Shown here: positions 1-64,000 of the stretch, one piece after another
How the letters are laid out: each line of letters starts with the position of its first letter
Numbering within the stretch: position 1 is the first letter of the stretch
Source of the DNA: a phage
Length of the DNA: 64,000 bases
Assembly (NCBI GenBank): GCA_020241865.1
Contig: GCA_020241865.1_4709.1
Strand: one strand, 5' to 3'
Program-made: the position numbers and the translations under genes
Notes under the pieces: model-generated
What the model saw: only the letters and a program-made list of their open reading frames with translations
The model's database searches: none
What the model was told of the DNA's origin: nothing

Positions 1-132
1 ATTCCTCCGGTTGGTTCTGGTTGCGGTAATATCGGTTACGGACAATCCGAAACAATCCAGCCTCAGTGGGTACGCGCACAAATCAAACAGTATCTTGCCA
101 CCGTACCGAACGTTCATTTCTACTTGTTCTAA
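1..132 (+). CDS. 3' end of a gene truncated by the window edge; C-terminal fragment related to the C-termini of 3808..4449 and 4561..5277
   Basis: Frame 1 is open from nt 1 to TAA at 130-132 (IPPVGSGCGNIGYGQSETIQPQWVRAQIKQYLATVPNVHFYLF); shares a G-x-CGNI ... P-x-WV-x-Q motif with the two minus-strand paralogs; convergent with gene 198..572 across hairpin 149..180. Confidence 0.4.
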   Translation: MPPVGSGCGNIGYGQSETIQPQWVRAQIKQYLATVPNVHFYLF

Positions 133-148
133 CGCAACGGTAACATAA

Positions 149-180
149 CCCTCTCCCTTCCCTGCTGGGTTGGGAGAGGG
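149..180. terminator. GC-rich hairpin (9-bp stem CCCTCTCCC/GGGAGAGGG, 14-nt loop) between convergent genes; member of the recurrent hairpin family
   Basis: Perfect inverted repeat 149-157/172-180; loop ttccctgctgggtt nearly identical to loops at 5290-5303 and 43785-43798; followed by CTTATGCTGTTATG. Confidence 0.6.
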
Positions 181-197
181 CTTATGCTGTTATGCTA

Positions 198-572
198 TTA
201 ATGTTCGTTCCAGATGGCATCTTCCGGTGGAACAATAGGATCTTTCTTCGGCATTGATGGCACTTCATGGCGATGTTTACGGAACTGCCTATCAATAACC
301 TCACGAAGCCGGTACGCATCAACCCATGTTGATTTATTGAACAGCTCCAATGTCACAGTTAATCGTGTTCTTGACATTGAATAGCTTTTCTTTGCAATCA
401 AATTGGGATAATTCAGTTGAGCGAACCACGCACGTATTTGTGCTTCGGTAAAAGCGATGCTGTAATAACTAAGTTTACCGTCATTAAAATCGTGCGCGTG
501 GGTGTAACGTCCAGCGTAACGCCAGACAAGATGCACATTCAGATCGATCCATGGTGGGGTGGTATCAGCCAT
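198..572 (-). CDS. hypothetical protein
   Basis: 124-aa ORF with ATG start, tightly packed with co-oriented neighbours; no recognisable motif. Confidence 0.5.
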   Translation of the reverse strand: MADTTPPWIDLNVHLVWRYAGRYTHAHDFNDGKLSYYSIAFTEAQIRAWFAQLNYPNLIAKKSYSMSRTRLTVTLELFNKSTWVDAYRLREVIDRQFRKHRHEVPSMPKKDPIVPPEDAIWNEH

Positions 573-581
573 GTGTTACCC

Positions 582-1151
582 TCAACGATTCTTCATCACT
601 TTACCCAGGCTTTCGATATTATCCCAAAAGCGATTTTTACTTGGCGCATCGCCGACGATAACCGACATCAAATCACGACGTTCGCGACTGATGATGCCTT
701 GTGATTTCCAGATCACCATCGTCCAGCAAGCGGCCAGAACGAACAGATGGTTAATGCTCGGTTTGGTTTGCGCGATGAACGCAAGCCATGCCCAGATACC
801 GGTGTATACTAGCGTCACTAAAAAGAGCGAGATTGTTGCAACGACAACAACGAAGTTTTGGACAGCGGGTTGATTAGCGTTATCATGAATAGCGGTAAGA
901 TCAGGAAGATTACCTTCAACTGAACTCGTTTCATCGATTTCCAATTCTTCGATTTCTTTTCGTGTGTCAGGAGCTAATCCAGCATCATCGAGATGCTTTT
1001 TTAACCGCTGTATGCTTAATCGTTGACCGACAGGAATGTTGATGTTGTCGTAACTATTAAGCGCATCAACCAGGGAGCGTCCATCAACGAGAACCAAGCT
1101 CGCGGTACCCATCGTTTGCGGTTTTATTTTGTAAAGGTCTTTTACTTTCAT
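582..1151 (-). CDS. hypothetical membrane protein
   Basis: 189-aa ORF; long hydrophobic stretch (VVVVATISLFLVTLVYTGIWAWLAFIA ... FVLAACWTMVIW) consistent with two transmembrane helices. Confidence 0.5.
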   Translation of the reverse strand: MKVKDLYKIKPQTMGTASLVLVDGRSLVDALNSYDNINIPVGQRLSIQRLKKHLDDAGLAPDTRKEIEELEIDETSSVEGNLPDLTAIHDNANQPAVQNFVVVVATISLFLVTLVYTGIWAWLAFIAQTKPSINHLFVLAACWTMVIWKSQGIISRERRDLMSVIVGDAPSKNRFWDNIESLGKVMKNR

Positions 1152-1172
1152 GTAGACACCACCTCCAACGTG

Positions 1173-3785
1173 TTAAGCGTCCGGCGTAAAATCAAAAGGA
1201 ATGTCCGTACGAATGATATCATAACGTTTTCCGAGGAAATAAAACTCTTCGGGAACCTGACCGGGAATAATGCTATCACCGATGAACTGCGGATACGCCC
1301 AGATGTACTGAGTGAGTCCTTCGAACATATCCAGGTTATTTGCGTGGTTACCCATGATACGTTTCCAGAGTTCGCGTTTATACGGCGTTTTAACATCGAA
1401 ACCATAAAGCGGTGCAAGATCTTCACCAGGAACAAATCCCAGGTAATAGTGAATCTGACTAACCGGGAAACCAAGCGTATCTCGCGGAATGGTGATCGCT
1501 TGCTCAGCTTTGGTGACATGCGTTTCAATAATCCAGTCGTAACACTCTGAATAGAACCGATCGAATTTCTCTGGATTATACCACGCTTTGGGAAGATTCA
1601 GTTTCTCCGTGAACGCATTCGACATGATCGTCGGTAAGAACGGAAGAACACCGGTTTTGATCTGCGTGTATTTCGATTTTACCCGGTTAGCCAAATTCCA
1701 GCAACTGTATCCTAACTGTTCGTTACAAAACTCAACGTAGAGATCGTAATCACCGCCGGATAATGGGTTGTTGATATCACCAATGTCTGCAGCGTATTTG
1801 TTGGGATATCGGTTATTGAAAGCCAGTTTGGTTTGGTAATCGTAGATACACGGTTTGTTGTTCGCTGTATTGATCCACCACCAGGGTTCACCCACCTGTA
1901 CACAAATGTCCTGGACATGAGGGTAAATAATATCGGCAAACGCGGTTAACACATCCCCTAACCACGCCATCGCCTGTTGGTTACATGGAGACAGCAACCA
2001 GGATGGTGGTGTATATCCGGTTGCTGCGATGTTTCCTTCCCAATCCTGCTGCGCCCACTCGAACGGGCATGCTGTACTCATCAATTCGTAACTTAAACTG
2101 ATGGTGACAGAGAAATGGTGTTTTGCAGCATATGCGGCGAAAGCTTCATGCCACGCGATACAGGGTGGATTTAATACATCCGTGGTGTTCACCAGTAACT
2201 TACCCGCACTTGGCGTCCAGACAGTATCGTAGAAATGCGACATTCCAACATAATGCACTAATTCATCTTGATACCCCGCATAAACCAGGTTCTCAAATAC
2301 GCGCTCCGGCGTGATGTTGTAATGGTCATCATAAGCGGTTATCGCACGAAGTTCGTGTGGTGTACAGTGGTGACGATTAACCGTCATTTCCTGATACACC
2401 CCATCGATAGGAAGAATCTCGAGGGTTAAACCGAGGTCGATTGGCGTTTCCAGATAGGTCGTTTCAGTCGCACCTTCCTTATAATGTCGAGAACTCATGC
2501 TGAACATCAACGATGCTACCGATTCGAGTTCGATAGGCTCGTCAGCATAGAACCCCGCCATTGCGTCATTGAAATCGATCGTTACGATTGCGCTTCTACC
2601 GTCTTCAGAGACATCGGTGGCGTATCGGGTTAATGAGATATACTGACGGCTATCGTCTTTGTGTACGACGGTTAAAACCGGCGGGTTTTCGGTATCTGCA
2701 AAGTTACGCTGATCGCCAGTAAACGTGATCTTCGCTTTAAAGATCAAACCGAATAACGACGTCATGGGATCATACGCAATACAACCGTGATCCAGCGTAT
2801 CCGTTGTCCGCCATTCTATCCCGACCAACCCGTTAGCGGTATGGCATCGCATATACGCATTAAGTACCATGTCTTCACTGACAACCGCGAAGTTCTCTGT
2901 TGACTGACCGTTGATAATCCAATACATCGGTTGCCAGAGGTTACGCGTACCTTTTGCGTAGCGGTAGGTTGGTGCGCCTTTGGGGTTGCCATTATTAAGA
3001 TGGAATACTGCAGTACCTTGATAATGGTCGTTCGTATTAATCGGAACACTGTAAGCGTCACCGAGGTCCGTACGTTCCACCTTCGTGACCGTTGCGTTTT
3101 CAAATAACCCACGCAGCGCGGGTAAACCGATATCTTCAGGCGCGTTTTCTCGACGAATCGCATCCGCGATGCGATGGGCTAAGGCGGGGTAAATAGCTTC
3201 ACCCTGTTGTAGGTTTGCAAGACCTACAAAGCGATCAGGGTCGATACCAGCAATCAATAACTCAACATCACCCTTCGTTCTATCGTCGTTAAGATATTTC
3301 AGTCCGGTAAGGTCAAGATGCTGAATAAGCGACAACAGGTTGTATTTACGGTTTTCAACAGTTAGTACAAGATCGCCTGCCCAAACCAAACTTCCCTCAT
3401 CCGCTGTTACTTTAACAGATTGTCGGCCTGTGGTAGACGTTGTTGTCGTTTTATTTAATTGTCCTTGTAGGAAGTCGGTTGCGAGGTCAAAGGCAATGCC
3501 GTAACGGTCAGCGACCGCTTGCATGATTTCACGTAACTGGGTATCTTCTTCAATGATAATCTTGACAGGTATTCCCAGGAACGCTTTAGCGAGGTCTCGT
3601 TTAACCAACGAGACGAATACGGATTTGTAGTATCGGCTTCCATCTTTCCCTTTAAAAAGAATGGAGGTTGTTTCGGGTGCCGATAGAACACGTGCAAATA
3701 CAACATCGTCGGAAGTAAGAGAAAGTCCGTTTTTCTCGTTGACCAATCCTAGTATTTCATTTTGCGCGGTTTCATGTAACTTCAT
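1173..3785 (-). CDS. tail fibre/tailspike protein with shared N-terminal anchor module
   Basis: 870-aa ORF; N-terminal ~150 aa (VKRDLAKAFLGIPVKII ... YGIAFDLATDFL) paralogous to the N-termini of 9406..9954, 10090..11859, 15493..16323 and 54310..55764; large unrelated C-terminal domain. Confidence 0.7.
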   Translation of the reverse strand: MKLHETAQNEILGLVNEKNGLSLTSDDVVFARVLSAPETTSILFKGKDGSRYYKSVFVSLVKRDLAKAFLGIPVKIIIEEDTQLREIMQAVADRYGIAFDLATDFLQGQLNKTTTTSTTGRQSVKVTADEGSLVWAGDLVLTVENRKYNLLSLIQHLDLTGLKYLNDDRTKGDVELLIAGIDPDRFVGLANLQQGEAIYPALAHRIADAIRRENAPEDIGLPALRGLFENATVTKVERTDLGDAYSVPINTNDHYQGTAVFHLNNGNPKGAPTYRYAKGTRNLWQPMYWIINGQSTENFAVVSEDMVLNAYMRCHTANGLVGIEWRTTDTLDHGCIAYDPMTSLFGLIFKAKITFTGDQRNFADTENPPVLTVVHKDDSRQYISLTRYATDVSEDGRSAIVTIDFNDAMAGFYADEPIELESVASLMFSMSSRHYKEGATETTYLETPIDLGLTLEILPIDGVYQEMTVNRHHCTPHELRAITAYDDHYNITPERVFENLVYAGYQDELVHYVGMSHFYDTVWTPSAGKLLVNTTDVLNPPCIAWHEAFAAYAAKHHFSVTISLSYELMSTACPFEWAQQDWEGNIAATGYTPPSWLLSPCNQQAMAWLGDVLTAFADIIYPHVQDICVQVGEPWWWINTANNKPCIYDYQTKLAFNNRYPNKYAADIGDINNPLSGGDYDLYVEFCNEQLGYSCWNLANRVKSKYTQIKTGVLPFLPTIMSNAFTEKLNLPKAWYNPEKFDRFYSECYDWIIETHVTKAEQAITIPRDTLGFPVSQIHYYLGFVPGEDLAPLYGFDVKTPYKRELWKRIMGNHANNLDMFEGLTQYIWAYPQFIGDSIIPGQVPEEFYFLGKRYDIIRTDIPFDFTPDA

Positions 3786-3807
3786 TAAAAACCTCAGCCC
3801 TTTAGAA

Positions 3808-4449
3808 TTAAATGTACTGCTTACCGCCCACGAAGGAAGTTAACCAGTTCCCGCTGACGAGTTGTGATACCCAGCCTGGAACGGCTCTACCATTCTGGCT
3901 CATGATGTTACCACACCAACCAGGGAATCCGGGACGGATGTAATAGAAAGTTAAATTGTAGAGATGGCAATTCCATACCGCAACGTTATGTTTACCAGAA
4001 ACCGCTTTAAAGACAAACGCGACAGGTAACGGAGACGATAACAATTCGGTCACAGGGACGGCTGACCAGTTCGCATTCGCGTTCCATGGTTGCCAGGTAT
4101 GGCTGCGCGAGTCGCAATATACGTTACCGTTGTTACCGCGCCCACCCGCATTCCACCACAGCGACGGACTCATGTTCTTAAGTGAGGTAAATTGCTGCGG
4201 TGGAATATTAGGAATAATAACAGGGTTGGTACCTTGCCCATGTTTCTTTTCTTTTGCGTTCACATACCCGCTTATCGATTCGAGGTATTTGACACCAGGA
4301 TAATTATTCTGGACTTGTGTCGCAATATCACGAACATCGAACGTCCAGCAGATCATGGTGTTGTAGTAAGCATCGGTGTTGTCGTACCATGCGTTACCAT
4401 CTTGTAAACGTGCGCCACTATTCGGTGTTTTATCTGTGTTTATAGCCAT
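3808..4449 (-). CDS. small protein of the tail-fibre locus, paralog of 4561..5277
   Basis: 213-aa ORF; C-terminal 40 aa (GFPGWCGNIMSQNGRAVPGWVSQLVSGNWLTSFVGGKQYI) nearly identical to the C-terminus of 4561..5277. Confidence 0.55.
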   Translation of the reverse strand: MAINTDKTPNSGARLQDGNAWYDNTDAYYNTMICWTFDVRDIATQVQNNYPGVKYLESISGYVNAKEKKHGQGTNPVIIPNIPPQQFTSLKNMSPSLWWNAGGRGNNGNVYCDSRSHTWQPWNANANWSAVPVTELLSSPLPVAFVFKAVSGKHNVAVWNCHLYNLTFYYIRPGFPGWCGNIMSQNGRAVPGWVSQLVSGNWLTSFVGGKQYI

Positions 4450-4547
4450 AGTGTTGTCCTATACTGCGATGATTGAGATATCGGATGCCGGATGTGTGTT
4501 GCCATCAGGTGGTACGTACAGAAACACCCACAGATAAAACAGTAGCT

Positions 4548-4578
4548 TATCTAACTTCAATTAAATTGAAGTTAGATA
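4548..4578 (-). terminator. 31-bp perfect palindrome (15-bp arms) overlapping the stop codon of 4561..5277; terminator or operator-like site
   Basis: tATCTAACTTCAATT-A-AATTGAAGTTAGATa with every position paired; on the minus strand it is followed by a U-rich tract (CUGUUUUAUCUG). Confidence 0.4.
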
Positions 4579-5277
4579 TTGTTTACCTCCAACAAACGAC
4601 GTTAACCAATTACCTGAAACAAGTTGCGATGCCCAGCCAGGCACTGCCCTACCGTTCTGGCTCATCACGTTACCTGCCCATCCCGGAAAACCAGGTCGGA
4701 AAATATATACTTGAATATGTGTTAAAGCGTTATCATTACCACCGCCAACAGCAACGTTACGACTCCCAGATGACGGGAAATATTCTTTTAAGAACAGAGG
4801 ATCGGTTGCTAATAAAGATGCGGGCCAAGGGTTCGCAGATGCATCAACATCGAATTCGGTCCATCGCCATTTACGTCCCGTGTCGAACCATGTCGATGTA
4901 CCACCACCCCTCACGACAAGATTGCGCGCATCATGGACATTATAAATTGATTCGATGTTACGCCATCCACCTTTTGCAGCGTTTGCTGCATAGCAAACCG
5001 CATTACCACCATTCTTCTTCTCGTAAACGGTTCGTTTGATATGAACACGGTCGATGAACGCTTCACCGTATTTGTTGACGAGCGTTTGTGCGATATCACG
5101 AAGATCGTGCATGTGAAAAGCGATGTCTTCGTTATGGAACCATGTTGTCTGGTTCCAGACGGTACCGTTTGGTTCGGCACACATCGATCGGATATTGTTG
5201 CGTTGATTAATCGCGATAAAACCCATTGTATACCTCGTTCCTATTCTCAAAAAGGAAATTTCATACGATGACGCCAT
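4561..5277 (-). CDS. small protein of the tail-fibre locus, paralog of 3808..4449
   Basis: Track ORF 4561..5313 trimmed to ATG at 5277 (MASSYEISF), because the first 12 codons are the translation of hairpin 5282..5311; the 3' arm of that hairpin (GGAGGAGC) sits 4 nt upstream of this ATG as a Shine-Dalgarno sequence. Confidence 0.55.
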   Translation of the reverse strand: MASSYEISFLRIGTRYTMGFIAINQRNNIRSMCAEPNGTVWNQTTWFHNEDIAFHMHDLRDIAQTLVNKYGEAFIDRVHIKRTVYEKKNGGNAVCYAANAAKGGWRNIESIYNVHDARNLVVRGGGTSTWFDTGRKWRWTEFDVDASANPWPASLLATDPLFLKEYFPSSGSRNVAVGGGNDNALTHIQVYIFRPGFPGWAGNVMSQNGRAVPGWASQLVSGNWLTSFVGGKQYLTSI

Positions 5278-5281
5278 AGCA

Positions 5282-5311
5282 GCTCCTCCTTCCCTTACGG
5301 GTTGGAGGAGC
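5282..5311 (-). terminator. GC-rich hairpin (8-bp stem GCTCCTCC/GGAGGAGC, 14-nt loop) between genes; its purine arm doubles as the ribosome-binding site of 4561..5277
   Basis: Inverted repeat 5282-5289/5304-5311; loop ttcccttacgggtt matches the loops of the hairpins at 149 and 43776. Confidence 0.55.
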
Positions 5312-5319
5312 ATACTTAA

Positions 5320-5826
5320 TTACTTACTGATAACCTCAACGGAGTTGGGATCAGCGATCAATGCACGATCGGTAGAACAGTTGAAGAAGACCATACCAAC
5401 ACCATCACCGTTCGAGTTCAGGGTTGAACTTACATAAGACAGGGTTGGTTTATTCATGCGGTAGAAGCGTTCGCTGGTAGTGGTATTGAACCCCAGATCA
5501 ACGTAGTCTTTCACCGTGGTGTACAACTGTGTGGACTCGAAAACGGTTACCGGAGAGTCAACGGTAAACTGACTGCCTTCATCCACAACCAGAACTTTAT
5601 CGTTCCAGATTTCAGTGGTTGAAAACTTCGGTTTCCAGTGTTCGAATTCCTGGGTTGCGCCCCAGCAAGAATAAACAGCGAGATTGCTGTTCTTCTCAAC
5701 AGGTTTCAACCCCACCAGTTGTGTCAGGTCTTTATCCAGGTTCGGTAAGCCTTCCAGCGTAGCGCACCCACCCAGAGAAAGTACCATCAACATACCAAGA
5801 ACGATCGCGCAGAGTTTTTTCATCAT
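5320..5826 (-). CDS. putative lipoprotein (candidate receptor-blocking or superinfection-exclusion protein)
   Basis: Start placed at tandem ATG ATG (5821..5826) preceded by AAGGAAA; signal peptide MMKKLCAIVLGMLMVLSLGGC with lipobox-like LGGC; sits inside the receptor-binding locus. Confidence 0.6.
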   Translation of the reverse strand: MMKKLCAIVLGMLMVLSLGGCATLEGLPNLDKDLTQLVGLKPVEKNSNLAVYSCWGATQEFEHWKPKFSTTEIWNDKVLVVDEGSQFTVDSPVTVFESTQLYTTVKDYVDLGFNTTTSERFYRMNKPTLSYVSSTLNSNGDGVGMVFFNCSTDRALIADPNSVEVISK

Positions 5827-5874
5827 TAGATTTCCTTGTGTGTTAACGGAAGTGACTTCCATAAGGATTGATGA

Positions 5875-8800
5875 TTACTTTTTGAGCGCTTTAAGTTCTT
5901 CTTCCAACGCTTCCACTTTTGCCGTAAGCTTCTGTACTTGTTTGATTAATGGAACCACCAAACGTTCGTACATGACACCTTCAGCGACGAGTCCGTTAGA
6001 AGAAACGATAGCGGGGTCATCTTCTTCTGTTGCATCACGCCAGTGCACGTACTGCGGTGCGATCTCGCCAACCTCTTCAGCAATCAACCCATACCAACCC
6101 CAATCCTTGTTGTCTGCTTCACATGTAGAACGATACCACACAGGACGCATCTCCAATACTTTATCCGCTTGTTCATCCGTGATATTCTCGATATCTTTCT
6201 TATAGCGACGCGACGACGTTGAACGAAACACATTGTTGATCCCAGAAACAGGACTGATATACATGTTAGCCCCGCTGGTTGTAGTGCTAATGTCCCATAC
6301 CGCAAATCCGCCGTTACTCCCATTTTTTACGATCAATGTGTTGGCAATAATGTCCAGGTTATTGTCGTAACCGGTTAATTGTCTTTCCGTTACATAACTG
6401 GATAGATTGACCGAGTAGTTCTTACTGTTATAACAACGACGCCATCCTGGGCTGTTGGTACTGCCATTATAGTTGTCGTAGCTATAAATGAACTCGGAGT
6501 TGGTTTTCGCACCACTGACGGAAGACGTGGTTGCGGTCGTAACACGGATGGTATAGTTTGTCATCCCGAAGCTAACGACCTCGATAACAGCACCAGCCAG
6601 AGGGATAATACCGCACTTGGTTTCACTGTCTGGGATGTATGCGCTGTCGGCAGCTGCGAAGGAGCAACGTGCGACCCAGGCGCGGGTATTGAATGCACCT
6701 TGGTTTTGCAACAACGTGATAAACGATGAGGTCGTAATCGAGCTGTTATTATCACCGGTGATCAACCAGCCGGTCGGGCATGCGGTTGCGCCAACGTTTT
6801 TCGCTGTTAACGTGATGTTCTGCGATCCGTCGAAGGCTACGCCACTGATAGTACGCGCAGTCTGCAGTTTCGTCGCCGTTGCTGCGTTCCCTGATGTGTT
6901 CTGGTTCCCTGCGGCGTTAACACCCGGCAGATTGATATTCGCACTACCGTCGAAAGACACCCCACCAATGGTGCGGGCGGTTTTCAGTTTTGTCGCCGTG
7001 GCGGCATTACCGGTCGTGTCTTGGTTACCGGTGGTGTTTACCCCAGGTAGGTTGATATTGGCCGTTCCGTTAAATGAAACACCACCAATCGTCCGTGCCG
7101 TTTGCAACTTCGTTGCGGATGCCGCATTCCCCGTGGTGTTTTGGTTACCTGTTGTATTCACACCTGGGATACTATCCTTAGATGTGTAGATCTGTGCCCA
7201 TTCCGACCAGTTCGCATCTGATGCATCACGACGCGAACGTAGGTAAGCTGGAGCGTGTGCGCCTGAAGTACCTGACCATCCAATAAGGATCTCACCTTCA
7301 CCTACTGCGGTTGCTCCTTTAAGATGAACAACGTTACCGTAGGCTGTAGGGTATCCGTTATTGTACGCTTCATACATCTGGATACCCGTATTGCTGCCCT
7401 GGGTCGCATTAGCTAAAGCGGTGACCCGTCCCTTGGAAGCGAGCACGTTAATGCTAAAGCTAATATCGGTTGTACCGTCAAAGGCGACCCCATTAATCCT
7501 CCGCGCTGTTTGGAGTTTCGTGGCAGTAGCCGCATTACCAGAGGTACTCTGATTGCCTGCTTTGTTCACACCTGGTAAATCAATGTTGGCGGTTCCATCA
7601 AAGGACACGCCCCCTATGGTTCTCGCCGTCTGAAGTTTTGTTGCTGAACCAGCGTTTCCGGAAGTGCTTTGATTACCCGCCGCGTTGACACCTGGTAGGT
7701 TAATGCTAGCAGAACCATCAAAAGAAACTCCACCGATCGTAATAGCTGTTCGCAACTTCGTGGCTGTCGCAGCGTTACCCGTCGTATTCTGATTACCAGC
7801 TGCATTGACGCCAGGTAATGCGATATCAGCTGTGCCATCGAACGCGACACCTCCGATTTTACGGGCGGTTTGTAGCTTGGTTGCTGTAGCAGCATTACCG
7901 CTGGTATTTTGCGTACCGGCTTTATTTACACCAGGAAGATCGATGTTAGCAGAACCATCGAAGCTGACGCCACCTATCGTTCTTGCAGTAGCAAGTTTAG
8001 CGGCTGTAGCAGCGACGTTACCGACTTTTAACCATTCTCCCCATGGACCATCCACACCGTTCCATGATGCCGTTAAACTGCGCACGTATATGTTTCCTGT
8101 ACGTACTGTGTAACGTTGTGTTCCACCGAATTGACCGGCTGGGAGCACTTCGATGTAACCTACAGCATTTGCTTCAGGGAAATTGTGGGCAGCATCGGCA
8201 TTCGTTGATGTTTGTTTGGACCAAATACCCACAGACGCTTCAACCGGACCGTAGGTATTCAGGTTTGCATCGGTTGGGAGTTGTCCTCTGAAACGACGGA
8301 ACGACGAGGCGTTAATTCCCAATATCGTTTGCATCCCTTCAACACCGGACTGCTGTAAGAGAGCGCGTGCGGTAGAAGTGATCGTTGCAAGCGCTACTTT
8401 ATCAGCACCTGTGAAATACGGTAATTTATTCGCTGATGTTGTTAGTCCAGAAAGGGCTGTGAGCAAAGCGTTCAGCGGTTGTTTGCCAGCTAAAGCGTTT
8501 GTTACAGTTGTCGCGAAGTTAGGATCGTTACCTAACGCTTGCGCCAATTCATTGAGTGTGTCCAACGCTTCAGGAGACGATCCGACAAGCGCTGCGATAG
8601 CACGCATCACAAATTCGGTATTCGCAATCTGCTGACTTTTATCGCCTTCGGCTGCGGTTGGTGTTGTCGGCTTATCGGTAAATGCCGGGCTAGAAAGATC
8701 CGCTTTAGCGCTAATTTGTGTTGCTAGGACTTTCCCGGCTTTCGCGGATAGTGCGAGTACTTCACTATCACTGTTCGTCGCCGAGGTTAACTGAACTAAC

Positions 8801-9399
8801 CCTTTACGTGTGGTACTAGCGTCCACTGCTGTGTACTTTCCTTTCGCAACATCCATCACAGCTTTAACTGCTTTTGATGTTGCGGCTTTGGTTTCGTCGT
8901 CACTATTTGTTTCGCTGCTAAGGATCGTTAATCCCCGTTTCTCGGTGGTCGCATCTGGTAAGAATGCGTCACTAACAACCTTCAATTCGATCGCATCGGT
9001 ATTGCTTACGACAACAAATACCTGACAATTTAACACACGTCCTGCCCCTTCGGAAGGCAGTGGTTTGTACCCTTCTGGCGCATTGCCGACAACGACAAGT
9101 TCACCCTGATCGTCGTACAGACCGATCTCACGCACCCAGAACCCACCTTGACTGGCGGGAATAATGCCTTCAACAACAATCCGGGTTGTGTCGTCAACAT
9201 CAATGTGGATGTTAGAAACTTCCCCACGATAAACTTCGTGTACGAGCGCTGTTTGGCTAACATCGGGGGTTGGTGTAGAGCCGTTTCCGTCACCAACAGC
9301 AAAATGTGTGATTCTTAGTTTCTCACCGTCAGGAAGTAGCGCTGCGGCAATACGTTCAGCGCCTTTATCGGTAATGACCGTTTTATAAGTTGTACTCAT
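5875..9399 (-). CDS. long tail fibre: P2 gpH/Stf-like N-terminus, Phage_fiber_2 tandem repeats, C-terminal S74-type intramolecular chaperone
   Basis: 1174-aa ORF; N-terminus MSTTYKTVITDKGAERIAAALLPDGEKLRITHFAVGDGNG is collinear with P2 H / lambda Stf N-termini; eight ~40-aa repeats (ATATKLQTARTIGGVSFDGSANI(D/N)LPGVN); C-terminus has the STSSRRYKKDIENI motif and a coiled-coil tail typical of self-cleaving chaperone domains. Confidence 0.85.
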   Translation of the reverse strand: MSTTYKTVITDKGAERIAAALLPDGEKLRITHFAVGDGNGSTPTPDVSQTALVHEVYRGEVSNIHIDVDDTTRIVVEGIIPASQGGFWVREIGLYDDQGELVVVGNAPEGYKPLPSEGAGRVLNCQVFVVVSNTDAIELKVVSDAFLPDATTEKRGLTILSSETNSDDETKAATSKAVKAVMDVAKGKYTAVDASTTRKGLVQLTSATNSDSEVLALSAKAGKVLATQISAKADLSSPAFTDKPTTPTAAEGDKSQQIANTEFVMRAIAALVGSSPEALDTLNELAQALGNDPNFATTVTNALAGKQPLNALLTALSGLTTSANKLPYFTGADKVALATITSTARALLQQSGVEGMQTILGINASSFRRFRGQLPTDANLNTYGPVEASVGIWSKQTSTNADAAHNFPEANAVGYIEVLPAGQFGGTQRYTVRTGNIYVRSLTASWNGVDGPWGEWLKVGNVAATAAKLATARTIGGVSFDGSANIDLPGVNKAGTQNTSGNAATATKLQTARKIGGVAFDGTADIALPGVNAAGNQNTTGNAATATKLRTAITIGGVSFDGSASINLPGVNAAGNQSTSGNAGSATKLQTARTIGGVSFDGTANIDLPGVNKAGNQSTSGNAATATKLQTARRINGVAFDGTTDISFSINVLASKGRVTALANATQGSNTGIQMYEAYNNGYPTAYGNVVHLKGATAVGEGEILIGWSGTSGAHAPAYLRSRRDASDANWSEWAQIYTSKDSIPGVNTTGNQNTTGNAASATKLQTARTIGGVSFNGTANINLPGVNTTGNQDTTGNAATATKLKTARTIGGVSFDGSANINLPGVNAAGNQNTSGNAATATKLQTARTISGVAFDGSQNITLTAKNVGATACPTGWLITGDNNSSITTSSFITLLQNQGAFNTRAWVARCSFAAADSAYIPDSETKCGIIPLAGAVIEVVSFGMTNYTIRVTTATTSSVSGAKTNSEFIYSYDNYNGSTNSPGWRRCYNSKNYSVNLSSYVTERQLTGYDNNLDIIANTLIVKNGSNGGFAVWDISTTTSGANMYISPVSGINNVFRSTSSRRYKKDIENITDEQADKVLEMRPVWYRSTCEADNKDWGWYGLIAEEVGEIAPQYVHWRDATEEDDPAIVSSNGLVAEGVMYERLVVPLIKQVQKLTAKVEALEEELKALKK
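6620..8100 (-). repeat. diverged tandem coding repeats (Phage_fiber_2-type) inside the fibre gene
   Basis: Five plus three ~120-nt units encoding the GNAATATKLQTARTIGGVSFDGS motif; they generate the antisense pseudo-ORFs at 6617..7189 and 7805..8113; boundaries approximate. Confidence 0.7.
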
Positions 9400-9405
9400 G
9401 GCGTT

Positions 9406-9954
9406 TTATCCCGGGTAAATAGTGATGACATCACCGATGACAGTTGCCGCACCGGCGCAAAGATACGCTGGTGATGTATCACGCTGGTTTGTCACGATAA
9501 GATCCAATTGCCCACGCCAAACCATGGAGGTATTCGCGATGGGAATCGAGATCTTCTTGGATGTGTCGTCACGAAAATCAATGACAGTAGCAAGGATAGC
9601 TGAATCAAAATCAGCATCGGTTTCAAAGATGAATCCGTACTGATCTGAAATAGCTTGAATAACCGCTCTTATAGTTGTTGTTTCAACCGACTCCAAAACG
9701 ATTTTCATCGGTATCCCTAGAAACGCTTTCGCGATATCACGTCGTGTGTAAGTGATAAAACTTTCACCACACCACCTTGTTCCTTCATTTGCTGTGACGA
9801 TCACTTTTGCCCTGTTAGCACCAGAACTCCTATCCAGGGTTAAAGTGAGATCGGAGTTGCTGAACACGCTACCGTTACGTTGGTTTATCAACGTAATCAG
9901 TTCGTCTTTCCACGGCAGGTAAAGTGAACGCATAAGCGCACCCTCCTCCAACAA
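9406..9954 (-). CDS. anchor-module-only protein (N-terminal fibre domain with no distal domain)
   Basis: 182-aa ORF; contains the shared module (YTRRDIAKAFLGIPMKIVL ... YGFIFETDADF) and ends 6 nt before the start of fibre gene 5875..9399. Confidence 0.6.
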   Translation of the reverse strand: MLEEGALMRSLYLPWKDELITLINQRNGSVFSNSDLTLTLDRSSGANRAKVIVTANEGTRWCGESFITYTRRDIAKAFLGIPMKIVLESVETTTIRAVIQAISDQYGFIFETDADFDSAILATVIDFRDDTSKKISIPIANTSMVWRGQLDLIVTNQRDTSPAYLCAGAATVIGDVITIYPG

Positions 9955-9973
9955 TCAAATTAAGATGCAAAAC

Positions 9974-10001
9974 GCCTCGAAACCGGAGTGCGATTCGAGG
10001 C
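9974..10001 (-). terminator. rho-independent terminator (8-bp stem, 12-nt loop) downstream of fibre gene 10090..11859
   Basis: GCCTCGAA/TTCGAGGC inverted repeat; on the minus strand it is followed by GUUUUGCAUCUUAAUUU. Confidence 0.6.
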
Positions 10002-10046
10002 AAACGTAAACAGTCTTAACGACCGCATAAAATTCCGCGCATATTA

Positions 10047-10058
10047 CCCCCCCCCCCC
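10047..10058. repeat. C12 homopolymer (G12 on the minus strand) in an intergenic hairpin context
   Basis: 12 consecutive C, followed by TCGCTTCGTCGAGGTAGGGGAGG, which can pair with the C tract; 32 nt downstream of the stop of 10090..11859. Confidence 0.9.
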
Positions 10059-10089
10059 TCGCTTCGTCGAGGTAGGGGAGGATAACACT

Positions 10090-11859
10090 TTATGCCGCTA
10101 CATACCCAGGCCAACGTTCTCTTGGCCAGTTTGTTGCGCCCTGTCCAACGTTGTCCTTACCAGAAGTTACATTACTTACGTCCCAACCACTAAGATCCTG
10201 GTTAAATGCGGTGTTGTTGCGCATCATGAGGTCGATCCTACGTAACGATTGGGTATTCCAGCCGGAAATGTCTTGGTTGAATGCCGCGTTGTAAGCAAAC
10301 ATGTTAACAACGTCTTGTAATTTTGAAGTGTTCCAGCCGCTTATATCGCTATTGAACCGCATGTTCGAGAACATACTGCTAGCGTTGACAAGACTACCTG
10401 TTTTCCAGTTAACCAGCTTGTCCCCATCAAGTGCATAGCAGCTACTGAACATGTAACTCATGTCGTTAACTTTGGATACATCCCATTTATCTAACCCGTT
10501 ACCAACGAACTTGCGACAATCTTGGAACATCGAGCTCATATCGGTAACCTGGCTCACATTCCATTTGCTAAAGTCGAGGTTGAGGTTTGTGCATCCGGAG
10601 AAGGTTTGATACATACTGGTGATACGACTAACATCCCATTCTTGAATGTTAGGATCATTAAGTATAGATAAGAATTTGAACAATTCGTCTAACGACGTCC
10701 ATTTCTCTGGGATACGGTTTGGTACGGTACGGAGTGATAAAAGGTAACTGGTTGACGGAGAGCGGAACATACCGTTATCCCAATTTACGATTTCTGTAAT
10801 GTTGGACCCACGGATCGTTTGGCGTCCGTTACCATTATACACAGACCCTGTTGCAGTTATTGTATATTCGTTTGTATCAGCATACGTATATTCAGCCTGT
10901 GTAGGCCACTCACCTATTACATCCCTATTCCCATCGCCCCAATCAATGGAAATATCTATCCAACCATCAAGATCTAGGGTAACGGTCCCGCCATTGGTCT
11001 TCAGGACGTATTTACCTGCATTGTCGGTATAATAACAAACAATCATCGCACCGTACAGGTTACCAATTTGCCAATCATCCTTTTGAGTTACCGCGATATG
11101 TGCTGTGCCACGTTGTAGGAAAAGAACCGTACGGTTCTCGTCAGTCTGTAATGTGGTTAATGCTTGAGCCTTATCATCGTCGGTAATTTCACCAGCTTCC
11201 ACTAAAGCACTTAACATTCTTTCGAAGTATTCGATGGGTAATTGGCGTCCTACAGACATATCAACTGATGGAACAGCGAGATCATCCAATGCGGCGGCAG
11301 TTGCAAGCACTAATGATCCATTGGTGGTGTCTGTTTCTTGGAGGTAATGCAGTCCCGTAATCTGGTACGCTTGAATGATTGTAATCAGATCCAGCGTATC
11401 GTTAATGACCTGTACTTGTAAATGTCCAGACCAAACATAGCTGCTTTCAGCAATCGGTAATTCGACCGACTGAATACCCGATGTTTCAAAACTGATCTTC
11501 TTATTAAGATCGGCTTCCAGGAAATCAACCGCGAGGTCGAAATTTATACCGTACTTTTCAGCGATGGAATCTATGATGTTCCTGAAAGCAACATCGGTAC
11601 TTACGATGAATCGTAAAGGGATTCCTGTGAACGCATTAGCAATATCTCGACGAACATACGTAAGTGATTGTTCGAAGAAATAGGGACTGTTATCTCCAGG
11701 TTTGATGGTTACCTGACACATTTCAGGATGTTCAGCTGGGATGAACGATTCAAATTTAACATCGGATTCCTTCAACGAAAGCATGTTCTTCCGGTTTACC
11801 AGCGCCAGAAGATCGGCTTTCCATCCAGGATAAACAGTAGACATAAGCACTCCAATCAT
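10090..11859 (-). CDS. tail fibre with shared N-terminal anchor module and C-terminal DUF285 (BspA-like) repeats
   Basis: 589-aa ORF; N-terminus YVRRDIANAFTGIPLRFIV ... YGINFDLAVDFL; C-terminal repeats such as WNVSQVTDMSSMF, WDVSKVNDMSYMF and FNQDISGWNT match the DUF285 repeat pattern. Confidence 0.75.
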   Translation of the reverse strand: MIGVLMSTVYPGWKADLLALVNRKNMLSLKESDVKFESFIPAEHPEMCQVTIKPGDNSPYFFEQSLTYVRRDIANAFTGIPLRFIVSTDVAFRNIIDSIAEKYGINFDLAVDFLEADLNKKISFETSGIQSVELPIAESSYVWSGHLQVQVINDTLDLITIIQAYQITGLHYLQETDTTNGSLVLATAAALDDLAVPSVDMSVGRQLPIEYFERMLSALVEAGEITDDDKAQALTTLQTDENRTVLFLQRGTAHIAVTQKDDWQIGNLYGAMIVCYYTDNAGKYVLKTNGGTVTLDLDGWIDISIDWGDGNRDVIGEWPTQAEYTYADTNEYTITATGSVYNGNGRQTIRGSNITEIVNWDNGMFRSPSTSYLLSLRTVPNRIPEKWTSLDELFKFLSILNDPNIQEWDVSRITSMYQTFSGCTNLNLDFSKWNVSQVTDMSSMFQDCRKFVGNGLDKWDVSKVNDMSYMFSSCYALDGDKLVNWKTGSLVNASSMFSNMRFNSDISGWNTSKLQDVVNMFAYNAAFNQDISGWNTQSLRRIDLMMRNNTAFNQDLSGWDVSNVTSGKDNVGQGATNWPRERWPGYVAA

Positions 11860-11882
11860 GGGGCGGTAACCGCCCCCATCAG

Positions 11883-14800
11883 TTAAATTGTCGGTTTCAC
11901 GTCGCGTAATAGGGCAATATAATAGCCTAATCCTCGGAGGATCTCCCCACTCCAGAAACCAAAATACATTCCGTCTCTGCCGAGATTAGCACTATCTGGT
12001 GCAGGACTCCACCCACCATTCATTGCGTCATCAACGGTGTAGCGGTTGATGTAGTTTTCAACGATTTCATTATAAACGTTAACGGCAACAGGATAGCCTT
12101 TATCGTTGGGATGCCCATACAACATCGCTAACGACGCACCCGCTAACCATAATCCTGCCATATGACCAGTAAAGTCATTAGGGATAAAAGCAGGGGGTTT
12201 ATCCATCGGAAAATCCGTAGGAGATTGATAAGCGTTTTCCTGTTGATACGTAAACAAGAAATCGATCCAATGGCTGATGTAAGTGGTTAACTTCTCAGGG
12301 ACAGCCAAACCACGATCAAGCAGTCCGGCATAAAGCCTCACCACTGAAAAGAAAGCCCTCGGCTGATAACCAGGCCATGCTGTCTGATCGCCGAAGTGGT
12401 ACATCGTAAAATCATTAACTTTCGATCCGCTTGGCGCATCCCAACGATCCCACACGTACGCACTTGCTCCTGGCCCTAAAACCCCGAATTTCTGATAATA
12501 CCACTGCTGCGAGTCATACCAGAAATTCACAACATTCTGAATCATGAGGTCACGTCGTTCAGCCGATACGTCCATATCCAGGAAGACCCATGGATGTTGG
12601 TAGCCGGGATAAGGCTGACCACGCCAGCTGTCGAACGTCGGTGCGTTAGGGATATAGTTGTTCGAGAACGGAATAATACCCGGAGTATAAGGCAATGGAT
12701 CCAGACGTTGGTTGACAATCGTACAATCGCCAACACGCAATGTGCCCTCTGCCTCAAAGATTGCTTTTAACGTAAACAGCATGGTATATCCGTCATCCGT
12801 GGTGTAAGTTGACGGTGGATTGTTGATGGCGTAAAGCTTAAATACCCCTTCAGCGATATCGCTGTCATCAGGCAAGAACAGAATTTCAGTTGAACCGTCG
12901 CCCCACACAGGTGCGGAAGGTTTAGGGTCAGTATCAGCATGGCCAGGTTGATACCCTGAGAGCCTCCATCCGTTCGCCGAAAGCGTCAATGTATTTCTTG
13001 CTGTGGTGGCCGGTAGCATATACCACCATCGCCAACCATTTGCATCTTCTACACGAACGTTGTAGTCAATCGACGCGAAATAACTGACCTGCCTTACGAT
13101 CTGTTTTGCGGTTGGATTGAATTCAAATTGTCCGCCTGCCGCAGTAAGCTGCGCTTTTAGGAACAACCCATCCCAGGAATCTTCCACTGCTTCGCTGAAT
13201 TCTGTTGTGATTGCGATATCGTCTTTCCAGCCGACTTTATCAGCCGACATCAACACCGAACCTGTAACAGCATCACCGGTTGGTATTGAAGCTTCATCAA
13301 CCGCATCAGCGGGAATCAACGAGCCTATTTTGAAATCCCATCCTTTCGGTTCAACGCTGGAAGGTAATACCAGCTTGTACGTTTTGGCTTTCGCTTCGGT
13401 TTTGTCCAAAGAAAGCGATAATGAGATCTCAACCGGAATTGCAACGCCTGTCGTATCTTTACCGCCGCAGGTTACCCGAAGAATTGAATCACGATTGACG
13501 CGGAACGGAATGGCCTGCTGTTCAAGGTAAATTTGTGCTGAAGATGCTTGAATCACGATCCAACCATCGGTATCACGCGTGATTGTGAACGGCGCTTTCG
13601 ACGGGTATGTATACGTGTAAGCGATACCGTCGGTGTCGTAACGATCGGTTCCTTTTACTTGACGGAAGAACTTATCGTTAGCGTCAATACGGGTATATTC
13701 TTCAATCGTAAACAAAGACGCCTTGTACGCTTTCTGATAACGCTCCTGCTGCGTTAAACGGTATAAGGTGTAGGCTGCTTCACAAAACCACTGTTCAGCG
13801 TCTGACGCGTTTCCCATGTAGTCTCTGGTGACCGGCACCTGGATCGGTCGGTTATGCTGACACTCGTTCGTTTTGATAAGGTATCCGCCATATTCAACAG
13901 GAACACGCGGTGCCCATGCAACCAAGTAAGAACCGCTGACGGATTTATTTTTGAGTACGATAGTACCTACTTCATCGTCAGTACACGCTTCAAGATCGTC
14001 CCCGTCAGCACTTACGTAACGTTTTGTGCGTAACGCAACTTTCTCGATAGGGAACACCGTACCCTTTGTATCCCAGTCAATCGTCCCATCATCATTGGTT
14101 TTGAACACATCCGCGTTCAAATTCTGCCAGCCGAGTTTACCTTCATAGACCTGAACAACAAGATCCATGTATTCCCCGAACGTTGGTGCCCCATGTGTTA
14201 TTTTCCCGATACCGTTGGTGAATGTAACCGCTGTGTCATGGAAACCGCCATGTGTTGGGTAATCGTCTTTTGCAAGAGGATAATGGGCCAACACAGGTTG
14301 TTTACCATTAACAATCCAGTTAGCGATCCAGCGTGCCGGTGTATCCGGTGGTTCAAGGCCTGCATAGAACGCTTTTATATACGCATCGAACGATGCCTCT
14401 GCTAATGTGAGATAGTGCGCTTTAAGCTTGGTATCATCCGTTGTATGACTGAATATACCCGCACCCAGAATTAACAACGACTGTCCTTCTGTTGTTGCGT
14501 CACCATCCGGTTGTGCTTCTTGTCGTGTTGCTGCAATGAAATGACGGTTGTTTACCATGACCCCGCTTTCATTTAACACGTAATGATCGGTTTCTGGGTC
14601 GGTAAACGTTCCTGTGTTTCGGGTTAAGAATCTTGCATGGCCATAACCAACGAAATTAACCGGCGACGCTGTAATCATCCATTTACCGATAAGTTGAGCA
14701 ACATCATTATAACGCTCGGATGCGGTGATTTGTTTCACGTACCAGTCTTTATGGTTAAATGTCCAAAGCAGGAAGTAATAAGTTGTATCGATTTCCATCA

Positions 14801-15479
14801 CTGGGAACGTCGGCGTTAACGGCTCCAGCGTTAAGTAGTTGCTCCAGTCAATCTGTCCGCCAACCACCGATGGGGTAATCTCTAATAACTGACACCATTC
14901 ATAACGGTCCGGTACACTACTGGACGTTGTTGGTAAAGGTAACTTGTATACGCCAGTACGATTCAGATCGAACGCTTTTCTAGCCGATCCTAAATCAACA
15001 TAAATACTCGATGATGCGCTTGCACTATATGCCCCCAAAGCACCTAGCGTTGACCGATACATTGAGATGAACAACGTATCTTTCCAGTAAGGGTTATCCT
15101 TGGTTGGTTCTAAAGCGATTTGTGCGGAGATGCTGTTCCATGTCCCTAACTGGTATGTCGCATTTAAAGATTCTTCTGTGAAATAACTTTCTGCAATCGT
15201 CAGATGGAACTGCTCGTTCAATAACGCGAGTGCGGCGCGGCCAGTAACATCCTCGTTACCGGTTTCTTTTTTCACGATCGCGCCGAACGGAAACAGTGTC
15301 GCGAATGACCGTTTTGGTTTATTAACCGTAACCGTCCCTGTGTAATTTCCAACACCGTCGAGTTTTTGACTATCGCCAACAGCAGTGACTGCGATACCAT
15401 CAACCGGGATATCTGTTTTATTTAGTATATTGAGTTGGTCAACCAGATCCTGCTTATCGTCAGGTAAGAATGTCGCCAT
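11883..15479 (-). CDS. large tail/baseplate-associated structural protein (possible tailspike)
   Basis: 1198-aa ORF inside the fibre locus; the N-terminal ~80 aa resemble the shared anchor module only weakly; no catalytic motif recognised. Confidence 0.55.
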   Translation of the reverse strand: MATFLPDDKQDLVDQLNILNKTDIPVDGIAVTAVGDSQKLDGVGNYTGTVTVNKPKRSFATLFPFGAIVKKETGNEDVTGRAALALLNEQFHLTIAESYFTEESLNATYQLGTWNSISAQIALEPTKDNPYWKDTLFISMYRSTLGALGAYSASASSSIYVDLGSARKAFDLNRTGVYKLPLPTTSSSVPDRYEWCQLLEITPSVVGGQIDWSNYLTLEPLTPTFPVMEIDTTYYFLLWTFNHKDWYVKQITASERYNDVAQLIGKWMITASPVNFVGYGHARFLTRNTGTFTDPETDHYVLNESGVMVNNRHFIAATRQEAQPDGDATTEGQSLLILGAGIFSHTTDDTKLKAHYLTLAEASFDAYIKAFYAGLEPPDTPARWIANWIVNGKQPVLAHYPLAKDDYPTHGGFHDTAVTFTNGIGKITHGAPTFGEYMDLVVQVYEGKLGWQNLNADVFKTNDDGTIDWDTKGTVFPIEKVALRTKRYVSADGDDLEACTDDEVGTIVLKNKSVSGSYLVAWAPRVPVEYGGYLIKTNECQHNRPIQVPVTRDYMGNASDAEQWFCEAAYTLYRLTQQERYQKAYKASLFTIEEYTRIDANDKFFRQVKGTDRYDTDGIAYTYTYPSKAPFTITRDTDGWIVIQASSAQIYLEQQAIPFRVNRDSILRVTCGGKDTTGVAIPVEISLSLSLDKTEAKAKTYKLVLPSSVEPKGWDFKIGSLIPADAVDEASIPTGDAVTGSVLMSADKVGWKDDIAITTEFSEAVEDSWDGLFLKAQLTAAGGQFEFNPTAKQIVRQVSYFASIDYNVRVEDANGWRWWYMLPATTARNTLTLSANGWRLSGYQPGHADTDPKPSAPVWGDGSTEILFLPDDSDIAEGVFKLYAINNPPSTYTTDDGYTMLFTLKAIFEAEGTLRVGDCTIVNQRLDPLPYTPGIIPFSNNYIPNAPTFDSWRGQPYPGYQHPWVFLDMDVSAERRDLMIQNVVNFWYDSQQWYYQKFGVLGPGASAYVWDRWDAPSGSKVNDFTMYHFGDQTAWPGYQPRAFFSVVRLYAGLLDRGLAVPEKLTTYISHWIDFLFTYQQENAYQSPTDFPMDKPPAFIPNDFTGHMAGLWLAGASLAMLYGHPNDKGYPVAVNVYNEIVENYINRYTVDDAMNGGWSPAPDSANLGRDGMYFGFWSGEILRGLGYYIALLRDVKPTI

Positions 15480-15492
15480 TATTTACTCCACC

Positions 15493-16323
15493 TTAATCGT
15501 AACTAAAATAAAGTTTGCTGCTGACGCCGCTATCGGAATGAGGTTTTAATACCAGAACAGAGCTTCCGAACGACGGAAGTATTGGAACATCTAAATCGTT
15601 CGCATCGGCAACTTTTCCATTATAAACGACATTGGCTGTTGTGATGAGTTCCCAGGCTAAGGTATAACTCATTGAAATCAGCGACGAGGCTAAACGGAAC
15701 GCATTGTATCCTTCTGGAGTATCTCCAACCGACATCGAACGTATCGCATCTTGCGGCGGTAAATTTAGCTTGATGCCGTATGTACTGAATGTGTGGAAAT
15801 CCCCTTGTTTACTATCTTCTGGATAATACGAGGTTAGCGGTTCTCGTACCGTAAACAGTTCGCTAATATCGGTACTTACCGCTTTTCGTGCGAGGAATTG
15901 AAACGTACCGTACCACGATGCCGATGCATCAGAATGAACGGGAACAGATATGGTTTTCTCGCCGCTTTCGAATTTAACCTGTGACGCTAACGCTGAAGAA
16001 TCAAAGATCGTTAAATCGATCTTCAACCCATACTTCTTAAACAGCTGCGTTAAGCAGTCTGCTATCGTCGTCATATCAGCAACGACAATAAAAGGTTGGT
16101 GTTTGATAAAGAGCTTATTAATGTCTCGACGTTGAAGATAAACCTGTACGGAGTCTTCGATATAGTAAGTCGATTGTGGTGTGGGGACTATAGAAAGGCG
16201 TAACCGACCCGATGCACCATACCAGGCTGGCGTTAACATAATGTCTGACAGGGATAATGGATGCTGGAGATAGGTGTTTATTTTAGATAACACTTCCTCC
16301 TGCCATGATGCTTCAGGATACAT
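15493..16323 (-). CDS. tail fibre-like protein with divergent copy of the shared N-terminal anchor module
   Basis: 276-aa ORF; YLQRRDINKLF ... YGLKIDLTIFD matches the module pattern (W-x-EE-L, RRDI, YG-x-x-D) of the other fibre genes. Confidence 0.55.
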   Translation of the reverse strand: MYPEASWQEEVLSKINTYLQHPLSLSDIMLTPAWYGASGRLRLSIVPTPQSTYYIEDSVQVYLQRRDINKLFIKHQPFIVVADMTTIADCLTQLFKKYGLKIDLTIFDSSALASQVKFESGEKTISVPVHSDASASWYGTFQFLARKAVSTDISELFTVREPLTSYYPEDSKQGDFHTFSTYGIKLNLPPQDAIRSMSVGDTPEGYNAFRLASSLISMSYTLAWELITTANVVYNGKVADANDLDVPILPSFGSSVLVLKPHSDSGVSSKLYFSYD

Positions 16324-16382
16324 GCTGACCTCATAGATGATCGTTGATAGGAAAGAAACCTAATTCATACCATGGGAACCTC

Positions 16383-16439
16383 AAAAAAAAAACGAAAAAA
16401 TAGGAAAACGGTGTTCATCCTTTTTAGGGATGAACACCG
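16383..16439 (-). terminator. strong rho-independent terminator closing the fibre-locus transcription unit
   Basis: 12-bp perfect stem (16409-16420/16428-16439, loop tttttag) followed on the minus strand by a U tract (A10 at 16383-16392 on plus). Confidence 0.8.
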
Positions 16440-16459
16440 CGTACCGTTATATCGAACGA

Positions 16460-17035
16460 TTAGTAAGGAATCAGATCATTAAGCTTTTCTTCTTCAATGA
16501 CAAAGAAGTTGTTCTGGTCGTCTAAATCTGTTAACAGGACTTGTCCGACAGTAAAGCACGTACCGCCCTTCTTAGGCACCCATACCGGCTCATTCGTTAC
16601 CTTATCGGGATACCATTTGAAACGATTGGTATCCAAGAAGAACGCTGCTTTGTTTGCTTTATCGGTTGAACGATAGCTAACCAATGCAGGCCACTCAATC
16701 CAGGTGTTTGTGCATGGTACATGTAAAGGATACCATGCGCGCCAGCGTTTGCCCGGACTGTTAGGATCAACCCAATACTCGGCAGTCAATACAGCATCTT
16801 TATAATGTTTCTGCATTAACATTTCGAGCACAAGCTCATTGCCTTTTGATGCGTCTAAAGTCACTTCCGTCATATAAAGAGATTTAGGTAATTCAGACTG
16901 TTTTGCGGGTGTTACAACACCGGTAACCAACGGTCTGCTCGGTTTACGTTTCTGTTCTTTCCGACGTGTGTAAAAGAATAGTCCGATAGATACAGCAACA
17001 AGTATAATAAACAACACTACCTTAATCCAATTCAT
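16460..17035 (-). CDS. membrane-anchored protein (N-terminal signal-anchor)
   Basis: 191-aa ORF; N-terminal hydrophobic helix MNWIKVVLFIILVAVSIGLFFYTRRK followed by a soluble domain. Confidence 0.5.
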   Translation of the reverse strand: MNWIKVVLFIILVAVSIGLFFYTRRKEQKRKPSRPLVTGVVTPAKQSELPKSLYMTEVTLDASKGNELVLEMLMQKHYKDAVLTAEYWVDPNSPGKRWRAWYPLHVPCTNTWIEWPALVSYRSTDKANKAAFFLDTNRFKWYPDKVTNEPVWVPKKGGTCFTVGQVLLTDLDDQNNFFVIEEEKLNDLIPY

Positions 17036-17781
17036 TCGTCAATATCTCCTTCCACAAACAGAGTCAATTTGATTTCAGGATCATAGAACATGGTAATCAC
17101 ATCATCTTGCTCTACTGAACGCTGTGCTGTCCATATTAACTGTTCATCCCGAATATCAAATTTATGTCGTTCGTCACTCACCACAGCTTCCGCATCAACG
17201 TAATGGTAAACATCACCGAGAGGATTCTCAATCCAGCCGCGTACCATCAAACGTTCTTTTTGTTTACGTGTAAAGAAGCGATAGGGATCTTCGCACGTGC
17301 GCCATACGTCCCCCTTCTCGCTAACCAGTTCATCATAAACTTTAGAGAGTTCGTCAGGCACCGGAATCAAAATGTTATCTTGATAGTTCGACCAGAAACG
17401 ACGTACGTCTTGGATCAACTCATCGTCTGGGAGTTTAGTCGCTATGTTACTATAATCGATTTCAACAGTATCGATATCAAGACGGGTAAACGGAAGAGCG
17501 TCTAGGTTTCCCACCATGACCTCGATCTGATCATGATGGACACGAATCCATCCATCGAACCATCTGTACCCATCAGCTTGATATAACGTTGTGTGATAAG
17601 TGACGACGTTAATATCCTCGAACGATTCTAATAAGGCTTTAGCGGCTAAAAGCGGTGAAAAGTTCTTCGATTGTCCTGGTTTACGTATTTCTTCTTTGAT
17701 AAACAATTTACCGAGCAGTGGGTGTTCGATAACAAAACCACAGGAAAGCATGATGCTTCCTTGATAACGTGCTTCTTGCAT
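17032..17781 (-). CDS. hypothetical protein
   Basis: 249-aa ORF overlapping the downstream gene by 4 nt (ATGA coupling); no motif recognised. Confidence 0.5.
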   Translation of the reverse strand: MQEARYQGSIMLSCGFVIEHPLLGKLFIKEEIRKPGQSKNFSPLLAAKALLESFEDINVVTYHTTLYQADGYRWFDGWIRVHHDQIEVMVGNLDALPFTRLDIDTVEIDYSNIATKLPDDELIQDVRRFWSNYQDNILIPVPDELSKVYDELVSEKGDVWRTCEDPYRFFTRKQKERLMVRGWIENPLGDVYHYVDAEAVVSDERHKFDIRDEQLIWTAQRSVEQDDVITMFYDPEIKLTLFVEGDIDE

Positions 17782-17956
17782 TTTTTATTCCTTAAACAAA
17801 AGATTGTCTTTTACGCGACATGATTACAAGTACACAGGTTACTGAATTTCTGTAAAAGTTAATTTTCGTAAACTAAAAGAAAATGTATCCGTGTTTCCTG
17901 GTTCTTCCCCTCCACAGCCTCAGGAAGAGAAGAACCGTTTGCTAAGTTGTTATGTA

Positions 17957-18205
17957 TTAAAATGCATTGATTGGACTGTTCAACGCTTTATCACGGATTT
18001 GAATCGCCGCCAGCATTGCTTTCTGGTACGAATCGTAGGCATCGACAGAAACAGTCGTATCAACCAATTCCTTTAATGCGGATTCAGCCGCTTTTACACG
18101 GACGCGGAACTTGGTGATTGCGTTATCTTTGTTACGATAAACCGTGATATGGTGCAGCGGTTGAACTTTGGTTTTAACAGATTTAGTTGCTTTGATCGTT
18201 TTCAT
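17957..18205 (-). CDS. hypothetical small protein
   Basis: 82-aa ORF with ATG start preceded by AAGGAAA. Confidence 0.45.
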   Translation of the reverse strand: MKTIKATKSVKTKVQPLHHITVYRNKDNAITKFRVRVKAAESALKELVDTTVSVDAYDSYQKAMLAAIQIRDKALNSPINAF

Positions 18206-18259
18206 GATGATTTCCTTCTTTATTAGGATGATTACGTTTAGTCAGTTTAACAGCATAAA

Positions 18260-18284
18260 CCCTTCCCGCCTTACGCAGGAAGGG
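18260..18284 (-). terminator. hairpin of the recurrent family (CCCTTCC/GGAAGGG) followed on the minus strand by GTTTATGCTG
   Basis: 7-bp stem 18260-18266/18278-18284; the same pyrimidine-arm/purine-arm/TTTATGCTG arrangement as the other family members. Confidence 0.55.
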
Positions 18285-18298
18285 CATACGGATTTGTT

Positions 18299-18796
18299 TT
18301 ACGTGTGTCGTCGTTTACCAAAGAAAATGTGGCTATCTACCACGGTGATATTGGTAGCATGTTTTCTGAAATGTTTAGGGCGAAGATGTTTCGCGTTAAA
18401 GAATACGGCTCCTCGTGTTGGGTCGGCTTTATGGTAAGCCGCAATGTCAGTATAACGTAATGTTGCGACCTCTCGTGCTATTGCTCTTGCTCGCTCAAAA
18501 GCAGCATGATCGCGTATGACAATACGCCTTTGTTTTGTCCAGGGGAATTGACCTCTTTGCAGTACGACGTCTCTGACGTTCGTAGGGAATCGGTAGTCCA
18601 TAGATCGATTATGTATTAAAAACGCCACGGAGTATTGCCCTTTTACAGATTCGCCTCTGGCTTCCATATACACCGCACATGCGACGATCTCTTTCCGGCA
18701 ATCGATTCTAGGTCCTGCGTTCACCGATGCTTGACTGAACGGTGTAATAAGCAACATAACAAGCCCTAAAATCAACGTGTGTAAAATACCTTGCAT
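18299..18796 (-). CDS. secreted cell wall hydrolase, SleB/Hydrolase_2-like (endolysin candidate)
   Basis: 165-aa ORF; N-terminal signal peptide (MQGILHTLILGLVMLLITPFSQA) and the VACAVYMEARGES motif characteristic of SleB-type hydrolases. Confidence 0.6.
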   Translation of the reverse strand: MQGILHTLILGLVMLLITPFSQASVNAGPRIDCRKEIVACAVYMEARGESVKGQYSVAFLIHNRSMDYRFPTNVRDVVLQRGQFPWTKQRRIVIRDHAAFERARAIAREVATLRYTDIAAYHKADPTRGAVFFNAKHLRPKHFRKHATNITVVDSHIFFGKRRHT

Positions 18797-19337
18797 CTTA
18801 ATAACCTCACGATAAGGTGCTGTCCACTGGCGTCTTGATAACGCATCCCGTCATCGGGTTGTTCTATTCAGCGGGCAGCAGGTTAGCGTCAGATGTTTGC
18901 CCGACATCCACGACAGAAATAAACGGTACTGAAATTACGGTCTCCTCTGGTTTGGCAATAAACATAACGTTGGATAACAGAACCCATTTCCCGCATCCAA
19001 CGCGGTAAAGGTGTACATCGTTTGAATTCATATAGTTTCTCAAAGATGTTAACCTCTACCGTCAAGCCATAGGTTGTATTTATCCCGAACATACGGATCG
19101 CGATAAATACGTCGATAGACTTGATGTGGTATAAACTCGCAATGTACGAGTTCGTCGCTTAATTTATGCCGTCGCTCCATACCGTTGTGAATACGACGTA
19201 TCTCCCGGATATTAAAGGTTGTTTTATTCAAGAGAATAGACATAATGGCAGATCGATGATCCAGATTAAAGATCGCCATCACGCTTCGTATCTCGCGTAA
19301 AACAACTTCTCTATCGACAAGGATGCGATTAGTTAAC

Positions 19338-19709
19338 TTAAGATTCTCCGTGATACCCATAACCTTCATCCTCGACACGTCGACACATCGGTAAAAATAA
19401 ACACCAGCTTGTTGCACTGAGGATCGCCGTTGCGATGATATTTGCGATATCACTCAATCGAGCATCGGCTTGCCACATAACAAGCATGAAAAGAACGTAC
19501 GCGAACCCATACACGACAAACCGTCTGATGTTACGCGTCGACCACGTACAAATATACAAAAGGGGAAGCTGCCCTATAACACAAACGATGGTTCGGATAA
19601 CGTAATAAACGCGTTCCGTCGTTGTTTCAAAATCGATATTCGTTGCAGAAATCCCAATCATTATAAAAGTGAAAATGAAATAGATTTTTGCGTATGCTTT
19701 TAAACTCAT
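19338..19709 (-). CDS. small multi-pass membrane protein (holin candidate)
   Basis: 123-aa ORF with 3-4 hydrophobic helices; overlaps track ORF 19049..19453, one of which is probably spurious. Confidence 0.4.
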   Translation of the reverse strand: MSLKAYAKIYFIFTFIMIGISATNIDFETTTERVYYVIRTIVCVIGQLPLLYICTWSTRNIRRFVVYGFAYVLFMLVMWQADARLSDIANIIATAILSATSWCLFLPMCRRVEDEGYGYHGES

Positions 19710-19725
19710 GGCTTTTCCCGATCGT

Positions 19726-19959
19726 TTATTTGTGTTTTCCTACATTCCTCAACAAGGTAACGATAACGAATACCGCTATCATCAAGAAGACGAACCATAA
19801 CCCTACGTTAATTCGGGCAGCAGGTTCATCGACCATGAAGAACATCATCCCACAAAACCCAATGACCATCCATGCTAGAACCATCCCCGTTAATCCCCGT
19901 AGTAGCATATGTCCCATCATGAACTCCTTCTTACTTTTTCTGATAAAGCGATGATTCAA
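19726..19959 (-). CDS. small membrane protein with two transmembrane helices (holin-like)
   Basis: 77-aa ORF; helices LTGMVLAWMVIGFCGMMFFMV and LWFVFLMIAVFVIVTLL; charged C-terminus. Confidence 0.45.
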   Translation of the reverse strand: MNHRFIRKSKKEFMMGHMLLRGLTGMVLAWMVIGFCGMMFFMVDEPAARINVGLWFVFLMIAVFVIVTLLRNVGKHK

Positions 19960-20093
19960 ATTTTAGAAACATCACTAACGCGAATGCGAGTAATAACGCA
20001 CGTACCCACATACCTCCTTGACAACTGTTGTACAACATAAAGACCAGAGCGATGCCGCCCATATGCAGGCGGCACTTATCGAACAGTGTTGGT

Positions 20094-20321
20094 TTATACA
20101 TAAGAGATCAATCGTTGAATGATTTTTACTTTGCCTTTGCCTGGACCTTTCTTGCGGCGATTCAACAGACGGATACTGTTTCCAGTTACGGTGTCGCCAT
20201 CATAATCAGCCCGGAACTGTGATAAAAAAGCAGGTTGTATCTGATCGACACCAGGATTGCTGTGGAAAGGATTGAGACTTAAAAGAGGGTTAGCTGGAAT
20301 CATCGTATTGTCCTTACTCAA
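20094..20321 (-). CDS. small basic protein with KKGPGKGK motif
   Basis: 75-aa ORF abutting the stop of 20322..20672; the C-terminal RRKKGPGKGKVKII motif is shared with the three small proteins at 38985..39551. Confidence 0.4.
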   Translation of the reverse strand: MSKDNTMIPANPLLSLNPFHSNPGVDQIQPAFLSQFRADYDGDTVTGNSIRLLNRRKKGPGKGKVKIIQRLISYV

Positions 20322-20672
20322 TTATTTACCCAGATAGAGATATTCACCGCCCTGAACAACACCGGTTGCTGGATCAACAAGTATACGAACCCTCGCGTAG
20401 GTCTTGAAAGAGGGGTTGAAAACTTCGAAGTCTGCCACTTTCAATTTCACGCTGGGGTTGGTAGGGTTCTTAACTCCGGGAAGTTCTTTCGGGGTACCGA
20501 AATCAACACCGCATTCTTCAAGGTCTGCTGGCGTCATGCTCTCCATGGCCATGTAGATTGCTTTTGCTTTATCGTAAACTTCTGGGCTATCCAGCAATCC
20601 AGCCTGCGCCGAACCGACAACACTACCGAACAGAATAGCAACAGCAACAAACAATTTAGTTAACGTTTTCAT
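20322..20672 (-). CDS. secreted/periplasmic protein
   Basis: 116-aa ORF; signal peptide MKTLTKLFVAVAILFGSVVGSAQA. Confidence 0.5.
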   Translation of the reverse strand: MKTLTKLFVAVAILFGSVVGSAQAGLLDSPEVYDKAKAIYMAMESMTPADLEECGVDFGTPKELPGVKNPTNPSVKLKVADFEVFNPSFKTYARVRILVDPATGVVQGGEYLYLGK

Positions 20673-20708
20673 GATATTTTCCTCGAAAGTAAAATGTTAC
20701 AATACCTA

Positions 20709-21131
20709 TTAACGTACGGCCGCTACGCTGTTAGCGCATGCCTGAATATCATCGGTATTTACGATGATGGTTTCGTTAAACGCACGAATACGTGCACGAC
20801 GTGCTTCTTTAAGGCTGGCGATTGCGCTAGCAGCTTGATCTGTATTCGCGAGGCTAATAACCGGGATCAAACGCATGTCAGGACTGCAGATATTCAATGC
20901 TTGGTATACACGTCCATTGATTCCTACGGTATCAGACATCGGATAGTGCGCACGGCATTGAAATTGACCCATGACAACAAGCGAACGATCTGAGATACCA
21001 ATCTGATAACGACCATCTTCACTGTAGGCGTAGCAGTTATTCCCACGAGCCATCCAGTTAGCCTGTGCTTGCGTGCTAACAAAAGCCAGGGTGGTGACGA
21101 TAGCGAATACGATATTTTTGAACAGTTTCAT
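20709..21131 (-). CDS. secreted/periplasmic protein
   Basis: 140-aa ORF; signal peptide MKLFKNIVFAIVTTLAFVSTQAQA; several Cys residues. Confidence 0.5.
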   Translation of the reverse strand: MKLFKNIVFAIVTTLAFVSTQAQANWMARGNNCYAYSEDGRYQIGISDRSLVVMGQFQCRAHYPMSDTVGINGRVYQALNICSPDMRLIPVISLANTDQAASAIASLKEARRARIRAFNETIIVNTDDIQACANSVAAVR

Positions 21132-21191
21132 GATAAAGATCCTTATTGAAATAAAATCGGTATAAAGGCCCCCCCATTTAGGGGGACCTGA

Positions 21192-21509
21192 TTAGTTTGC
21201 ACGTAAGAAATGACCTAGAACCGTTACAATTGGAAACAGTCCTGTAACCGTATTATCACCCGAAAACATCATCTTTGAGTCGTTAACGGTGATGAAACGG
21301 ATGTCGGTTGCGGATCCGTCGATAGCGACAAAACGCATTGAGTTCGGTGGAAGATCCTCAACAACTTCCACGAGGTGTTCACGATTTTCAAAGGCTTCTT
21401 TAACACGACGCATGAAACGAATCAATGTTCCTTCAGCGTCGGCTTCCAAATGACCTAAGATATCGCGATTATTGCGAATAGCGAATACAGACATTTTAAA
21501 CATACACAT
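21192..21509 (-). CDS. hypothetical protein
   Basis: 105-aa ORF downstream of the conserved 25-nt motif. Confidence 0.45.
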   Translation of the reverse strand: MCMFKMSVFAIRNNRDILGHLEADAEGTLIRFMRRVKEAFENREHLVEVVEDLPPNSMRFVAIDGSATDIRFITVNDSKMMFSGDNTVTGLFPIVTVLGHFLRAN

Positions 21510-21574
21510 CTTGACATCCTTTTATATTGGATTGATTGCTAATAGTTCAAGGTGAAGCTGATTACTGCATTGCT

Positions 21575-21599
21575 TCACCTAGGTAATATAGCCGTGAAA
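21575..21599. promoter_or_regulatory. conserved 25-nt intergenic motif TCACCTAGGTAATATAGCCGTGAAA (copy 1), candidate phage promoter
   Basis: 24/25 identical to 51961..51985; both lie 41-66 nt upstream of a minus-strand start codon; contains a TATATT (-10-like) element on the minus strand; flanked by inverted repeat 21551-58/21572-79. Confidence 0.45.
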
Positions 21600-21617
21600 A
21601 TTAATGCATTAATTTAT

Positions 21618-22643
21618 TCACGACTTCGCCATGTAGGGTTGAATCGCATGGAAGCGTTTAACCACAACTTCAGGAAAAAGTTTGATGATTTCATCAGGCG
21701 GTGCTGCACCTTCTGTCCAACGATAGCGTTCAACCTTCTCGATGCGTGGACTCCCTCCGACGTCAGCGATACGAAAGATACAGGCGATGCCTAAATCAAA
21801 ACACACGCTGTAAATATCTTCCGTGCCTCCTTTATCAGCAAGTATTTTCGCAAAATGCTCGTTATCAGGAAGAATGGCTAAATTACGTATACGCCAAACA
21901 TTATTACCCATTTCTTCAAGGATTGGGTATGTTAAAGTGTGTCCGTGTCGTGTTAACCATCGATGATTTTCGAGGTAGAAGTCCTTATCCCCTGGCCGGT
22001 AACCCATAATCACTCCCGTGTAGAAGAGATTGGGCATATCGAGCAGTTCTTGAATCGTTGGGCCGGTATACTCCCAGAGACAGATTTGTTTGCGGTCTAT
22101 ATCGTAATCTGTGACGTTACTCACCTCCCAACTTATCGTAAGTTCGTCGATAACATGCCAACCTAAAGTGTGTTCGCAACAAAATAGATTAACAATGGCT
22201 GATATCTCATACTTGTCAAATACCCCCAAATTACACGGTGGTTGCATCGTACGTAACGGCTCCCATAACGCACTGTAATCATAGAGCAAGTGCCGACACA
22301 AACTTTTTGTTAGTGGTGTCTGTTCAGTAAACAGTGGAAGAATCACCTTATCCAATAACAGACGTAACGGATGGTCGTCTGGTGGTAGAGGAGCAACTAG
22401 ACGACCTCCTTCTTTAGGGTAATCAAGGCCAAACCCGTAACGCTCCGAAATGAGTGCAATCAACACTTTTGCTACGCGATTACGTAGCATGCGATGGATA
22501 TCATCACTGTAACTGAATTTCGGTTTATTTCCGCAAACGAAGGTGAAGTATCTAGGTGATAGCTTAACCATAATCTTTTCCTTAATCCAAATAGTACGTG
22601 ATGGATAGGTCTTTTCCATCGAATACAATATCCGTGCAGTCAT
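21618..22643 (-). CDS. hypothetical protein
   Basis: 341-aa ORF; no motif recognised. Confidence 0.5.
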   Translation of the reverse strand: MTARILYSMEKTYPSRTIWIKEKIMVKLSPRYFTFVCGNKPKFSYSDDIHRMLRNRVAKVLIALISERYGFGLDYPKEGGRLVAPLPPDDHPLRLLLDKVILPLFTEQTPLTKSLCRHLLYDYSALWEPLRTMQPPCNLGVFDKYEISAIVNLFCCEHTLGWHVIDELTISWEVSNVTDYDIDRKQICLWEYTGPTIQELLDMPNLFYTGVIMGYRPGDKDFYLENHRWLTRHGHTLTYPILEEMGNNVWRIRNLAILPDNEHFAKILADKGGTEDIYSVCFDLGIACIFRIADVGGSPRIEKVERYRWTEGAAPPDEIIKLFPEVVVKRFHAIQPYMAKS

Positions 22644-23028
22644 GGATGGTCGGTAATACCATTTTTGCTGCTATTGGGACGTATGCCTGCAGTTCCATGA
22701 AGTTGTTCATACGGAACGCACGACGTACCATCAACGGCGTTAAAGTAAACGTTACGCTAACGTTACCGCTTGGGAGCAGGTGCATTATCGCATGTCCGTG
22801 ATCGCACCAGCAATGGTTTTCGATCCATCCGGTGTAAATCAGAATGTCTTTATCTTCGTCGTAATAAGCAATGCCAGTCTGCTTTAAACGGCTGGTAAAT
22901 CGAGAGGCCTGCTCATAGCCCGCACGCAACATTCGAGCAACCAGGCGAGTGTTGTTAGCGATTCGATTCTGTTCGTTGGTTTTTGTGGTTTTGAAAAGTT
23001 CGATACGTTCTGCTTTTGTAATTTGCAT
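22582..23028 (-). CDS. hypothetical protein
   Basis: 148-aa ORF; overlaps the 5' end of the downstream ORF, so the start is uncertain. Confidence 0.4.
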   Translation of the reverse strand: MQITKAERIELFKTTKTNEQNRIANNTRLVARMLRAGYEQASRFTSRLKQTGIAYYDEDKDILIYTGWIENHCWCDHGHAIMHLLPSGNVSVTFTLTPLMVRRAFRMNNFMELQAYVPIAAKMVLPTIHDCTDIVFDGKDLSITYYLD

Positions 23029-23033
23029 GATTA

Positions 23034-23399
23034 CTAACCTAATGAATTGCGTTTAAATAATTGGATGTATGGGGTACCAAATAAAGGACTGTATGAATGT
23101 ATTCGGTTCTCCTCTGATTCGTAATACTCGATAGGCCACGATATTGGTTTAGGTAAACGATCTAACGCTTGCAACACGGCGAGTTTAACGCTATTACTTT
23201 CGATCGGATACGGAAGTACCGTTGACGAACAGAACACACGTGTTCGATGTAAATAAATGAGATGCTGCTGTAGCTTAGACAAACGCCTACGCTTGATTAA
23301 GAAACCAGTTACGCGGCAATCGGAGTGATCGTAGTGATAACGTGCGCTATCGAAATAAACCTGTTCTCCTCTAACAATGAGATACTTTATCGCTTGCAT
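23034..23399 (-). CDS. hypothetical protein
   Basis: 121-aa ORF. Confidence 0.4.
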   Translation of the reverse strand: MQAIKYLIVRGEQVYFDSARYHYDHSDCRVTGFLIKRRRLSKLQQHLIYLHRTRVFCSSTVLPYPIESNSVKLAVLQALDRLPKPISWPIEYYESEENRIHSYSPLFGTPYIQLFKRNSLG

Positions 23400-23446
23400 G
23401 AAAGAGTAACGGCGTAATTATCCATTAGCCAACATGACACGAATCA

Positions 23447-24046
23447 TTACTTATGTTCCAGTGTTGGTCCAAACAACCAGAATGTCAGGCGCTGATAGAC
23501 CTGTTCGCTGACCGCGGCTTCTGTTTGCTCTTCTAGTGATTTCCCTTTTTTATGCTGTATTTCTGGCGGGATGTCGCCCGTGTAAACATACCCTGTTGAG
23601 AAGTCCCACGCCAGCCGTTTACCGAATGTGGGTAAGAACACCTCTTCGAATCGGAACGCTTTCGAATTCCAATGAAGCAGCTGATCGGATTCAACACGTA
23701 ATGCTTTATTACGTTTGCTTGGCATGTTTCCGAAGTACTGAACGATGGCTGACTTCATAACCCGATCAGCGAAGTCTTTGGCTTCGGTCTCATCGAGGGG
23801 AGGCAGGCGATGCGATAGATTCAGCTTGCGTTGTTCAACATCAATCTTACGCATCGCTTTAATCAAATCACTAGGGACGATTTTACCCTTATGTCCTTCC
23901 TGTCGGTGTATGAAACACCCCTGGAATAACACGCAAAGTTCTTGAGGTGCGGTACTTTCCATTCGTCCGTAAGCAACGATCACCGAACGGCGACGGTCGA
24001 TAACTTCGCGGATAAACCGCGGCTCAGTAATACTCACCACTGTCAT
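23447..24046 (-). CDS. hypothetical protein
   Basis: 199-aa ORF. Confidence 0.45.
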   Translation of the reverse strand: MTVVSITEPRFIREVIDRRRSVIVAYGRMESTAPQELCVLFQGCFIHRQEGHKGKIVPSDLIKAMRKIDVEQRKLNLSHRLPPLDETEAKDFADRVMKSAIVQYFGNMPSKRNKALRVESDQLLHWNSKAFRFEEVFLPTFGKRLAWDFSTGYVYTGDIPPEIQHKKGKSLEEQTEAAVSEQVYQRLTFWLFGPTLEHK

Positions 24047-24090
24047 TTAAAGCCCTCTTTATCTTTTTCCATTTCTCTTTACATAACCAC

Positions 24091-24816
24091 TTAAGACGTT
24101 GCCATCTTATCTTCCAGAGACTTCTTCGGTAAACCATGGATAACTCCTTCCGGGGTTAAGAACACACAGTCTGGATTCTGCGTTCGCGAACGGTCGTCTG
24201 GAGTGTTCAACGAGAACAACAACGCAGAAATACCTTTCGTCCGGTTTAACGTCGCTACGATCACGTCAAGCTGCCGTAGTGCATCCGATACCGTTCGATG
24301 AGGAACGATACGTGACTGTTTGAAGCTGGCTAACCGCCAAGTCTCGAACAAACAACGCAGTTTAAACACGTCAGACGGAACAGCAGTAGATCCCTGTTCG
24401 ATAACCTCAACCCGATCAGCTTCAGGATAACCTACGGCAACCGCACTAAAGTGTCTTACCCCATTATGAAAATCATCGATAGATGCTTCAGCGTATTTAC
24501 ATACCGTGCCAGAAACGACCATCACTTTTGCTAAACCGCGATAATTGATCGTCAACGGAATACGAAATACACGTAAAGCATGTTCCGGATTTAATGAGAC
24601 GTCGTTAACCTTCGTTGCGGTCAGCTTACCACGCTCGTAACGTGCGGTGAACGGCAGCCCGTCATAAACGGGATTGATTACAACGCCCCCTGGGGAGGCG
24701 TTAGCGTTAAGATGGACATTAAGCCAATCGGATACTTCCTGTCTACTAGTTACGATTAACATAAAACGGTCCTCCATTTCTTTTCCTTTATTCATGACGA
24801 GTATCTTCCAAATCAT
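24091..24816 (-). CDS. hypothetical protein
   Basis: 241-aa ORF; a degenerate copy of the 25-nt motif core (TATATGCCGTGAAAG, 24866..24880) lies about 50 nt upstream of its start, inside the preceding gene. Confidence 0.45.
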   Translation of the reverse strand: MIWKILVMNKGKEMEDRFMLIVTSRQEVSDWLNVHLNANASPGGVVINPVYDGLPFTARYERGKLTATKVNDVSLNPEHALRVFRIPLTINYRGLAKVMVVSGTVCKYAEASIDDFHNGVRHFSAVAVGYPEADRVEVIEQGSTAVPSDVFKLRCLFETWRLASFKQSRIVPHRTVSDALRQLDVIVATLNRTKGISALLFSLNTPDDRSRTQNPDCVFLTPEGVIHGLPKKSLEDKMATS

Positions 24817-25438
24817 CCCTTTGTTTTGTAAATTCTGATTGCTTGCGATAAACCGTCCACGAATCGTATATGCCGTGAAAGTTCAAATGACGTGCATTTA
24901 AGTTAACGGTGAATTCTTCCACAGAGGAGAAATCCGAACGAAGCATCGAATGGAAGGCGTCATCTCCGGTGCAGCCCCCGTATCCCTCACCCTGATAGAT
25001 CAAAAGCTGATGTGGTTGAATACGCGCGGCAACCAGCGCAGCTTGTGGTTCGCAGTAAGGCGGCCACGACAGTAAAATAACATCGTACTGTGAAAGATCG
25101 ATGTTCGTGTAGTCGACCTGCTGAATGTCCTCGATAAACGGGTGGGGATGTAATTCCGTATCGTAGGCGGTAACGTCCTCAACACCAAGTTTACGTAGTA
25201 CATAAGTCAGGTAACCTGTCCCACAACCCAAATCAGCGACACGTCGCCCGTAACAGATATTCGCTAACTGGAGCGCGGTATCCATGGTTAACAACGACCA
25301 TCCAATGTGCTGGGTACATTCTTCACGCACACTCCATTGTTGATGGTACGTCATGGGTTCTATGATACTAGCAAGCTGCTGGTACGGCAATGGCATTCTG
25401 GTTTCGCCTTGCGTGAGTAATGCAATAACGTTGTTCAT
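24788..25438 (-). CDS. class I SAM-dependent methyltransferase
   Basis: 216-aa ORF; SAM-binding motif I VADLGCGTGYLT followed by an acidic residue at the end of beta-2 (YDTE); substrate not inferable. Confidence 0.6.
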   Translation of the reverse strand: MNNVIALLTQGETRMPLPYQQLASIIEPMTYHQQWSVREECTQHIGWSLLTMDTALQLANICYGRRVADLGCGTGYLTYVLRKLGVEDVTAYDTELHPHPFIEDIQQVDYTNIDLSQYDVILLSWPPYCEPQAALVAARIQPHQLLIYQGEGYGGCTGDDAFHSMLRSDFSSVEEFTVNLNARHLNFHGIYDSWTVYRKQSEFTKQRDDLEDTRHE

Positions 25439-25463
25439 TTTGTTTCCTTTTTTATCAGCATAA

Positions 25464-25484
25464 ACCCTCCCGTGCCGGGAGGGT
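25464..25484 (-). terminator. hairpin of the recurrent family (ACCCTCCC/GGGAGGGT) followed on the minus strand by GTTTATGCTG and an 8-codon mini-ORF
   Basis: 8-bp stem with loop gtgcc; downstream ATG CTG ATA AAA AAG GAA ACA AAA TGA ends in an ATGA overlap with the start of 24788..25438. Confidence 0.55.
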
Positions 25485-25488
25485 ACGA

Positions 25489-25917
25489 TTATTCATTTTC
25501 AATAACTTTAAGATTCGGCGTACCGAGTGTTTTCTTGACCAACGCCTCAGCAACGCGTTTCTCGATGAAATCGGTCGCATTGCTTCCGTCTATCGTGCGC
25601 ATGTCACCACGGAAGTTATTGAAGACCATAAACAAGTCGCAACCGTCGATAGGTATCGCAAGATCATAACTGACTTGTGATGCCGTGAAATGGACACCGA
25701 CGACAACGGCGGGAACGAATTTAACCGCTGTGTTATCTCCTTCTTCTCCGGTTCCGAACGGAAGCTCAACCCGATCACCGATAGAAAATTGCGCAACATC
25801 ACCAATGATGCGAGTTAATGCTGCTCGTTGCATGTCGGCGATATTTTCCTTATTCGCGTCGCAAGGTAGGTCTAAGACTTCTTCCAACGTGAAGAATTTA
25901 CGATCGAACCAGCTCAT
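25489..25917 (-). CDS. hypothetical protein
   Basis: 142-aa ORF; start 2 nt after the stop of the GNAT gene. Confidence 0.45.
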   Translation of the reverse strand: MSWFDRKFFTLEEVLDLPCDANKENIADMQRAALTRIIGDVAQFSIGDRVELPFGTGEEGDNTAVKFVPAVVVGVHFTASQVSYDLAIPIDGCDLFMVFNNFRGDMRTIDGSNATDFIEKRVAEALVKKTLGTPNLKVIENE

Positions 25918-25918
25918 G

Positions 25919-26452
25919 TTAAGCTCCTTTCTGTTTGATTGATGATGTTAACCACGATGATCTTACCGTGAAACCCTCGGACTCGTAGAACGCCTGGGCT
26001 TCGTCGTTATCAGCACGAACATCCAGGCCGATAGAATGCCCGCCGCATCGGTAAGCGATGTTACGTGCTTCGTTCATCAAGGCGTGGCCGATCCCGCGTC
26101 CACGGTATTTCGGTTTTACAACAATCGATGTAACATCATGAATGCCCATATGGCTCTCTGTATTCACTTCCAAGAGGCCTACCGGTATCGAAGCGATGGT
26201 GTCGATCATAACGACCAACTTTGCGGTGTCCGGTAAACGCTTCTCTAATTCTAAGGCATCGTACTCGCGTTTTAAATCGGGGATATTCTCAAACATAAAC
26301 GTGGTTGCCCATGCCTCTGATTCTACATCATCGAGAATACGGTACAGCTCACGAATCTGTCGTTTATGTGGGTAAAGGTGTGGATCGGCAGCCGTTGAGG
26401 CGATAACGCAATAGAACGGCCGTTCATTAATAACTACTGTTTTGATGCTCAT
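25919..26452 (-). CDS. GNAT-family N-acetyltransferase
   Basis: 177-aa ORF; acetyl-CoA-binding motif A (VVKPKYRGRGIGHALMNEA) and C-terminal motif B (AFYESEGFTV). Confidence 0.65.
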   Translation of the reverse strand: MSIKTVVINERPFYCVIASTAADPHLYPHKRQIRELYRILDDVESEAWATTFMFENIPDLKREYDALELEKRLPDTAKLVVMIDTIASIPVGLLEVNTESHMGIHDVTSIVVKPKYRGRGIGHALMNEARNIAYRCGGHSIGLDVRADNDEAQAFYESEGFTVRSSWLTSSIKQKGA

Positions 26453-26955
26453 GCTAAAATTCCCTCATTACCTAACAGTCGATTACGGTGACGTCGGTAC
26501 ATTTGACAAAGTGTTGTGATTTGATAAAGTTTGTTATAACGTAATTCGATACGTTTTTGCACCTCTTTCCATGAAAGTTTATCATATTGCCGATAACGAT
26601 GGATTTCATTCAACATCCGAAGACGCGTAGGATCGGTATTCTTTATTGTTACGAGCTTCACGCGTTGGTATCCGCGCTGCAACCCCGATTCAGAATACGT
26701 AATGCCGAACTCATCCTGAATGATAGTAATGATCTCCCGCCATCGGCGCTTCTCGCCGTCACGTAAATGGACAACCCGCGATAAGATATCGTTCCGATTA
26801 CGATGACTCAGTTTAATGTTAAGCATTGAAGCAATCGCGCTAATTGCTCTCTGACTCCGCCCTAACGCCTCACCGATCTCTTTCGATGTCATGACGCCAG
26901 CGTTTCGACGTATGAATGCGATTTCGGTTGTTGTGTATTCTTTACCTGCCGCCAT
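26449..26955 (-). CDS. GcrA-like / sigma-70 region-4-like HTH protein, paralog 1 of 6
   Basis: 168-aa ORF; repeated HTH modules (TTTEIAFIRRNAGVMTSKEIGEALGRSQRAISAI ...) matching the W-x-EE-D...L...IA..LGRT...V...R pattern of paralogs 2-6. Confidence 0.6.
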   Translation of the reverse strand: MAAGKEYTTTEIAFIRRNAGVMTSKEIGEALGRSQRAISAIASMLNIKLSHRNRNDILSRVVHLRDGEKRRWREIITIIQDEFGITYSESGLQRGYQRVKLVTIKNTDPTRLRMLNEIHRYRQYDKLSWKEVQKRIELRYNKLYQITTLCQMYRRHRNRLLGNEGILA

Positions 26956-27419
26956 TTCTTACCACGCGTGTTATAATAGTAACGTTGACAAAGATGTGTG
27001 TGATGGTACTCCCGTTTGAACTCGACATTGATAATGCGAGCAACTTCTCTCCAGCTAACCCCTTCATGTCGAAGTGTCGTGATACGGTCTGAAATTTTGC
27101 ACCATTCACCAGGATCGTATCGTCGCAGTTTATGACGTCGTATTACGGAGGCGACGCTCGCTTTCGAGCGACCAAGATGATTCGACATTCGTTTAATCGA
27201 GTATCTATGGATATTATCGCGAATATAGGAAAGCTCGTTGTCTGTATACGTCGCGTTGGTTCTCGGCGAAGGGAACAATACGTATAACTTATTCTTAATC
27301 GCGCTTTCTGTGCGTTGAAACACGGTAACCAGTTCACTAATCGATGGTCTAGGTATTTGATACGCGTAATTCTCGAGGCGTGAGAGTTCCTCATCTGTCC
27401 AGCGGCGGTATTTGCGCAT
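26889..27419 (-). CDS. GcrA-like HTH protein, paralog 2 of 6
   Basis: Start placed at the internal ATG (MRKYRRWTDEELSRLENY); the track ORF extends to 27503 and would overlap paralog 3; 3' end overlaps paralog 1 by 67 nt. Confidence 0.55.
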   Translation of the reverse strand: MRKYRRWTDEELSRLENYAYQIPRPSISELVTVFQRTESAIKNKLYVLFPSPRTNATYTDNELSYIRDNIHRYSIKRMSNHLGRSKASVASVIRRHKLRRYDPGEWCKISDRITTLRHEGVSWREVARIINVEFKREYHHTHLCQRYYYNTRGKKWRQVKNTQQPKSHSYVETLAS

Positions 27420-27894
27420 GGGCAACTCCTTTGTTTTTCGTGTAATAACACCAACGTTGATACAACGCATGTTTATTCGTTGTAATCCCAAATTTAACAA
27501 CAACGTCGTATGTGATAATATTCCAATTTTGGGTGACGTTAAGTCGTTCCGCGATAAACGCGATAATCGCTTCCCGTTCTTGCTTGGTTAACGCACGACG
27601 AATTCCATTAAGCCGTATAAACTGACGAACCGAGTCATACGAACGGTTTAAATCATACGCAATCTCCCTCAGCGATTTTTGTTTGATTACGGACTTGATG
27701 TACGCACGTTCTTCTTCCGTATACGGTCGATGCTTCTGGCGTTGACGTATTCCCAAACGCCCCAGACACGCGTCGATGCTGGCGTATGTTCGTCCTGTCC
27801 GTTGTGCGATTTCATCAATCGTCAGCGGCGTGTTCAAGTACATGTGTGTAACATCTTTTAACTCATCGTTACGCCACGGCCGAGGTCGTCGCAT
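27391..27894 (-). CDS. GcrA-like HTH protein, paralog 3 of 6
   Basis: 167-aa ORF; WRNDELKDVTHMYLNTPLTIDEIAQRTGRTYASIDACLGRLGI plus a second HTH repeat. Confidence 0.6.
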   Translation of the reverse strand: MRRPRPWRNDELKDVTHMYLNTPLTIDEIAQRTGRTYASIDACLGRLGIRQRQKHRPYTEEERAYIKSVIKQKSLREIAYDLNRSYDSVRQFIRLNGIRRALTKQEREAIIAFIAERLNVTQNWNIITYDVVVKFGITTNKHALYQRWCYYTKNKGVAHAQIPPLDR

Positions 27895-28372
27895 CTTGTA
27901 TCCCTCTTTTCTTTCTATGATGCCACCAACGCTGATAAACAGCTTGCTTCGTCCGTGTTATGCCAAAATGCGCATTAACCCGTTCAGCAATGTGGTACCA
28001 ATCCTGCGTTTCTTCTAACAATGCATCAACGAAGGCTATGAAGATCTTAGTATCATCCTCGCTTAACCGCTTGAAGCCATGGCGGTGTGCTATTGTTCGA
28101 ATACTGTTTGGATCTCTGTTTAAATCGCGTGCGAGCTGTTTGTAACTTTTGTGCTTACAGTGTAGTCTGATATGTTCTAATTCATCGACGCTGAAACGTT
28201 TATGCGGTTTACGGCGTTCGACGTTTAAGTACCTCAACCTTGATTCGATTGCACCGTACGTCGTTTCCATGATTTCCGCGATTTCACGGATTTTTAATTT
28301 CGGGCGACGATCGTATAGTTTCAGCAACTGCTCATCGTACTTACGATTCCATCGTCGTACTGGGGGTTTCAC
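27869..28372 (-). CDS. GcrA-like HTH protein, paralog 4 of 6
   Basis: 167-aa ORF; WNRKYDEQLLKLYDRRPKLKIREIAEIMETTYGAIESRLRYL plus a second repeat. Confidence 0.6.
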   Translation of the reverse strand: MKPPVRRWNRKYDEQLLKLYDRRPKLKIREIAEIMETTYGAIESRLRYLNVERRKPHKRFSVDELEHIRLHCKHKSYKQLARDLNRDPNSIRTIAHRHGFKRLSEDDTKIFIAFVDALLEETQDWYHIAERVNAHFGITRTKQAVYQRWWHHRKKRGIQDATTSAVA

Positions 28373-28374
28373 AA

Positions 28375-28854
28375 CTAGATTTCTCCTGTTCTACGCGTTT
28401 TTAATGCTTGAGTGTAGTAAAGGGTATGAACACCGCTTAACGTGTAATGGGTGTTAAATTCGTTATTGATGATATTCTGTATTCTCTCCCAGGTTTTCTT
28501 CTCTTTTCTAAGAGTATGTATTCGGTGATAGATCATCTCTCGACGTTGCGCTTTGCACGCGATAATACCGTAGCGGTAGCAGAGTTTAGCGATCGCATCC
28601 ACGCTACGATTGAACATTACCGCGGCTTCTTTCACGCTGTGCGTCTTGAGATAATCGGCTAACATCACGCGTTCTTCGAAACAACAATAGCGGTGACGCG
28701 ACGTGAGTTTCCAGCGCTTGCGATTACGGTTAATTCGACCTTGAACCGAACCTTCCGTTCGGCCAAGTCGTACCGCAATCTCTTGCATCGGTATACCGTT
28801 TCGGTACAGGGTAATCAACATCGCATCTTCTTCGGGTGTCCAGTCCTTGACCAT
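28375..28854 (-). CDS. GcrA-like HTH protein, paralog 5 of 6
   Basis: 159-aa ORF; WTPEEDAMLITLYRNGIPMQEIAVRLGRTEGSVQGRINR, the closest match to the GcrA N-terminal domain pattern (W-T-D-E ... L ... G-x-S-x-x-x-I-A-x-x-L-G). Confidence 0.6.
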   Translation of the reverse strand: MVKDWTPEEDAMLITLYRNGIPMQEIAVRLGRTEGSVQGRINRNRKRWKLTSRHRYCCFEERVMLADYLKTHSVKEAAVMFNRSVDAIAKLCYRYGIIACKAQRREMIYHRIHTLRKEKKTWERIQNIINNEFNTHYTLSGVHTLYYTQALKTRRTGEI

Positions 28855-28866
28855 AATGCCACCCCA

Positions 28867-31557
<2,691 letters not shown>

Positions 31558-31637
31558 AAAATTGTCAAAATGTACATCGGCATAACGCCCGTGCCCGCCC
31601 GTGATGGGAGGGACACAGGCAATACGCTTTTATTTCA

Positions 31638-32270
31638 TCAAGACTTCACAACGCATTCGACTTCGTCGTTCATATAGGCTTCGTATAAAGACAGTACTTC
31701 CTTCATTTTAATTTCAGGTAACGCAACAGAACGAATCGCTTTCAGGATATTCCGTGTCTGATGATGTTTAACCTTCGCTTCACGTAGTTTACAGAATTGA
31801 CGGATGCAGGTATTAACTTTACCACCTTCCGCACGTTCGAGGGCGACGTGCAGTTTCAGATCCAGTAATACTTCCGTGAGTTCCTGGGTGGCAGGATCGT
31901 TACGAATAAGTCGCACCGTCCGTTCATCCGGATTCAACATCGTGAGGAACTGAAGCTTGATCTGTTCAGGTACGGGTTTCGTGTTCATCATGATGGCGTC
32001 AAACTGTTCCTTAACATCCAACTCATTGAACACATAACGTTCGATGTGTACGACGTGTGCTTTTCCCGACTCACCGTAAATCGCCATCGCACGATAGTCA
32101 TCGAACAACACGACATACATCAGATCTTGTTCCGGTCCGATGGTACCATCCATGAGCTTCGGGGCGTGTTTCCTAAAGAAGCCGTAGCGAACCGCTTCAT
32201 CCGGCATGAGCGTCCACGCATTAACGGGCTGTTTTACGAGTTCCATGTAACACCTCATCAAGATTATCAC
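31638..32270 (-). CDS. hypothetical protein
   Basis: 210-aa ORF. Confidence 0.45.
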   Translation of the reverse strand: MIILMRCYMELVKQPVNAWTLMPDEAVRYGFFRKHAPKLMDGTIGPEQDLMYVVLFDDYRAMAIYGESGKAHVVHIERYVFNELDVKEQFDAIMMNTKPVPEQIKLQFLTMLNPDERTVRLIRNDPATQELTEVLLDLKLHVALERAEGGKVNTCIRQFCKLREAKVKHHQTRNILKAIRSVALPEIKMKEVLSLYEAYMNDEVECVVKS

Positions 32271-32529
32271 TTACGCCAGGCGGTACCACAATACCGGTAC
32301 GAATCACAGCAGCAACTTCCTGCATGCCCTTACCCTTCAACGCATAGGTTTCATGTACCACATTACGTCGAGTCGTTAATCCAACAAATTTACATACAAC
32401 CATGTTGTTTTCTGAAAGATAAGCGGTGTCGAGTTCACCGTGCAACAATTCTTTTTCTTTGGTATCAATACCTAATAACGCAATTTGATAAGCAGAAAGT
32501 TTCCAATAACGCATAATCGTCCTATTCAT
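32221..32529 (-). CDS. hypothetical protein
   Basis: 102-aa ORF; overlaps the downstream gene, so the start is uncertain. Confidence 0.35.
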   Translation of the reverse strand: MNRTIMRYWKLSAYQIALLGIDTKEKELLHGELDTAYLSENNMVVCKFVGLTTRRNVVHETYALKGKGMQEVAAVIRTGIVVPPGVSDNLDEVLHGTRKTAR

Positions 32530-33350
32530 AAACTATCAAATATTCTGAAACCAAGTTTCTTGTTTCTACTTTTGCCGAAATCGTTCTTCGTACAGTTACA
32601 GGGTACAATTTTGTCGCCGAACTATAAATCTCTTCAGTCAACGCACAAGCACTGTTGCTAATGATTGTAGGAATTCCCCGCGAGCGCAAGTTGTCAGCCT
32701 TTTCTGCAAGATAACGATGATCGTCTAATGTAAACCCCTCTTGAGTATAGCCCGTAAACGATGCGGTGGGGGAAATGGGAATATAAGGAGGGTCGCAATA
32801 AACGACGTCACCCGGAACCACCTTTTCAAGATGCTTCTGGAACCCACCACTTACAATTTCTACCCCCCCCCCCCTCGACGAAGGCAGCCTGAAGATGGTT
32901 CGCTGCCAGACGCAATTCCTGTTTCGGGAAATAGACGGTCTTATACCGCCCATGCGCAACATTAAATAAACCATCACGATTATAACGACATAAGCCATTG
33001 AAACCGTAACGGTTTAAATACATGAAGCAAACTGCGCGTTCCCACGGATCTTCAGCGCGGTTAAAACGTTCACGTATCTCGTAGTAGCTTCTGACGTCGG
33101 TAGGATCCGTTTGAAAAAGACGTTCCACTTCTTCGATGAAAGATTCTGGACGCGCTAGCAACGCAGACCATACTGAGAGAATATCCTCATTCGCATCACC
33201 TATCGAATACGCTGGGTACTTAAGAGCAAGCGTAACAGCGCCGGAACCAACGAATGGTTCAACAAGACGCTTTCCTTTAGGTAACACTTTTTCAATCTCA
33301 GGGATAAGCCTGGTTTTGTTCCCAAGCCATTTAAGAAATGTTCTGCTCAT
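32522..33350 (-). CDS. dam: DNA adenine (N6) methyltransferase, Dam family, reading frame interrupted at a G12 homopolymer
   Basis: Two overlapping ORFs (32826..33350 and 32522..32998) whose frames differ by 1 are together collinear with E. coli/T4 Dam: N-terminal KWLGNKTRL ... EPFVGSGAV SAM-binding region in the first, catalytic DPPY motif in the second; the junction is the G12 run (C12 at 32863..32874 on plus); one fewer G would fuse the frames. Confidence 0.8.
32863..32874. repeat. C12 homopolymer (G12 on the coding strand) inside the dam coding sequence
   Basis: 12 consecutive C counted directly; encodes GGGG in the upstream frame; same length and same TCG 3' flank as the tract at 10047..10058. 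Confidence 0.9.
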
Positions 33351-33765
33351 CGATTGGCGTTCCGATAATGTTGATGACTATTTCCGTTCGAACCGGATTG
33401 GTCAGTACGGCCTGCATGCATTCAAGCATTGTTGGGTTATCCGTAACCACCACATCGGCGTAACACAACGGATGGCTTTCGAACGCTTCGGTATCACTTA
33501 CTAACAGAACACCCATCATATTTACGTATTGCGGTATGCGACCACGAATGCGTTGCCACATGTCTTGAGTAAGGTCCTCGCTTTCTAATGCAACCACAAC
33601 AACAGGACTGATATTTACCGGAAAACGCGGATGCACCGTACGACGAAATGTTATCCAGTTTTCGATGTGGGATAATGCAAGTTCGAGAGAACAGCATTTT
33701 GGAGAAATCTGTATGTTTATTTGTTGAATCAATGAAAGGGGGTTTTGTACAGTCGCTTCAGCCAT
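33331..33765 (-). CDS. hypothetical protein
   Basis: 144-aa ORF. Confidence 0.45.
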   Translation of the reverse strand: MAEATVQNPLSLIQQINIQISPKCCSLELALSHIENWITFRRTVHPRFPVNISPVVVVALESEDLTQDMWQRIRGRIPQYVNMMGVLLVSDTEAFESHPLCYADVVVTDNPTMLECMQAVLTNPVRTEIVINIIGTPIDEQNIS

Positions 33766-34743
33766 TTACTTTTTCCTGAAAATTAATGTTGGTAAGCCGT
33801 TTCTTACAGCATAATACAACACTAAGAGGTTAATCTTACCTGCGGATACCGTAAGCATTTTACGACGACGTGGTAAACTAACCGGTACGGTAGATGCCAT
33901 CGTTGCGCTGTTCTTGAACGTTTGGGAATAACGTCGCAGCGACGCTTCACCTAACAATGGAAGGAACAGATCCTCAGTAAGAATATCATCGCAGATATAC
34001 GTAATCGCAAGTAACGGTGGATTCCACTCGTTCAGGAACTCGAAAATCTCGTTTGCGATACCCAGCGCGTTATTGGGAAGCGGAACCTCACGAACGTATT
34101 TCTGATTGCCTTTATCCAGCAGGATTCTTGACATACAGTAATCGTGGATTATACCCGCAACATCATCCGCTGTTTCTGCGTTCTGCATCAACGCCCGTGC
34201 TTCTTCCCAGGTCAGCTGACGTTTTGTTTCGTAGTAGGTTGGTTTCAAAACCGCGTAAAAATCGCGGATTAAGCGACCAACATCCCCACGGGTTTTCTCT
34301 GCCAACGCGATCGCGTACGCTTTCTTCTCCGCATCCGTTAAGATCTGATTACGCCACAGTTCGTATTCGTCTAACAGCTCGGTGTATTTGGCTGTCCATT
34401 CAGAGGAAAGATAATAACCAATACTGTCAATCAATGCGTGCGTTAAAACACCCAGACGCTCGCGTTTTGGATCGACTGACGGCTCATAGACAAAAGGTAG
34501 CTTCGGTTTTTCAAAGCCGCTGGCTACGACGGTATCTGAAAAAGCGTTAGCGAAAACACCCATCGGTTTCCATGACGTAAGGAGATCCTGATATAGCATC
34601 GGATGAACGTTATTAATCGCTGTGAGTTTATCATCGAAAAGACTCACGCTTGGATGTTCAGCATTCGCAAGCTCAAAATAAATTCTTTCGAGCAACGCCT
34701 TTACCGCATCGCGTGTCTTATCGATTGGGCCAATAGAAGCCAT
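33766..34743 (-). CDS. hypothetical protein
   Basis: 325-aa ORF. Confidence 0.5.
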   Translation of the reverse strand: MASIGPIDKTRDAVKALLERIYFELANAEHPSVSLFDDKLTAINNVHPMLYQDLLTSWKPMGVFANAFSDTVVASGFEKPKLPFVYEPSVDPKRERLGVLTHALIDSIGYYLSSEWTAKYTELLDEYELWRNQILTDAEKKAYAIALAEKTRGDVGRLIRDFYAVLKPTYYETKRQLTWEEARALMQNAETADDVAGIIHDYCMSRILLDKGNQKYVREVPLPNNALGIANEIFEFLNEWNPPLLAITYICDDILTEDLFLPLLGEASLRRYSQTFKNSATMASTVPVSLPRRRKMLTVSAGKINLLVLYYAVRNGLPTLIFRKK

Positions 34744-34757
34744 GTAAATTATCCTCG

Positions 34758-35024
34758 TTAAAAAGTACCCATGATCGATAGGGCAATATGGTCTTTGTTC
34801 ACACGCGCATTTAACGACATATCGAGACCGTTTTTCTTAATATGCCAGCGTGCCACCAGTTCCGGTTGGTCAACGGAATACAGCCCTTCTCGATGTTGAT
34901 TCAACCATTTAGCAATTGGATGCAGTTTATCGGGATTGACCACACCCAATTCCAACCCACCGGGTGTTAATGGTTTAGAATAAAAGTCAAGTGCGTTCCG
35001 TAAAAAGTCATCCTCGATGCTCAT
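34758..35024 (-). CDS. hypothetical protein
   Basis: 88-aa ORF. Confidence 0.45.
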   Translation of the reverse strand: MSIEDDFLRNALDFYSKPLTPGGLELGVVNPDKLHPIAKWLNQHREGLYSVDQPELVARWHIKKNGLDMSLNARVNKDHIALSIMGTF

Positions 35025-35137
35025 CGTAGCATACCTACCATGCCGATTACAGCAAACAGTACGCCGACAGCGCTATACGCAAGCAGCGCTTTAGCAACCC
35101 AAGATTTTATTTCCGTATACTCTTCATTATTCACCAT
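35021..35137 (-). CDS. small hydrophobic peptide (38 aa, one transmembrane helix), absent from the ORF track
   Basis: ATG at 35135..35137 preceded by GAGGTGA; encodes MVNNEEYTEIKSWVAKALLAYSAVGVLFAVIGMVGMLR; its TGA stop overlaps the ATG of 34758..35024 (ATGA). Confidence 0.5.
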   Translation of the reverse strand: MVNNEEYTEIKSWVAKALLAYSAVGVLFAVIGMVGMLR

Positions 35138-35214
35138 GTCTCACCTCGTTCGGTTATTGTCTGATCTCATACCTTTACTTAAGCGTATCCCCCGTCATTA
35201 AGACGGGGTGTTTA

Positions 35215-35589
35215 TCACCAGAGACGATTACCTTCCTCGTCCCACCAAGCAATCGCTCGTGTCGACTCGAATGTGTTAGGGCGTAACGTCATGCCCTTGC
35301 GGTCAACGATTAACCGCAACTCAGTACCGAACCACTCAATCGAGATAAACAAACCCTTCCGAATGATTGCTTGATAACCTGATAGCCGCTCAAAGAGTCG
35401 TTGAAAGATCTCATCATGCCCACACGACACTAATGCTTCTGAATAGCGTCGCATCGATTTTGCATCGCTAGGTAAACGTGTTTTACAATCCCACCATAAC
35501 ACAGCGTACATCAGTGCAGCATTACGCAATCGTAACGATTGAACTGGTGTTAGCTGTCGTCCTTCAACATCATCGATAATGACATACAT
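35215..35589 (-). CDS. hypothetical protein
   Basis: 124-aa ORF, followed by a 7-bp GC hairpin at 35190..35208. Confidence 0.45.
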   Translation of the reverse strand: MYVIIDDVEGRQLTPVQSLRLRNAALMYAVLWWDCKTRLPSDAKSMRRYSEALVSCGHDEIFQRLFERLSGYQAIIRKGLFISIEWFGTELRLIVDRKGMTLRPNTFESTRAIAWWDEEGNRLW

Positions 35590-35822
35590 CGCATCTTATT
35601 CCGCGCTTGTTTCCTTAACATGGACACATTCCGCATCGATAGTCACACCGGTAGAACGATGGGTCTCGTTGGTAGAATCAAATCCGCTGTTGAACAACAC
35701 TGCGAATGTGTTATTATCCATACGAGCAAAGGTCTCCGCAATACGATCGGGATGAAAATCAGTGCGGCTGATGGTCGATTTCACAAAAACTCCTATAAAC
35801 AATTTAATTATTGGTATTAAGA

Positions 35823-36308
35823 TTAAAGCAGGATCTGCGGACAGCAGCATGATTCGTAACCACCTTCATGTGGTAACGTATTGCTGGTGTCAGGCCAAAC
35901 GAGCTGAATACCCGCAACCTTTTTACCATATCGAGCGAAAGCCGCTATCGCATACACTTCGTTGAAGGATTCAATATCCTCTATTTCACGCACGTCAAGA
36001 CGCAAGGTTTCACCCGTACCTTTCAGAGTTAGATTGCCATCGAACGCGCCTAACGGGATGGTCTTTGCCTTCACCATGAAGTTACCCAGTTTGTTGATTG
36101 CTGAACCGAGAGCAGGGCAATAACCGGATACGAAGATTTCCGGCATTCCGTGTTCGGTTAGACCAACAGTATACATAAAGCCAGGCTCGTCGCTTCCCTC
36201 ATCAGGAGCGACACTGATAATAGCCCATTGCTTTTTCTCGATATATTCTTCGATAAAATCGTCCAGTTTTGAAAAATTGTTTTCATTAAGTTTAACTGTG
36301 TTACTCAT
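35823..36308 (-). CDS. DUF4262-like protein
   Basis: 161-aa ORF; PGFMYTVGLTEHGMPEIFVSG and GIQLVWPD motifs resemble the DUF4262 family signature; recalled from memory, not searched. Confidence 0.45.
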   Translation of the reverse strand: MSNTVKLNENNFSKLDDFIEEYIEKKQWAIISVAPDEGSDEPGFMYTVGLTEHGMPEIFVSGYCPALGSAINKLGNFMVKAKTIPLGAFDGNLTLKGTGETLRLDVREIEDIESFNEVYAIAAFARYGKKVAGIQLVWPDTSNTLPHEGGYESCCCPQILL

Positions 36309-36594
36309 GTTCTTTATCCTTTAATGCGTTTTCTAACCAGCGGACATAACTTTCACGATAAAGGTGAATATGTCTTTTACCGTCGCGAAAGTTAGGGTCA
36401 ATAAGATGAATCGCAGCATGGGTTGAGGTCGTCGCATGCTGTAAATGTTTTCGTGTTAATCGCCCAAGTTTTACCCAACGTTGAATATACCGTGCGTCTG
36501 CCGCTAAACAGGTACGTTCATCGATGAAAGGTACCAATACCTGAACGATACTACCGTAATACACCATCGAACTGTTGAACATCTGCGTCTCCAT
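36301..36594 (-). CDS. hypothetical protein
   Basis: 97-aa ORF, 8-nt overlap with neighbour. Confidence 0.4.
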   Translation of the reverse strand: METQMFNSSMVYYGSIVQVLVPFIDERTCLAADARYIQRWVKLGRLTRKHLQHATTSTHAAIHLIDPNFRDGKRHIHLYRESYVRWLENALKDKEHE

Positions 36595-36612
36595 GCAAAT
36601 GGATGGGGCGGA

Positions 36613-36921
36613 TTAGTGAAGAATTACCGTTTGCGATCCGTTCTCGTATTCGGTAAGTAACTCGTCATACCGACGATCGACTACCTTGATTGCATTATCG
36701 ATCTCTGTCGTGTCTGATACAACAGATCGTTTCGCTTCCAGTCGATATACTAACGCATCACGCATACCCTCGGCTGCAGCGAGTTCACAGGTTGCTTGAT
36801 GTTTATTATCCGAAAAGACGAAGAATGGTTTGTTCTCTTCATCGGCCAGGAAGTAGTTACGAATCTCAACCAACCTTTCATCTGGAACCAGTTCACATTT
36901 GTTTTCGTTCATTTTCATCAT
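36613..36921 (-). CDS. hypothetical protein
   Basis: 102-aa ORF. Confidence 0.4.
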   Translation of the reverse strand: MMKMNENKCELVPDERLVEIRNYFLADEENKPFFVFSDNKHQATCELAAAEGMRDALVYRLEAKRSVVSDTTEIDNAIKVVDRRYDELLTEYENGSQTVILH

Positions 36922-36926
36922 CTCTC

Positions 36927-37259
36927 TTAAAGTTTTAACGTATTGACGCCGCTTATAAAGGCGTTGATTTCATTGTCAATATTACCAGTTTGCTCGATAA
37001 TCTTCTCCACGGTCAATCTTGGTTTGTTGTAAGCGATACATACAGCATCGGGACCATTTCCATACATGCTCGCGACGTAAATTCGAAGTTCTTTTAAACG
37101 ATCAAGTAACAACTGTGTGATATCCAGAACTTCTTCTGTGGCGGTCTGTGTGTTGCATTCGCGTAACTTGTGTTCTAACAGCGAAGTCGCAGCATCGAGC
37201 ATGGATGTGTATTTACGGTAGTTATAAATATCAATTATAGCTGTCTGATTCATATACAC
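36927..37259 (-). CDS. hypothetical protein
   Basis: 110-aa ORF. Confidence 0.4.
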   Translation of the reverse strand: MYMNQTAIIDIYNYRKYTSMLDAATSLLEHKLRECNTQTATEEVLDITQLLLDRLKELRIYVASMYGNGPDAVCIAYNKPRLTVEKIIEQTGNIDNEINAFISGVNTLKL

Positions 37260-37264
37260 GTTAT

Positions 37265-37633
37265 TTATTTATCGGGGTCTGGAAAATAGTAAAATCGCCA
37301 ATGCAACATAGAAATCGCATTTCTTATTCGATTCGCACGAACACGGCGTCCGAGAAAGGACTTGTAGCAAGAATCGCAATCCATAAACAACTCATGGCTC
37401 GATTTCATCAGAACCACGATATCTCTTATATACGAATTGCAGTACTCGATAAACGGGTCTGTATCGTACGTATATTTCCTCGCACTACCTATCCCCAACC
37501 CTCTATTTAACTCACGACAATTTATCATGAGCTTCACATAACGGATAAGCCGAACGAAGTCACGTAAATTACGATTAAACCAATATCGATACCAAAATGA
37601 CTGTATACTCCGAACAGTTCTATTTAACTTCAT
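37265..37633 (-). CDS. hypothetical protein
   Basis: 122-aa ORF. Confidence 0.4.
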   Translation of the reverse strand: MKLNRTVRSIQSFWYRYWFNRNLRDFVRLIRYVKLMINCRELNRGLGIGSARKYTYDTDPFIEYCNSYIRDIVVLMKSSHELFMDCDSCYKSFLGRRVRANRIRNAISMLHWRFYYFPDPDK

Positions 37634-38261
37634 TGATACCTTCTATTAGTTGTACAGCAACTTCTTTTTCGGTGCTATAAAAGAACTTGCGATGGAACTG
37701 AACAAGAAGTTTTTCGAATTTACATTGAACGATCTTTTTGCGTTCGATATGACCCAGGGAGAGCAAAGCACCCATGCAACGTACCGCTTGTTCGAGAACT
37801 TGTTTCGCGGTATCGTGATCGTCCGGTAACGGTAAATCTTCCTCATCGTCTTTAGCGATAAGGCGTCTGATGATGTTATCGATACGTATCTCATCACCGT
37901 TAATAAAAGCCCCCTTCTCCCAGTCATCGAATCGTTGATGGATTCGACGTTGTAAGTTGGCCCTGTCTTCCATTAACTCTTTCAACTGGCTTTCTAAATG
38001 GGATACGGTACGGCGGTCGGTTTCAGTGAAGTTTTCCGATTCTTTGTACCACCAATCATTACGCGATAGTAAATCGTTAACGCGCGAAATCGTCCGACGA
38101 CACTCACTAACAAGCCCGTCACCATTCGGTAGCTCTGTACCAAAATAGCATTTGTATTTATAACGCATAACACGGATTAAACGTTTCGCTAGAAAACCTT
38201 GCCTTTCCAGTTTCTTCTTCAGTTGTGTGTATTTCTCTTCTTTTGTTTCCATTAATTCCAT
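37620..38261 (-). CDS. hypothetical protein
   Basis: 213-aa ORF. Confidence 0.45.
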   Translation of the reverse strand: MELMETKEEKYTQLKKKLERQGFLAKRLIRVMRYKYKCYFGTELPNGDGLVSECRRTISRVNDLLSRNDWWYKESENFTETDRRTVSHLESQLKELMEDRANLQRRIHQRFDDWEKGAFINGDEIRIDNIIRRLIAKDDEEDLPLPDDHDTAKQVLEQAVRCMGALLSLGHIERKKIVQCKFEKLLVQFHRKFFYSTEKEVAVQLIEGINEVK

Positions 38262-38650
38262 GATGTTGTACCTCGTTCAGCAATCAGGAGAGTCGTGGTT
38301 GTGCTTTTCACTAATCTATTAAAGTCTTGATATATCCGCCTGAGGGATGATTTCAAATCACAATAACGGCTGAAATAAACCTTCAAGTCATCTTTTGTCA
38401 CAGTCTCCGTATTTATTTTCGTAGAAACACCGAGATCGATAAACTCTTTTCTTAATTGGGATAATTCATCAAGAAGTCGATGATGGCTTAGATAAATAAC
38501 AGATTTATCGGATAACAACTCGCCGGTTATCCGGCTCTGGCGTTCATCGAAATATTGGAGCCGCCATTCAATTCGCTTACGTAATTTATCAAGTAAATCA
38601 ACAAAAGCGGTATAGCTGTTAACGGCTAGGTTAACTTGACTCGTTATCAT
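38252..38650 (-). CDS. hypothetical protein
   Basis: 132-aa ORF. Confidence 0.4.
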   Translation of the reverse strand: MITSQVNLAVNSYTAFVDLLDKLRKRIEWRLQYFDERQSRITGELLSDKSVIYLSHHRLLDELSQLRKEFIDLGVSTKINTETVTKDDLKVYFSRYCDLKSSLRRIYQDFNRLVKSTTTTLLIAERGTTSWN

Positions 38651-38997
38651 TCCACTTTCTCCGTTATATGCTTTAAACTGTTACGTATACTTTTCAATCG
38701 ATGGTTAAATCCGGAACGATAACATTTCCGTACATCCCGTGCTGATCGCGCTTTATTCGCCTGATTAAGCTGCTCATTCACCTGCGACGCTATACGTAAA
38801 CGCTCTAATAAAGACCTCAACCGAACGACAACCAACGGCTGTTCTTTCACCTTCTCTAGTTTGAGTAAAGAGTCAATATGAAACTTTATTTCGATAATCT
38901 GATTCCTGTTTTTGCGGTACTGATGAATATACCAACATCGACGAAAATAGGCGATGTTTAGCATCGGGTAGATCCTTTTCAACGCTACCTCCAACAA
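38647..38997 (-). CDS. hypothetical protein
   Basis: 116-aa ORF, basic. Confidence 0.4.
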   Translation of the reverse strand: MLEVALKRIYPMLNIAYFRRCWYIHQYRKNRNQIIEIKFHIDSLLKLEKVKEQPLVVVRLRSLLERLRIASQVNEQLNQANKARSARDVRKCYRSGFNHRLKSIRNSLKHITEKVE

Positions 38998-39182
38998 TAC
39001 ATCGGATTAGGCGCTTTATGGTATTTATAGATACCTACTTTCTTCTGTCTGCCTTTACCCGGGCCTCGTTTAATACGTTTGTTATAAACACGATCCAAAT
39101 ATCGATCAACGATAAATCGGGATAAATACACCGGATCGATATAAGCCAGGGTACCCGCTTCTGTTTCTTCGAGACATTGCAT
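38985..39182 (-). CDS. small basic protein with KRGPGKGRQKK motif
   Basis: 65-aa ORF; motif shared with 39209..39412, 39405..39551 and 20094..20321. Confidence 0.45.
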   Translation of the reverse strand: MQCLEETEAGTLAYIDPVYLSRFIVDRYLDRVYNKRIKRGPGKGRQKKVGIYKYHKAPNPMYCWR

Positions 39183-39208
39183 GCGTAACCTCTCTTTCCT
39201 CTAAAAAG

Positions 39209-39412
39209 TCAGTCCAACATAAGCCATGGCATCGCTTTCGCGATAGAATCCACCGCAGCATTTGCGATCCTTCGTTCGGTGGTTGGTACCACATGCGCCA
39301 CGAACCGTTTTCCTTTATTGCAACCTTTCTTGTGTTTTCCTTTGACTAAACGAACACCAATCATGTCGTTGATAACATGATTTAGTATATGGCGCTGTAG
39401 AGAATTAATCAT
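39209..39412 (-). CDS. small basic protein with KGKHKKGCNKGKR motif
   Basis: ATG at 39410..39412 (the track start is a GTG one codon upstream); paralog of the neighbouring small basic proteins. Confidence 0.45.
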   Translation of the reverse strand: MINSLQRHILNHVINDMIGVRLVKGKHKKGCNKGKRFVAHVVPTTERRIANAAVDSIAKAMPWLMLD

Positions 39413-39551
39413 CACTTTTACTCCAGGCCGAGAAGATTCTCGGTTTTAGTTCTATCTGTCCGCATATCCAGGTGTATCTCCATTTACCTTTACGAGGACC
39501 TTTCTTATTTTTAACACCTATCAGAATACGATAGGGATATGACCAAGCCAT
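39405..39551 (-). CDS. small basic protein (48 aa) with KNKKGPRKGK motif, absent from the ORF track
   Basis: ATG at 39549..39551 preceded by AGGAG; encodes MAWSYPYRILIGVKNKKGPRKGKWRYTWICGQIELKPRIFSAWSKSDD; stop overlaps the start of 39209..39412. Confidence 0.5.
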   Translation of the reverse strand: MAWSYPYRILIGVKNKKGPRKGKWRYTWICGQIELKPRIFSAWSKSDD

Positions 39552-39581
39552 TCTAAACTCCTAAAATAAATCTCGATATTC

Positions 39582-39908
39582 TTAATGCAGTTGCTTCTTA
39601 AAACCTAATTTAAGAAGCGTCATTCTCTTGTCGATGGTATCTAATGCTTCCAGCAAGGATTCACGCTGTTCTTTCGTAAGCATATCGACGCGTAGACGTT
39701 CGTTAATTTCCGCTTTAAGCTGTATAGGAAGGGTTTGTGTAAGTATGCTATCAGCCTCCATCTCGTAACTATTTTTCGGTGTGGGTAATGCTTCAGTAAC
39801 ACCAGTGAGATAAAAACCGATAGTGGTTACTCGTTCATCCATTGCTTCTAGCAGTTCAGAACTTACCTCATCCACGATAGTTCTCCGTATTAGGGTGGGC
39901 GTACCCAC
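39582..39908 (-). CDS. hypothetical protein
   Basis: 108-aa ORF. Confidence 0.45.
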   Translation of the reverse strand: MGTPTLIRRTIVDEVSSELLEAMDERVTTIGFYLTGVTEALPTPKNSYEMEADSILTQTLPIQLKAEINERLRVDMLTKEQRESLLEALDTIDKRMTLLKLGFKKQLH

Positions 39909-39922
39909 CCTCAGTTGTTAAT

Positions 39923-40942
39923 TTACACCGCCACCTTAGCCTTGATAGCGGGGTGTGATTGATATCCGACGAACACAAAGTCTTCGTAACGGTAATCCGT
40001 AATACTTTCTGGTTTACGTACGATTGTTAGCTTCGGTAATGGATACGGCTCACGACTAAGTTGTTCTTTAACCTGTTCGAAATGGTTGTGATAGATATGA
40101 CAATCTCCACCTGTCCACACGAACTCACCAACGTCCATATTCAGCTGTTGGGCAAGCATATGTGTTAACAACGAGTATGATGCGACGTTAAAGCTCCAAC
40201 CCAAGAGCGTGTCGCACGAACGTTGATAAAGCTGACAGGATAAAGCACGTGTTGGTACGTTATGCGCATTCAACCAGAGTTCTGTTTCACTGTGTCGTAC
40301 ATCATCCGTAACCCACTGGGTTCTTAGTACGTCATTGCGCTGGACATAATCAACGCGTTCATCGATCGTGAGTTCGTGGGTATAGAACTGATAGAATGAA
40401 TGGCACGGAGCGAGATGCATATCGTCTAAATCACCTACGTTCCACGCGCTAACGATGATTCGTCGAGAATCAGGATCTTCTTTGAGTTGACGCATCATGT
40501 TTGCGATTTGGTCGTGGTGTTTAACATACAAGAGATGTTTGACCATACCGGCGTCAACAACACCGCAATACTCATAGCCGCGTTGCATCAACTCACGAGT
40601 ACGTTCTGTATCATGCGGAACAACCACTTTGTAGTCAATCCATTCTCGCCATTGTCTGCCGTAAATCGGTCCTAGATTCCCTTCCTTATCAGCCCATTCA
40701 TTCCAAATACGAACACCGTTATCTTGAAGATAAGCAACGTTTGTGTCGCCGTTAAGAAACCAGAGCAGTTCGTGGATAACGCTCTTAAGGTGAATCTTCT
40801 TGGTGGTTACCAGCGGAAATCCTTTCTTCAAGTCAAAACGCATCTGACGCCCGAATACCGAACGGGTCCCGGTGCCCGTGCGGTCGGCCTTATCGCGACC
40901 GTTATCCATGATGTCTTGCAAAAGGTCCAAATACTGTTTCAT
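39923..40942 (-). CDS. thyA: thymidylate synthase (ThyA type) with two insertions
   Basis: 339-aa ORF collinear with E. coli ThyA ([27 protein letters not shown], active-site [35 protein letters not shown]); two inserts of roughly 30-40 aa after QWREW and after FYQFY. Confidence 0.92.
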
Positions 40943-41151
40943 TTTAATCCTCTAAGTGTTTCGAGTAGTTCCTGAAATTTATAACGATATTTAGGATTGC
41001 TTAACGTGTAACAGCAGCCATGTAACACGTTATACGCGTAATCAACTTGTAAACCACGAACCTTCGGATCCGATGATAGATTCAATGGCACATCATCAAA
41101 AATCCACGCTTCAATGTTCTTCTTAGATTCCTTCGTTAACATCGTTTTCAC
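40939..41151 (-). CDS. hypothetical protein
   Basis: 70-aa ORF overlapping the thyA start by 4 nt. Confidence 0.45.
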
Positions 41152-41215
41152 CTCGTAGTAAAAATAAATAGAGTTTTTGTCGAGACGCCCTAATTACTTA
41201 CAACGTAGGTTATCC

Positions 41216-42100
41216 TCAATAACGACCGTAGCGTTCCTCGAGCCGTTTTGGTTTTCTCAGAAGGCTATCTTTAAGTGGTACGACGTCGATATCAACACTC
41301 TCTGAGTAATAGCCGTTAGAACTACCATACCAACGGATAACAACACAACCCTTTGCAGTACGGATATGGTAGAATGTCCATTGTGTACGTTCGCTATAAT
41401 AGCCGTAGTCATCGGTTCTTTCCTCGGTTCTTTCTTCAGCACTGAGTATCTTTTCACCGATGATATCATTAATATCGCCGTCAATGTCTTCAAGATACAC
41501 CTCTTCGCAGCAATCCTGCTGATGACAGAATTCGACAACGTTTCCATCACCACGATAGAAAAGAAGGGCGATACCGTTTCGTAATTGCTCGCTCGTTACA
41601 TCAGACACACAATGCAAACTTTTATCGTCGGTAATCACCAAGACGTTGTTGATTACATGTCCGGCAAGCGCTCCGATCTTATTTACCGTGATAATCGGAC
41701 GAACCGGTTCAGATTGAACGATAGGAATACGGACACAACCAATTAAAGCCATCCGTCCTTTCTTTGGTCTAACCGCAAGATACGGTGATTTTCTTGGGTG
41801 GTTATGTAGTCGTATTTCTACTTCGTTGAATTTAATCCCGTATGAACACAGAAAATAATTGAATAGTTTACGGAATTCCTCGGTTGCTTCTTGCAACGTG
41901 ATGTTATTTACTGTGAGTTTATGTCCCCTGAACACCCGGGTTAGATCGATAACATCCAGCGTTTTGAAATATATTTCCGTAAGGGGATGACCTGTGTATT
42001 CCAGGCAAGTAATTGTTCTTTGAACCACGATTTTAGGTTGTGCACCTTTAAAACGTTTCAGGTATTTAACACGATAGCGTGTATGATCTGATGTTAACAT
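41216..42100 (-). CDS. hypothetical protein
   Basis: Track ORF trimmed to ATG 42098..42100 (MLTSDHTRY), which is preceded by GGGAGAGGAG; the longer track start translates hairpin 42174..42196. Confidence 0.5.
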   Translation of the reverse strand: MLTSDHTRYRVKYLKRFKGAQPKIVVQRTITCLEYTGHPLTEIYFKTLDVIDLTRVFRGHKLTVNNITLQEATEEFRKLFNYFLCSYGIKFNEVEIRLHNHPRKSPYLAVRPKKGRMALIGCVRIPIVQSEPVRPIITVNKIGALAGHVINNVLVITDDKSLHCVSDVTSEQLRNGIALLFYRGDGNVVEFCHQQDCCEEVYLEDIDGDINDIIGEKILSAEERTEERTDDYGYYSERTQWTFYHIRTAKGCVVIRWYGSSNGYYSESVDIDVVPLKDSLLRKPKRLEERYGRY

Positions 42101-42173
42101 TTTAATCTCCTCTCCCGACTTCAGAGAATTCTTAAAATCCGTTAGTTTTGATAGATAGGGTAAGACGGCATAA

Positions 42174-42196
42174 AAGCCTCCCATTACGGGAGGCTT
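42174..42196 (-). terminator. hairpin of the recurrent family (AAGCCTCCC/GGGAGGCTT, loop attac) followed on the minus strand by TTATGCC
   Basis: 9-bp perfect stem; lies between the stop of 42208..42756 and the start of 41216..42100. Confidence 0.55.
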
Positions 42197-42207
42197 CATT
42201 AATCAGC

Positions 42208-42756
42208 TTATTTCACAAGAACAGCGAATTCGAGAACATGAATAGCTTCATCGTCCATCGGATTTGTCGCGGTATAACCAACGAAGCAATAGCCCATATC
42301 CACGATAAACTCGCTAAGTTTATCGATGACTGATACCCCGATACGATCGTCAACAGACAGACGACATTTACGGGTTATGTTTTGCCCGCGAGGAACGCCA
42401 GCTAACACGGATAGGAAATGTACGATCCGGTTATTGGTTGCGAACTGCATGTAATCATCGTAGTACTTAAGGTCTTTCATCGCAGACTCTACCGTCATAC
42501 GACGACCAGGTGACACATACTCAGAATAAGAATAAGCTGCGATCGTACGACGATCTTCAGTAAGGTAAGTATTCCCTTCGGGATGATAACTCTCGACTGT
42601 TCCGTCTTCATGGGTGACGGTCACAACAGGTGCGCCGTACTCGTCGCGACCGAATTCAATCTTACATTTATCCGAAAGCGGTAGAATCGTACAAGGCTTT
42701 GCGTTGTTCTCATCAGGGAGATTGTAACCGCTCATCATTTTCAAAAAGATAGACAT
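42208..42756 (-). CDS. hypothetical protein, paralog of 42843..43376
   Basis: 182-aa ORF; N-terminus MSIFLKMMSGYNLPDENNAKPCT ... IEFGRDEYGAPV parallels MSVIVKVMGNCDTSDRNNAKPFT ... IEFNRDSMGRPT of the neighbour. Confidence 0.5.
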   Translation of the reverse strand: MSIFLKMMSGYNLPDENNAKPCTILPLSDKCKIEFGRDEYGAPVVTVTHEDGTVESYHPEGNTYLTEDRRTIAAYSYSEYVSPGRRMTVESAMKDLKYYDDYMQFATNNRIVHFLSVLAGVPRGQNITRKCRLSVDDRIGVSVIDKLSEFIVDMGYCFVGYTATNPMDDEAIHVLEFAVLVK

Positions 42757-42842
42757 AATAGAACCTCATGATAATAGATAATAGAAATGATAGATAGTAC
42801 AACAAATTGAGGGGGTATTATCCCACCCCCTCGTAGGGATTA

Positions 42843-43376
42843 CTACTTAACGACCGCGATGATTTTGCCGCTCGCACCGGCGTAATATGCCGTTAATTCA
42901 CCAGTAAACAACTCTTGTAAAAGACGATTTACATGACTAACAAAGTTAGGATTGTCTGATTTTACAAACTCGATATTGCGCGTTTGTTTTATATCACGAT
43001 CGATTAAACGTATTTCCAACAACGCACAAATAAGGCGATCGTCGAGTTTACCACTCGTATCCAACACTTCCCCATACGTCGTAGCACGGACGTCCGCATA
43101 CATACGGTCAACATCATCCTTCCCAAAACCACAGGAATAGGCGTACGTTGCGATGGTATTACCGTTGTCCATCACGTAAACGTTACCGCCCGGGTAATCG
43201 ATAAATCGTTGATCCTTATCGCCATGAGCGACGAACTCCAGTGTCGGTCTACCCATCGAATCACGGTTGAATTCAATTGTGGTCAAACGGTCAGGCACCA
43301 CATGCAACGTAAACGGTTTCGCGTTGTTACGATCGCTAGTATCGCAGTTACCCATTACTTTTACGATAACACTCAT
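42843..43376 (-). CDS. hypothetical protein, paralog of 42208..42756
   Basis: 177-aa ORF; see the paralog. Confidence 0.5.
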   Translation of the reverse strand: MSVIVKVMGNCDTSDRNNAKPFTLHVVPDRLTTIEFNRDSMGRPTLEFVAHGDKDQRFIDYPGGNVYVMDNGNTIATYAYSCGFGKDDVDRMYADVRATTYGEVLDTSGKLDDRLICALLEIRLIDRDIKQTRNIEFVKSDNPNFVSHVNRLLQELFTGELTAYYAGASGKIIAVVK

Positions 43377-43453
43377 GTTTTATTCCTTAGTAGTCCTAGT
43401 AGTAGTAGTATTGAGGAATTTCACCTCATTAGATAGTCTATTTTGGTAATGTT

Positions 43454-43753
43454 TTACTGAAACAAGACATTAAATTCGACAAGATACCCATCGGATCTAT
43501 CACCACGATATCTGTTGCAGAAAACACCGAATTTCATCAAGAACGCACATAACTCTTCGGCTTTGTATAACGGAATACGATTTTCGTCGAGCAGAGGGCA
43601 ACTATGGCTAACCCGCTCCGACGAATCAACGCAACACAAATAAAGAAGGAACCGAACAATAGCTCGGTTCTTAGTGAAGCTCTCGAATTCACCCGCAGTT
43701 CTGAACTCATCGAGGAGCTTTGTCGTTTTCTTCAATCGTTCACGATCGAGCAT
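43454..43753 (-). CDS. hypothetical protein
   Basis: 99-aa ORF, Cys-rich. Confidence 0.45.
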   Translation of the reverse strand: MLDRERLKKTTKLLDEFRTAGEFESFTKNRAIVRFLLYLCCVDSSERVSHSCPLLDENRIPLYKAEELCAFLMKFGVFCNRYRGDRSDGYLVEFNVLFQ

Positions 43754-43775
43754 GTTAACCTCAATACGAACATAA

Positions 43776-43807
43776 CCCTCCTCCTTCCCTGTTGGGTTGG
43801 AGGAGGG
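43776..43807. terminator. hairpin of the recurrent family (CCCTCCTCC/GGAGGAGGG, 14-nt loop); covarying copy of the hairpin at 149..180
   Basis: 9-bp stem; loop ttccctgttgggtt; flanks ACATAA ... ATATGCTGTTAT are conserved with site 149 while the stem differs by compensatory changes. Confidence 0.6.
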
Positions 43808-43816
43808 AATATGCTG

Positions 43817-44131
43817 TTATTCTGTTTTCGGTGTTGAACCGTTCTTCTTGAAGTCGGATTCGTATTTCACGTTAGAATCGAGAACCTCACGAACGGTTTT
43901 ATCCGTACAACCACGAGCGATGTATGCATTAAGATCATCACGTAATTTACGCATCGTTGTTTTATCCGCATCAGAAACATCTGACTTGGTAAGACGGAAT
44001 GCGATTGCATCGCGAATTTTATTCAACGTTGCTGGGTTATTACGCTGTTCTGCAAATACCGCTTTGATGAACTTATCGCTATCTTTCGAAGCAATAGCAG
44101 CATCAAGAATCTCAATATGCTTTTCAGACAT
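43817..44131 (-). CDS. hypothetical protein
   Basis: 104-aa ORF. Confidence 0.45.
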   Translation of the reverse strand: MSEKHIEILDAAIASKDSDKFIKAVFAEQRNNPATLNKIRDAIAFRLTKSDVSDADKTTMRKLRDDLNAYIARGCTDKTVREVLDSNVKYESDFKKNGSTPKTE

Positions 44132-44182
44132 CTTCTTTCCTTTAATAAACGATCATCGTCATATTCATTGCGCGTGACGTCG

Positions 44183-45436
44183 TCACTTCAGAAGCTTAGA
44201 CGCCGCCATGCTTCGCGCCTTCGCAACGTCATACGCATCCATGATTGCGTCACCGATAGCGGTATGACGGATCAACGGAATACCCATATCTGGATACTCT
44301 TTGGTACCTAAGATGGATACCGGTTTGTCTTGATATGCGGCAATCATCGAACGGATATCCTGAACCTGGTTATAACGACAAACTGGCTTAAAGCCTGCTT
44401 TACGGAACCAATGCTCTAATTGAGGCCAATCTGTTTCACCGCGAGCAAGATAATAGAAGGCATCCTTACCGTAATATTCGGTCATTTCATCACGGATATT
44501 GTTAACAAACGCATTCACTGTGGTAATGGCTTCTTTATAGTCCATCACTCCGTCATGCTGAAAACAATAGTCGCGCGCTTCCTTCGGTGCTTTGGTTTGC
44601 CACCATTCTACCGTGGACTTACTAATATCACCACCATCAGCGATTTGACCATAAACGTCAGGGAAGATATCTATACGTGGGCCGTTAATAACAGATTCTG
44701 GATTAGCTAGATCAAAGAACAAGATGCCGATTTCCAGCAGTACCCCGTTCTTTTCCAGACTGAGATTCTCCACATCCAGGCAAAACGCAGGTTTCTCTAC
44801 CGCTGAAAAATCAAAATATCCTTCGAAACGTGGCGTTGGTTCAGCAGCGAGAAACGTCTCATGGACGAACTGAGAGAATGTCTTATTCTCTGCTACTAAG
44901 TCAATGCCCAATTTACTTAGCAGTGGTATAAGCGCACGGTCGTTCTGCTCGATTATCACCAACTCTTGGTTTTTGATATAACGACCAATTGAGTAAAAAA
45001 GATGAACGATATCTAACGGTTTATACGGAGCCCCAAATGTTGTTCCCTGGAACGACTGAGCTAGCGCCTTATGCGTTTCTTCGCGATGATTCATCAGTTG
45101 GATAATAGCGCAGCGCAGATAATACCGTAATGTTATCTCGTGAAGATGCGACGTATCTTCCTGAAATAACGTCATGAAACCGTGATACGTATAATACTCT
45201 CCTCTTTTAATTTCTTCGAGGAGTTCTTTGTCCCCATTTATTTCCTCTGGTGTTATCGGTTCGATTTGATCGTGGATAATGTTGAGCAGGTCACTGCCGT
45301 GTACCTTAAACAGTTTTTCAACGTCAAGATTAGGTAAAGTCGCAATCGCCGCGTACATTAATGTTTCTGCGGGATTAAGTTCTTTATTGTCAATTGTGAT
45401 GGTTAAAGCCATTTTGTTATACCTCATCGAAATCAA
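44183..45436 (-). CDS. putative DEDDh-type 3'-5' exonuclease with N-terminal extension
   Basis: 417-aa ORF; Exo I-like motif FCLDVENLSLE (D-x-E) and Exo III-like motif HTAIGDAIMDAYD (H-x4-D) in the C-terminal half. Confidence 0.5.
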   Translation of the reverse strand: MISMRYNKMALTITIDNKELNPAETLMYAAIATLPNLDVEKLFKVHGSDLLNIIHDQIEPITPEEINGDKELLEEIKRGEYYTYHGFMTLFQEDTSHLHEITLRYYLRCAIIQLMNHREETHKALAQSFQGTTFGAPYKPLDIVHLFYSIGRYIKNQELVIIEQNDRALIPLLSKLGIDLVAENKTFSQFVHETFLAAEPTPRFEGYFDFSAVEKPAFCLDVENLSLEKNGVLLEIGILFFDLANPESVINGPRIDIFPDVYGQIADGGDISKSTVEWWQTKAPKEARDYCFQHDGVMDYKEAITTVNAFVNNIRDEMTEYYGKDAFYYLARGETDWPQLEHWFRKAGFKPVCRYNQVQDIRSMIAAYQDKPVSILGTKEYPDMGIPLIRHTAIGDAIMDAYDVAKARSMAASKLLK

Positions 45437-45437
45437 A

Positions 45438-45779
45438 TTAGTTCAGTTCTGGTTTATTAGCAGCCAAACCAAGTCCAGCTAATATCACGTAGTCGTACCA
45501 AGCTTTTACTTTTGCTTTCGCCTCATCTAAACTATCTGCGTTGATGTGCGAAAACTCATCGTTGACTGGGAAAGGTAAATCGCAGTCGTAGCTTGTATAG
45601 TCTTTCCAACCTTTCCATTCGATAGTTAGAGAACCAAAAACGGTCTCAGCAACAACGTGGTTATAGCGACATTCTTCACATGGCGAGCGCTCTTCCGACC
45701 AAACAAGCTCATGCTGCGCTAAAAGTTGTTGTACGACCGATAACGGTTGCTCTTCATTAAGTTCGATGCTGTCTATCAT
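45438..45779 (-). CDS. hypothetical protein
   Basis: 113-aa ORF. Confidence 0.4.
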   Translation of the reverse strand: MIDSIELNEEQPLSVVQQLLAQHELVWSEERSPCEECRYNHVVAETVFGSLTIEWKGWKDYTSYDCDLPFPVNDEFSHINADSLDEAKAKVKAWYDYVILAGLGLAANKPELN

Positions 45780-46372
45780 CGTATACCCTCCTTTTCCTTA
45801 TCGTAATCGCTGCAAATATTGACAAACGCAGTATTATCAGACAGCGTGGCGACCATCTGACGGATTGCGGCCAACGGTTCAAGTTTAGGATTGATTGATT
45901 CACCGGTCAACGCGCTTATTGCTCGTGTGATCTCAACCAAATCAACGTTCGGGTCGTTATCATCGATGATGAGCAGACTCTTCGCTGGTTTCTGACGACG
46001 TTTGATGATCAACAAATACGTGATGAGGTTCTCACGCCAAGCATCAGAATCCAGATTGCGTATCAGGGTTAACGCGCGACGTTCTTCCGCCCACGATGGT
46101 TTCTCACGGATAACAGGCATGTAAGATAATTGCTCAGCAAGCCCTTTCAAGCTAACACGGTTGGTGCCGCCAGGATGCTCGCTAATCCGCAACATCTCGG
46201 TTAACAAACGGACATAGGCGGCTGTTGTCGAAACACCCCGCAACGGCAGGAACACATTATGTCCTGGAACCCCATCATGACTCAGTGGTGCGATATATGC
46301 CATGAATCGCCGAATATCATCGTCGGTCTGTTCTCCAGCAACGAACTTAAACGCTTCCCGTAGAACGCTCAC
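45776..46372 (-). CDS. hypothetical protein
   Basis: 198-aa ORF. Confidence 0.45.
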   Translation of the reverse strand: MSVLREAFKFVAGEQTDDDIRRFMAYIAPLSHDGVPGHNVFLPLRGVSTTAAYVRLLTEMLRISEHPGGTNRVSLKGLAEQLSYMPVIREKPSWAEERRALTLIRNLDSDAWRENLITYLLIIKRRQKPAKSLLIIDDNDPNVDLVEITRAISALTGESINPKLEPLAAIRQMVATLSDNTAFVNICSDYDKEKEGIR

Positions 46373-46658
46373 TATGAAGTCTCCTTAATGTTTCTTGTAT
46401 ACGCAGTCTCTCCGGCAGGTACAGACGTTTGTATAGATCAACTAACAGATAACGCATAACGGAAGCAACCACCAGGTATTCGCCTTCGGCTTCCGAGTAG
46501 CGTATCATGTTAATCGGGTAGTTCAAATAAGAATAAGAAAAGAGATCATCGTTGGTGAGGCGATGATCTTCAAGATACTGACGAAACAATTTTGCTAAGG
46601 CATCGTACTCCATTCCGTAATAACACAACGACACCTGTCTTGCAGATAATCGTTTCAT
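46347..46658 (-). CDS. hypothetical protein
   Basis: 103-aa ORF. Confidence 0.4.
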   Translation of the reverse strand: MKRLSARQVSLCYYGMEYDALAKLFRQYLEDHRLTNDDLFSYSYLNYPINMIRYSEAEGEYLVVASVMRYLLVDLYKRLYLPERLRIQETLRRLHSERSTGSV

Positions 46659-47497
46659 GCTGGGTTACCTTTTAGTTTTTCGCGTATCGCATCGACAACG
46701 CCTGAAGGGTTAGTAATAATAGCAGCGATAAGGTAATCAATAGGCAAGTCAAGAATGATTTTCTTCAGCTGGAAAGTCGTATCTTTACGACGTACGCCGT
46801 AGAACACACCATCTTTAAACACAACTTCGTACGAAATTGATAGCTGACTGATAATAGTGTTAGCGTAATCGCCCAACCACATCGACCCCGCCATCAGATG
46901 CGCACAAATCGCATGACTGATGCGCACATCTTTGTTCTTCTGGCTAACATCTTTTATTTTCGACATGTTGACCAGAAGCTCGCCGATCTTACTCAACATA
47001 TCGTCATATACCCCAAAGAACTTAATCAGTTGCCGGACACCTAACACCATATACGTTTCTCGTGGTAAGACACAACACACCTGCGGTAGAGTTCCAACCC
47101 CATAGACACAACTGTGTGGTGACAATGGGAGCAATTCAGCAACCGCGTTTTTGATGTTGTTATACTCAACGATATCATTGAACGGTGAAAGGCCTTTCGT
47201 AATCGGTTTATCAAGCGTTACATCAAACTCTGCGAATGTCCATGCTGCTTTACGGGGTTCCCCCTTCTGGTACGGTGGAGCCAATACCGCAACAACGCGA
47301 AGCCGATATTCATGGGTATCACGTAACTTAAGTTGGACCCCATCATCGTCTCCTTCACGCACCAGTATGTAGCGGCTTGCGCAGTCATCACATACCACCG
47401 TTGGTTCGTGTTGACCGTATGCTGCAAGCATCGGTTTACTAAGATCTTTATCACAGTGTTTACAGCGATGATCCTGTTCCTGATAACTAATTTTCAC
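46655..47497 (-). CDS. hypothetical protein with N-terminal zinc-ribbon-like Cys pairs
   Basis: 280-aa ORF; CKHCDK ... CDDCAS. Confidence 0.45.
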   Translation of the reverse strand: MKISYQEQDHRCKHCDKDLSKPMLAAYGQHEPTVVCDDCASRYILVREGDDDGVQLKLRDTHEYRLRVVAVLAPPYQKGEPRKAAWTFAEFDVTLDKPITKGLSPFNDIVEYNNIKNAVAELLPLSPHSCVYGVGTLPQVCCVLPRETYMVLGVRQLIKFFGVYDDMLSKIGELLVNMSKIKDVSQKNKDVRISHAICAHLMAGSMWLGDYANTIISQLSISYEVVFKDGVFYGVRRKDTTFQLKKIILDLPIDYLIAAIITNPSGVVDAIREKLKGNPA

Positions 47498-47512
47498 ACC
47501 GAGACCCCTTTG

Positions 47513-48469
47513 TTAATGCAAGACACGATCTGCTGGAATTATCGAGGCATTGCTGTCGGACAGATTCGTCGCTTTACGATCAGGACTGAATCGACGAGCG
47601 TTCTCTTCATGGTGGTTGACGGGGTTATCCTGTTTTAACAGTTCCATTGCCTCATCAAACGTTAGTTCCCGAAATCCTCTTGGATAGAGGAACAGGGGTT
47701 CATCAACATCCAACCCTTTAACAAACCCGTGCGACAACCAGACGCTACCATCAGCACTGTAAAGAACCGGCTCAACGTCGTAATCCAAGACGTATTGATA
47801 CCAATAATTAAACAGTTGAGCAATCCACCGATTACGTAATAAGTAATCGATCATAACCGCACTACGCACGCTATGACACCAGCCGATCTTACCATCAACT
47901 TTCTGCAGCAACGTACCCTCATTTGCTTGATGAATAACCGCATTAAATAACCACGCAAGATCGGTTGCGAAAAGTGCGGCTTCTTGAATATCGCTAATGT
48001 AACGCATGGGTATCGTCAGATGCGTGCGGTAATGCGACATTGCCTCTTCGTAGTTGTCTCCTTCGATGCAGAGAGTCCCGTTTGGTGACAGATGTCCCTG
48101 ATTCAACGACTGGCCAATATAAAGATCAGCGATCGCGTTAATATGTTCGACGGTACCCAAGGTTAACTCAGACATAAAACAATCGACATCAACAGCCATC
48201 GATGTGCTGGAAACAAACGGATTGGTTGGGCGAGTTGTATTAGAGAAAATAATCGACCAAATCGCTTCGTGTTTTTCATCCGATGGCATAAACGAAATAT
48301 GGCGTTCTGCGCTATTATCGACAACAAATACCTTAACGGTTTTCAAACAGCTAGTACAAACATAGCACGTGTTCGGCAACGGCATATCCGAAAACATATC
48401 GTAACGAATCGATGCCAGCGAAATGTCATGTCCGCAATGAGGGCATGTCGTATCAATAAGCGTTTTCAT
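47513..48469 (-). CDS. hypothetical protein with N-terminal zinc-ribbon-like Cys pairs
   Basis: 318-aa ORF; CPHCGH ... CYVCTSC. Confidence 0.45.
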   Translation of the reverse strand: MKTLIDTTCPHCGHDISLASIRYDMFSDMPLPNTCYVCTSCLKTVKVFVVDNSAERHISFMPSDEKHEAIWSIIFSNTTRPTNPFVSSTSMAVDVDCFMSELTLGTVEHINAIADLYIGQSLNQGHLSPNGTLCIEGDNYEEAMSHYRTHLTIPMRYISDIQEAALFATDLAWLFNAVIHQANEGTLLQKVDGKIGWCHSVRSAVMIDYLLRNRWIAQLFNYWYQYVLDYDVEPVLYSADGSVWLSHGFVKGLDVDEPLFLYPRGFRELTFDEAMELLKQDNPVNHHEENARRFSPDRKATNLSDSNASIIPADRVLH

Positions 48470-48732
48470 TATTGAATTCCTTTTGATAAGAATAACTGAA
48501 TATCGGTAAACTGTTCTTCGGGAACATCGTCAGCAGCCGTTAGAACCTTAGAGCCATGTTCATTGAGGTAAGCTTCCCGTAGACAACGATGACGTCGATT
48601 GGCTTCCTGGAACTCAGTGTCCGTCATGTAAACCAGCGTAAACTTCGAACGTTTATTCGGATTGTATCTCTTATTACGTTTCTTTGGTTTCTTCGCCATA
48701 ATAGCCTCGTGAAGGTGGATGGATACACCCAT
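48469..48732 (-). CDS. hypothetical basic protein
   Basis: 87-aa ORF; the real start may be the internal MAKKPKKRNKR. Confidence 0.4.
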   Translation of the reverse strand: MGVSIHLHEAIMAKKPKKRNKRYNPNKRSKFTLVYMTDTEFQEANRRHRCLREAYLNEHGSKVLTAADDVPEEQFTDIQLFLSKGIQ

Positions 48733-48747
48733 CCACCTTCCTCCATG

Positions 48748-49269
48748 TTAAAGTGCGTTCAATTCTTCAGGTGTACGTACGGTACGCGTGTTGGGATCAA
48801 CCATTGCTGGCACGCCCGCTGGACATTTACGGACATCGATCCGCATCTCCGGCTCGATCGGACGAACGCGATACGTTTTGCCGTCATCGGTTAACACCGA
48901 AATGGTCAACGCTTGATTCAACTCACTAACGAAGTTCACCAAACGCTGTTGTCCGCCCTTCGACCAGAAGTTAAGATCGGTTTCTCCATTGAAATAACTG
49001 ATTCCATCAGCGGTTCCAATCGTGATTTTAACGATACCCGGATAGTCACGAAGAAGAGGTGCCTGATAACCTTCATCTTCCGTATCCAGTTTTACCCACG
49101 CGCCTCCCGTAGACAAGCAGTTAACTTCCAGGGCGGTTGGTGCACTGACTTCTGCTGATGACCAGGTATACATCGTGCCTAGTTTAGCGTGTCCGGTTTC
49201 CAGTTCGCTATAATCCCAAGCATGTGCTGATGCCGTAATAAAGAAAGCCGCAAGAAATAACTTTTTCAT
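48748..49269 (-). CDS. secreted protein
   Basis: 173-aa ORF; signal peptide MKKLFLAAFFITASAHA. Confidence 0.5.
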   Translation of the reverse strand: MKKLFLAAFFITASAHAWDYSELETGHAKLGTMYTWSSAEVSAPTALEVNCLSTGGAWVKLDTEDEGYQAPLLRDYPGIVKITIGTADGISYFNGETDLNFWSKGGQQRLVNFVSELNQALTISVLTDDGKTYRVRPIEPEMRIDVRKCPAGVPAMVDPNTRTVRTPEELNAL

Positions 49270-49323
49270 TCTTTCGATTCCTATTAAAAGTGACCGATTT
49301 CTGTGGTCGAGATTGCTAATAAA

Positions 49324-49785
49324 TTAATTCCGGTTTTGTTTCCGTATTGCACGGTTACGTTTACGTTCTTGGTCTTTGACTGCACCAAGAAACTTCTTTA
49401 ATTCTGATGGTTCGAGTGTACCCTCACGTACCACACCGTTTTGTTCGATATGGTACGACCAATAACCAACTTCAGCCGTTAAGGATAACGTTGTCGGTTG
49501 CTCATCAGGTAACGATCGGGGTGAAAAAATAAAGAGTAATTCAAAAGGCGTTTCTCGGCTGATGGTGGGACGGATACTCACATCGAGTCCCTCCCATCGC
49601 TGAGGTTTAAATATTCCTCCGGCGGCGATGATTGTCTCCGAGCGCTGGTCTACAAGCTCAGCTAATTCACGATCATCATTGAAATAAATATCGTGAAGGA
49701 TATCCGTATCGATAAAAAACCCGCGATCCGAATCGTGACGAACAATGGAATTCTTCATTCTAACGCCTTTATTGTTTGTTTTCAT
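49324..49785 (-). CDS. hypothetical protein
   Basis: 153-aa ORF. Confidence 0.45.
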   Translation of the reverse strand: MKTNNKGVRMKNSIVRHDSDRGFFIDTDILHDIYFNDDRELAELVDQRSETIIAAGGIFKPQRWEGLDVSIRPTISRETPFELLFIFSPRSLPDEQPTTLSLTAEVGYWSYHIEQNGVVREGTLEPSELKKFLGAVKDQERKRNRAIRKQNRN

Positions 49786-49832
49786 GTCCTATACGAACAT
49801 GAAAAACCGTTAATTTTTACCGTAGTCGCGTG

Positions 49833-50108
49833 TTAAAAATCCACCCCGCGACCCGTCATCGACGAAGGAAGCGCGCGATAATAGAAGTAGATGTAATGGT
49901 CGCGATGGCTAAAACAGTTTTTGCAAGCATAGAACTCTCCAGATCCAATGAATGATTTAATACGTGTAACTTGAGGGTGTCGTGCGAGTAACGCCCGTAG
50001 GACGATTTCCATTTGGTGTGCGCTCAAACCGGGTCGAGCTGCGACATGATAATGAAGCTCCGTAAGAAATCGTTTCCAGGGATCAGTTTGTGTCGATGAT
50101 CGAGACAT
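49833..50108 (-). CDS. hypothetical protein
   Basis: 91-aa ORF; preceded by a 10-codon mini-ORF that starts at the TTTATGCTG tail of hairpin 50147..50164. Confidence 0.45.
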   Translation of the reverse strand: MSRSSTQTDPWKRFLTELHYHVAARPGLSAHQMEIVLRALLARHPQVTRIKSFIGSGEFYACKNCFSHRDHYIYFYYRALPSSMTGRGVDF

Positions 50109-50146
50109 CTTTATCTCCTTAACAGGTGCTGGTAACGCAGCATAAA

Positions 50147-50164
50147 CCCTCCCCGAAGGGAGGG
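50147..50164 (-). terminator. hairpin of the recurrent family (CCCTCCC/GGGAGGG, loop cgaa) followed on the minus strand by TTTATGCTG
   Basis: 7-bp stem; 11 nt downstream of the stop of 50175..50732. Confidence 0.55.
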
Positions 50165-50174
50165 CGATTAACGA

Positions 50175-50732
50175 TTACTCCATCCATACTTCTTCGTCGT
50201 AATGATTTTCTATCGCATTACGCCAAAAACGCACGGTGTCCAAACTAATCGGTGCATAAAAATGCTGATCAACGCCGACATTAAGTCCGTTGGCCTTCGC
50301 TAACATACAGCGATGAATATGACCGAATAAATTAAAGTAGCCTGGGTTTCTTTCGCTGGGCTTATGGCAGAGCCAGTAGGATTCGTCATTGCTAATCGGT
50401 AGCACCAACGGATGTTCATAAACCGCAGCAAACCCCATACCGAGCAGTTTATCACGCCAAGCTTCGAAGCTTAACCCTGTTGCTCTGCATGCGTCTTCGT
50501 CCCAATTCCCCAATACCAATTGAACCTGGATATCAGAACGAATGGCTTCCACGAACTCGAACTTACCCCAATCACCTAAATGCCATAACACACTGTTCTT
50601 TGGAAGCTTATTGATGGCTTTCAGCATATGCTGGTTCATATCGGCGACGCTTGCGAACGGACGGCGTGAATACGTCCATGTACGCTCGCTATCAAAATGG
50701 GTATCCGATATAAAGAAGATGGGTGAGGTCAT
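50175..50732 (-). CDS. calcineurin-like metallophosphoesterase (Ser/Thr phosphatase-like)
   Basis: 185-aa ORF; ordered motifs DTHF (D-x-H), HLGDW (GD), GNWD (GNH(D/E)-like) and FGHIH (GH-x-H). Confidence 0.7.
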   Translation of the reverse strand: MTSPIFFISDTHFDSERTWTYSRRPFASVADMNQHMLKAINKLPKNSVLWHLGDWGKFEFVEAIRSDIQVQLVLGNWDEDACRATGLSFEAWRDKLLGMGFAAVYEHPLVLPISNDESYWLCHKPSERNPGYFNLFGHIHRCMLAKANGLNVGVDQHFYAPISLDTVRFWRNAIENHYDEEVWME

Positions 50733-51211
50733 TGATCTAATTGCTCCAGAAACGCACGACCCGATTTACTTGCTTTTAAATGCTGTTCTGCGGAAGTAAG
50801 CAGAAGATCGGTTGGTGTGAACGCAGCGCTACCTTTCCATGCTGTTTTCAGTTTACCCTTTTCGATACTGAACTGAATCAGTTGTTGGGTACCGAAGTTA
50901 AGCGTGTTCGTCGCGGCGCTAAATACACCACCAATCATGCTGTAACCAAAGACTTTCACATTTTCCGTGTAGAAGTCATTGTCGATCAGTTTGTTCTGGA
51001 GCTCGAGTTGGTCGGACGGCAGCAATCCCCCATCAAAGACACTTAAAATACCAGCCAGGCGATACATACTCACCTTTCCTGAAACGCCCACAACGTAATT
51101 GCCGTACAGGGTTTCTTCCAGTTTAGCAACAACGGTGCGATCGTCGGAGGTTTTCATCGAAACCTCAATACCATCACCAATTTCTGTTAACGTTAAATCA
51201 ACGATACTCAT
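50729..51211 (-). CDS. hypothetical protein
   Basis: 160-aa ORF, 4-nt overlap with the phosphoesterase gene. Confidence 0.45.
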   Translation of the reverse strand: MSIVDLTLTEIGDGIEVSMKTSDDRTVVAKLEETLYGNYVVGVSGKVSMYRLAGILSVFDGGLLPSDQLELQNKLIDNDFYTENVKVFGYSMIGGVFSAATNTLNFGTQQLIQFSIEKGKLKTAWKGSAAFTPTDLLLTSAEQHLKASKSGRAFLEQLDQ

Positions 51212-51233
51212 TCATTATTCTCCGCTTTCATGT

Positions 51234-51920
51234 TTAACACATGATTTCACCATGTTTCTTTTCGACATACGTATAAACATCATCCAAATAAGCAATGAGT
51301 TTATCACGATCCGCACAAAGCGATTTAATCGCCGCAATCTCTTTCATATAAAGCTGCTGACCTAACGCTGGATACGTAATCCAAGCGTAGCCGTCAGGCG
51401 CAAATTTAGAAATAAGATAATCGGCGGTTTCCTGTAATGCGAACTCTTTGCTCATCTGACCGTAACGATGTTCGATTGCGCGGATACCAAAACGTTCGCT
51501 ATCAAGACGACCCATATCCGCCAGACGAAGCACCTGAGAAGCAACCGAGCTGCGTGGACCAGAGTACGAGGCACGATGTTCAGCAATAAGTACACGTATC
51601 TCTTCGATGTCTTCCGGTGTGAAAATATGCTGCTCGTTACGAAGCAGAATAACCGACGCACGAATACCCCCGATAAGGTGGTGGTAGGTTCTGTTTTCAT
51701 GGCAAGCGATATCATGCATAAAAGCAGCTGTTAATAGACGGCGGCGTTCGGTAGGTCTAATAATCCCAACCACATCAGCAAGTTCATTTGCCAGTTCAAC
51801 AACAGCAAGCACATGTTCTTCTTGATGTGCAAGATCGTTCTTCCGAATATTTTCAATTACTTCAGCGCGTGTTTCCTGAGATAAGAAATTTAAACAATCC
51901 AACGAATATAAAGATTTCAT
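51234..51920 (-). CDS. HD-domain phosphohydrolase
   Basis: 228-aa ORF; H ... HD ... D pattern (EEHVLAV, AAFMHDIACH, RLADMGRLD). Confidence 0.5.
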   Translation of the reverse strand: MKSLYSLDCLNFLSQETRAEVIENIRKNDLAHQEEHVLAVVELANELADVVGIIRPTERRRLLTAAFMHDIACHENRTYHHLIGGIRASVILLRNEQHIFTPEDIEEIRVLIAEHRASYSGPRSSVASQVLRLADMGRLDSERFGIRAIEHRYGQMSKEFALQETADYLISKFAPDGYAWITYPALGQQLYMKEIAAIKSLCADRDKLIAYLDDVYTYVEKKHGEIMC

Positions 51921-51960
51921 CGCACGTACCTCTTTGAATCTATTAATAAATTTTCTTTAC

Positions 51961-51985
51961 TCACCTAAGTAATATAGCCGTGAAA
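51961..51985. promoter_or_regulatory. conserved 25-nt intergenic motif TCACCTAAGTAATATAGCCGTGAAA (copy 2), candidate phage promoter in a divergent region
   Basis: 24/25 identical to 21575..21599; 41 nt upstream of minus-strand start 51920 and 144 nt upstream of plus-strand start 52129. Confidence 0.45.
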
Positions 51986-52064
51986 GGATTTGTGTTGGCC
52001 CGTTTCGATGCCCATCGTATTTTATGGATTGTCGAATGACGTCATTTTAAGGGACATCCCCGGC

Positions 52065-52100
52065 CTCCTCCCCAGGAAAGGTGTGGGGAGGAGTTTTTAT
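52065..52100 (+). promoter_or_regulatory. terminator-like GC hairpin plus T5 tract in the 5' leader of the plus-strand helicase gene
   Basis: 9-bp stem CTCCTCCCC/GGGGAGGAG (52065-52073/52085-52093) followed by TTTTTAT; no plus-strand gene upstream, so an attenuator, insulator or leader structure is more likely than a gene-end terminator. Confidence 0.45.
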
Positions 52101-52128
52101 CATACATTCTATTAAATCGAGCGCGATT

Positions 52129-54210
52129 ATGTTGGATAGAATCAATCGTCTAATGAACCGAATAACGGTTAAAAATCAGAGTAACAATACCGTGCATATC
52201 GGGGGTATCGATGCCTGGCGTCTTTCAGATGACATTCAGCGAATATGGGGTACCTCCCGATTTATGAAACATATGTTTCGTAATTTCTCTTCTAGTGGAC
52301 TCAGCCTCCACAACTTTTACCTCCCCGATTTCGTTTATATTCTCGAGACGATCATCGAAGCAAAGAATACCCGCAGTAACAAACGCATGCTGAAACACCT
52401 TATTGAGGTACTGCTACAGGAAACCTGGTTGCAAAATACCACAATCGAGCAACCTGCAATCCTCGATAAAGCACGCATGAACAAAATGCTAACGCTCTCT
52501 TTGTTCGATTATCAAGATGAGTTTATCGACATCTATAACCGTAACGTACCTAAATATCGACTGAAAGGATACGTGTGCGCGATGGGTGCCGGTGCGGGTA
52601 AAACGATCACCGCGTTGGCATTAAGCGCCGCAATGAACGTCGATGTATTTGTGGTCTGCTGTCCTAAGAACACGATGCGTTCAGCATGGCAATCCGATGT
52701 ACACAAAGCCATCGTTGACCCTGCAACAGAAACCGCGTTCTGGTCAGATACGATGCCACCATCACAGCTGCAGAAAAGCGATAAGTACTATTTTCTGCAT
52801 TACGAATCGATGGGTTTATTAAACGATGTAATGATCAAGCATAAACGCACAGCGAAGCGCGTGTTGATCGTGGTTGATGAAAGCCATAACTTCAACGACA
52901 AGAACAGCCAACGTTCCCAACGACTGGTCGATCTCGTACAGACGATGCGTCAAACCATGAATGCGGATGTGCATGTCTTGTTTATGTCAGGTACGCCCGT
53001 TAAACAGATGGGTTCTGAGATGATCCCCTGTTTAGGTTGTATCGACCCGATGTTCCAAGGACAGGTGGTTGATAGCTTCAAAGCAATTTACGGTTTAACC
53101 AGCAGTCGCGCTAACGATATCCTCAGACATCGTCTTGGGTTCATGATGCATGTCGTACCTAAAGAAGCTTATCGTAAAACCCGGCCGGAAGTTCAGGATG
53201 TTTACGTGAAGCTCCCTAACGGTAGCGATTATACCATCTCAAGTATCCGCGACGACATGGCGATATTTGTACGCGATCGGGCGAAGTATTACAAGGATAA
53301 CTGGGGACACTACAGAAAGATTTTTGATGACGCCTTGGACTACTATCGTAAGACTATTCGTACCGACGGAGAACGTAAAGAGCTATCTCGATACGAATCG
53401 ATCGTCGCTCGTTTCCAGAAAGGTTACGATCCCGTCAGAGACAAAGAAGATGCGATGTTCTGCAATGCGTTTGAAAAACGTTCTATCATGCCGGTTCTTC
53501 CTTCCGATTTAAGGATTGCTTTCAAAGACGCCAAGAGTGTCATCAAGTACGTTGGGTTGAAAATTCAGGGTGAGGCGTTGGCCCGTGTTCTAGGTGCAGC
53601 CCGCATTCGGTGTCATGTCGATATGGTGGAGTACATCGACTTCGAGGGGTATATCAACAACGCTGAAGCCAAGGTGTTGATCTTCACGTCGTACGTTCAG
53701 GTGGTTGAGCGCGTCGACAACCTGCTTCGTGATGCGGGTTTCTTACCTGAACCCATTTACGGGAAGACCAACAAAAACATCAACCAGATACTTGCTCGCT
53801 TACGGGACGATCCTGACAGCGGTCCCGCTATCGCAACATTTGATAGTTTAGCTGAAGGGGTTCCAATGTTGATGTGTAACGTGGGTCTCTTCTTGAACAA
53901 TCCGTGGCGCTCATCCGATGAAATCCAGGCCATCAGCCGTCTCGACCGTGTAGGGCAAACACAACCCGTTCGGATTTATCGTTTCATGTTAGATACAGGA
54001 AGCGAGGGTAACGTTTCTACACGCAGCCACGAAATCATGGAGTTAAGCCGACAGCTTGTTGAAGAAATCACGGGTGTCAAATACGTGGTGAACAAGCAAG
54101 ACGATGTTAACTTGCAAGAAACGTTGGCGATGGAAGGATACGATCAATACGTTACCGTAAACACCACGGAATACGATATTAAACCACGACCTGCGTTCTT
54201 GGAATGGTGA
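52129..54210 (+). CDS. SNF2-family (SF2) helicase-like ATPase
   Basis: Walker A GAGAGKT, motif II DESH (VIVVDESHNF), motif III-like LFMSGTP, and SNF2-type motif VI QAISRLDRVGQ; start set at the first ATG after the leader hairpin (the track start is a GTG inside the hairpin). Confidence 0.7.
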   Translation: MLDRINRLMNRITVKNQSNNTVHIGGIDAWRLSDDIQRIWGTSRFMKHMFRNFSSSGLSLHNFYLPDFVYILETIIEAKNTRSNKRMLKHLIEVLLQETWLQNTTIEQPAILDKARMNKMLTLSLFDYQDEFIDIYNRNVPKYRLKGYVCAMGAGAGKTITALALSAAMNVDVFVVCCPKNTMRSAWQSDVHKAIVDPATETAFWSDTMPPSQLQKSDKYYFLHYESMGLLNDVMIKHKRTAKRVLIVVDESHNFNDKNSQRSQRLVDLVQTMRQTMNADVHVLFMSGTPVKQMGSEMIPCLGCIDPMFQGQVVDSFKAIYGLTSSRANDILRHRLGFMMHVVPKEAYRKTRPEVQDVYVKLPNGSDYTISSIRDDMAIFVRDRAKYYKDNWGHYRKIFDDALDYYRKTIRTDGERKELSRYESIVARFQKGYDPVRDKEDAMFCNAFEKRSIMPVLPSDLRIAFKDAKSVIKYVGLKIQGEALARVLGAARIRCHVDMVEYIDFEGYINNAEAKVLIFTSYVQVVERVDNLLRDAGFLPEPIYGKTNKNINQILARLRDDPDSGPAIATFDSLAEGVPMLMCNVGLFLNNPWRSSDEIQAISRLDRVGQTQPVRIYRFMLDTGSEGNVSTRSHEIMELSRQLVEEITGVKYVVNKQDDVNLQETLAMEGYDQYVTVNTTEYDIKPRPAFLEW

Positions 54211-54215
54211 TTAAG

Positions 54216-54250
54216 AAGCTCTGCCTGACATCAGGCAGAGCTTTATGCTG
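54216..54250 (+). terminator. hairpin immediately after the helicase stop, followed by TTTATGCTGTAT and a 22-codon mini-ORF
   Basis: 10-12-bp stem GCTCTGCCTG/CAGGCAGAGC; downstream ATG at 54245 opens an ORF (MLYLLQDRMTYMRCIYLIRQNK) whose TGA overlaps the ATG of the fibre gene at 54310. Confidence 0.55.
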
Positions 54251-54309
54251 TATTTGTTGCAAGATCGTATGACGTATATGCGTTGTATTTATTTAATAAG
54301 GCAGAATAA

Positions 54310-55764
54310 ATGAAACTTAAACAAAGCTGGAAAGACGAACTTCTCGCGTTAGTAAACAGCAAAAACAGTTTACAACTGACATTAGACGATGTAAAATTTG
54401 AACTAACGGCACCGGTAAGCGAAGTGCCTGGAACGGTCGTTGTTACAATCAAACCGAACGATAATAGTCGCTACTTTAACGAGCAGTCTCTGACCTACAT
54501 CCGTCGAGACATCGCTAAAAACTTCACTGGGATCCCGTTACGGGTCATCGTTAAAAAAGATACCGCTGTAAGGGATATCATCAATACGATTGCTGAACGT
54601 TACGGATTGGTATTTGACACAGCCGTCGACTTCCTCGAATCCGAGCTGAATAAACAAATTACGTTCGCAGACACCGGTATTAAAGACATTACGGTTCCGG
54701 TTGCAAACACGTCTTATGTTTGGGCGGGTAATCTTCAGTTCAATATTGCTAACGATACGTTAAGCTTGATTACTATCATCAAGAAAACCGATCTTACGAA
54801 TCTGGTTTATCTGGATGGTGTTGAAGCTGACACATCTGGTTCGTTACTATTAGCAACCGCAGCACTTGTTAACGAACACGTAAATGAACCGATGGTTGAA
54901 AACGAAGATATCGTTAATGAATTTATTAACGTTCTTAATACTCTAGCCAAATATGGTGACATAACCGGCGATGAATTAGATGCCGCCTTACAAGCGTACG
55001 ATGAAGCAGAAAACAGGAATAAAACCACGGTAATAACTCTTGGTGATATCCAGTGTGTTGCAACAGAAAAAGACGATTGGGAAATTGGACGTTTACGCGG
55101 TCAGATGGTTCTCGCGCTCAAATCCGATAAATACCCGGAGCCCGATAACACGTTCAGGTTGTTTACGAATGGTGGTGACGTATCGCTAACGTTAAACACA
55201 ATGAAAGATATAAGTATCGATTGGGGTGATGGGAATAAAGTAACGTTGGATGCTGAAGAAAGATACGCGCACCACACATACGCCGACAATAACCAGTACC
55301 AAATCGAAATTGTGTCTCGTACGGACCCAGATGTGCTGCGACCAAATTATATTTCTGGGAGTGAGATAACCGAAGTAATTCACTGGGCTACTACTTCAAC
55401 AATAGCTCTGAATTTTGTTGGATGCGATAATTTAGCGACTGTTCCAGATGAGATCCCAACTTCGTGGACAACGTTGGACAGCATGTTTGAAAGTTGTACG
55501 AATTTGAATGATCCGTCTATCTCTAACTGGAATACAAGTAACATCACATCAATGAATGGTATGTTCGGCGGATGCACTAAATTTAACCAACCTTTAGCTG
55601 CCTGGGATGTCAGCTCAGTAACTGACATTGGTGGTATGTTTAACGGATGCAACAGTTTTAACCAAGATTTAAGTGGGTGGCGATTACCGTCAGGAGTAAC
55701 CCACGACAATTACGATAGTGGTGCTTTCTCGTGGCAGACGGAACATAAACCGACGTTCCAGTAA
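54310..55764 (+). CDS. tail fibre with shared N-terminal anchor module and C-terminal DUF285 (BspA-like) repeats, displaced from the main fibre locus
   Basis: 484-aa ORF; N-terminus SWKDELLALVNSKNSLQLT ... YIRRDIAKNFTGIPLRVIV ... YGLVFDTAVDFL; C-terminus FESCTNLNDPSISNWNTSNITSMNGMF, WDVSSVTDIGGMFNGCNSFNQDLSGW. Confidence 0.75.
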   Translation: MKLKQSWKDELLALVNSKNSLQLTLDDVKFELTAPVSEVPGTVVVTIKPNDNSRYFNEQSLTYIRRDIAKNFTGIPLRVIVKKDTAVRDIINTIAERYGLVFDTAVDFLESELNKQITFADTGIKDITVPVANTSYVWAGNLQFNIANDTLSLITIIKKTDLTNLVYLDGVEADTSGSLLLATAALVNEHVNEPMVENEDIVNEFINVLNTLAKYGDITGDELDAALQAYDEAENRNKTTVITLGDIQCVATEKDDWEIGRLRGQMVLALKSDKYPEPDNTFRLFTNGGDVSLTLNTMKDISIDWGDGNKVTLDAEERYAHHTYADNNQYQIEIVSRTDPDVLRPNYISGSEITEVIHWATTSTIALNFVGCDNLATVPDEIPTSWTTLDSMFESCTNLNDPSISNWNTSNITSMNGMFGGCTKFNQPLAAWDVSSVTDIGGMFNGCNSFNQDLSGWRLPSGVTHDNYDSGAFSWQTEHKPTFQ

Positions 55765-55818
55765 AAAAAAAAATAGTTAGCATATCTTCCTCCCTACCCA
55801 TAACGGGCGGGGAGGAAG
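55763..55818. terminator. bidirectional terminator between convergent genes (A11 tract plus GC hairpin plus GTTTTATGG)
   Basis: A11 at 55763-55773 (U11 for minus-strand transcripts), then stem CTTCCTCCC/GGGAGGAAG (55786-55794/55810-55818) with an inner CCC/GGG pair, followed by T-rich sequence on plus. Confidence 0.7.
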
Positions 55819-55836
55819 GTTTTATGGCGTTATGAC

Positions 55837-56175
55837 TTAGAACCAGAGTTCTTTCATGAAGTAGGCTTCCGTATCGTAGATAAGCCACTCATCAGGGATT
55901 TCTAAAGGATCGTCTTCGGTTAAGGTGAGCATGTGCAGGGCGAACGCACGCTTAATATCTTCCAACAGCTTATCATCACCGTAACCTTCGGGTAGTTTAC
56001 GGTCAGCCAGCTGAGTTTGTTTATAGACATCGCGGAACGCTTCAGGGCTGTGTTTATCCATCGGAAATTGTTCAGCAGCCTGAACCATAGAAAGCGTCCA
56101 GCTTACAACATTGTAACGCTCACCGTTAATTTCACTGAACTTATCATCGATTAAACAGATTTGTTGTATATTCAT
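55837..56175 (-). CDS. hypothetical protein
   Basis: 112-aa ORF; ATGA overlap with the upstream gene. Confidence 0.45.
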   Translation of the reverse strand: MNIQQICLIDDKFSEINGERYNVVSWTLSMVQAAEQFPMDKHSPEAFRDVYKQTQLADRKLPEGYGDDKLLEDIKRAFALHMLTLTEDDPLEIPDEWLIYDTEAYFMKELWF

Positions 56176-57065
56176 TCATTTTCTCCATTCTTATCTTGGT
56201 CGCAATCGCACTCTTCGACGTCTTTCTTACTTAAACGTAAGACACCGAGTGCGGCATGCTTGAGTTCTTGCAACGCGCTTTTCAGCTGACCTTCTTCATC
56301 GAAATCAAAATACTTCTCGTTGTAGCTTAATGCTGGAATCATATTTACGAGAGGCTCGATGGCAGGCATCAACATTTCGATGACGACCTTAGGATCAACA
56401 AAGCGATCGAACCCTTCAGGAAGTTTGCTCGCTACAACCTTATCGTTCTTGATGAAGAATTTGTTCTTGAACAAATCGTCAAGAATAGCGTTCTCTTCAT
56501 CCGTACGTTTTGCGTGGGGACGATCGATCATCTGAACGAAAACACCACTCAACGCTTCAGGCAAAGTCGGATTTTCACGAAGAGAAGTTCCAGCCGGAAT
56601 TTCAATATCGATCTTTGCCCACTCAACAACCTGGTGATCTCGTGTGTAGATAACGTCTACTTCCCACGCCAGGCCGTCCGGACTTTCCACGGTGTAACGT
56701 GTTTTCGCTTGACCTTCCGGAGCCATACGCTCAATGGCATCAAACATCTCGACTGGAATTTCTACCTCGCTTTCCGTTGCATCACCTGGACCACGATACA
56801 CCTTCGTGGTCATGATGTATTTCGGTTCTTCGTTATCGATCTGTATAGCTCGTGCTCGTACTTGACCTTTCACACCACCAACGGCCGTGTTATCAAACAA
56901 CCATTGATGTTGCACCATATGTTCAATTTTTGATGCTACTTGACGAAGACGTTCAACACCATCCTCAGCCAGTTTGCCAAAGAAGACCAACTCACGTTCC
57001 TGCTGTGTCTCACCACTTAACATCATTAAATTGGCGATTTGTTTCACGCCTCTTACTTTTGACAT
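56172..57065 (-). CDS. hypothetical protein (acidic C-terminus)
   Basis: 297-aa ORF; start preceded by GGAG; no motif recognised. Confidence 0.5.
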   Translation of the reverse strand: MSKVRGVKQIANLMMLSGETQQERELVFFGKLAEDGVERLRQVASKIEHMVQHQWLFDNTAVGGVKGQVRARAIQIDNEEPKYIMTTKVYRGPGDATESEVEIPVEMFDAIERMAPEGQAKTRYTVESPDGLAWEVDVIYTRDHQVVEWAKIDIEIPAGTSLRENPTLPEALSGVFVQMIDRPHAKRTDEENAILDDLFKNKFFIKNDKVVASKLPEGFDRFVDPKVVIEMLMPAIEPLVNMIPALSYNEKYFDFDEEGQLKSALQELKHAALGVLRLSKKDVEECDCDQDKNGENE

Positions 57066-57133
57066 ACATGCTCCGGTTATAAGGGCCTGCTTCGAGGCCC
57101 TTCATTGATTTTTGATTCCACCAAACGCTATCG

Positions 57134-59395
57134 TTACAATTCAAAATCTTCATCGATAACGCGCTGGGTAAGCACTTTGTCGCTGAAGAACTCCACCTTG
57201 CGCTGATGGTATTTACGATGTGCTTCTATCGAAGTACATACCAGATACCAGAACGTTGGTGTCATTCCTTCAAACTTCCCTTTCAGCTGACGTAGCCGTC
57301 CCAACACCTGAATGTTACCGGTTCGTGACCCCATCGCTAACGTCATGAACGTCATCACCAAGTCAGGAAGGTCGATGCCCGTACCTGCCGATTTCACGGT
57401 TGTAACGCTAATATCGTTATCCAACAAGACCATGAAATCTTCTTCAGCAGTATAAGGACCAATCTCTAACTCAGGAATACGTTCACTGAGATAATGCGAC
57501 AACGACTTACACATATCGACGGTTGCACAATACACCAGCATCTTCATACCTTCCTGATACTGGTTCATGAAACCTTTGATTATAACGGTATAGATGAAGT
57601 TAAAGTACGCGAGTTTGAGTTGCTTGTTCTTCATGATAGACTGTTCGAATATCGTGTGAGAATAAGAACCCCCAAAGCCTTTGTATCTGACTTTATCTGT
57701 ACTGCGTAGTCGATACGTCACGGCATTTACCGCAATGTATTTCTTGTATTCGCCTTTTGCATAACGGGCTTCTTTCGGATACATCAAATACAACATCCGC
57801 TCGATGAATGGATCGTCGGACACCGCCGTTGCTGACAGATAGATGATTTCCGGAATACTAGCGTAACACTTGACCTTAAACAAGAAATGCAATGCTTCAT
57901 GGCACTCGTCATGAATCAGAAGGCCTATGCCGGTCTTTTCCCAAAACTCGGCGGGATGGAAGGCATATGGCGCAACGCAGTTATTCTTCTCGTAGTCCGC
58001 AATATAACGTTGGAACATGTTCAAGGAGAACAATGCGATTTTGAAGTCGAGTTCACCTTGTTCAACCAAGGTTTGAAACTCCAACATACTGTAACGAGGA
58101 ATGTCGGGATGCGGTGGATCCTCCTTAGCGTTCCCGCGTATCTCGATAACATCCCCTGGTTCCATCCCGAAGAAGTTCAGCAGTGAGCTTCGCCAACCTG
58201 GCATATACCGCGGAGAAAGTATAATACCTGTGCGTACACCCCGCCTAAACACGATTTCCTGCGACATCGCGGTGTTATGCGTGACGATGTGGTCTTTAAT
58301 AACATAAAGGCTTTCGTCATTGTCCACCGTGATACAACGTGCTTTCGATTTCACCGTCGGCACGATGCTATCAATCGCTAAACCAGGAAGTCGGTTAACG
58401 GGGAGATCGTCTGGAATCTCAATGTCGTCAGGAATAAGCTTACGCAAATCGGAATGGTAAATTAATGTCACCATTATGTAACTATCAATGGGGTATTTAT
58501 ACGCAATTCCTCCTAACTGATAAGCCAACTCCCAGACCTTGGCTGTTATCTGCGAATTGACGGTTCTGACCGCAAGGTGAGCTTCCCCGTTTTTGATTCT
58601 CAGTTCACAACGACCTTTGATTACCGCCTTAAATTCCTCGAGACCGACGAGTTCTTTCGGTTCGTAAAGTCGGATTCTTACTGGACGAGATCGAGCAGGT
58701 CTGTCGTAAATACATTCCATGATTTCGTCCGTACTGAGAACTTTATCAGGGTCAGTACACTGCCAGAGATGATCACCACACGCTTCAACCATCCTACCGT
58801 CCTCAAAGAAGATAGCATAAAGCTGAATATCGTCATGATCAAATATAGCGGTTACGTTCGTCGGTAACCCATCCGCACCAATAACCTGATCCCCTAACTG
58901 AAGCTCGCCAATCGGCTTCCAACCGCCTGGAACCTTCACAGGTGTATTAAGCGGAATTGCTTTTCCTGACCCTGTTTGAGCGGTGTTTAGGCTCATTCTG
59001 AAGGGGGTATCCTTACCCCCGTCCATGTACTCCAACCATTCTTGCTGATCTTGACGCCATGGAAACTTCCATTTCTTTACGAACTCCACTTCTTTACCTG
59101 GTACCGGATCGTGATAGACGATTTCCAACCACTCTTTTCGTATCCCTCGAGAAAAGATAAAATCCAAAAACGATTTCAACTGTTCACGGAGTAAGTATAC
59201 CTCGCTATAATCGCTTCTTGCCGCGGCATACGTGTTTATGGTATCGGTAACCATTCTCCGTGTACGAGGGTCACGCCGTTTCCTCAGATGCAAACAACGG
59301 TCTCGAAGGTAATGGCCGATAAGATGGGCAAATCGAAGTCCGTATCCGCTCAGCCTCATGCCATGCGAGAAGACGTCGATACGAGCTAACTTCAT
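57134..59395 (-). CDS. SF2 DExH-box helicase/ATPase interrupted by an in-frame intein in the Walker A motif
   Basis: 753-aa ORF; Walker A is split as TGSGK / intein / T, which would read TGSGKT after splicing; motif II LLIHDECHEA downstream; start overlaps the stop of the upstream gene (ATGA). Confidence 0.75.
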   Translation of the reverse strand: MKLARIDVFSHGMRLSGYGLRFAHLIGHYLRDRCLHLRKRRDPRTRRMVTDTINTYAAARSDYSEVYLLREQLKSFLDFIFSRGIRKEWLEIVYHDPVPGKEVEFVKKWKFPWRQDQQEWLEYMDGGKDTPFRMSLNTAQTGSGKAIPLNTPVKVPGGWKPIGELQLGDQVIGADGLPTNVTAIFDHDDIQLYAIFFEDGRMVEACGDHLWQCTDPDKVLSTDEIMECIYDRPARSRPVRIRLYEPKELVGLEEFKAVIKGRCELRIKNGEAHLAVRTVNSQITAKVWELAYQLGGIAYKYPIDSYIMVTLIYHSDLRKLIPDDIEIPDDLPVNRLPGLAIDSIVPTVKSKARCITVDNDESLYVIKDHIVTHNTAMSQEIVFRRGVRTGIILSPRYMPGWRSSLLNFFGMEPGDVIEIRGNAKEDPPHPDIPRYSMLEFQTLVEQGELDFKIALFSLNMFQRYIADYEKNNCVAPYAFHPAEFWEKTGIGLLIHDECHEALHFLFKVKCYASIPEIIYLSATAVSDDPFIERMLYLMYPKEARYAKGEYKKYIAVNAVTYRLRSTDKVRYKGFGGSYSHTIFEQSIMKNKQLKLAYFNFIYTVIIKGFMNQYQEGMKMLVYCATVDMCKSLSHYLSERIPELEIGPYTAEEDFMVLLDNDISVTTVKSAGTGIDLPDLVMTFMTLAMGSRTGNIQVLGRLRQLKGKFEGMTPTFWYLVCTSIEAHRKYHQRKVEFFSDKVLTQRVIDEDFEL
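58274..58960 (-). mobile_element. intein (about 229 aa, Ala1 ... His-Asn, +1 Thr) inserted in the helicase P-loop
   Basis: Begins AIPLNTPVKVPGGWKPIGELQLGDQVIG (Hint block A-like) and ends ITVDNDESLYVIKDHIVTHN followed by T (blocks F/G with terminal HN); no LAGLIDADG or HNH motif recognised in the middle. Confidence 0.7.
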
Positions 59396-61398
59396 AACGT
59401 GATTACATCCTCCGGTTTAGGTTCTTTACGCGGTAACAGCATGTAGTCGATCGGATGATCCGGCTTCATGGTTGGGATATAACTGTTCGGGTTTTGGAAC
59501 GCATCCAGTTGCTCTTGGTGAGCGAACTTCATACTCAAGGAGCGCATGTTCATGTTCTTCTTGAAGGTACTGAAGTATCGTGTTGTTCCCTGTTTCGGCA
59601 TGCGATAATCTTTCGTGTGTGGCGAACGAATCATGCTGGCGTAGAGAATAACGTCGAGATGCGAAAGGTTCATTCGCAGACGCTGGGCACACAGACGATG
59701 CCAATAATACAGCACGTTTGCAACTTCTTCCGGTGTTGCTTCGTCTTCCGAGAGGAATCCGGCACTGAAAGAACCTTTCCCGAATTTGAACTCACGTTCG
59801 ATTTCTTTTGCGTATTCCATCATGTTTTTGTGGATTAACGGCATCTGGAATAACGTACGTGAATTGTCCCAATGTTTCAAGTCGAAAATCACAATCCCGT
59901 CAGACGTCACTTCCCAGCTATGGCGTTTAAGATAACGGATAAACGCTTTACTCGGTACAACAGGACGACCGCAGAAATCGAAATTGACTTTGAGCTTACG
60001 ATAGCTTTCATCTTTCCTGTCGTAAATCTCCATATCGCAAAGCGTCATGTTAAACAAACGTTGCGGTATCAGCGAACTGATTTCTTCCGCTTCGGCTACA
60101 TCGTACAACATGTTCGCAAGACCTAACTTCATCTTAATCAGCACGTGTTTACCTTTCAGCTCACGTGCGAGTTTGATGTCGTTCATGTTCTGGCTGTAGC
60201 GAAGGATATGTTGATATTCAGGTGGGATTGGTGCTGTGGATACCGTTGACGAACCATCGTGGTGTTTGGTAGAAAGAATGTTCTGCGTTACCTGTTGCGA
60301 GCAGGTACGCGCTGCACCATCGCCGACATTATCGGTTAGTGCGAAGTTATGACTTAATTCACCGTAACACGTTGTACATACCCCAGCAGGATCGGGATGA
60401 TGGCAATAGTTAACGGAGCGCATGCGTACCGTCGTACCAATCAATTCTTTCATGTGTGGTTGTATCGCTACCAACGAACCGTCATCACGAATAATGAATC
60501 GACCATGGAAGCCACGCAGGTCGGTCTCATCGCGGATTGGCATCGGGATGGTCTCTTTACTACCACAATCACCAGGATGGAGTCGTTGCACGACCGCTGT
60601 CGCTATCTGAAGTTCACGACCGAAGTATTCAGACTTCTTGATCTGCTCTTTGTTAAACAACAACGATTTTGCCGCAGAACGGCTTTCTTTCAAGCTGTCG
60701 GGAAGAGAGATCAAACCTGCCGCGTATGACCGCATTACTGGATCACGGAATATCTCGGAGTTAATATCAGTCAAGAATCCACGCATCCCAATACACTGTA
60801 GCACCTGCCCAATCGAAACGTGTTCGGTTCTTACCGCACGTGCAATAGGGTTTGCATGTAACGTTTTATCGGTGCTCAGTACCTTGGTCAGTTTCTTGTA
60901 TGCGCTTTCGATACCTTCACGGGTGGGTTCCGCTTCGGCGATGATTTTCTTAACTTCGGGGTGTACAGTAATCTGATAAAAATCATCCGCGCAAATCGTT
61001 GTTACGTATTCCTCCAACGCATACGTAAAGAAGTTATACACATTGTTAAACATATCGAACAATGCTTTCCAGAGAACCTCACGATTCTCTTGTGGGTAAG
61101 CATACATGCATTGACGATACGCGGCGCTTTGCAACGCAACCGATGAACCCGCTGTGAACTTGCGTTTATCAACCAGGTTCTCTTTTGTCAGTGGTGTCTC
61201 AGGATACATGCGATGCACAGACCAGTGCATGTAACTAAAGAAAATGCGTCGCGCACGTAATTCATGAACGCCATCGTCCATCTCGATATATACGCGGTCA
61301 TTAGGCTGTGCCCACTCGAATACCTCATCAACCGGCCAGTGCATAAGCTCGCGTGCCCTCACACGACGTTTCGTGGTGGTCGTCTGTGTTGTAGTCAT
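59392..61398 (-). CDS. large hypothetical protein with Cys/His cluster, translationally coupled to the helicase
   Basis: 668-aa ORF; CHHPDPAGVCTTCYG cluster; function not recognised. Confidence 0.5.
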   Translation of the reverse strand: MTTTQTTTTKRRVRARELMHWPVDEVFEWAQPNDRVYIEMDDGVHELRARRIFFSYMHWSVHRMYPETPLTKENLVDKRKFTAGSSVALQSAAYRQCMYAYPQENREVLWKALFDMFNNVYNFFTYALEEYVTTICADDFYQITVHPEVKKIIAEAEPTREGIESAYKKLTKVLSTDKTLHANPIARAVRTEHVSIGQVLQCIGMRGFLTDINSEIFRDPVMRSYAAGLISLPDSLKESRSAAKSLLFNKEQIKKSEYFGRELQIATAVVQRLHPGDCGSKETIPMPIRDETDLRGFHGRFIIRDDGSLVAIQPHMKELIGTTVRMRSVNYCHHPDPAGVCTTCYGELSHNFALTDNVGDGAARTCSQQVTQNILSTKHHDGSSTVSTAPIPPEYQHILRYSQNMNDIKLARELKGKHVLIKMKLGLANMLYDVAEAEEISSLIPQRLFNMTLCDMEIYDRKDESYRKLKVNFDFCGRPVVPSKAFIRYLKRHSWEVTSDGIVIFDLKHWDNSRTLFQMPLIHKNMMEYAKEIEREFKFGKGSFSAGFLSEDEATPEEVANVLYYWHRLCAQRLRMNLSHLDVILYASMIRSPHTKDYRMPKQGTTRYFSTFKKNMNMRSLSMKFAHQEQLDAFQNPNSYIPTMKPDHPIDYMLLPRKEPKPEDVITL

Positions 61399-61543
61399 TA
61401 TTGCTTTCCGATTTAAATGGTTTTATCATACGGTTTACCAAATCCGTTGGACTTTACTATCGTTGTGATAGCATCGGGAATCCCTTCCCTTAGGTTATGT
61501 AGGTGTTAATATATCTCCACTGCTGACCTTTATGTCGGCAGCA

Positions 61544-62029
61544 TTATCCAGCTTTCTGTTGTAAAGCGTATGGATCCATAGCGTCAGACATATCCGCAAA
61601 AACGGTGAGAATAAACCCCTTTATCTGTCTCACCTCGGTTACACGAAGCCCTTTATCATTGCGATATACGTTTTCTTCACCGACTAACTTTGGTCGAATA
61701 ACATAAACTCCATCAACAAGCGGGAATGTCGGATACGGATAAATACCGATACGAATGATGTTTGGGTGATCGCCTAGAAGGTCACGTCCAAACTTATCGA
61801 CTCGACCATAAATCGTTCCATCCGCACCTTCCACCTCAATGAGATCATTTCGAATATCCTGAAATAGCTGTTCTAACGTGTCGGTGGGATACGCATATGC
61901 GACGCCTAACGCTGGATCCTCAATGGTTTTGACACTGAATCCGTTAAGCCAAACAATCCGTTCATCCGCCCATGTTTCTTCATATACCGTTAACCCATCG
62001 CCGTATATGTTGGCGTGTGCTATCTCCAT
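61544..62029 (-). CDS. hypothetical protein
   Basis: 161-aa ORF; preceded by a 31-codon mini-ORF that starts just after hairpin 62144..62173. Confidence 0.45.
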   Translation of the reverse strand: MEIAHANIYGDGLTVYEETWADERIVWLNGFSVKTIEDPALGVAYAYPTDTLEQLFQDIRNDLIEVEGADGTIYGRVDKFGRDLLGDHPNIIRIGIYPYPTFPLVDGVYVIRPKLVGEENVYRNDKGLRVTEVRQIKGFILTVFADMSDAMDPYALQQKAG

Positions 62030-62143
62030 AATCTCATTTCCTCTTATACGTTAGGATAGATGACATGTTGGATATACGTTGCCTTTGCATATATTGCTTT
62101 ATTTCCGTCAGAAATAACGGAAAATAAAAACAACGACATAGTT

Positions 62144-62173
62144 CCCTCCCACCTCCACATGGGAGAGGGAGGG
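62144..62173 (-). terminator. hairpin of the recurrent family (CCCTCCC/GGGAGGG with inner CC/GG pairing)
   Basis: 7-bp stem 62144-62150/62167-62173; on plus it is followed by TATTCGTGTTTATTACTCTATGCTG. Confidence 0.5.
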
Positions 62174-62186
62174 CTATTCGTGTTTA

Positions 62187-62549
62187 TTACTCTATGCTGT
62201 CTTCTTCAGCACAATCCTCTTCTGAACCGTCGAACGTTTTCTGCACTGCAGTGGTATCCCAGTTGGCAGCGTAATCAGCCATCGCTTCGCGCAGCGCTTC
62301 TTCACCGGCATCACCAGCCAGGTCAAGCACAACCAAACCTTGCGCGACGTTTTGAGCAACTGTATCAATAACGGTTGCATCTTCTTCAAAACTACGTACC
62401 GGTTCAATGGTGCCTACATCAACAGCATAGTTCGTGGTCGCTGTAAGCACGGCGACTTGTAGCGCATCGCTATCTTCATCATGCAATGCTGCTTCAATAC
62501 CGATTGGACGGACCAGTTCTTGCAGAGTTAATTTGCGAATTAAGTTCAT
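62187..62549 (-). CDS. small highly acidic protein, paralog of 63041..63451
   Basis: 120-aa ORF rich in D/E; the AQGLVVLDLAGDAGEEALREAM segment parallels ARGLMLLELFGEQGRTELQSEL in 63041..63451. Confidence 0.5.
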   Translation of the reverse strand: MNLIRKLTLQELVRPIGIEAALHDEDSDALQVAVLTATTNYAVDVGTIEPVRSFEEDATVIDTVAQNVAQGLVVLDLAGDAGEEALREAMADYAANWDTTAVQKTFDGSEEDCAEEDSIE

Positions 62550-62570
62550 TATATTTTCCTCAGGTGAATG

Positions 62571-62921
62571 TTAGCAATCGTTTAAAACTTTTTCGATACG
62601 ATGGTTGACGAATTCATTGAACGACTCTTCGGCTTGTTCGATAATTTCATCAACGTCGATATCTAATTGTTGGGGTTGGATAACATGCTCTTTCATGGTT
62701 TCTAGCCAGTATTCGGCTTTAACCATAACGTTAGCGACTTGTTCGACCTGACTGCGTATGTCGACGATCTGGCAATCAGGATTGTTAATATCGATGATGT
62801 GTCCGTGGTGTTTGATAAACCCTAACTTATTCGACGCCCTTACCGCATCGCGGGCAAGCTCTTGCAAGATTAAATTATTTACATAGTTCACTGCTATGGA
62901 ACGATTTTCTTTATCACTCAT
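62571..62921 (-). CDS. small acidic protein
   Basis: 116-aa ORF. Confidence 0.45.
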   Translation of the reverse strand: MSDKENRSIAVNYVNNLILQELARDAVRASNKLGFIKHHGHIIDINNPDCQIVDIRSQVEQVANVMVKAEYWLETMKEHVIQPQQLDIDVDEIIEQAEESFNEFVNHRIEKVLNDC

Positions 62922-63000
62922 ACCAGGGATCCTCTTTTAAGTGTTCACATTCTAGTGTTAAGCAGTTAAAATAAACCGTCCCTTTAATCAGCATAAACAT

Positions 63001-63029
63001 CCTCCTCCCACCACATAGGCAGGAGGAGG
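63001..63029 (-). terminator. hairpin of the recurrent family (CCTCCTCC/GGAGGAGG) followed on the minus strand by ATGTTTATGCTG
   Basis: 8-bp stem; a 28-codon mini-ORF starting at ATGTTTATGCTG ends overlapping the start of 62571..62921. Confidence 0.55.
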
Positions 63030-63040
63030 CGTAATATGCA

Positions 63041-63451
63041 TCAGAAAGGAGGACGATCTTTAAATTCTAGCAACGTGTCTTCGAAGCAAGCGATGAGTTC
63101 AGACTGCAATTCGGTACGGCCTTGTTCACCGAAGAGTTCCAGCAACATTAACCCCCGAGCGGTCTTCGTAGCAACCTCTTCGCAGATGCGGAGATCGTGA
63201 ACTTCATCATCGTTGACATCTTTACGTAACTGCGCTGCAATGAGCTTAAGATTGCCGTTTTCATCGTACTCGTCACGAAATGCATCATAAGCCGCATCGA
63301 TGTTCGCTATCCGTGTCAACCCTTCAGAATCCCGCCAGTCTCGATATAATCCAAGCAGGCGATTATGATTCTTCGTTTTGATGTTCGGTGCTGGAAGGTT
63401 GCGCAACAGATGTGGTGTAATCATTGCTATCACGCTATCCGAATGATCCAT
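63041..63451 (-). CDS. small acidic protein, paralog of 62187..62549
   Basis: 136-aa ORF. Confidence 0.5.
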   Translation of the reverse strand: MDHSDSVIAMITPHLLRNLPAPNIKTKNHNRLLGLYRDWRDSEGLTRIANIDAAYDAFRDEYDENGNLKLIAAQLRKDVNDDEVHDLRICEEVATKTARGLMLLELFGEQGRTELQSELIACFEDTLLEFKDRPPF

Positions 63452-63462
63452 CGTATACCTCG

Positions 63463-63969
63463 TTAGCTTTCGCAGTCATCTGCGTCGATGATTTGTCCGC
63501 CAGCAACGTTCAGTTGATGATACAGAATCCTCAACGCACGGTTGCCACCAATGGGATACTTCTCGAAGTTGGTTGCGATAGGAATCGCTGACGGCTTATC
63601 GGTCGCATAGATGCTTTCAGTGATGCTATCCACCTGTTTTGGATTGTTCGCATAATCCATAAAGACGCTTGCGAACCATCCGCCAGCAAAGGCGGTCACT
63701 TCGCGATGTTCAGATTCACCACAGTAACGAGTCGGTTGCTCTTTACCCGGAGAACTGTATTTATCGCTATTACTGAGCTTCGACGGTAATCCATGCGCCT
63801 GCAATTTAGGGATACCCACAGCTGACCAATCGTTCGCCGTCTTCTCCAACATCATGATGTACGTGTCACCGATCGCAATATCGTTCTTGGTTGTCCGCCA
63901 CTGCCCAGAACGTCCACGATACCGTACAGGACCTTTCTTCAACGGGAACTCACGAATCAGATTCTCCAT
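63463..63969 (-). CDS. hypothetical protein
   Basis: 168-aa ORF with ATG at 63967..63969. Confidence 0.45.
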   Translation of the reverse strand: MENLIREFPLKKGPVRYRGRSGQWRTTKNDIAIGDTYIMMLEKTANDWSAVGIPKLQAHGLPSKLSNSDKYSSPGKEQPTRYCGESEHREVTAFAGGWFASVFMDYANNPKQVDSITESIYATDKPSAIPIATNFEKYPIGGNRALRILYHQLNVAGGQIIDADDCES

Positions 63970-64000
63970 ACGTTCTGAACCGGCTGCGATACTGTCCGTT

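What the first reader, a model, noticed from the sequence alone, without database searches (positions are those of the whole stretch)
32522..33350. Dam methyltransferase gene is out of frame at a 12-nt poly-G run: candidate phase-variable or slippage-controlled methylase
The two overlapping ORFs are together collinear with Dam (SAM-binding N-terminus, then DPPY), and the only thing separating them is a G12 homopolymer (C12 on plus, 32863..32874). A tract of 11 (or 14) G would give one continuous reading frame. A 12-nt homopolymer inside an otherwise conserved enzyme gene is a classic slipped-strand or transcriptional-slippage switch, so the phage population may be a mix of Dam-ON and Dam-OFF genomes, which would matter for evading or exploiting host restriction and mismatch repair. 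The alternative is a homopolymer length error in the assembly.
Basis: partly seen in the sequence, partly recalled or inferred. Interest (0 to 1): 0.8.

Follow-up and report, generated by a model that had tools for sequence, protein, structure and literature searches.

The report
Switchable Dam methylase in a jumbo phage
A giant E. coli/Salmonella phage related to Goslar carries a DNA-methylase gene interrupted by a run of 12 G's, and in public assemblies the length of that run differs on otherwise identical gene copies, so the gene appears to flip on and off by replication slippage; this copy is off.

Summary
A G12 run (minus strand, 32863..32874) splits a Dam methyltransferase gene into two ORFs that match the Dam profile end to end. 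G8, G11 or G14 would restore one ORF of 274-276 aa.

The window is a Goslar-like, nucleus-forming jumbo phage. The dam gene is an 850-bp cassette that Goslar itself lacks.

A one-off assembly error is unlikely. The identical 829-nt gene with G12 recurs in at least 7 independent sequencing runs. Exact-sequence look-ups find the same allele with products implying G9, G10, G11 (intact, 275 aa), G12 and G13 in 1, 7, 5, 7 and 4 contigs. Three further lineages also show several lengths.

It is not an old pseudogene. dN/dS is about 0.1-0.15 on both sides of the frameshift, and there are no secondary lesions.

The best reading is a hypermutable contingency tract that switches a phage Dam on and off, with this copy off. 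Whether the switching is adaptive is not shown.

Precedents exist: phage T2 agt, Campylobacter-phage polyG tracts and a BPP-1 methylase. It is therefore a new member of a known kind.

A second variable G12 tract lies in a hairpin upstream of tail-fibre genes and shares an 11-nt flank with the dam tract.

The parts
32522..33350 (-). dam gene (Dam-family N6-adenine DNA methyltransferase), frameshifted in this copy (OFF state)
   Evidence: Pfam PF02086 and NCBIfam TIGR00571 hits on both halves are collinear. The G11-repaired product aligns over residues 2-274 with E. coli Dam structures 4gol/2g1p, E = 1e-68.
32863..32874 (-). G12 homopolymer (C12 on the + strand), the hypermutable tract. It encodes the Gly run of ...AFVE-GGG-VEIV...
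   Evidence: Length variants of the same allele are in public assemblies. In an AF2 model of the 92%-identical P0001, the Gly run is the turn between helix 143-158 and strand 162-166.
32826..33350 (-). N-terminal ORF, 174 aa. It carries SAM-binding motif I (FVGSGA, nt 33237..33254) and the NGLCRYN hairpin, and ends in an 11-residue out-of-frame tail, RNCKWWVPEAS
   Evidence: This exact product is on record in at least 9 contigs.
32522..32863 (-). C-terminal reading frame (113 codons plus stop), starting at the GTA that uses the last G of the tract. It contains catalytic motif IV, DPPY (nt 32783..32794)
   Evidence: profile positions 158-266. dN/dS is about 0.09-0.26 between lineages.
32516..33365 (-). 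dam cassette: about 850 bp present here in place of about 33 bp in phage Goslar, between homologues of Goslar_00125 and Goslar_00124
   Evidence: Alignment with MK327938.1. The block is 100% identical from 33419 down to about 32494, 32152 or 31825 in phages whose flanks differ by 5-7%.
10047..10058 (-). Second G12 tract (site A). It is intergenic and forms the 3' arm of a strong hairpin (10041..10088), downstream of a 589-aa DUF7941/DUF285 gene and upstream of a 175-aa DUF7941 gene and a tail-fibre gene
   Evidence: -32.7 kcal/mol, z = -4.9. In the 10 retrieved contigs with an identical neighbouring gene the lengths are 11 (3), 12 (3), 13 (3) and an interrupted 6 (1); the window itself has 12. 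The 11-mer CTTCGTCGAGG is shared with the dam tract flank.

Best explanation
The G run inside dam is a hypermutable simple-sequence tract, that is, a contingency locus. Slipped-strand mispairing during phage DNA replication adds or removes G's. A length of 11 (or 8 or 14) gives an intact 275-aa Dam. Lengths 9, 10, 12 and 13 truncate the enzyme before its catalytic DPPY motif. The window carries the G12 OFF state of a gene that is functional over evolutionary time.

Shown: the tract; the collinear Dam halves; length polymorphism on identical allele backgrounds in several lineages; purifying selection on both halves; and the Gly run sitting in a 7-residue insertion that forms a helix-to-strand turn.

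Inferred: that switching is fast and reversible within populations; that the ON enzyme methylates GATC on phage DNA, which may be out of reach of host Dam because Goslar-type phages replicate inside a protein 'nucleus'; and that ON/OFF mixtures are a bet-hedge against GATC-directed host nucleases versus the costs of methylation.
For: (1) The tract and frames are as described.
(2) The same 829-nt gene with G12 is present in NCBI GCA_020395325.1 and in Logan assemblies of ERR4228819, SRR16203672, SRR16035824, SRR15970248, SRR12795745 and ERR14767807 (the last contig ends inside the gene, 568 nt compared). The 20-kb flanks of these contigs are only 93.6-100% identical to the window.
(3) Exact-sequence look-ups of the same allele gave G9 in 1 contig, G10 in 7, G11 (intact 275 aa, e.g. 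EFE5661829.1) in 5, G12 in 7 and G13 in 4. G8, G14 and G15 were absent.
(4) Three more lineages are polymorphic: G9/G10/G12, G10/G12 and G10/G11.
(5) At the DNA level, relatives show pure G11 (ON, L007 and L021), G9 (ON, L011), G6AG4 and G5AG5 (ON), GGGAGGAGGGG (ON) and G6AG5 (OFF, seen in two runs).
(6) Nei-Gojobori dN/dS is 0.04-0.29 (mostly 0.1-0.15) in both halves. This includes the OFF-versus-OFF pair window/L005 downstream of the frameshift (omega 0.14, dS 0.31). No OFF allele carries a second lesion.
(7) NCBI proteins P0142-P0145 are partial products that end or start at the tract. Contigs therefore break there, as expected if reads disagree on the length.
(8) The tract lies in a 7-aa insertion relative to E. 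coli Dam, in a surface turn that should tolerate 2-4 Gly.
(9) There is precedent for phage contingency loci in a DNA-modification gene: T2 agt, PMC12633550.
Against: No reads were available, so heterogeneity within one sample and the switching rate are not measured. Short-read consensus calling at G9-G13 is error-prone, and some of the apparent length variation could be technical. Contig counts may include the same sample assembled twice.

The in-frame length 11 is not enriched (5 of 24 contigs). The gene is therefore dispensable in the sampled populations, and an adaptive role is not demonstrated. Half of the lineages have A-interrupted, stabilised tracts, so a pure tract is not universally maintained. 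No known enterobacterial defence gives an obvious cost to GATC methylation in Dam+ hosts.
Confidence: 0.7

Rival explanations
1. Fragile site in a dispensable accessory gene. The tract really does change length, but this is only mutational damage to a gene the phage does not need (Goslar lacks it). OFF copies would then be dead ends on the way to gene loss, not one state of a useful switch.
For: Goslar lacks the cassette. Only 5 of 24 contigs of this allele are in frame, no more than the one third expected by chance. Several lineages have replaced G's by A's, which stabilises the ON frame. A frameshift also occurs in an interrupted tract, G6AG5, which would rarely revert.
Against: dN/dS of about 0.1-0.15 downstream of the frameshift, including between two OFF lineages, shows long-term selection for the full-length protein. 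No OFF allele has any second lesion in 817 nt. A pure G9 run persists in a relative at saturated synonymous divergence although GGG is a minority Gly codon. ON and OFF forms coexist on identical backgrounds in four lineages.
Confidence: 0.18
2. Sequencing or assembly artefact. The true tract is G11 and in frame, and G12 in this record is a homopolymer length miscall.
For: G runs of 11-13 are hard for short-read and nanopore chemistries. Contigs break at the tract in several assemblies. The intergenic site-A tract differs by one G between the window and SRR16035824, which is otherwise identical over about 24 kb.
Against: G12 with an identical gene was assembled independently from at least 7 runs and by two pipelines. 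Consensus lengths range from 9 to 13 with no dominant mode, which is not what noise around a single true length looks like. A frameshift also exists in a G5/G6 context, where miscalls are rare, and it was seen in two runs.
Confidence: 0.07
3. Programmed recoding. The G12 gene is the normal form, and full-length Dam is made by +1 ribosomal frameshifting or by RNA-polymerase slippage on the G run.
For: A G12 run in the mRNA allows tRNA-Gly re-pairing in the +1 frame (GGG-GGU to G-GGG-GUA). Two independent OFF alleles, G12 and G6AG5, share the same +1 relation. The phage uses its own RNA polymerases, whose slippage behaviour is unknown.
Against: Most relatives encode Dam in a single frame. OFF alleles occur in both alternative frames (G9/G12 and G10/G13), so no fixed frame relation is conserved. 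No rare or stop codon sits at the shift site, and the local RNA fold is unremarkable (z = -2.07). E. coli RNA polymerase slippage is established for A/T runs (my own knowledge, not checked here).
Confidence: 0.05

Closest known systems
Contingency loci of coliphages T2/T4 (agt and rIIA; Gomez, Barrick & Waters 2025 preprint, PMC12633550)
   Same: A homopolymer inside a phage gene that changes length by polymerase slippage and reversibly knocks the gene out. In T2 the gene (agt) is also a DNA-modification enzyme, and the switch trades off two kinds of restriction.
   Different: The T2/T4 tracts are A runs of about 6-9 nt with measured rates. Here the tract is G9-G13, in a Dam methylase of a nucleus-forming jumbo phage. 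The evidence is comparative (public assemblies), not experimental.
Hypermutable polyG tracts of Campylobacter Fletchervirus phages (Sorensen et al. 2021, cited in PMC12633550)
   Same: PolyG tracts of 7-11 nt in phage coding regions generate ON/OFF subpopulations.
   Different: Those tracts are in receptor-binding proteins of phages whose host itself uses polyG phase variation. Here the gene is a methylase and the hosts are enterobacteria. The second tract in this window (site A) does lie next to tail-fibre genes, but it is intergenic.
PolyG tract in a methylase gene of Bordetella phage BPP-1 (Liu et al. 2004, as summarised in PMC12633550)
   Same: A phage-encoded DNA methylase gene containing a polyG tract.
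   Different: I could not read the primary paper. It is a different methylase family and a temperate podovirus, and no population survey of tract lengths is known to me.
Bacterial phasevarions (phase-variable Type III mod and other methyltransferases of Haemophilus, Neisseria, Helicobacter and Campylobacter; reviewed in PMC13076061)
   Same: Simple-sequence repeats inside a methyltransferase ORF switch methylation ON and OFF.
   Different: Those are chromosomal genes of restriction-modification systems that reprogramme host gene expression. This is an orphan Dam on a lytic phage genome.
Orphan Dam methyltransferases of E. coli and of phages (E. coli Dam, PDB 2g1p/4gol; T4 Dam, 1q0s/1yfj)
   Same: Same fold family and motif order. 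The product aligns end to end with E. coli Dam, and the FxGxG, NGLCRYN hairpin and DPPY motifs are present.
   Different: Identity is only about 44% to enterobacterial Dam and 45-48% to the nearest cellular Dams (Shewanella). The product has a 7-aa FVEGGGV insertion that holds the tract. No isolated phage in GenBank has a Dam more than 60% identical.

Membership tests
Dam family N6-adenine DNA methyltransferase (Pfam PF02086 / NCBIfam TIGR00571) | Profile match above the curated cut-off over the whole profile | tested here: met
   PF02086: N-half 128 bits (profile 1-159) and C-half 70.6 bits (158-253), cut-off 22. TIGR00571: the intact homologue P0001 scores 246.6 bits against a cut-off of 114.85, and the window halves cover 2-157 and 158-266.
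Dam family N6-adenine DNA methyltransferase (Pfam PF02086 / NCBIfam TIGR00571) | SAM-binding motif I (FxGxG) near the N-terminus, and catalytic motif IV (DPPY) after the target-recognition region | tested here: met
   EPFVGSGAV at residues 31-39, and DPPY at residues 186-189 of the repaired protein. Both are invariant in alignments of 11 and 49 relatives.
Dam family N6-adenine DNA methyltransferase (Pfam PF02086 / NCBIfam TIGR00571) | Methylates the adenine of GATC | not testable with these tools
   Inferred only, from the end-to-end alignment with E. coli Dam (E = 1e-68) and the conserved NGLCRYN hairpin.
Contingency locus / simple-sequence-repeat phase variation | A repeat tract inside the ORF whose +1/-1 changes toggle the reading frame | tested here: met
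   G8, G11 and G14 are in frame; G9, G10, G12 and G13 truncate the protein.
Contingency locus / simple-sequence-repeat phase variation | Tract length differs among otherwise identical or near-identical genomes, with ON and OFF forms on the same background | tested here: met
   The same allele occurs with G9, G10, G11, G12 and G13 in 1, 7, 5, 7 and 4 contigs. Three more lineages are polymorphic. Outside the tract, 0 substitutions were found in 817 compared nt among 6 full-length G12 contigs (a seventh, L018, is cut inside the gene).
Contingency locus / simple-sequence-repeat phase variation | Elevated, reversible mutation rate, and mixed lengths within one population | not testable with these tools
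   No reads or lysates were available. Two hints exist: contigs break at the tract (P0142-P0145), and the longest contig on record for the G13 product P0137 is 39,426 bp against 39,425 bp for the G12 contig SRR12795745_889, a one-base difference that I did not verify at DNA level.
Contingency locus / simple-sequence-repeat phase variation | The switch has a phenotypic consequence under alternating selection | not testable with these tools
   Inference only. GATC is the most under-represented 4-nt palindrome in the window (283 observed against 434 expected), which suggests that GATC-directed attack matters to this phage.
Programmed ribosomal frameshift / transcriptional slippage gene | The two-frame arrangement is conserved among relatives | tested here: not met
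   Most relatives have a single ORF, and OFF alleles fall in both alternative frames.
Pseudogene (long-term inactivated) | Relaxed selection and further lesions downstream of the inactivating mutation | tested here: not met
   The C-half omega is 0.09-0.26, and 0.14 between two OFF lineages. There are no extra stops or indels.

The most novel reading that the evidence does not exclude
The two G tracts of this genome may be copies of one portable element. In some relatives the intergenic hairpin upstream of the tail-fibre genes reads CTTCGTCGA-G(11-13)-TA. This is the same string as the 21-nt FVEGGGV insertion that carries the tract in dam. The hairpin loop also flips orientation between genomes. 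The phage lineage may therefore seed hypermutable G tracts by template switching or gene conversion from a quasi-palindrome. That would place both self-methylation and tail-fibre expression under stochastic switches, in a virus otherwise thought to rely on its protein 'nucleus' for protection.
Probability: 0.1. Interest if true: 0.8.

Novelty: new member of a known kind. Interest (0 to 1): 0.6.

Why it matters
Nucleus-forming jumbo phages are thought to escape DNA-targeting defences by physical shielding. An accessory Dam that is kept under purifying selection yet flips on and off suggests that methylation state still matters for them. Host Dam may not reach DNA replicated inside the shell.

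It also adds a natural, population-level example to the very recent idea that phages use contingency loci, and again the gene is a DNA-modification gene. Many independent clinical and food isolates already carry the different states, so the case is easy to test: tract-length counts in existing reads, DpnI/MboI digests, and m6A calling.

On the practical side, annotators and assemblers will keep splitting this gene or breaking contigs at it.

Tried and rejected
- A pattern scan for the tract's downstream flank found nothing in IMG/VR viral contigs or in GTDB species-representative genomes. It found only 3 metagenome contigs.
- Megablast of the gene found nothing in complete E. coli genomes or in PLSDB plasmids.
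- Among isolated phages only Goslar matched, and only in the flanks.
- DNA for the G9, G10, G11 and G13 alleles could not be fetched, because the look-up of encoding contigs refuses ids that come from the listing of cluster members. Those lengths therefore rest on exact protein sequences.
- The first look-up of the site-A neighbour used a TTG-extended ORF and found nothing. The ATG start worked.
- Liu et al. 2004 (BPP-1) is not held.

Readings considered and rejected:
- Programmed frameshift: the frames are not conserved among relatives.
- Old pseudogene: dN/dS is low and there are no second lesions.
- One-off assembly error: G12 was reproduced in at least 7 runs.
- A two-subunit split methylase: there is no evidence of a start site for the C-half, and all intact relatives are single chains.
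- Recent capture of the host dam gene: identity is only about 44%.

The chance explanation for the shared 11-mer was examined. The exact 11-mer occurs only twice in the window, both times beside a G12 tract. With one mismatch allowed, however, 3 matches is not unusual (13 of 100 shuffles). The argument therefore rests on the position next to both tracts, not on the count.

Full report
WHAT IS THERE

On the minus strand the sequence reads GCC TTC GTC GA-G12-TA GAA ATT. The G run occupies window 32863..32874. Upstream of it, ORF 33350..32826 encodes 174 aa. Downstream, in the +1 frame, the reading frame runs from the GTA that uses the last G (32863) to the stop at 32522.

The two pieces hit Pfam PF02086 at profile positions 1-159 and 158-253. 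They hit NCBIfam TIGR00571 (dam) at positions 2-157 and 158-266. They are therefore the two halves of one Dam gene, joined exactly at the tract.

Replacing G12 by G8, G11 or G14 gives a single ORF of 274-276 aa. The G11 product aligns over residues 2-274 with E. coli Dam structures (4gol, 2g1p; E = 1e-68) and has one 7-residue insertion, which holds the Gly run. Motif I (EPFVGSGAV), the NGLCRYN hairpin and DPPY are all present and conserved. In an AlphaFold2 model of the 92%-identical intact homologue P0001 (mean pLDDT 89), the Gly run is the turn between helix 143-158 and strand 162-166. Such a position should tolerate two to four glycines.

An exact G12 is far beyond chance. There are two in the window against none in 100 shuffles, and GGG makes up only 17.4% of Gly codons.

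CONTEXT

The window is a close relative (94% over 8 kb) of Escherichia phage vB_EcoM_Goslar. Goslar is a nucleus-forming chimallivirus (PMC12908238). Goslar has no dam. In the window, about 850 bp (32516..33365) replace about 33 bp between the homologues of Goslar_00125 and Goslar_00124.

No isolated phage in GenBank has a Dam more than 60% identical. The nearest cellular Dams (Shewanella and others) are 45-48% identical and lack the insertion. Close homologues (90-94% at nucleotide level) sit at the same genomic position in other Goslar-like contigs of 238-243 kb. Many of these come from E. coli, Salmonella and Shigella isolate assemblies.

IS G12 AN ERROR?

The exact 174-aa truncated product is on record in at least 9 contigs. 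These are NCBI GCA_020395325.1 and Logan assemblies of ERR4228819, SRR16203672, SRR16035824, SRR15970248, SRR12795745 (four samples) and ERR14767807. In six of the seven retrieved contigs the whole 829-nt gene, G12 included, is identical to the window; the seventh (ERR14767807) ends inside the gene and is identical over the 568 nt it holds. Their 20-kb surroundings are only 93.6-100% identical. A random miscall would not recur like that.

IS THE LENGTH VARIABLE?

I built the products expected for other tract lengths on the window's exact allele and looked them up by exact sequence.
- G9: present, 1 contig.
- G10: present, 7 contigs.
- G11: present, 5 contigs. This is the intact 275-aa Dam, for example EFE5661829.1.
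- G12: present, 7 contigs.
- G13: present, 4 contigs.
- G8, G14 and G15: absent.

A second census found G9/G10/G12 in a second lineage, G10/G12 in a third and G10/G11 in a fourth.

At the DNA level, relatives show these states:
- pure G11 (ON; L007 and L021);
- G9 in a different codon context (ON; L011, 72% identical);
- G6AG4 and G5AG5 (ON);
- GGGAGGAGGGG (ON);
- G6AG5 (OFF, in two runs). Short-read miscalls are rare in a G5/G6 context, so this frameshift is probably a real mutation.

Several NCBI proteins (P0142-P0145) are partial products that stop or start right at the tract, so contigs break there.

The length therefore changes far faster than point mutations accumulate: at least four length changes against zero substitutions in 817 nt. 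I had no reads, so heterogeneity within a sample is inferred, not shown. Some contigs may also be the same sample assembled twice.

IS IT A DECAYING GENE?

Nei-Gojobori dN/dS between lineages is mostly 0.1-0.15 in both halves. This includes the half downstream of the frameshift and the comparison of two OFF lineages (window versus L005: omega 0.14 at dS 0.31). No OFF allele has a second lesion. The full-length protein has therefore been under purifying selection along the lines leading to today's OFF copies, which means the OFF state is recent or reversible.

On the other hand, in-frame lengths are not enriched (5 of 24 contigs). Three of six lineages examined at DNA level have A-interrupted tracts, which are stabilised. 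An adaptive role for the instability is therefore plausible but not demonstrated.

RECODING?

Most relatives are single-frame. OFF alleles fall in both alternative frames (G9/G12 and G10/G13). No slow or stop codon sits at the shift site, and the local RNA fold is unremarkable (z = -2.07). A dedicated programmed frameshift or slippage signal is therefore unlikely. Low-level leakiness on a G12 mRNA cannot be excluded.

MOST LIKELY MECHANISM

Slipped-strand mispairing at the G run during phage DNA replication toggles dam between an intact 275-aa form and a truncated form that lacks DPPY. That part follows from the sequence and the census.

The rest is inference. The ON enzyme probably methylates GATC on phage DNA. 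For a phage that replicates inside a protein shell, this may be the only source of Dam methylation. Populations may then carry both states as a bet-hedge.

GATC is the most under-represented 4-nt palindrome in the window (283 observed against 434 expected). This fits a history of GATC-directed attack. From memory, GATC counter-selection in enterobacteriophages has been attributed to MutH acting on under-methylated DNA; I did not check this here.

The closest precedent is the T2 agt contingency locus. It is also in a DNA-modification gene and trades off two restriction systems (PMC12633550). Other precedents are the polyG tracts in Campylobacter-phage receptor-binding genes and a polyG tract in a BPP-1 methylase gene. 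Bacterial phasevarions are the cellular analogue.

SIDE FINDINGS

A second G12 lies at 10047..10058. It is intergenic and forms the 3' arm of a strong hairpin (-32.7 kcal/mol, z = -4.9). The hairpin sits just after a 589-aa DUF7941/DUF285 gene and upstream of a 175-aa DUF7941 gene and a tail-fibre gene. Goslar has CCCCTCTACCCC at this position.

In the ten retrieved contigs with an identical neighbouring gene, the tract is 11 in three contigs, 12 in three and 13 in three, with one interrupted G6; the window itself has 12. The contig SRR16035824_172 matches the window at every other position over about 24 kb but has G13 here. The hairpin loop also occurs in both orientations, ACGAAG or CTTCGT.

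In the CTTCGT form the string CTTCGTCGA-Gn-TA is the same as the dam tract context. The exact 11-mer CTTCGTCGAGG occurs only twice in the window, each time beside a G12. The 21-nt FVEGGGV insertion in Dam thus looks like a copy of this hairpin arm. I could not explain this.

The dam cassette is 100% identical from 33419 down to about 32494, 32152 or 31825 in phages whose flanks differ by 5-7%. It has therefore recently moved between co-circulating phages by recombination.

VERDICT

This is a hypermutable tract that switches a jumbo-phage Dam on and off, seen here in the OFF state. It is a new member of a known kind. It is of moderate to high interest because of the host-shielded lifestyle of these phages and because the prediction can be tested directly on existing read sets.

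Noticed in passing
window 10041..10088 (tract 10047..10058): A second G12 (minus strand) forms the 3' arm of a strong intergenic hairpin between a DUF7941/DUF285 gene and a DUF7941 gene plus a tail-fibre gene. In the retrieved contigs with an identical neighbouring gene the length is 11, 12 or 13 (three contigs each) or an interrupted G6; the window has 12. Goslar has CCCCTCTACCCC at this position. It may be a length-variable regulatory or terminator element for tail-fibre expression.
   Followed up: partly
window 10062..10072 (+) and 32873..32883 (-); L028/L029 around 1360..1390: The exact 11-mer CTTCGTCGAGG occurs only twice in the window, each time next to a G12. In relatives L028 and L029, site A reads CTTCGTCGA-G11/13-TA. 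This is the same string as the 21-nt FVEGGGV insertion that holds the dam tract. A common origin by template switch or gene conversion is possible but unexplained.
   Followed up: partly
window 10059..10075, compared with L022, L023, L028 and L029: The 6-nt loop of the site-A hairpin occurs in both orientations among near-identical phages (ACGAAG or CTTCGT). Some copies also carry an extra GGTA before the G run. This is the signature of quasi-palindrome inversion.
   Followed up: no
window 32516..33365, and 31825..33419: The dam cassette is an insertion relative to Goslar. It is 100% identical in phages whose neighbouring DNA is 5-7% diverged. The left boundary of the identical block is the same (33420) in three of them, and the right boundaries differ. 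This points to recent recombinational spread of the cassette.
   Followed up: partly
loci L012, L025 and others; proteins P0121, P0136, P0140-P0145: Goslar-like phage genomes appear as contigs of 236-243 kb in many public-health isolate assemblies labelled E. coli O157, Salmonella enterica and Shigella flexneri. This suggests frequent carriage (carrier state or pseudolysogeny) of a nucleus-forming phage in enteric isolates.
   Followed up: no
whole window: GATC is the most under-represented of the 16 four-base palindromes (283 observed, 434 expected from trinucleotides; O/E 0.65).
   Followed up: partly
L005 9697..9725 and L006 543..571: A relative carries the tract as G6AG5 (12 nt, frameshifted) in two runs, while its sister allele (L020) has G5AG5 (in frame). 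This is a real +1 frameshift in a short run and gives the same 174-aa truncated product.
   Followed up: yes
proteins P0142-P0145 (NCBI EDV8486531.1, EKA3416424.1, ECE9610371.1, EKA3416462.1): Partial Dam products end or begin within a few codons of the tract, so contigs terminate there. One of them is a 243-kb whole-phage contig. This suggests that assemblers cannot resolve the tract, possibly because the reads are mixed.
   Followed up: no
window 16383..16392 and 55763..55773: A10 and A11 runs. The first is intergenic and the second starts at the stop codon of a 484-aa ORF. They are not in coding sequence and could serve as internal controls for homopolymer noise.
   Followed up: partly

What the first reader, a model, noticed from the sequence alone, without database searches (positions are those of the whole stretch)
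58274..58960. Intein inserted in the Walker A motif of a DExH helicase, beginning with Ala rather than Cys/Ser
The helicase P-loop reads TGSGK, then about 229 aa, then T. The inserted segment starts with a Hint-like block (AIPLNTPVKVPGGWKPIGELQLGDQV) and ends with VIKDHIVTHN followed by Thr, the canonical intein C-terminal His-Asn and +1 nucleophile. P-loops are known intein hot-spots, but an Ala1 intein implies a non-canonical splicing mechanism (class 2/3-like; a WQCT segment is present). No LAGLIDADG or HNH homing endonuclease motif is visible, so it may be a mini-intein or carry an unrecognised nuclease.
Basis: partly seen in the sequence, partly recalled or inferred. Interest (0 to 1): 0.7.

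Follow-up and report, generated by a model that had tools for sequence, protein, structure and literature searches.

The report
Class 3 intein in phage helicase
A self-excising protein segment (an intein) of the known "class 3" type interrupts the ATP-binding loop of a giant-phage helicase; it is real and almost certainly functional, but it is a typical member of a large known family and carries only a decayed remnant of its homing nuclease.

Summary
The 753-aa ORF (57134-59395, minus strand) is the orthologue of Escherichia phage Goslar gp164, an SF2 DExH helicase. It is 98% identical to gp164 outside a clean 229-aa insertion between Lys and Thr of Walker A (GSGK|T). The insert is a class 3 intein: Ala1, block B His64/Trp66, block F Cys209, block G Thr227-His228-Asn229, Thr+1. 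Its best solved relatives are the class 3 DnaB inteins 6BS8 and 6RIX. Thousands of relatives share the same GK|[TS] P-loop site. The centre is not an unknown nuclease. It is one surviving LAGLIDADG half-domain whose catalytic Asp is now Asn. The splicing parts evolve under constraint as strong as the exteins (dN/dS 0.01-0.07), the centre under weaker constraint (0.10-0.46). Related phage contigs show the same site empty, holding this 229-aa intein, or holding a 352-aa intein with two LAGLIDADG motifs. Six of seven intein-bearing alleles share an adjacent extein patch 21-24% divergent from the intein-less alleles. Verdict: a real, new member of a known kind, unannotated in databases. Interest is modest.

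The parts
57134..59395 (-). Precursor ORF, 753 aa plus stop (87.0 kDa): SF2 DExH helicase, orthologue of Goslar gp164 and phiKZ gp075, interrupted by the intein
58961..59395 (-). N-extein, aa 1-145, ending in the Walker A residues A-Q-T-G-S-G-K
58274..58960 (-). Class 3 intein, 229 aa (25.7 kDa)
57137..58273 (-). C-extein, aa 375-753, starting with Thr+1, which is also the Walker A Thr. Splicing restores GSGKT and gives a 524-aa, 61.2 kDa helicase
58958..58960 (-). Codon GCA = Ala1 of the intein (no N-terminal nucleophile)
   Evidence: Ala is in at least 90% of the 37 aligned relatives
58763..58780 (-). Block B core: Cys61-Gly-Asp-His64-Leu-Trp66 (B:7 Cys, B:10 His, B:12 Trp of the WCT triplet)
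58334..58336 (-). Codon TGT = Cys209, block F position 4: the class 3 nucleophile
   Evidence: invariant; 200 of 200 relatives
58274..58282 (-). Block G end: Thr227 (G:5 of WCT), His228, Asn229
58271..58273 (-). Codon ACC = Thr+1, the C-extein nucleophile and P-loop Thr
58427..58654 (-). Vestigial LAGLIDADG half-domain (intein aa about 103-178; alpha-beta-beta-alpha-beta-beta). It is homologous to the second half of the endonuclease of full-length class 3 inteins; the first half is deleted
58589..58591 (-). Codon AAC = Asn124, at the position of the catalytic Asp of the second LAGLIDADG motif (relatives read ..GLxDTDG..)
   Evidence: this position is Asn or Glu and the next is Gly or Arg among alleles
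57899..58273 (-). First 375 nt of the C-extein: the intein-linked haplotype patch. It is 21-24% nt divergent from the intein-less alleles, while the rest of the gene differs by 2-11%. Interpreted as a co-conversion or introgression tract
58961..59020 (-). Last 60 nt of the N-extein: the short upstream part of the same intein-linked patch (10-17% between haplotype classes)
57899..57910 (-). Helicase motif II, D496-E-C-H499 (DExH)

Best explanation
The segment is a splicing-competent class 3 intein in the P-loop of the helicase of a Goslar-like, nucleus-forming jumbo phage. The helicase is made as an 87-kDa precursor whose Walker A motif is split between Lys145 and Thr375, so it should not bind or hydrolyse ATP properly. 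The HINT fold brings the two junctions together. The splicing steps are inferred by homology to the MP-Be DnaB, Msm DnaBi1 and Mch DnaB1 inteins. (1) The thiol of Cys209 (block F:4), helped by His64 and Trp66 of block B, attacks the Lys145-Ala1 peptide bond and forms a thioester branch on the intein. (2) The N-extein is passed to the hydroxyl of Thr+1. (3) Asn229, helped by His228, cyclises and frees the 25.7-kDa intein. (4) An O-to-N shift makes the Lys-Thr peptide bond, giving the 61.2-kDa helicase with an intact GSGKT. The centre of the intein is a leftover. One of the two LAGLIDADG half-domains has been deleted and the other has lost its catalytic Asp, so the intein most likely cannot home by itself. 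It probably persists because precise loss is rare, and it moves between co-infecting phages by ordinary recombination. Shown here: the exact insertion, the class 3 signature, the predicted fold, purifying selection on the splicing parts, the decayed nuclease, and the linked divergent flank. Inferred: the chemistry, splicing itself, and nuclease inactivity.
Against: No experiment: neither splicing nor the thioester branch has been observed for this intein. Pfam HINT models score below threshold. The centre is still under some constraint (dN/dS below 1), so a residual role is not excluded. The intein plus its flank is nearly identical between two phages whose neighbouring sequence differs by 4-5%. 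That suggests recent movement, which fits an active mobility mechanism better than a dead nuclease.
Confidence: 0.88

Rival explanations
1. The insert is a dead intein or a permanent insertion domain. It stays in the helicase, which either works unspliced or is a pseudogene.
For: No experimental evidence of splicing. Pfam HINT models score below threshold. The homing nuclease has decayed.
Against: The insert separates the Lys and Thr of Walker A. Every catalytic residue is invariant. dN/dS of the HINT part is as low as that of the exteins. The exteins are under strong purifying selection in intein-bearing phages.
Confidence: 0.03
2. It splices by a class 2-like route, with the +1 residue attacking the N-terminal junction directly, or by a class 1-like route, rather than through the block F cysteine.
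For: Ala1 alone is compatible with class 2. One close allele (P0156) begins with Cys.
Against: Class 2 inteins lack the WCT triplet and use Cys+1 (PMC2807308). This intein has WCT and Thr+1, and its nearest solved relatives are class 3. The window allele has no residue-1 nucleophile.
Confidence: 0.03
3. The central domain is still a working nuclease, for example as a homodimer of the single half-domain, or it is a new kind of nuclease. The intein would then home actively.
For: The centre has dN/dS below 1. The intein and its adjacent flank are nearly identical between the window and L012 although neighbouring sequence differs by 4-5%. Some alleles have Glu at position 124.
Against: Only one LAGLIDADG half remains, and the motif carries a 3-residue insertion. 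The catalytic position is Asn here and varies among alleles (Asn or Glu, followed by Gly or Arg). The centre's dN/dS is roughly 2 to 20 times that of the HINT part in the same comparisons. A separate 352-aa allele with both motifs exists at the same site and could account for the mobility signature.
Confidence: 0.06
4. Splicing is conditional and acts as a switch on helicase activity. For example, a disulfide between Cys209 and the nearby block B Cys61 could act as a redox trap, as in Msm DnaBi1. This is compatible with the main explanation.
For: Msm DnaBi1, the closest solved relative, forms an inhibitory disulfide through its catalytic Cys (PMC6195587). Here B:7 is Cys, the commonest residue at that position in the family at 79 of 200.
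Against: No distance could be measured and nothing was tested. Phage proteins are made in the reducing cytoplasm. Most LAGLIDADG-bearing class 3 inteins are thought to splice constitutively (PMC7891396).
Confidence: 0.1

Closest known systems
Class 3 DnaB P-loop mini-inteins: Mycobacterium smegmatis DnaBi1 (PDB 6BS8) and M. chimaera DnaB1 (PDB 6RIX/6RIY)
   Same: Ala1, block B His-x-Trp, block F Cys, Thr-His-Asn end, and insertion after the Walker A Lys with the P-loop Ser/Thr as the +1 nucleophile. They are the best sequence hits (E 4e-11) and the best fold hits (TM 0.82-0.86).
   Different: The host is the DnaB replicative helicase of bacteria, not an SF2 DExH phage helicase. +1 is Ser rather than Thr. 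They are 139-145 aa with only an unstructured linker, whereas this one is 229 aa with a folded half-LAGLIDADG domain. B:7 is Asp in DnaBi1 and Cys here.
Mycobacteriophage Bethlehem DnaB intein (MP-Be DnaB), the prototype of class 3 (Tori et al. 2010, PMC2807308)
   Same: Phage origin, a helicase-type ATPase host, no residue-1 nucleophile, the WCT triplet, Thr+1, and a LAGLIDADG-type insert.
   Different: MP-Be starts with Pro1. Its numbering (block F Cys320) implies roughly 340 aa, and cloning toxicity points to an active endonuclease. Here residue 1 is Ala and the endonuclease is reduced to one inactive-looking half.
Allelic inteins in the orthologous helicase of other phiKZ-like phages: metagenomic contig L019 (352 aa), Erwinia phage Kwan gp48 (342 aa, Val1), Pseudomonas phage EL gp040 (248 aa, Met1)
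   Same: Same gene, downstream of an RNA polymerase beta-subunit gene, and the same GxGK|T site. Same block F RC/QCI..V and IVTHN|T end. L019 is 58% and 53% identical to the window intein in the two HINT parts.
   Different: L019 carries both LAGLIDADG motifs with their Asp residues. Kwan carries both motifs, but its first reads LIGNG rather than LLGDG. Both have Pfam-type LAGLIDADG regions. EL, like the window, keeps only one half. The GenBank records call these genes only 'DNA helicase'.
PI-SceI (yeast VMA1 intein), the reference LAGLIDADG intein
   Same: A HINT domain with an inserted LAGLIDADG fold. The model matches with TM 0.61-0.66 normalised to the query.
   Different: PI-SceI is class 1 (Cys1, Cys+1) and has a complete, active two-motif endonuclease plus a DNA-recognition region.
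Methanococcus jannaschii KlbA intein (class 2)
   Same: It begins with Ala.
   Different: It has no WCT triplet, Cys+1 attacks the N-terminal junction directly, and the block F Cys plays no part.

Membership tests
Intein (HINT superfamily) | In-frame insertion that is absent from an otherwise collinear homologue, located at a conserved functional site | tested here: met
   Goslar gp164 is 98% identical in the flanks and lacks exactly aa 146-374. The site lies between Lys and Thr of Walker A. Two further intein-less alleles exist, L018 and L020.
Intein (HINT superfamily) | Splicing blocks A, B, F and G with a C-terminal His-Asn and a +1 Ser, Thr or Cys | tested here: met
   Alignment to 6bs8 and 6rix. 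NCBIfam TIGR01443 scores 16.3 bits against a cut-off of 15.6. The 37-sequence alignment shows the invariant residues.
Intein (HINT superfamily) | HINT fold | tested here: met
   Prediction only: AlphaFold pLDDT 91.9. Foldseek top hits are inteins, E 7e-10 and TM 0.86 to 6riy.
Intein (HINT superfamily) | Protein splicing actually occurs | not testable with these tools
   Only indirect support: dN/dS of the HINT part is 0.01-0.07, equal to the exteins.
Class 3 intein (Tori et al. 2010) | No Cys, Ser or Thr at intein position 1 | tested here: met
   Ala1, codon GCA at 58958-58960.
Class 3 intein (Tori et al. 2010) | Non-contiguous WCT triplet: Trp at B:12, Cys at F:4, Thr at G:5 | tested here: met
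   Trp66, Cys209 and Thr227 align with Trp67, Cys118/124 and Thr137/143 of DnaBi1 and MchDnaB1. They are conserved in 194, 200 and 199 of 200 relatives.
Class 3 intein (Tori et al. 2010) | Block B His at B:10, and +1 Ser or Thr | tested here: met
   His64 is invariant. Thr+1 is present here, and T or S is found in 195 of the 200 related copies for which +1 could be read.
Class 3 intein (Tori et al. 2010) | Block F branched thioester intermediate and an absolute requirement for the F:4 Cys | not testable with these tools
   Needs C209A, T375A and N229A mutants and thiol-sensitivity assays.
Class 2 intein (KlbA type) | No residue-1 nucleophile, no WCT triplet, and Cys+1 attacking directly | tested here: not met
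   WCT is present and +1 is Thr.
Active intein-borne LAGLIDADG homing endonuclease | Two LAGLIDADG motifs (two half-domains), each with a catalytic Asp or Glu | tested here: not met
   Only the second half-domain remains. Its motif reads IKGRCELRIKNG, with Asn124 in place of the Asp. Pfam PF14528 does not score on the window intein, although it does on the L019 allele.
Mini-intein | No endonuclease domain between blocks B and F (about 130-200 aa) | tested here: not met
   The intein is 229 aa, with a confidently folded alpha-beta-beta-alpha-beta-beta domain of roughly 75-100 aa in the centre. Functionally it probably behaves like a mini-intein.

The most novel reading that the evidence does not exclude
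The retained half-LAGLIDADG domain and the block B Cys61 next to the catalytic Cys209 are not junk. On this reading the intein is a regulated switch, for example redox-controlled or DNA-dependent conditional splicing that times activation of the helicase during infection by a nucleus-forming phage. Alternatively the half-domain still supports mobility, by binding the target or by acting as a homodimeric nuclease, which would explain why the intein plus flank is nearly identical in phages that otherwise differ by 4-5%. The Ala1/Cys1 polymorphism among roughly 85%-identical alleles would then offer a natural bridge between class 1 and class 3 chemistry.
Probability: 0.1. Interest if true: 0.55.

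Novelty: new member of a known kind. Interest (0 to 1): 0.3.

Why it matters
It corrects an annotation. A cluster of 158 near-identical proteins in Salmonella and E. coli assemblies is labelled 'hypothetical protein', and the orthologues in phages EL and Kwan are labelled plain 'DNA helicase'. All are in fact intein-containing precursors of a conserved phiKZ-like helicase. Goslar is a laboratory model for nucleus-forming phages. It and this relative form a natural intein-minus/intein-plus pair with 98% identical exteins. Metagenomic contigs add a third allele at the same site with a complete endonuclease. Together these give a compact system for studying the intein homing cycle and co-conversion in phage populations. 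The intein is also a class 3 intein native to E. coli and Salmonella phages that could be tested as a protein-engineering tool. Conceptually nothing here is new: class 3 inteins were defined on exactly this kind of element.

Tried and rejected
1. Direct Pfam and NCBIfam scans of the intein gave only sub-threshold HINT hits and one marginal intein_Cterm hit, so they could not classify it alone.
2. The search for homologous proteins with the single intein returned only one partial 129-aa fragment. A profile query was needed, and all its hits were shorter than 500 aa.
3. phmmer with the central region alone found only near-identical alleles. Homology to LAGLIDADG appeared only with a six-sequence profile and with hhalign.
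5. I asked whether free-standing homing endonuclease genes lie in the other window-specific insertions. None does: they are a Dam-like methylase, DUF285, DUF7448 and unknowns.
6. A search for other inteins in the window found none.
9. Megablast against complete E. coli genomes and PLSDB plasmids found nothing.
10. Tori & Perler 2011 (PMC3133030) is not held. My statement that WCT inteins beginning with Cys or Ser still use the class 3 route rests on memory of that paper.
11. The distance between Cys61 and Cys209 in the model could not be measured, because coordinates are not exposed.
Full report
**What is at the coordinates**

The minus-strand ORF 57134..59395 encodes 753 aa. Residues 146-374 map exactly to window 58274..58960. 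The sequence reads ...NTAQTGSGK | AIPLNTPVKVPGGWKPIGELQLGDQV ... VIKDHIVTHN | TAMSQEIV....

Megablast against phage genomes finds Escherichia phage Goslar, a nucleus-forming jumbo phage, at 91% nucleotide identity in two pieces that skip the middle of the query. Goslar gp164 is annotated as an SF2 DNA helicase of 524 aa. It aligns at 98% amino-acid identity on both sides and lacks precisely the 229 residues, reading GSGK|TAMSQ. The insertion therefore lies between the Lys and the Thr of Walker A. The helicase has motif II DECH. G+C content of the insert (45.9%) equals that of the exteins (46.2%).

**What kind of element it is**

phmmer against all PDB sequences puts three class 3 intein chains on top. 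They are Mycobacterium smegmatis DnaBi1 (6bs8, E 3.9e-11) and M. chimaera DnaB1 (6rix and 6riy). Ala1 aligns with Ala1, GDHLW with AQHQW or AAHQW, RCITVDN with RCVEVDN, and THN with THN.

The literature defines class 3 as follows: no Cys, Ser or Thr at position 1, plus a non-contiguous Trp-Cys-Thr triplet at block B:12, F:4 and G:5. These inteins nearly always have Ser or Thr at +1. They occur in helicase-like ATPases, and most are inserted in a P-loop (PMC2807308; PMC5050341; PMC6195587; PMC7664689).

Here those residues are Ala1, His64 (B:10), Trp66 (B:12), Cys209 (F:4), Thr227 (G:5), His228, Asn229 and Thr+1. Only the Trp belongs to the triplet. Gln67 varies among close alleles. Cys68 and Thr69 are kept in the close alleles but not in more distant relatives, which read WKVL, WKVI or WEVA.

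**How large the family is**

An exhaustive HMMER search of 1.84 billion representative proteins gives 9548 hits at E<=1e-3 and 2012 at E<=1e-10. The top 150 proteins contain 224 intein copies:
- Residue 1 is Ala in 124 copies, Pro in 30 and Gly in 15.
- The +1 residue is Thr in 147 and Ser in 48.
- The preceding residues are mostly xGK.

Among 200 copies, Trp is at B:12 in 194, Thr at G:5 in 199, and the block F Cys is present in all 200. A profile search returned hosts that are all P-loop NTPases: DnaB, PhoH, RecD-like, UvrD-like, AAA+, ClpC and terminase. In a 37-sequence alignment, His64, Cys209, Val226, Thr227, His228 and Asn229 are invariant. Lys-1, Ala1, Trp66 and Thr+1 are at least 90% conserved.

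Hoffmann et al. counted 1701 class 3 inteins in nr, 82.5% of them with LAGLIDADG motifs (PMC7891396). This is a typical member of a large known family.

**Structure**

I modelled the intein with four native residues on each side, using AlphaFold2 and the 37-sequence alignment. The model has pLDDT 91.9 and pTM 0.87. Foldseek against the PDB ranks the class 3 inteins first (6riy, 6rix and 6bs8; TM 0.82-0.86 normalised to the target). PI-SceI follows, covering more of the query (TM 0.61-0.66 normalised to the query).

**The central domain**

The model shows a helix-strand-strand-helix-strand-strand unit between the two HINT halves.
- A profile of the centre from six 217-230-aa relatives matches the central part of 342-354-aa relatives. 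It does so exactly where Pfam finds LAGLIDADG_3 (PF14528) and Hom_end.
- The multiple alignment shows that the short inteins lack the first half-domain (LPIDPYxLGxLLGDG...) and keep the second.
- hhalign between independently built alignments gives 97.8% probability and E 8.8e-13 over 69 columns. It aligns to the second half, with window Asn124 opposite the catalytic Asp of ..GLxDTDG...

So the centre is not an unrecognised nuclease. It is half of a LAGLIDADG endonuclease with its catalytic acid replaced. From general knowledge of LAGLIDADG enzymes, this Asp binds the catalytic metal and two motifs are needed per active enzyme. I therefore infer that the nuclease is inactive.

**Evidence that the intein works**

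The exact 753-aa protein is on at least 24 independent contigs. It is NCBI ECE9610406.1, a 'hypothetical protein' on a 243-kb contig of a Salmonella Typhimurium assembly. It belongs to a 90%-identity cluster of 158 members from Salmonella and E. coli assemblies.

Among the cluster alleles that differ in the intein, it differs at 6-15% of residues against 0.4-1.7% for the exteins. No allele changes His64, Trp66, Cys209, Thr227, His228 or Asn229.

With DNA of four diverged 229-aa alleles from metagenomes, Nei-Gojobori estimates are as follows:

| Region | dN/dS |
|---|---|
| Exteins | 0.01-0.08 |
| Intein HINT part (aa 1-80 and 206-229) | 0.01-0.07 |
| Intein centre (aa 81-205) | 0.10-0.46 |

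The splicing module is as constrained as the helicase itself. The nuclease remnant is relaxed but not neutral. The insertion splits the P-loop, and the exteins are under strong purifying selection (147 nt changes against Goslar but only 12 aa changes). Splicing must therefore restore the helicase.

**History and mobility**

The whole window is collinear with Goslar 93297-154133 at 91-97% identity. Within the helicase gene, mismatches against Goslar are 0-7 per 75 nt away from the site. They rise to 10-21 per 75 nt from about 60 nt upstream to about 390 nt downstream of the insertion point.

Ten alleles are now available:
- Six carry the 229-aa intein: the window, L012, L014, L015, L016 and L017.
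- Three are intein-less: Goslar, L018 and L020.
- One, L019, carries a different 352-aa class 3 intein at the same site. It has both LAGLIDADG motifs (LGVLLGDGHL and LAGLIDTDGTV) and Pfam PF14528 and PF05204 hits above threshold. It is 58% and 53% identical to the window intein in the two HINT parts.

The first 375 nt of the C-extein fall into two haplotype classes 21-24% apart. Elsewhere in the gene any two alleles differ by only 2-11%. Six of the seven intein-bearing alleles, including L019, have one class. All three empty alleles have the other class, as does one intein-bearing allele, L017.

The window and L012 are nearly identical over the intein plus this patch, although their flanks differ by 4-5%.

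This is the signature of introgression of an intein together with flanking extein DNA from a diverged donor (co-conversion), followed by recombination. The three states at one site (empty, endonuclease-intact and endonuclease-decayed) give a snapshot of the classical homing cycle. Which nuclease drove the movement is not shown. The L019-type enzyme is the obvious candidate.

**Wider distribution**

tblastn of the intein against GenBank phages hits 366 records. tblastn of the spliced helicase hits 291 records, all phiKZ-like jumbo phages. In 171 of them one match covers at least 80% of the query, as in phiKZ gp075. Many of the others begin near residue 146, consistent with interruption at the P-loop.

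Two distant orthologues carry class 3 inteins at the same GxGK|T position. They are Erwinia phage Kwan gp48 (342 aa, Val1, both motifs) and Pseudomonas phage EL gp040 (248 aa, Met1, one half). Both genes lie downstream of an RNA polymerase beta-subunit gene, as in the window, and both are annotated only as 'DNA helicase'. I found no paper describing this helicase intein.

**Verdict**

The element is a bona fide and very probably active class 3 intein with a vestigial LAGLIDADG half-domain. It is a new, unannotated member of a well-described kind, sitting in that kind's classic location, so the surprise for a specialist is small. The most useful by-products are the annotation fix and the natural three-allele system in relatives of a model phage. 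Predicted sizes for experiments are 87.0 kDa for the precursor, 61.2 kDa for the helicase and 25.7 kDa for the intein.

Noticed in passing
L019:1036-2091 (metagenome contig ERZ1664509 NODE-51), same site as window 58274-58960: A Goslar-like helicase allele carries a different 352-aa class 3 intein at the identical GSGK|T site. It has two LAGLIDADG motifs with their Asp residues (LGVLLGDGHL, LAGLIDTDGTV). Its C-extein patch is the same divergent type as the window's.
   Followed up: partly
L017:601-2859 (JACXXQ010000003.1): This allele carries the 229-aa intein, but both of its flanks are Goslar-like (the intein-less type). The intein and the divergent extein patch can therefore be separated by recombination.
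   Followed up: partly
Protein P0156 (NCBI EBX6513999.1, Salmonella Panama), allele of window 58274-58960: A roughly 85%-identical allele of the same intein begins CLEIS (Cys1) instead of AIPLN (Ala1) while keeping the WCT triplet. It also has Glu at position 124. This is a natural Ala1/Cys1 polymorphism within one intein lineage. Its DNA could not be fetched.
   Followed up: partly
window 32522-33350 (minus strand): A D12-class (Dam-like) N6-adenine DNA methyltransferase that is absent from Goslar. It is split over two overlapping ORFs: 32826-33350 covers Pfam PF02086 positions 1-159, and 32522-32998 covers positions 158-253. This is a frameshift, a pseudogene or a sequencing error.
   Followed up: partly
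window 4561-5313 and 3808-4449 (minus strand): A window-specific 250-aa ORF is a paralogue of its 213-aa neighbour. They share the C-terminus ..RPGFPGWxGNxMSQNGRAVPGWxSQLVSGNWLTSFVGGKQY. Goslar has only one copy here.
   Followed up: no
window 10090-11859 (minus strand): An extra 589-aa protein with DUF7941 and DUF285 (BspA-like repeats) lies next to the tail-protein genes. It is absent at this position in Goslar and about 66% similar in DNA to Goslar gp161. It may be a host-range determinant.
   Followed up: no
window 41216-42199 and 38252-38650 (minus strand): Two further window-specific ORFs relative to Goslar: a 327-aa protein with DUF7448 and a 132-aa protein with no family. Neither is a homing endonuclease.
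   Followed up: no
L010:2036-4759 (Erwinia phage Kwan gp48) and L011:2063-4345 (Pseudomonas phage EL gp040): The orthologous helicases of two distant phiKZ-like phages contain class 3 inteins at the same P-loop position (342 aa starting with Val, 248 aa starting with Met). RefSeq annotates both only as 'DNA helicase'.
   Followed up: partly
window 58961-58990 and the matching positions of L012 and Goslar: The P-loop codons just upstream of the insertion site differ by synonymous changes in all three genomes (GGG TCA GGA AAA, GGG TCG GGG AAA and GGG TCT GGT AAA). This is unusually dense silent variation in what would be the homing-site half.
   Followed up: no

Follow-up and report, generated by a model that had tools for sequence, protein, structure and literature searches.

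The locus analyzed here raises the question of whether three small open reading frames (ORFs) of a phage encode DNA-mimic inhibitors of restriction or of other DNA-binding defences, as a preliminary description of this DNA had proposed. The window, i.e., the whole stretch of DNA analyzed, is 64,000 nt long. The three ORFs, here called A, B, and C, lie near one end of it, with the following neighbors:

59392..61398, minus strand: non-virion RNA polymerase (nvRNAP) subunit, homologue of Goslar gp165 and phiKZ gp74; it bounds the insertion described below on the downstream side
61544..62029, minus strand: gp166 homologue (161 aa, pI 4.5), in the same lineage-specific insertion
62144..62173, minus strand: CCCUCCC...GGGAGGG hairpin directly 3′ of A (dG −28.5 kcal/mol, z −4.6)
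62187..62549, minus strand: ORF A, Goslar gp168 homologue (120 aa, pI approximately 3.8, charge −21)
62571..62921, minus strand: ORF B, Goslar gp169 homologue (116 aa, pI 4.78)
63001..63029, minus strand: terminator-like CCUCC...GGAGG hairpin between C and B (dG −31.3 kcal/mol, z −5.8)
63041..63451, minus strand: ORF C, Goslar gp170 homologue (136 aa, pI 4.86)
63463..64000, minus strand: C-terminal part of an nvRNAP subunit, Goslar gp171 homologue (phrog_3295, E 7e-46), continuing beyond the window

The megablast search with positions 61400–64000 showed 97.7% nucleotide identity to Escherichia phage vB_EcoM_Goslar over the full query. The counterpart in Goslar is located at positions 151,533–154,133 of 237,307. 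Goslar is a nucleus-forming jumbo phage (chimallivirus) whose host is E. coli, and the window, judged by sequence, is from a Goslar-like nucleus-forming jumbo phage. ORFs A, B, and C were 97–99% identical to Goslar gp168, gp169, and gp170, and the region matched the RefSeq annotation gene by gene. A Shine-Dalgarno-like sequence was read 6–9 nt 5′ of each of the three ORFs. A database version of B with 140 aa has a wrongly called start codon: in the window, the additional stretch is not in frame with the ORF. The cluster had been described as lying at a genome end, which proved wrong: the locus is at 152.3–153.6 kb of the 237 kb Goslar genome, and only the window ends there.

The neighbors of the A–C cluster are gp166, the tiny gp167, and the polymerase subunit gp165 on one side and the polymerase subunit gp171 on the other. 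The stop codon of the gp171 homologue is 11 nt ahead of the start of C. The two nvRNAP genes adjoin each other in phiKZ (gp71-73 and gp74) and in Erwinia phage Simmy50 (gp253 and gp254), which indicates that the gp166–170 block is a Goslar-lineage insertion that splits these two genes within a conserved operon.

The transcript class of the genes was taken from published RNA-seq of Goslar under chimallin knockdown (Armbruster et al., bioRxiv 10.1101/2023.09.20.558163, Sup. Table 2). Gene numbering between the data sets was confirmed by exact protein masses, and the mass computed for A (12,870 Da) equals the value in the table of the virion mass-spectrometry study (bioRxiv 10.64898/2026.04.21.720040). 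The log2 fold changes were +0.84 to +1.12 for gp168, +0.60 to +0.94 for gp169, and +0.76 to +1.12 for gp170, and the flanking polymerase genes behaved in the same way (bioRxiv 10.1101/2023.09.20.558163). Late and structural genes had values of −3 to −7, such as approximately −4 for the major capsid protein, −3.7 for gp58, −5.7 for gp61, and approximately −6.8 for gp7 (bioRxiv 10.1101/2023.09.20.558163). The positive values, unlike those of the late genes, place gp168–170 in the early transcript class, which is ascribed to the virion polymerase working from the early infection vesicle (bioRxiv 10.1101/2023.09.20.558163).

The hairpin between C and B was picked up by a terminator scan and is kept in a related contig (L002). 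We considered whether B and A form a separately regulated late operon between the two hairpins. This was rejected: the Goslar RNA-seq read density is even over gp164–gp171, so that the hairpins do not bound a separate B–A unit, and the genes are early-class. The phiKZ-type early promoter TATATTAC was not enriched in the window (41 matches vs 65 expected).

The preliminary description had presented all three products as strongly acidic. The pI values were recomputed, the Biopython pI routine having a floor at 4.05. The three ORFs are present, and A is indeed extreme, with 22.5% D+E, 5% K+R, a charge of −21, and a pI of 3.81, and is the most acidic among the 90 non-overlapping ORFs of the window. 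Its residues 1–100 alone carry a charge of −14. T7 Ocr (gp0.3), for comparison, has 117 aa, a pI of 3.87, a charge of −27.8, and 5.1% K+R. The pI and charge calculation, which had been suggested as a check, thus gave an Ocr-like value for A (3.81 vs 3.87) but not for B (charge −9.7, pI 4.78) or C (charge −8.8, pI 4.86). The acidity of B and C is ordinary for this phage, since many ORFs of the window are similar, and the gp166 homologue has a pI of 4.5.

The family and structure searches returned no DNA mimic. A, B, and C had no Pfam match at E ≤ 1, with the Ocr and ArdA models included. ArdA and ArdB-KlcA gave no near-threshold match in Pfam or NCBIfam, the PF12699 domain was not found in the three proteins by Pfam, and nothing credible was found in PHROGs, PADLOC, or NCBIfam. 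PDB sequence profiles gave nothing meaningful for A, B, or C. Smith-Waterman alignment against T7 Ocr gave z values of 2.1 (A), 0.5 (B), and −0.8 (C), so the likeness is compositional only. The AF2 models of A (pLDDT 37.9, from an alignment of 19 sequences with identities of 88% or more) and C (pLDDT 48.4, from a 6-sequence alignment) were too poor for a judgement of fold. The Foldseek search of these low-pLDDT models against the PDB had best E values of 1.8 (A) and 0.74 (C), with no DNA mimic, and was uninformative.

Two other families were considered for A and rejected. Five of the nine best Foldseek matches of A were RNA polymerase omega (RpoZ/Rpb6), but with E values of at least 1.8 on the pLDDT 38 model; the hhalign comparison of the A family with E. 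coli RpoZ gave P = 0.46, and Pfam gave no match. The omega lead was tempting since A sits between polymerase genes. The RraA family appeared with TIGR01935 (E 0.025, 14 bits vs a cutoff of 124) and 1nxj (E 1.4), and was gone with a more diverse profile.

A and C had also been called paralogous. BLASTP showed no similarity between them. Smith-Waterman alignment gave a score of 57 (z 6.1), which was reached by one of 2000 shuffles. The profile-profile comparison of the A family with the C family aligned 35 columns with P = 7e-4, and with divergent members added it aligned residues 56–93 of A with residues 85–122 of C (38 columns, P = 1e-4, probability 57%). A divergent C homologue from contig L005 aligned with A at z 7.8. 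The common segment is AQGLVVLDLAGDAGEEALRE in A and ARGLMLLELFGEQGRTELQSE in C, at the following positions:

62271..62384, minus strand: segment of A common to C (residues 56–93; hhalign P = 1e-4, 38 columns)
63086..63199, minus strand: segment of C common to A (residues 85–122; best-conserved part of C)

By these alignments, the A–C similarity of approximately 38 residues is above chance (z 6.1; P = 1e-4), while paralogy itself is plausible only. A and C would then be remote tandem paralogues with later divergent fates. A and B have in common NLI..L.LQEL.R, a 14-residue N-terminal stretch, with P = 0.01 only.

The distribution of the three proteins is narrow. In tblastn of A, B, and C against 50,697 phage records, Goslar was the sole match. 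A word search of 5.8 billion proteins found only close relatives, most of them on contigs of approximately 240 kb, plus C alleles at 53% identity; conserved homologues are present on dozens of such contigs. HMMER against 1.84 billion representatives found two clusters for A, the further of which (P0040) was 53% identical. Across the 5.8-billion-protein search, the 1.84-billion-representative HMMER search, and the IMG/VR and JGI metagenome scans, only Goslar-like phages were found, except for one divergent contig, L005, which carries P0040. This contig encodes a gp171 homologue 65% identical to that of Goslar, then C (30% identity), a hairpin, and A. B is missing from it.

The comparison of Goslar with contig L002 gave the following substitution rates:

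gp165: dN 0.019, dS 0.796, dN/dS 0.024, amino acid identity 96.7%
gp171: dN 0.003, dS 0.863, dN/dS 0.003, amino acid identity 99.6%
A (gp168), whole: dN 0.061, dS 0.922, dN/dS 0.066, amino acid identity 90.0%
B (gp169): dN 0.056, dS 0.375, dN/dS 0.148, amino acid identity 88.8%
C (gp170): dN 0.408, dS saturated, dN/dS not computable, amino acid identity 54%

Within A, residues 1–100 had a dN of 0.004 and a dS of 0.73, so the core is almost invariant. Almost all of the divergence of A lies in one further feature of the locus:

62190..62249, minus strand: variable acidic C-terminal tail of A (residues 101–120; dN 0.405)

In the alignment, the sequence of this tail shifts and its acidic composition is kept. 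ORF C occurred in two allele classes across ten loci, one with 90% identity or more to that of the window and the other with about 54%. The allele class of C is independent of its neighbors: contig L011, which is similar to L002 in A, B, and gp166, has the other C allele. This indicates exchange of C alleles among near-identical phages. Such allelic behavior is as expected for a host-interaction gene, and C is a candidate for one; in that role, it would be exposed to diversifying or allele-exchange pressure.

These data bear on the proposal of an Ocr/ArdA-type DNA mimic, be it A alone or A together with C and B, which would bind and block type I restriction enzymes or related DNA-binding defences early in infection. 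Ocr forms an elongated helical dimer in which carboxylates mimic bent B-DNA, and it inhibits type I restriction-modification enzymes. A, alone of the three, resembles it in length (120 vs 117 aa), pI, content of basic residues (5%), acidic C-terminal tail, and early expression. C is hypervariable among alleles, as an arms-race gene would be, and presence in the particle, if real, would permit action at entry. However, A has no sequence relationship to Ocr (z 2.1), and none of the three has an Ocr/ArdA, PADLOC, PHROGs, or NCBIfam match. The core of A is frozen like that of a core gene, unlike a counter-defence gene, and the acidity of B and C is unexceptional. Ocr is encoded at the leading genome end, whereas the A–C locus, though early-class, is in mid-genome (152–153.6 kb of 237 kb), with A inside the polymerase operon. 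A is also reported in virion preparations; we know of no description of Ocr in such preparations. Finally, the phage that encodes A shields its DNA physically. Chimallivirus DNA is reported to lie in the early infection vesicle and then in the phage nucleus and to be shielded there from restriction enzymes, which lowers the prior for an anti-restriction role. Positive evidence for DNA mimicry is thus compositional only and concerns A only. A DNA-mimic anti-restriction role of A, B, and C is possible but not supported by these results, and we regard it as improbable.

Another proposal, that the ORFs or the A–C similarity are functionless chance features, is refuted by the evidence. Only the blindness of BLASTP to the A–C similarity speaks for it. 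All three genes are transcribed, and peptides of each of the three proteins have been observed. The dN/dS ratio is 0.066 (A) and 0.148 (B), homologues are conserved on dozens of contigs of approximately 240 kb, and independent family members gave the A–C similarity again. A, B, and C are real genes of a Goslar-like chimallivirus and are expressed.

Published mass spectrometry of Goslar virion preparations (bioRxiv 10.64898/2026.04.21.720040) reported the following copies per virion:

gp168 (A): approximately 219 (range 146–344; 8 peptides, 50% coverage)
gp169 (B): approximately 92
gp170 (C): approximately 2.8
gp166: approximately 1
gp165 (nvRNAP subunit): 0.25
gp171 (nvRNAP subunit): 0
chimallin (gp246): approximately 126, a co-purifying assembly according to the authors
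PhuZ (gp234): approximately 171, a co-purifying assembly according to the authors

By these copy numbers, to which contamination may contribute, A and, less so, B are several-hundred-fold enriched over their operon neighbors in virion preparations. The protein gp168 is among twelve unmodelled proteins with more than 200 copies and without predicted function, it has no ordered cryo-EM density, and it is outside the four proteins covered by the GFP-fusion check, namely gp60, gp61, gp208, and gp209 (bioRxiv 10.64898/2026.04.21.720040). When we combined the two published data sets, gp168, gp169, gp158, gp162, and gp214 proved to be early-class although virion preparations contain them in abundance. 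All packaged proteins that we checked (gp7, gp22, gp23, gp58, gp60, gp61, gp88, gp208, and gp209) are late-class, so an early-class cargo would be atypical, though gp158 and gp214 share the pattern.

The enrichment has two interpretations besides true cargo. In the first, gp168 and gp169 are unpackaged, being abundant early intracellular proteins bound to a large, early-made assembly that co-purifies with virions (for example, the nuclear shell, PhuZ filaments, or ribosomes), and their function is inside the infected cell. Their transcripts are early-class, as are those of chimallin and PhuZ, and their copies (219 and 92) are of the same order as those of these known contaminants (126 and 171). 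According to the authors, the preparation also captured fragments of the nucleus and PhuZ filaments (bioRxiv 10.64898/2026.04.21.720040), and the lack of ordered density for gp168 also fits. However, the co-transcribed soluble neighbors are present at only 0–3 copies, which makes the enrichment selective; gp168 is more abundant than chimallin and therefore cannot be a sub-stoichiometric passenger of the shell; and the early-class gp158 and gp214, at approximately 900 copies, suggest that early proteins can be real virion components. We consider co-purification somewhat unlikely, but it must be taken seriously.

In the second interpretation, A and B serve inside the head as acidic structural or assembly proteins, scaffold-like or inner-body-like, with no anti-host role. 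The high copy number, the lack of ordered density, and the extreme purifying selection on the core of A, as in structural proteins, are consistent with this. In addition, G-I-E19 of A resembles S/A/G-X-E, the prohead-protease consensus of phiKZ. In P0040, the divergent homologue, L-E-L-E takes the place of this site. Transcription is early, not late, the genes are in a polymerase operon and outside the structural module, and no PF12699 domain is present. The A family was not found in other chimalliviruses, and B is missing even from L005. We consider a structural role in the head doubtful.

Known virion proteins allow a further comparison. In the same proteome, gp58 and gp53 (PF12699 inner-body proteins), gp60-gp61, and gp208-gp209 are, like gp168 and gp169, of high copy number without ordered density, and gp60/61 and gp208/209 likewise come from adjacent genes, as do gp169 and gp168. 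These proteins are late-class (log2 −3 to −6) and conserved in other chimalliviruses, whereas gp168 and gp169 are early-class (+0.6 to +1.1 vs −3.7 for gp58), specific to the Goslar lineage, and without PF12699. T4 IPI* and P1 DarA/DarB are pre-packaged, injected anti-restriction proteins, late products that are loaded during head assembly. The protein gp168 would resemble them in being delivered with the DNA, if it is really packaged at approximately 200 copies, but it has no homology to them and is early-class. The acidic C-terminal tails of bacterial SSB, T7 gp2.5, and T4 gp32 bind basic clefts of partner proteins. A has a similar short tail, variable in sequence and conserved in composition; its body, however, is itself strongly acidic (−14 for residues 1–100), and binding of DNA by A is therefore not to be expected.

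With its frozen core, its variable acidic tail, and its enrichment in particle preparations, A looks like a specific binding protein that accompanies the virion. We therefore favor, tentatively and for the most part by inference, the explanation that A is a polyanionic binding protein travelling with the particle, perhaps jointly with B. A, possibly plus B, would be non-enzymatic, would sit on the basic, nucleic-acid-binding surface of a partner, and would be carried into the next cell by the particle. The candidate partner would be a host DNA-binding protein or a packaged one of the phage itself, such as the virion polymerase. We infer the binding or decoy mechanism from the composition of A alone. 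Several observations speak against polyanionic cargo: the same preparation contains the early proteins chimallin and PhuZ, which keeps co-purification of gp168 a serious alternative; the other packaged proteins that we checked are late-class; the even read density leaves no separately regulated B–A unit; and no N-terminal motif common to gp168 and the other virion proteins, as would be expected of a capsid-targeting signal, was seen among 15 virion-preparation proteins. A more specific version is a speculation that we hold to be unlikely. Here, gp168 would be a DNA-mimic-like polyanionic virion cargo with early transcripts, loaded into or onto particles at approximately 200 copies and delivered with the genome. 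It would then neutralize a host DNA-binding defence or nucleoid protein, or would occupy the DNA channel of the packaged virion RNA polymerase until injection, and its fast-evolving paralogue gp170 would be the intracellular arms-race version.

The genes were already annotated as hypothetical, and gp168 had been flagged as an unexplained high-copy virion protein (bioRxiv 10.64898/2026.04.21.720040). New here are the A–C relationship, the placement of the genes in an insertion, the difference in selection between A and C, the shuffled alleles of C, and the mismatch of early transcription with abundance in virion preparations. If none of the functional explanations holds, these are lineage-specific genes of no assigned function, and the DNA-mimic label should not spread. 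The contrast between the frozen A and the two-allele, recombining C marks C as a candidate host-interaction gene. Chimalliviruses are thought to evade DNA-targeting defences mainly by physical shielding. If polyanionic cargo is the true explanation, an Ocr-like polyanion that is transcribed early and yet abundant in particles would be an unexpected item of the payload beside the DNA and the virion polymerase.

The gene B (homologue of Goslar gp169) is annotated at 139–140 aa in many database homologues, which start at an upstream ATG directly past a hairpin. Such a long call is found in the following contig, and likewise in the database proteins P0031, P0032 and P0034–P0037.

L002 10461–10883, long call of the B homologue

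Because this upstream extension is out of frame in the window, the 116-aa form is the real B gene. The 116-aa form has a ribosome-binding site.

The hairpins of the CCTCC...GGAGG family gave 13 pattern matches at 9 sites in the window, against a chance expectation of 0.28 matches.

5285, 25466, 42177, 43777, 50148, 52064, 55789, 62145 and 63001, CCTCC...GGAGG hairpin sites

Two of these hairpins flank the pair formed by B and A (homologue of gp168). The RNA-seq density was even across both (bioRxiv 10.1101/2023.09.20.558163), and therefore the phage polymerase may not be terminated efficiently there. A short ORF lies directly past the hairpin that follows A.

62044–62139, minus strand, Goslar gp167 homologue, 31-aa ORF

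The read density of gp167 was about one third of that of its neighbours (bioRxiv 10.1101/2023.09.20.558163), and it is doubtful that this ORF encodes a protein.

Another small acidic protein was found in the same early-class block (transcripts raised under chimallin knockdown) as A, B and C (homologue of gp170).

55837–56175, minus strand, Goslar gp162 homologue, 112 aa, pI 4.3–4.4

No sequence similarity was found between the gp162 homologue and A, B or C. Mass spectrometry estimated Goslar gp162 at about 127 copies per virion (bioRxiv 10.64898/2026.04.21.720040). Two unmodelled Goslar proteins were noted as well.

L014 8554–9036, Goslar gp158
L018 9335–9814, Goslar gp214

These reached about 926 (gp158) and 865 (gp214) copies in Goslar virion preparations, ranking second and third by abundance among the unmodelled proteins (bioRxiv 10.64898/2026.04.21.720040). 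Their transcripts are early-class, with log2 fold changes of about +0.9 and +1.0, respectively (bioRxiv 10.1101/2023.09.20.558163), whereas the other high-copy virion proteins checked are late-class. Both source papers leave this mismatch between early transcription and virion abundance without comment.

The helicase gene (57134–59395) carries an in-frame insertion that interrupts the Walker A motif (GSGK|T).

58274–58960, minus strand, in-frame insertion of 229 aa

The insertion looks like an intein, since it begins with Ala and ends in ...VTHN, followed by Thr. It is also present in contig L002 (753-aa protein) and absent from the Goslar reference gp164 (524 aa). When the 753-aa protein was searched over its full length against Pfam, nothing matched at E <= 0.01.

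On the basis of proteins P0001, P0002, P0010, P0011 and P0021, Goslar-like genomes of about 240 kb occur as contigs within assemblies that bear the names E. coli O157, Shigella flexneri, Shigella sonnei and Salmonella Enteritidis, which points to Goslar-like phage travelling along with bacterial isolates.
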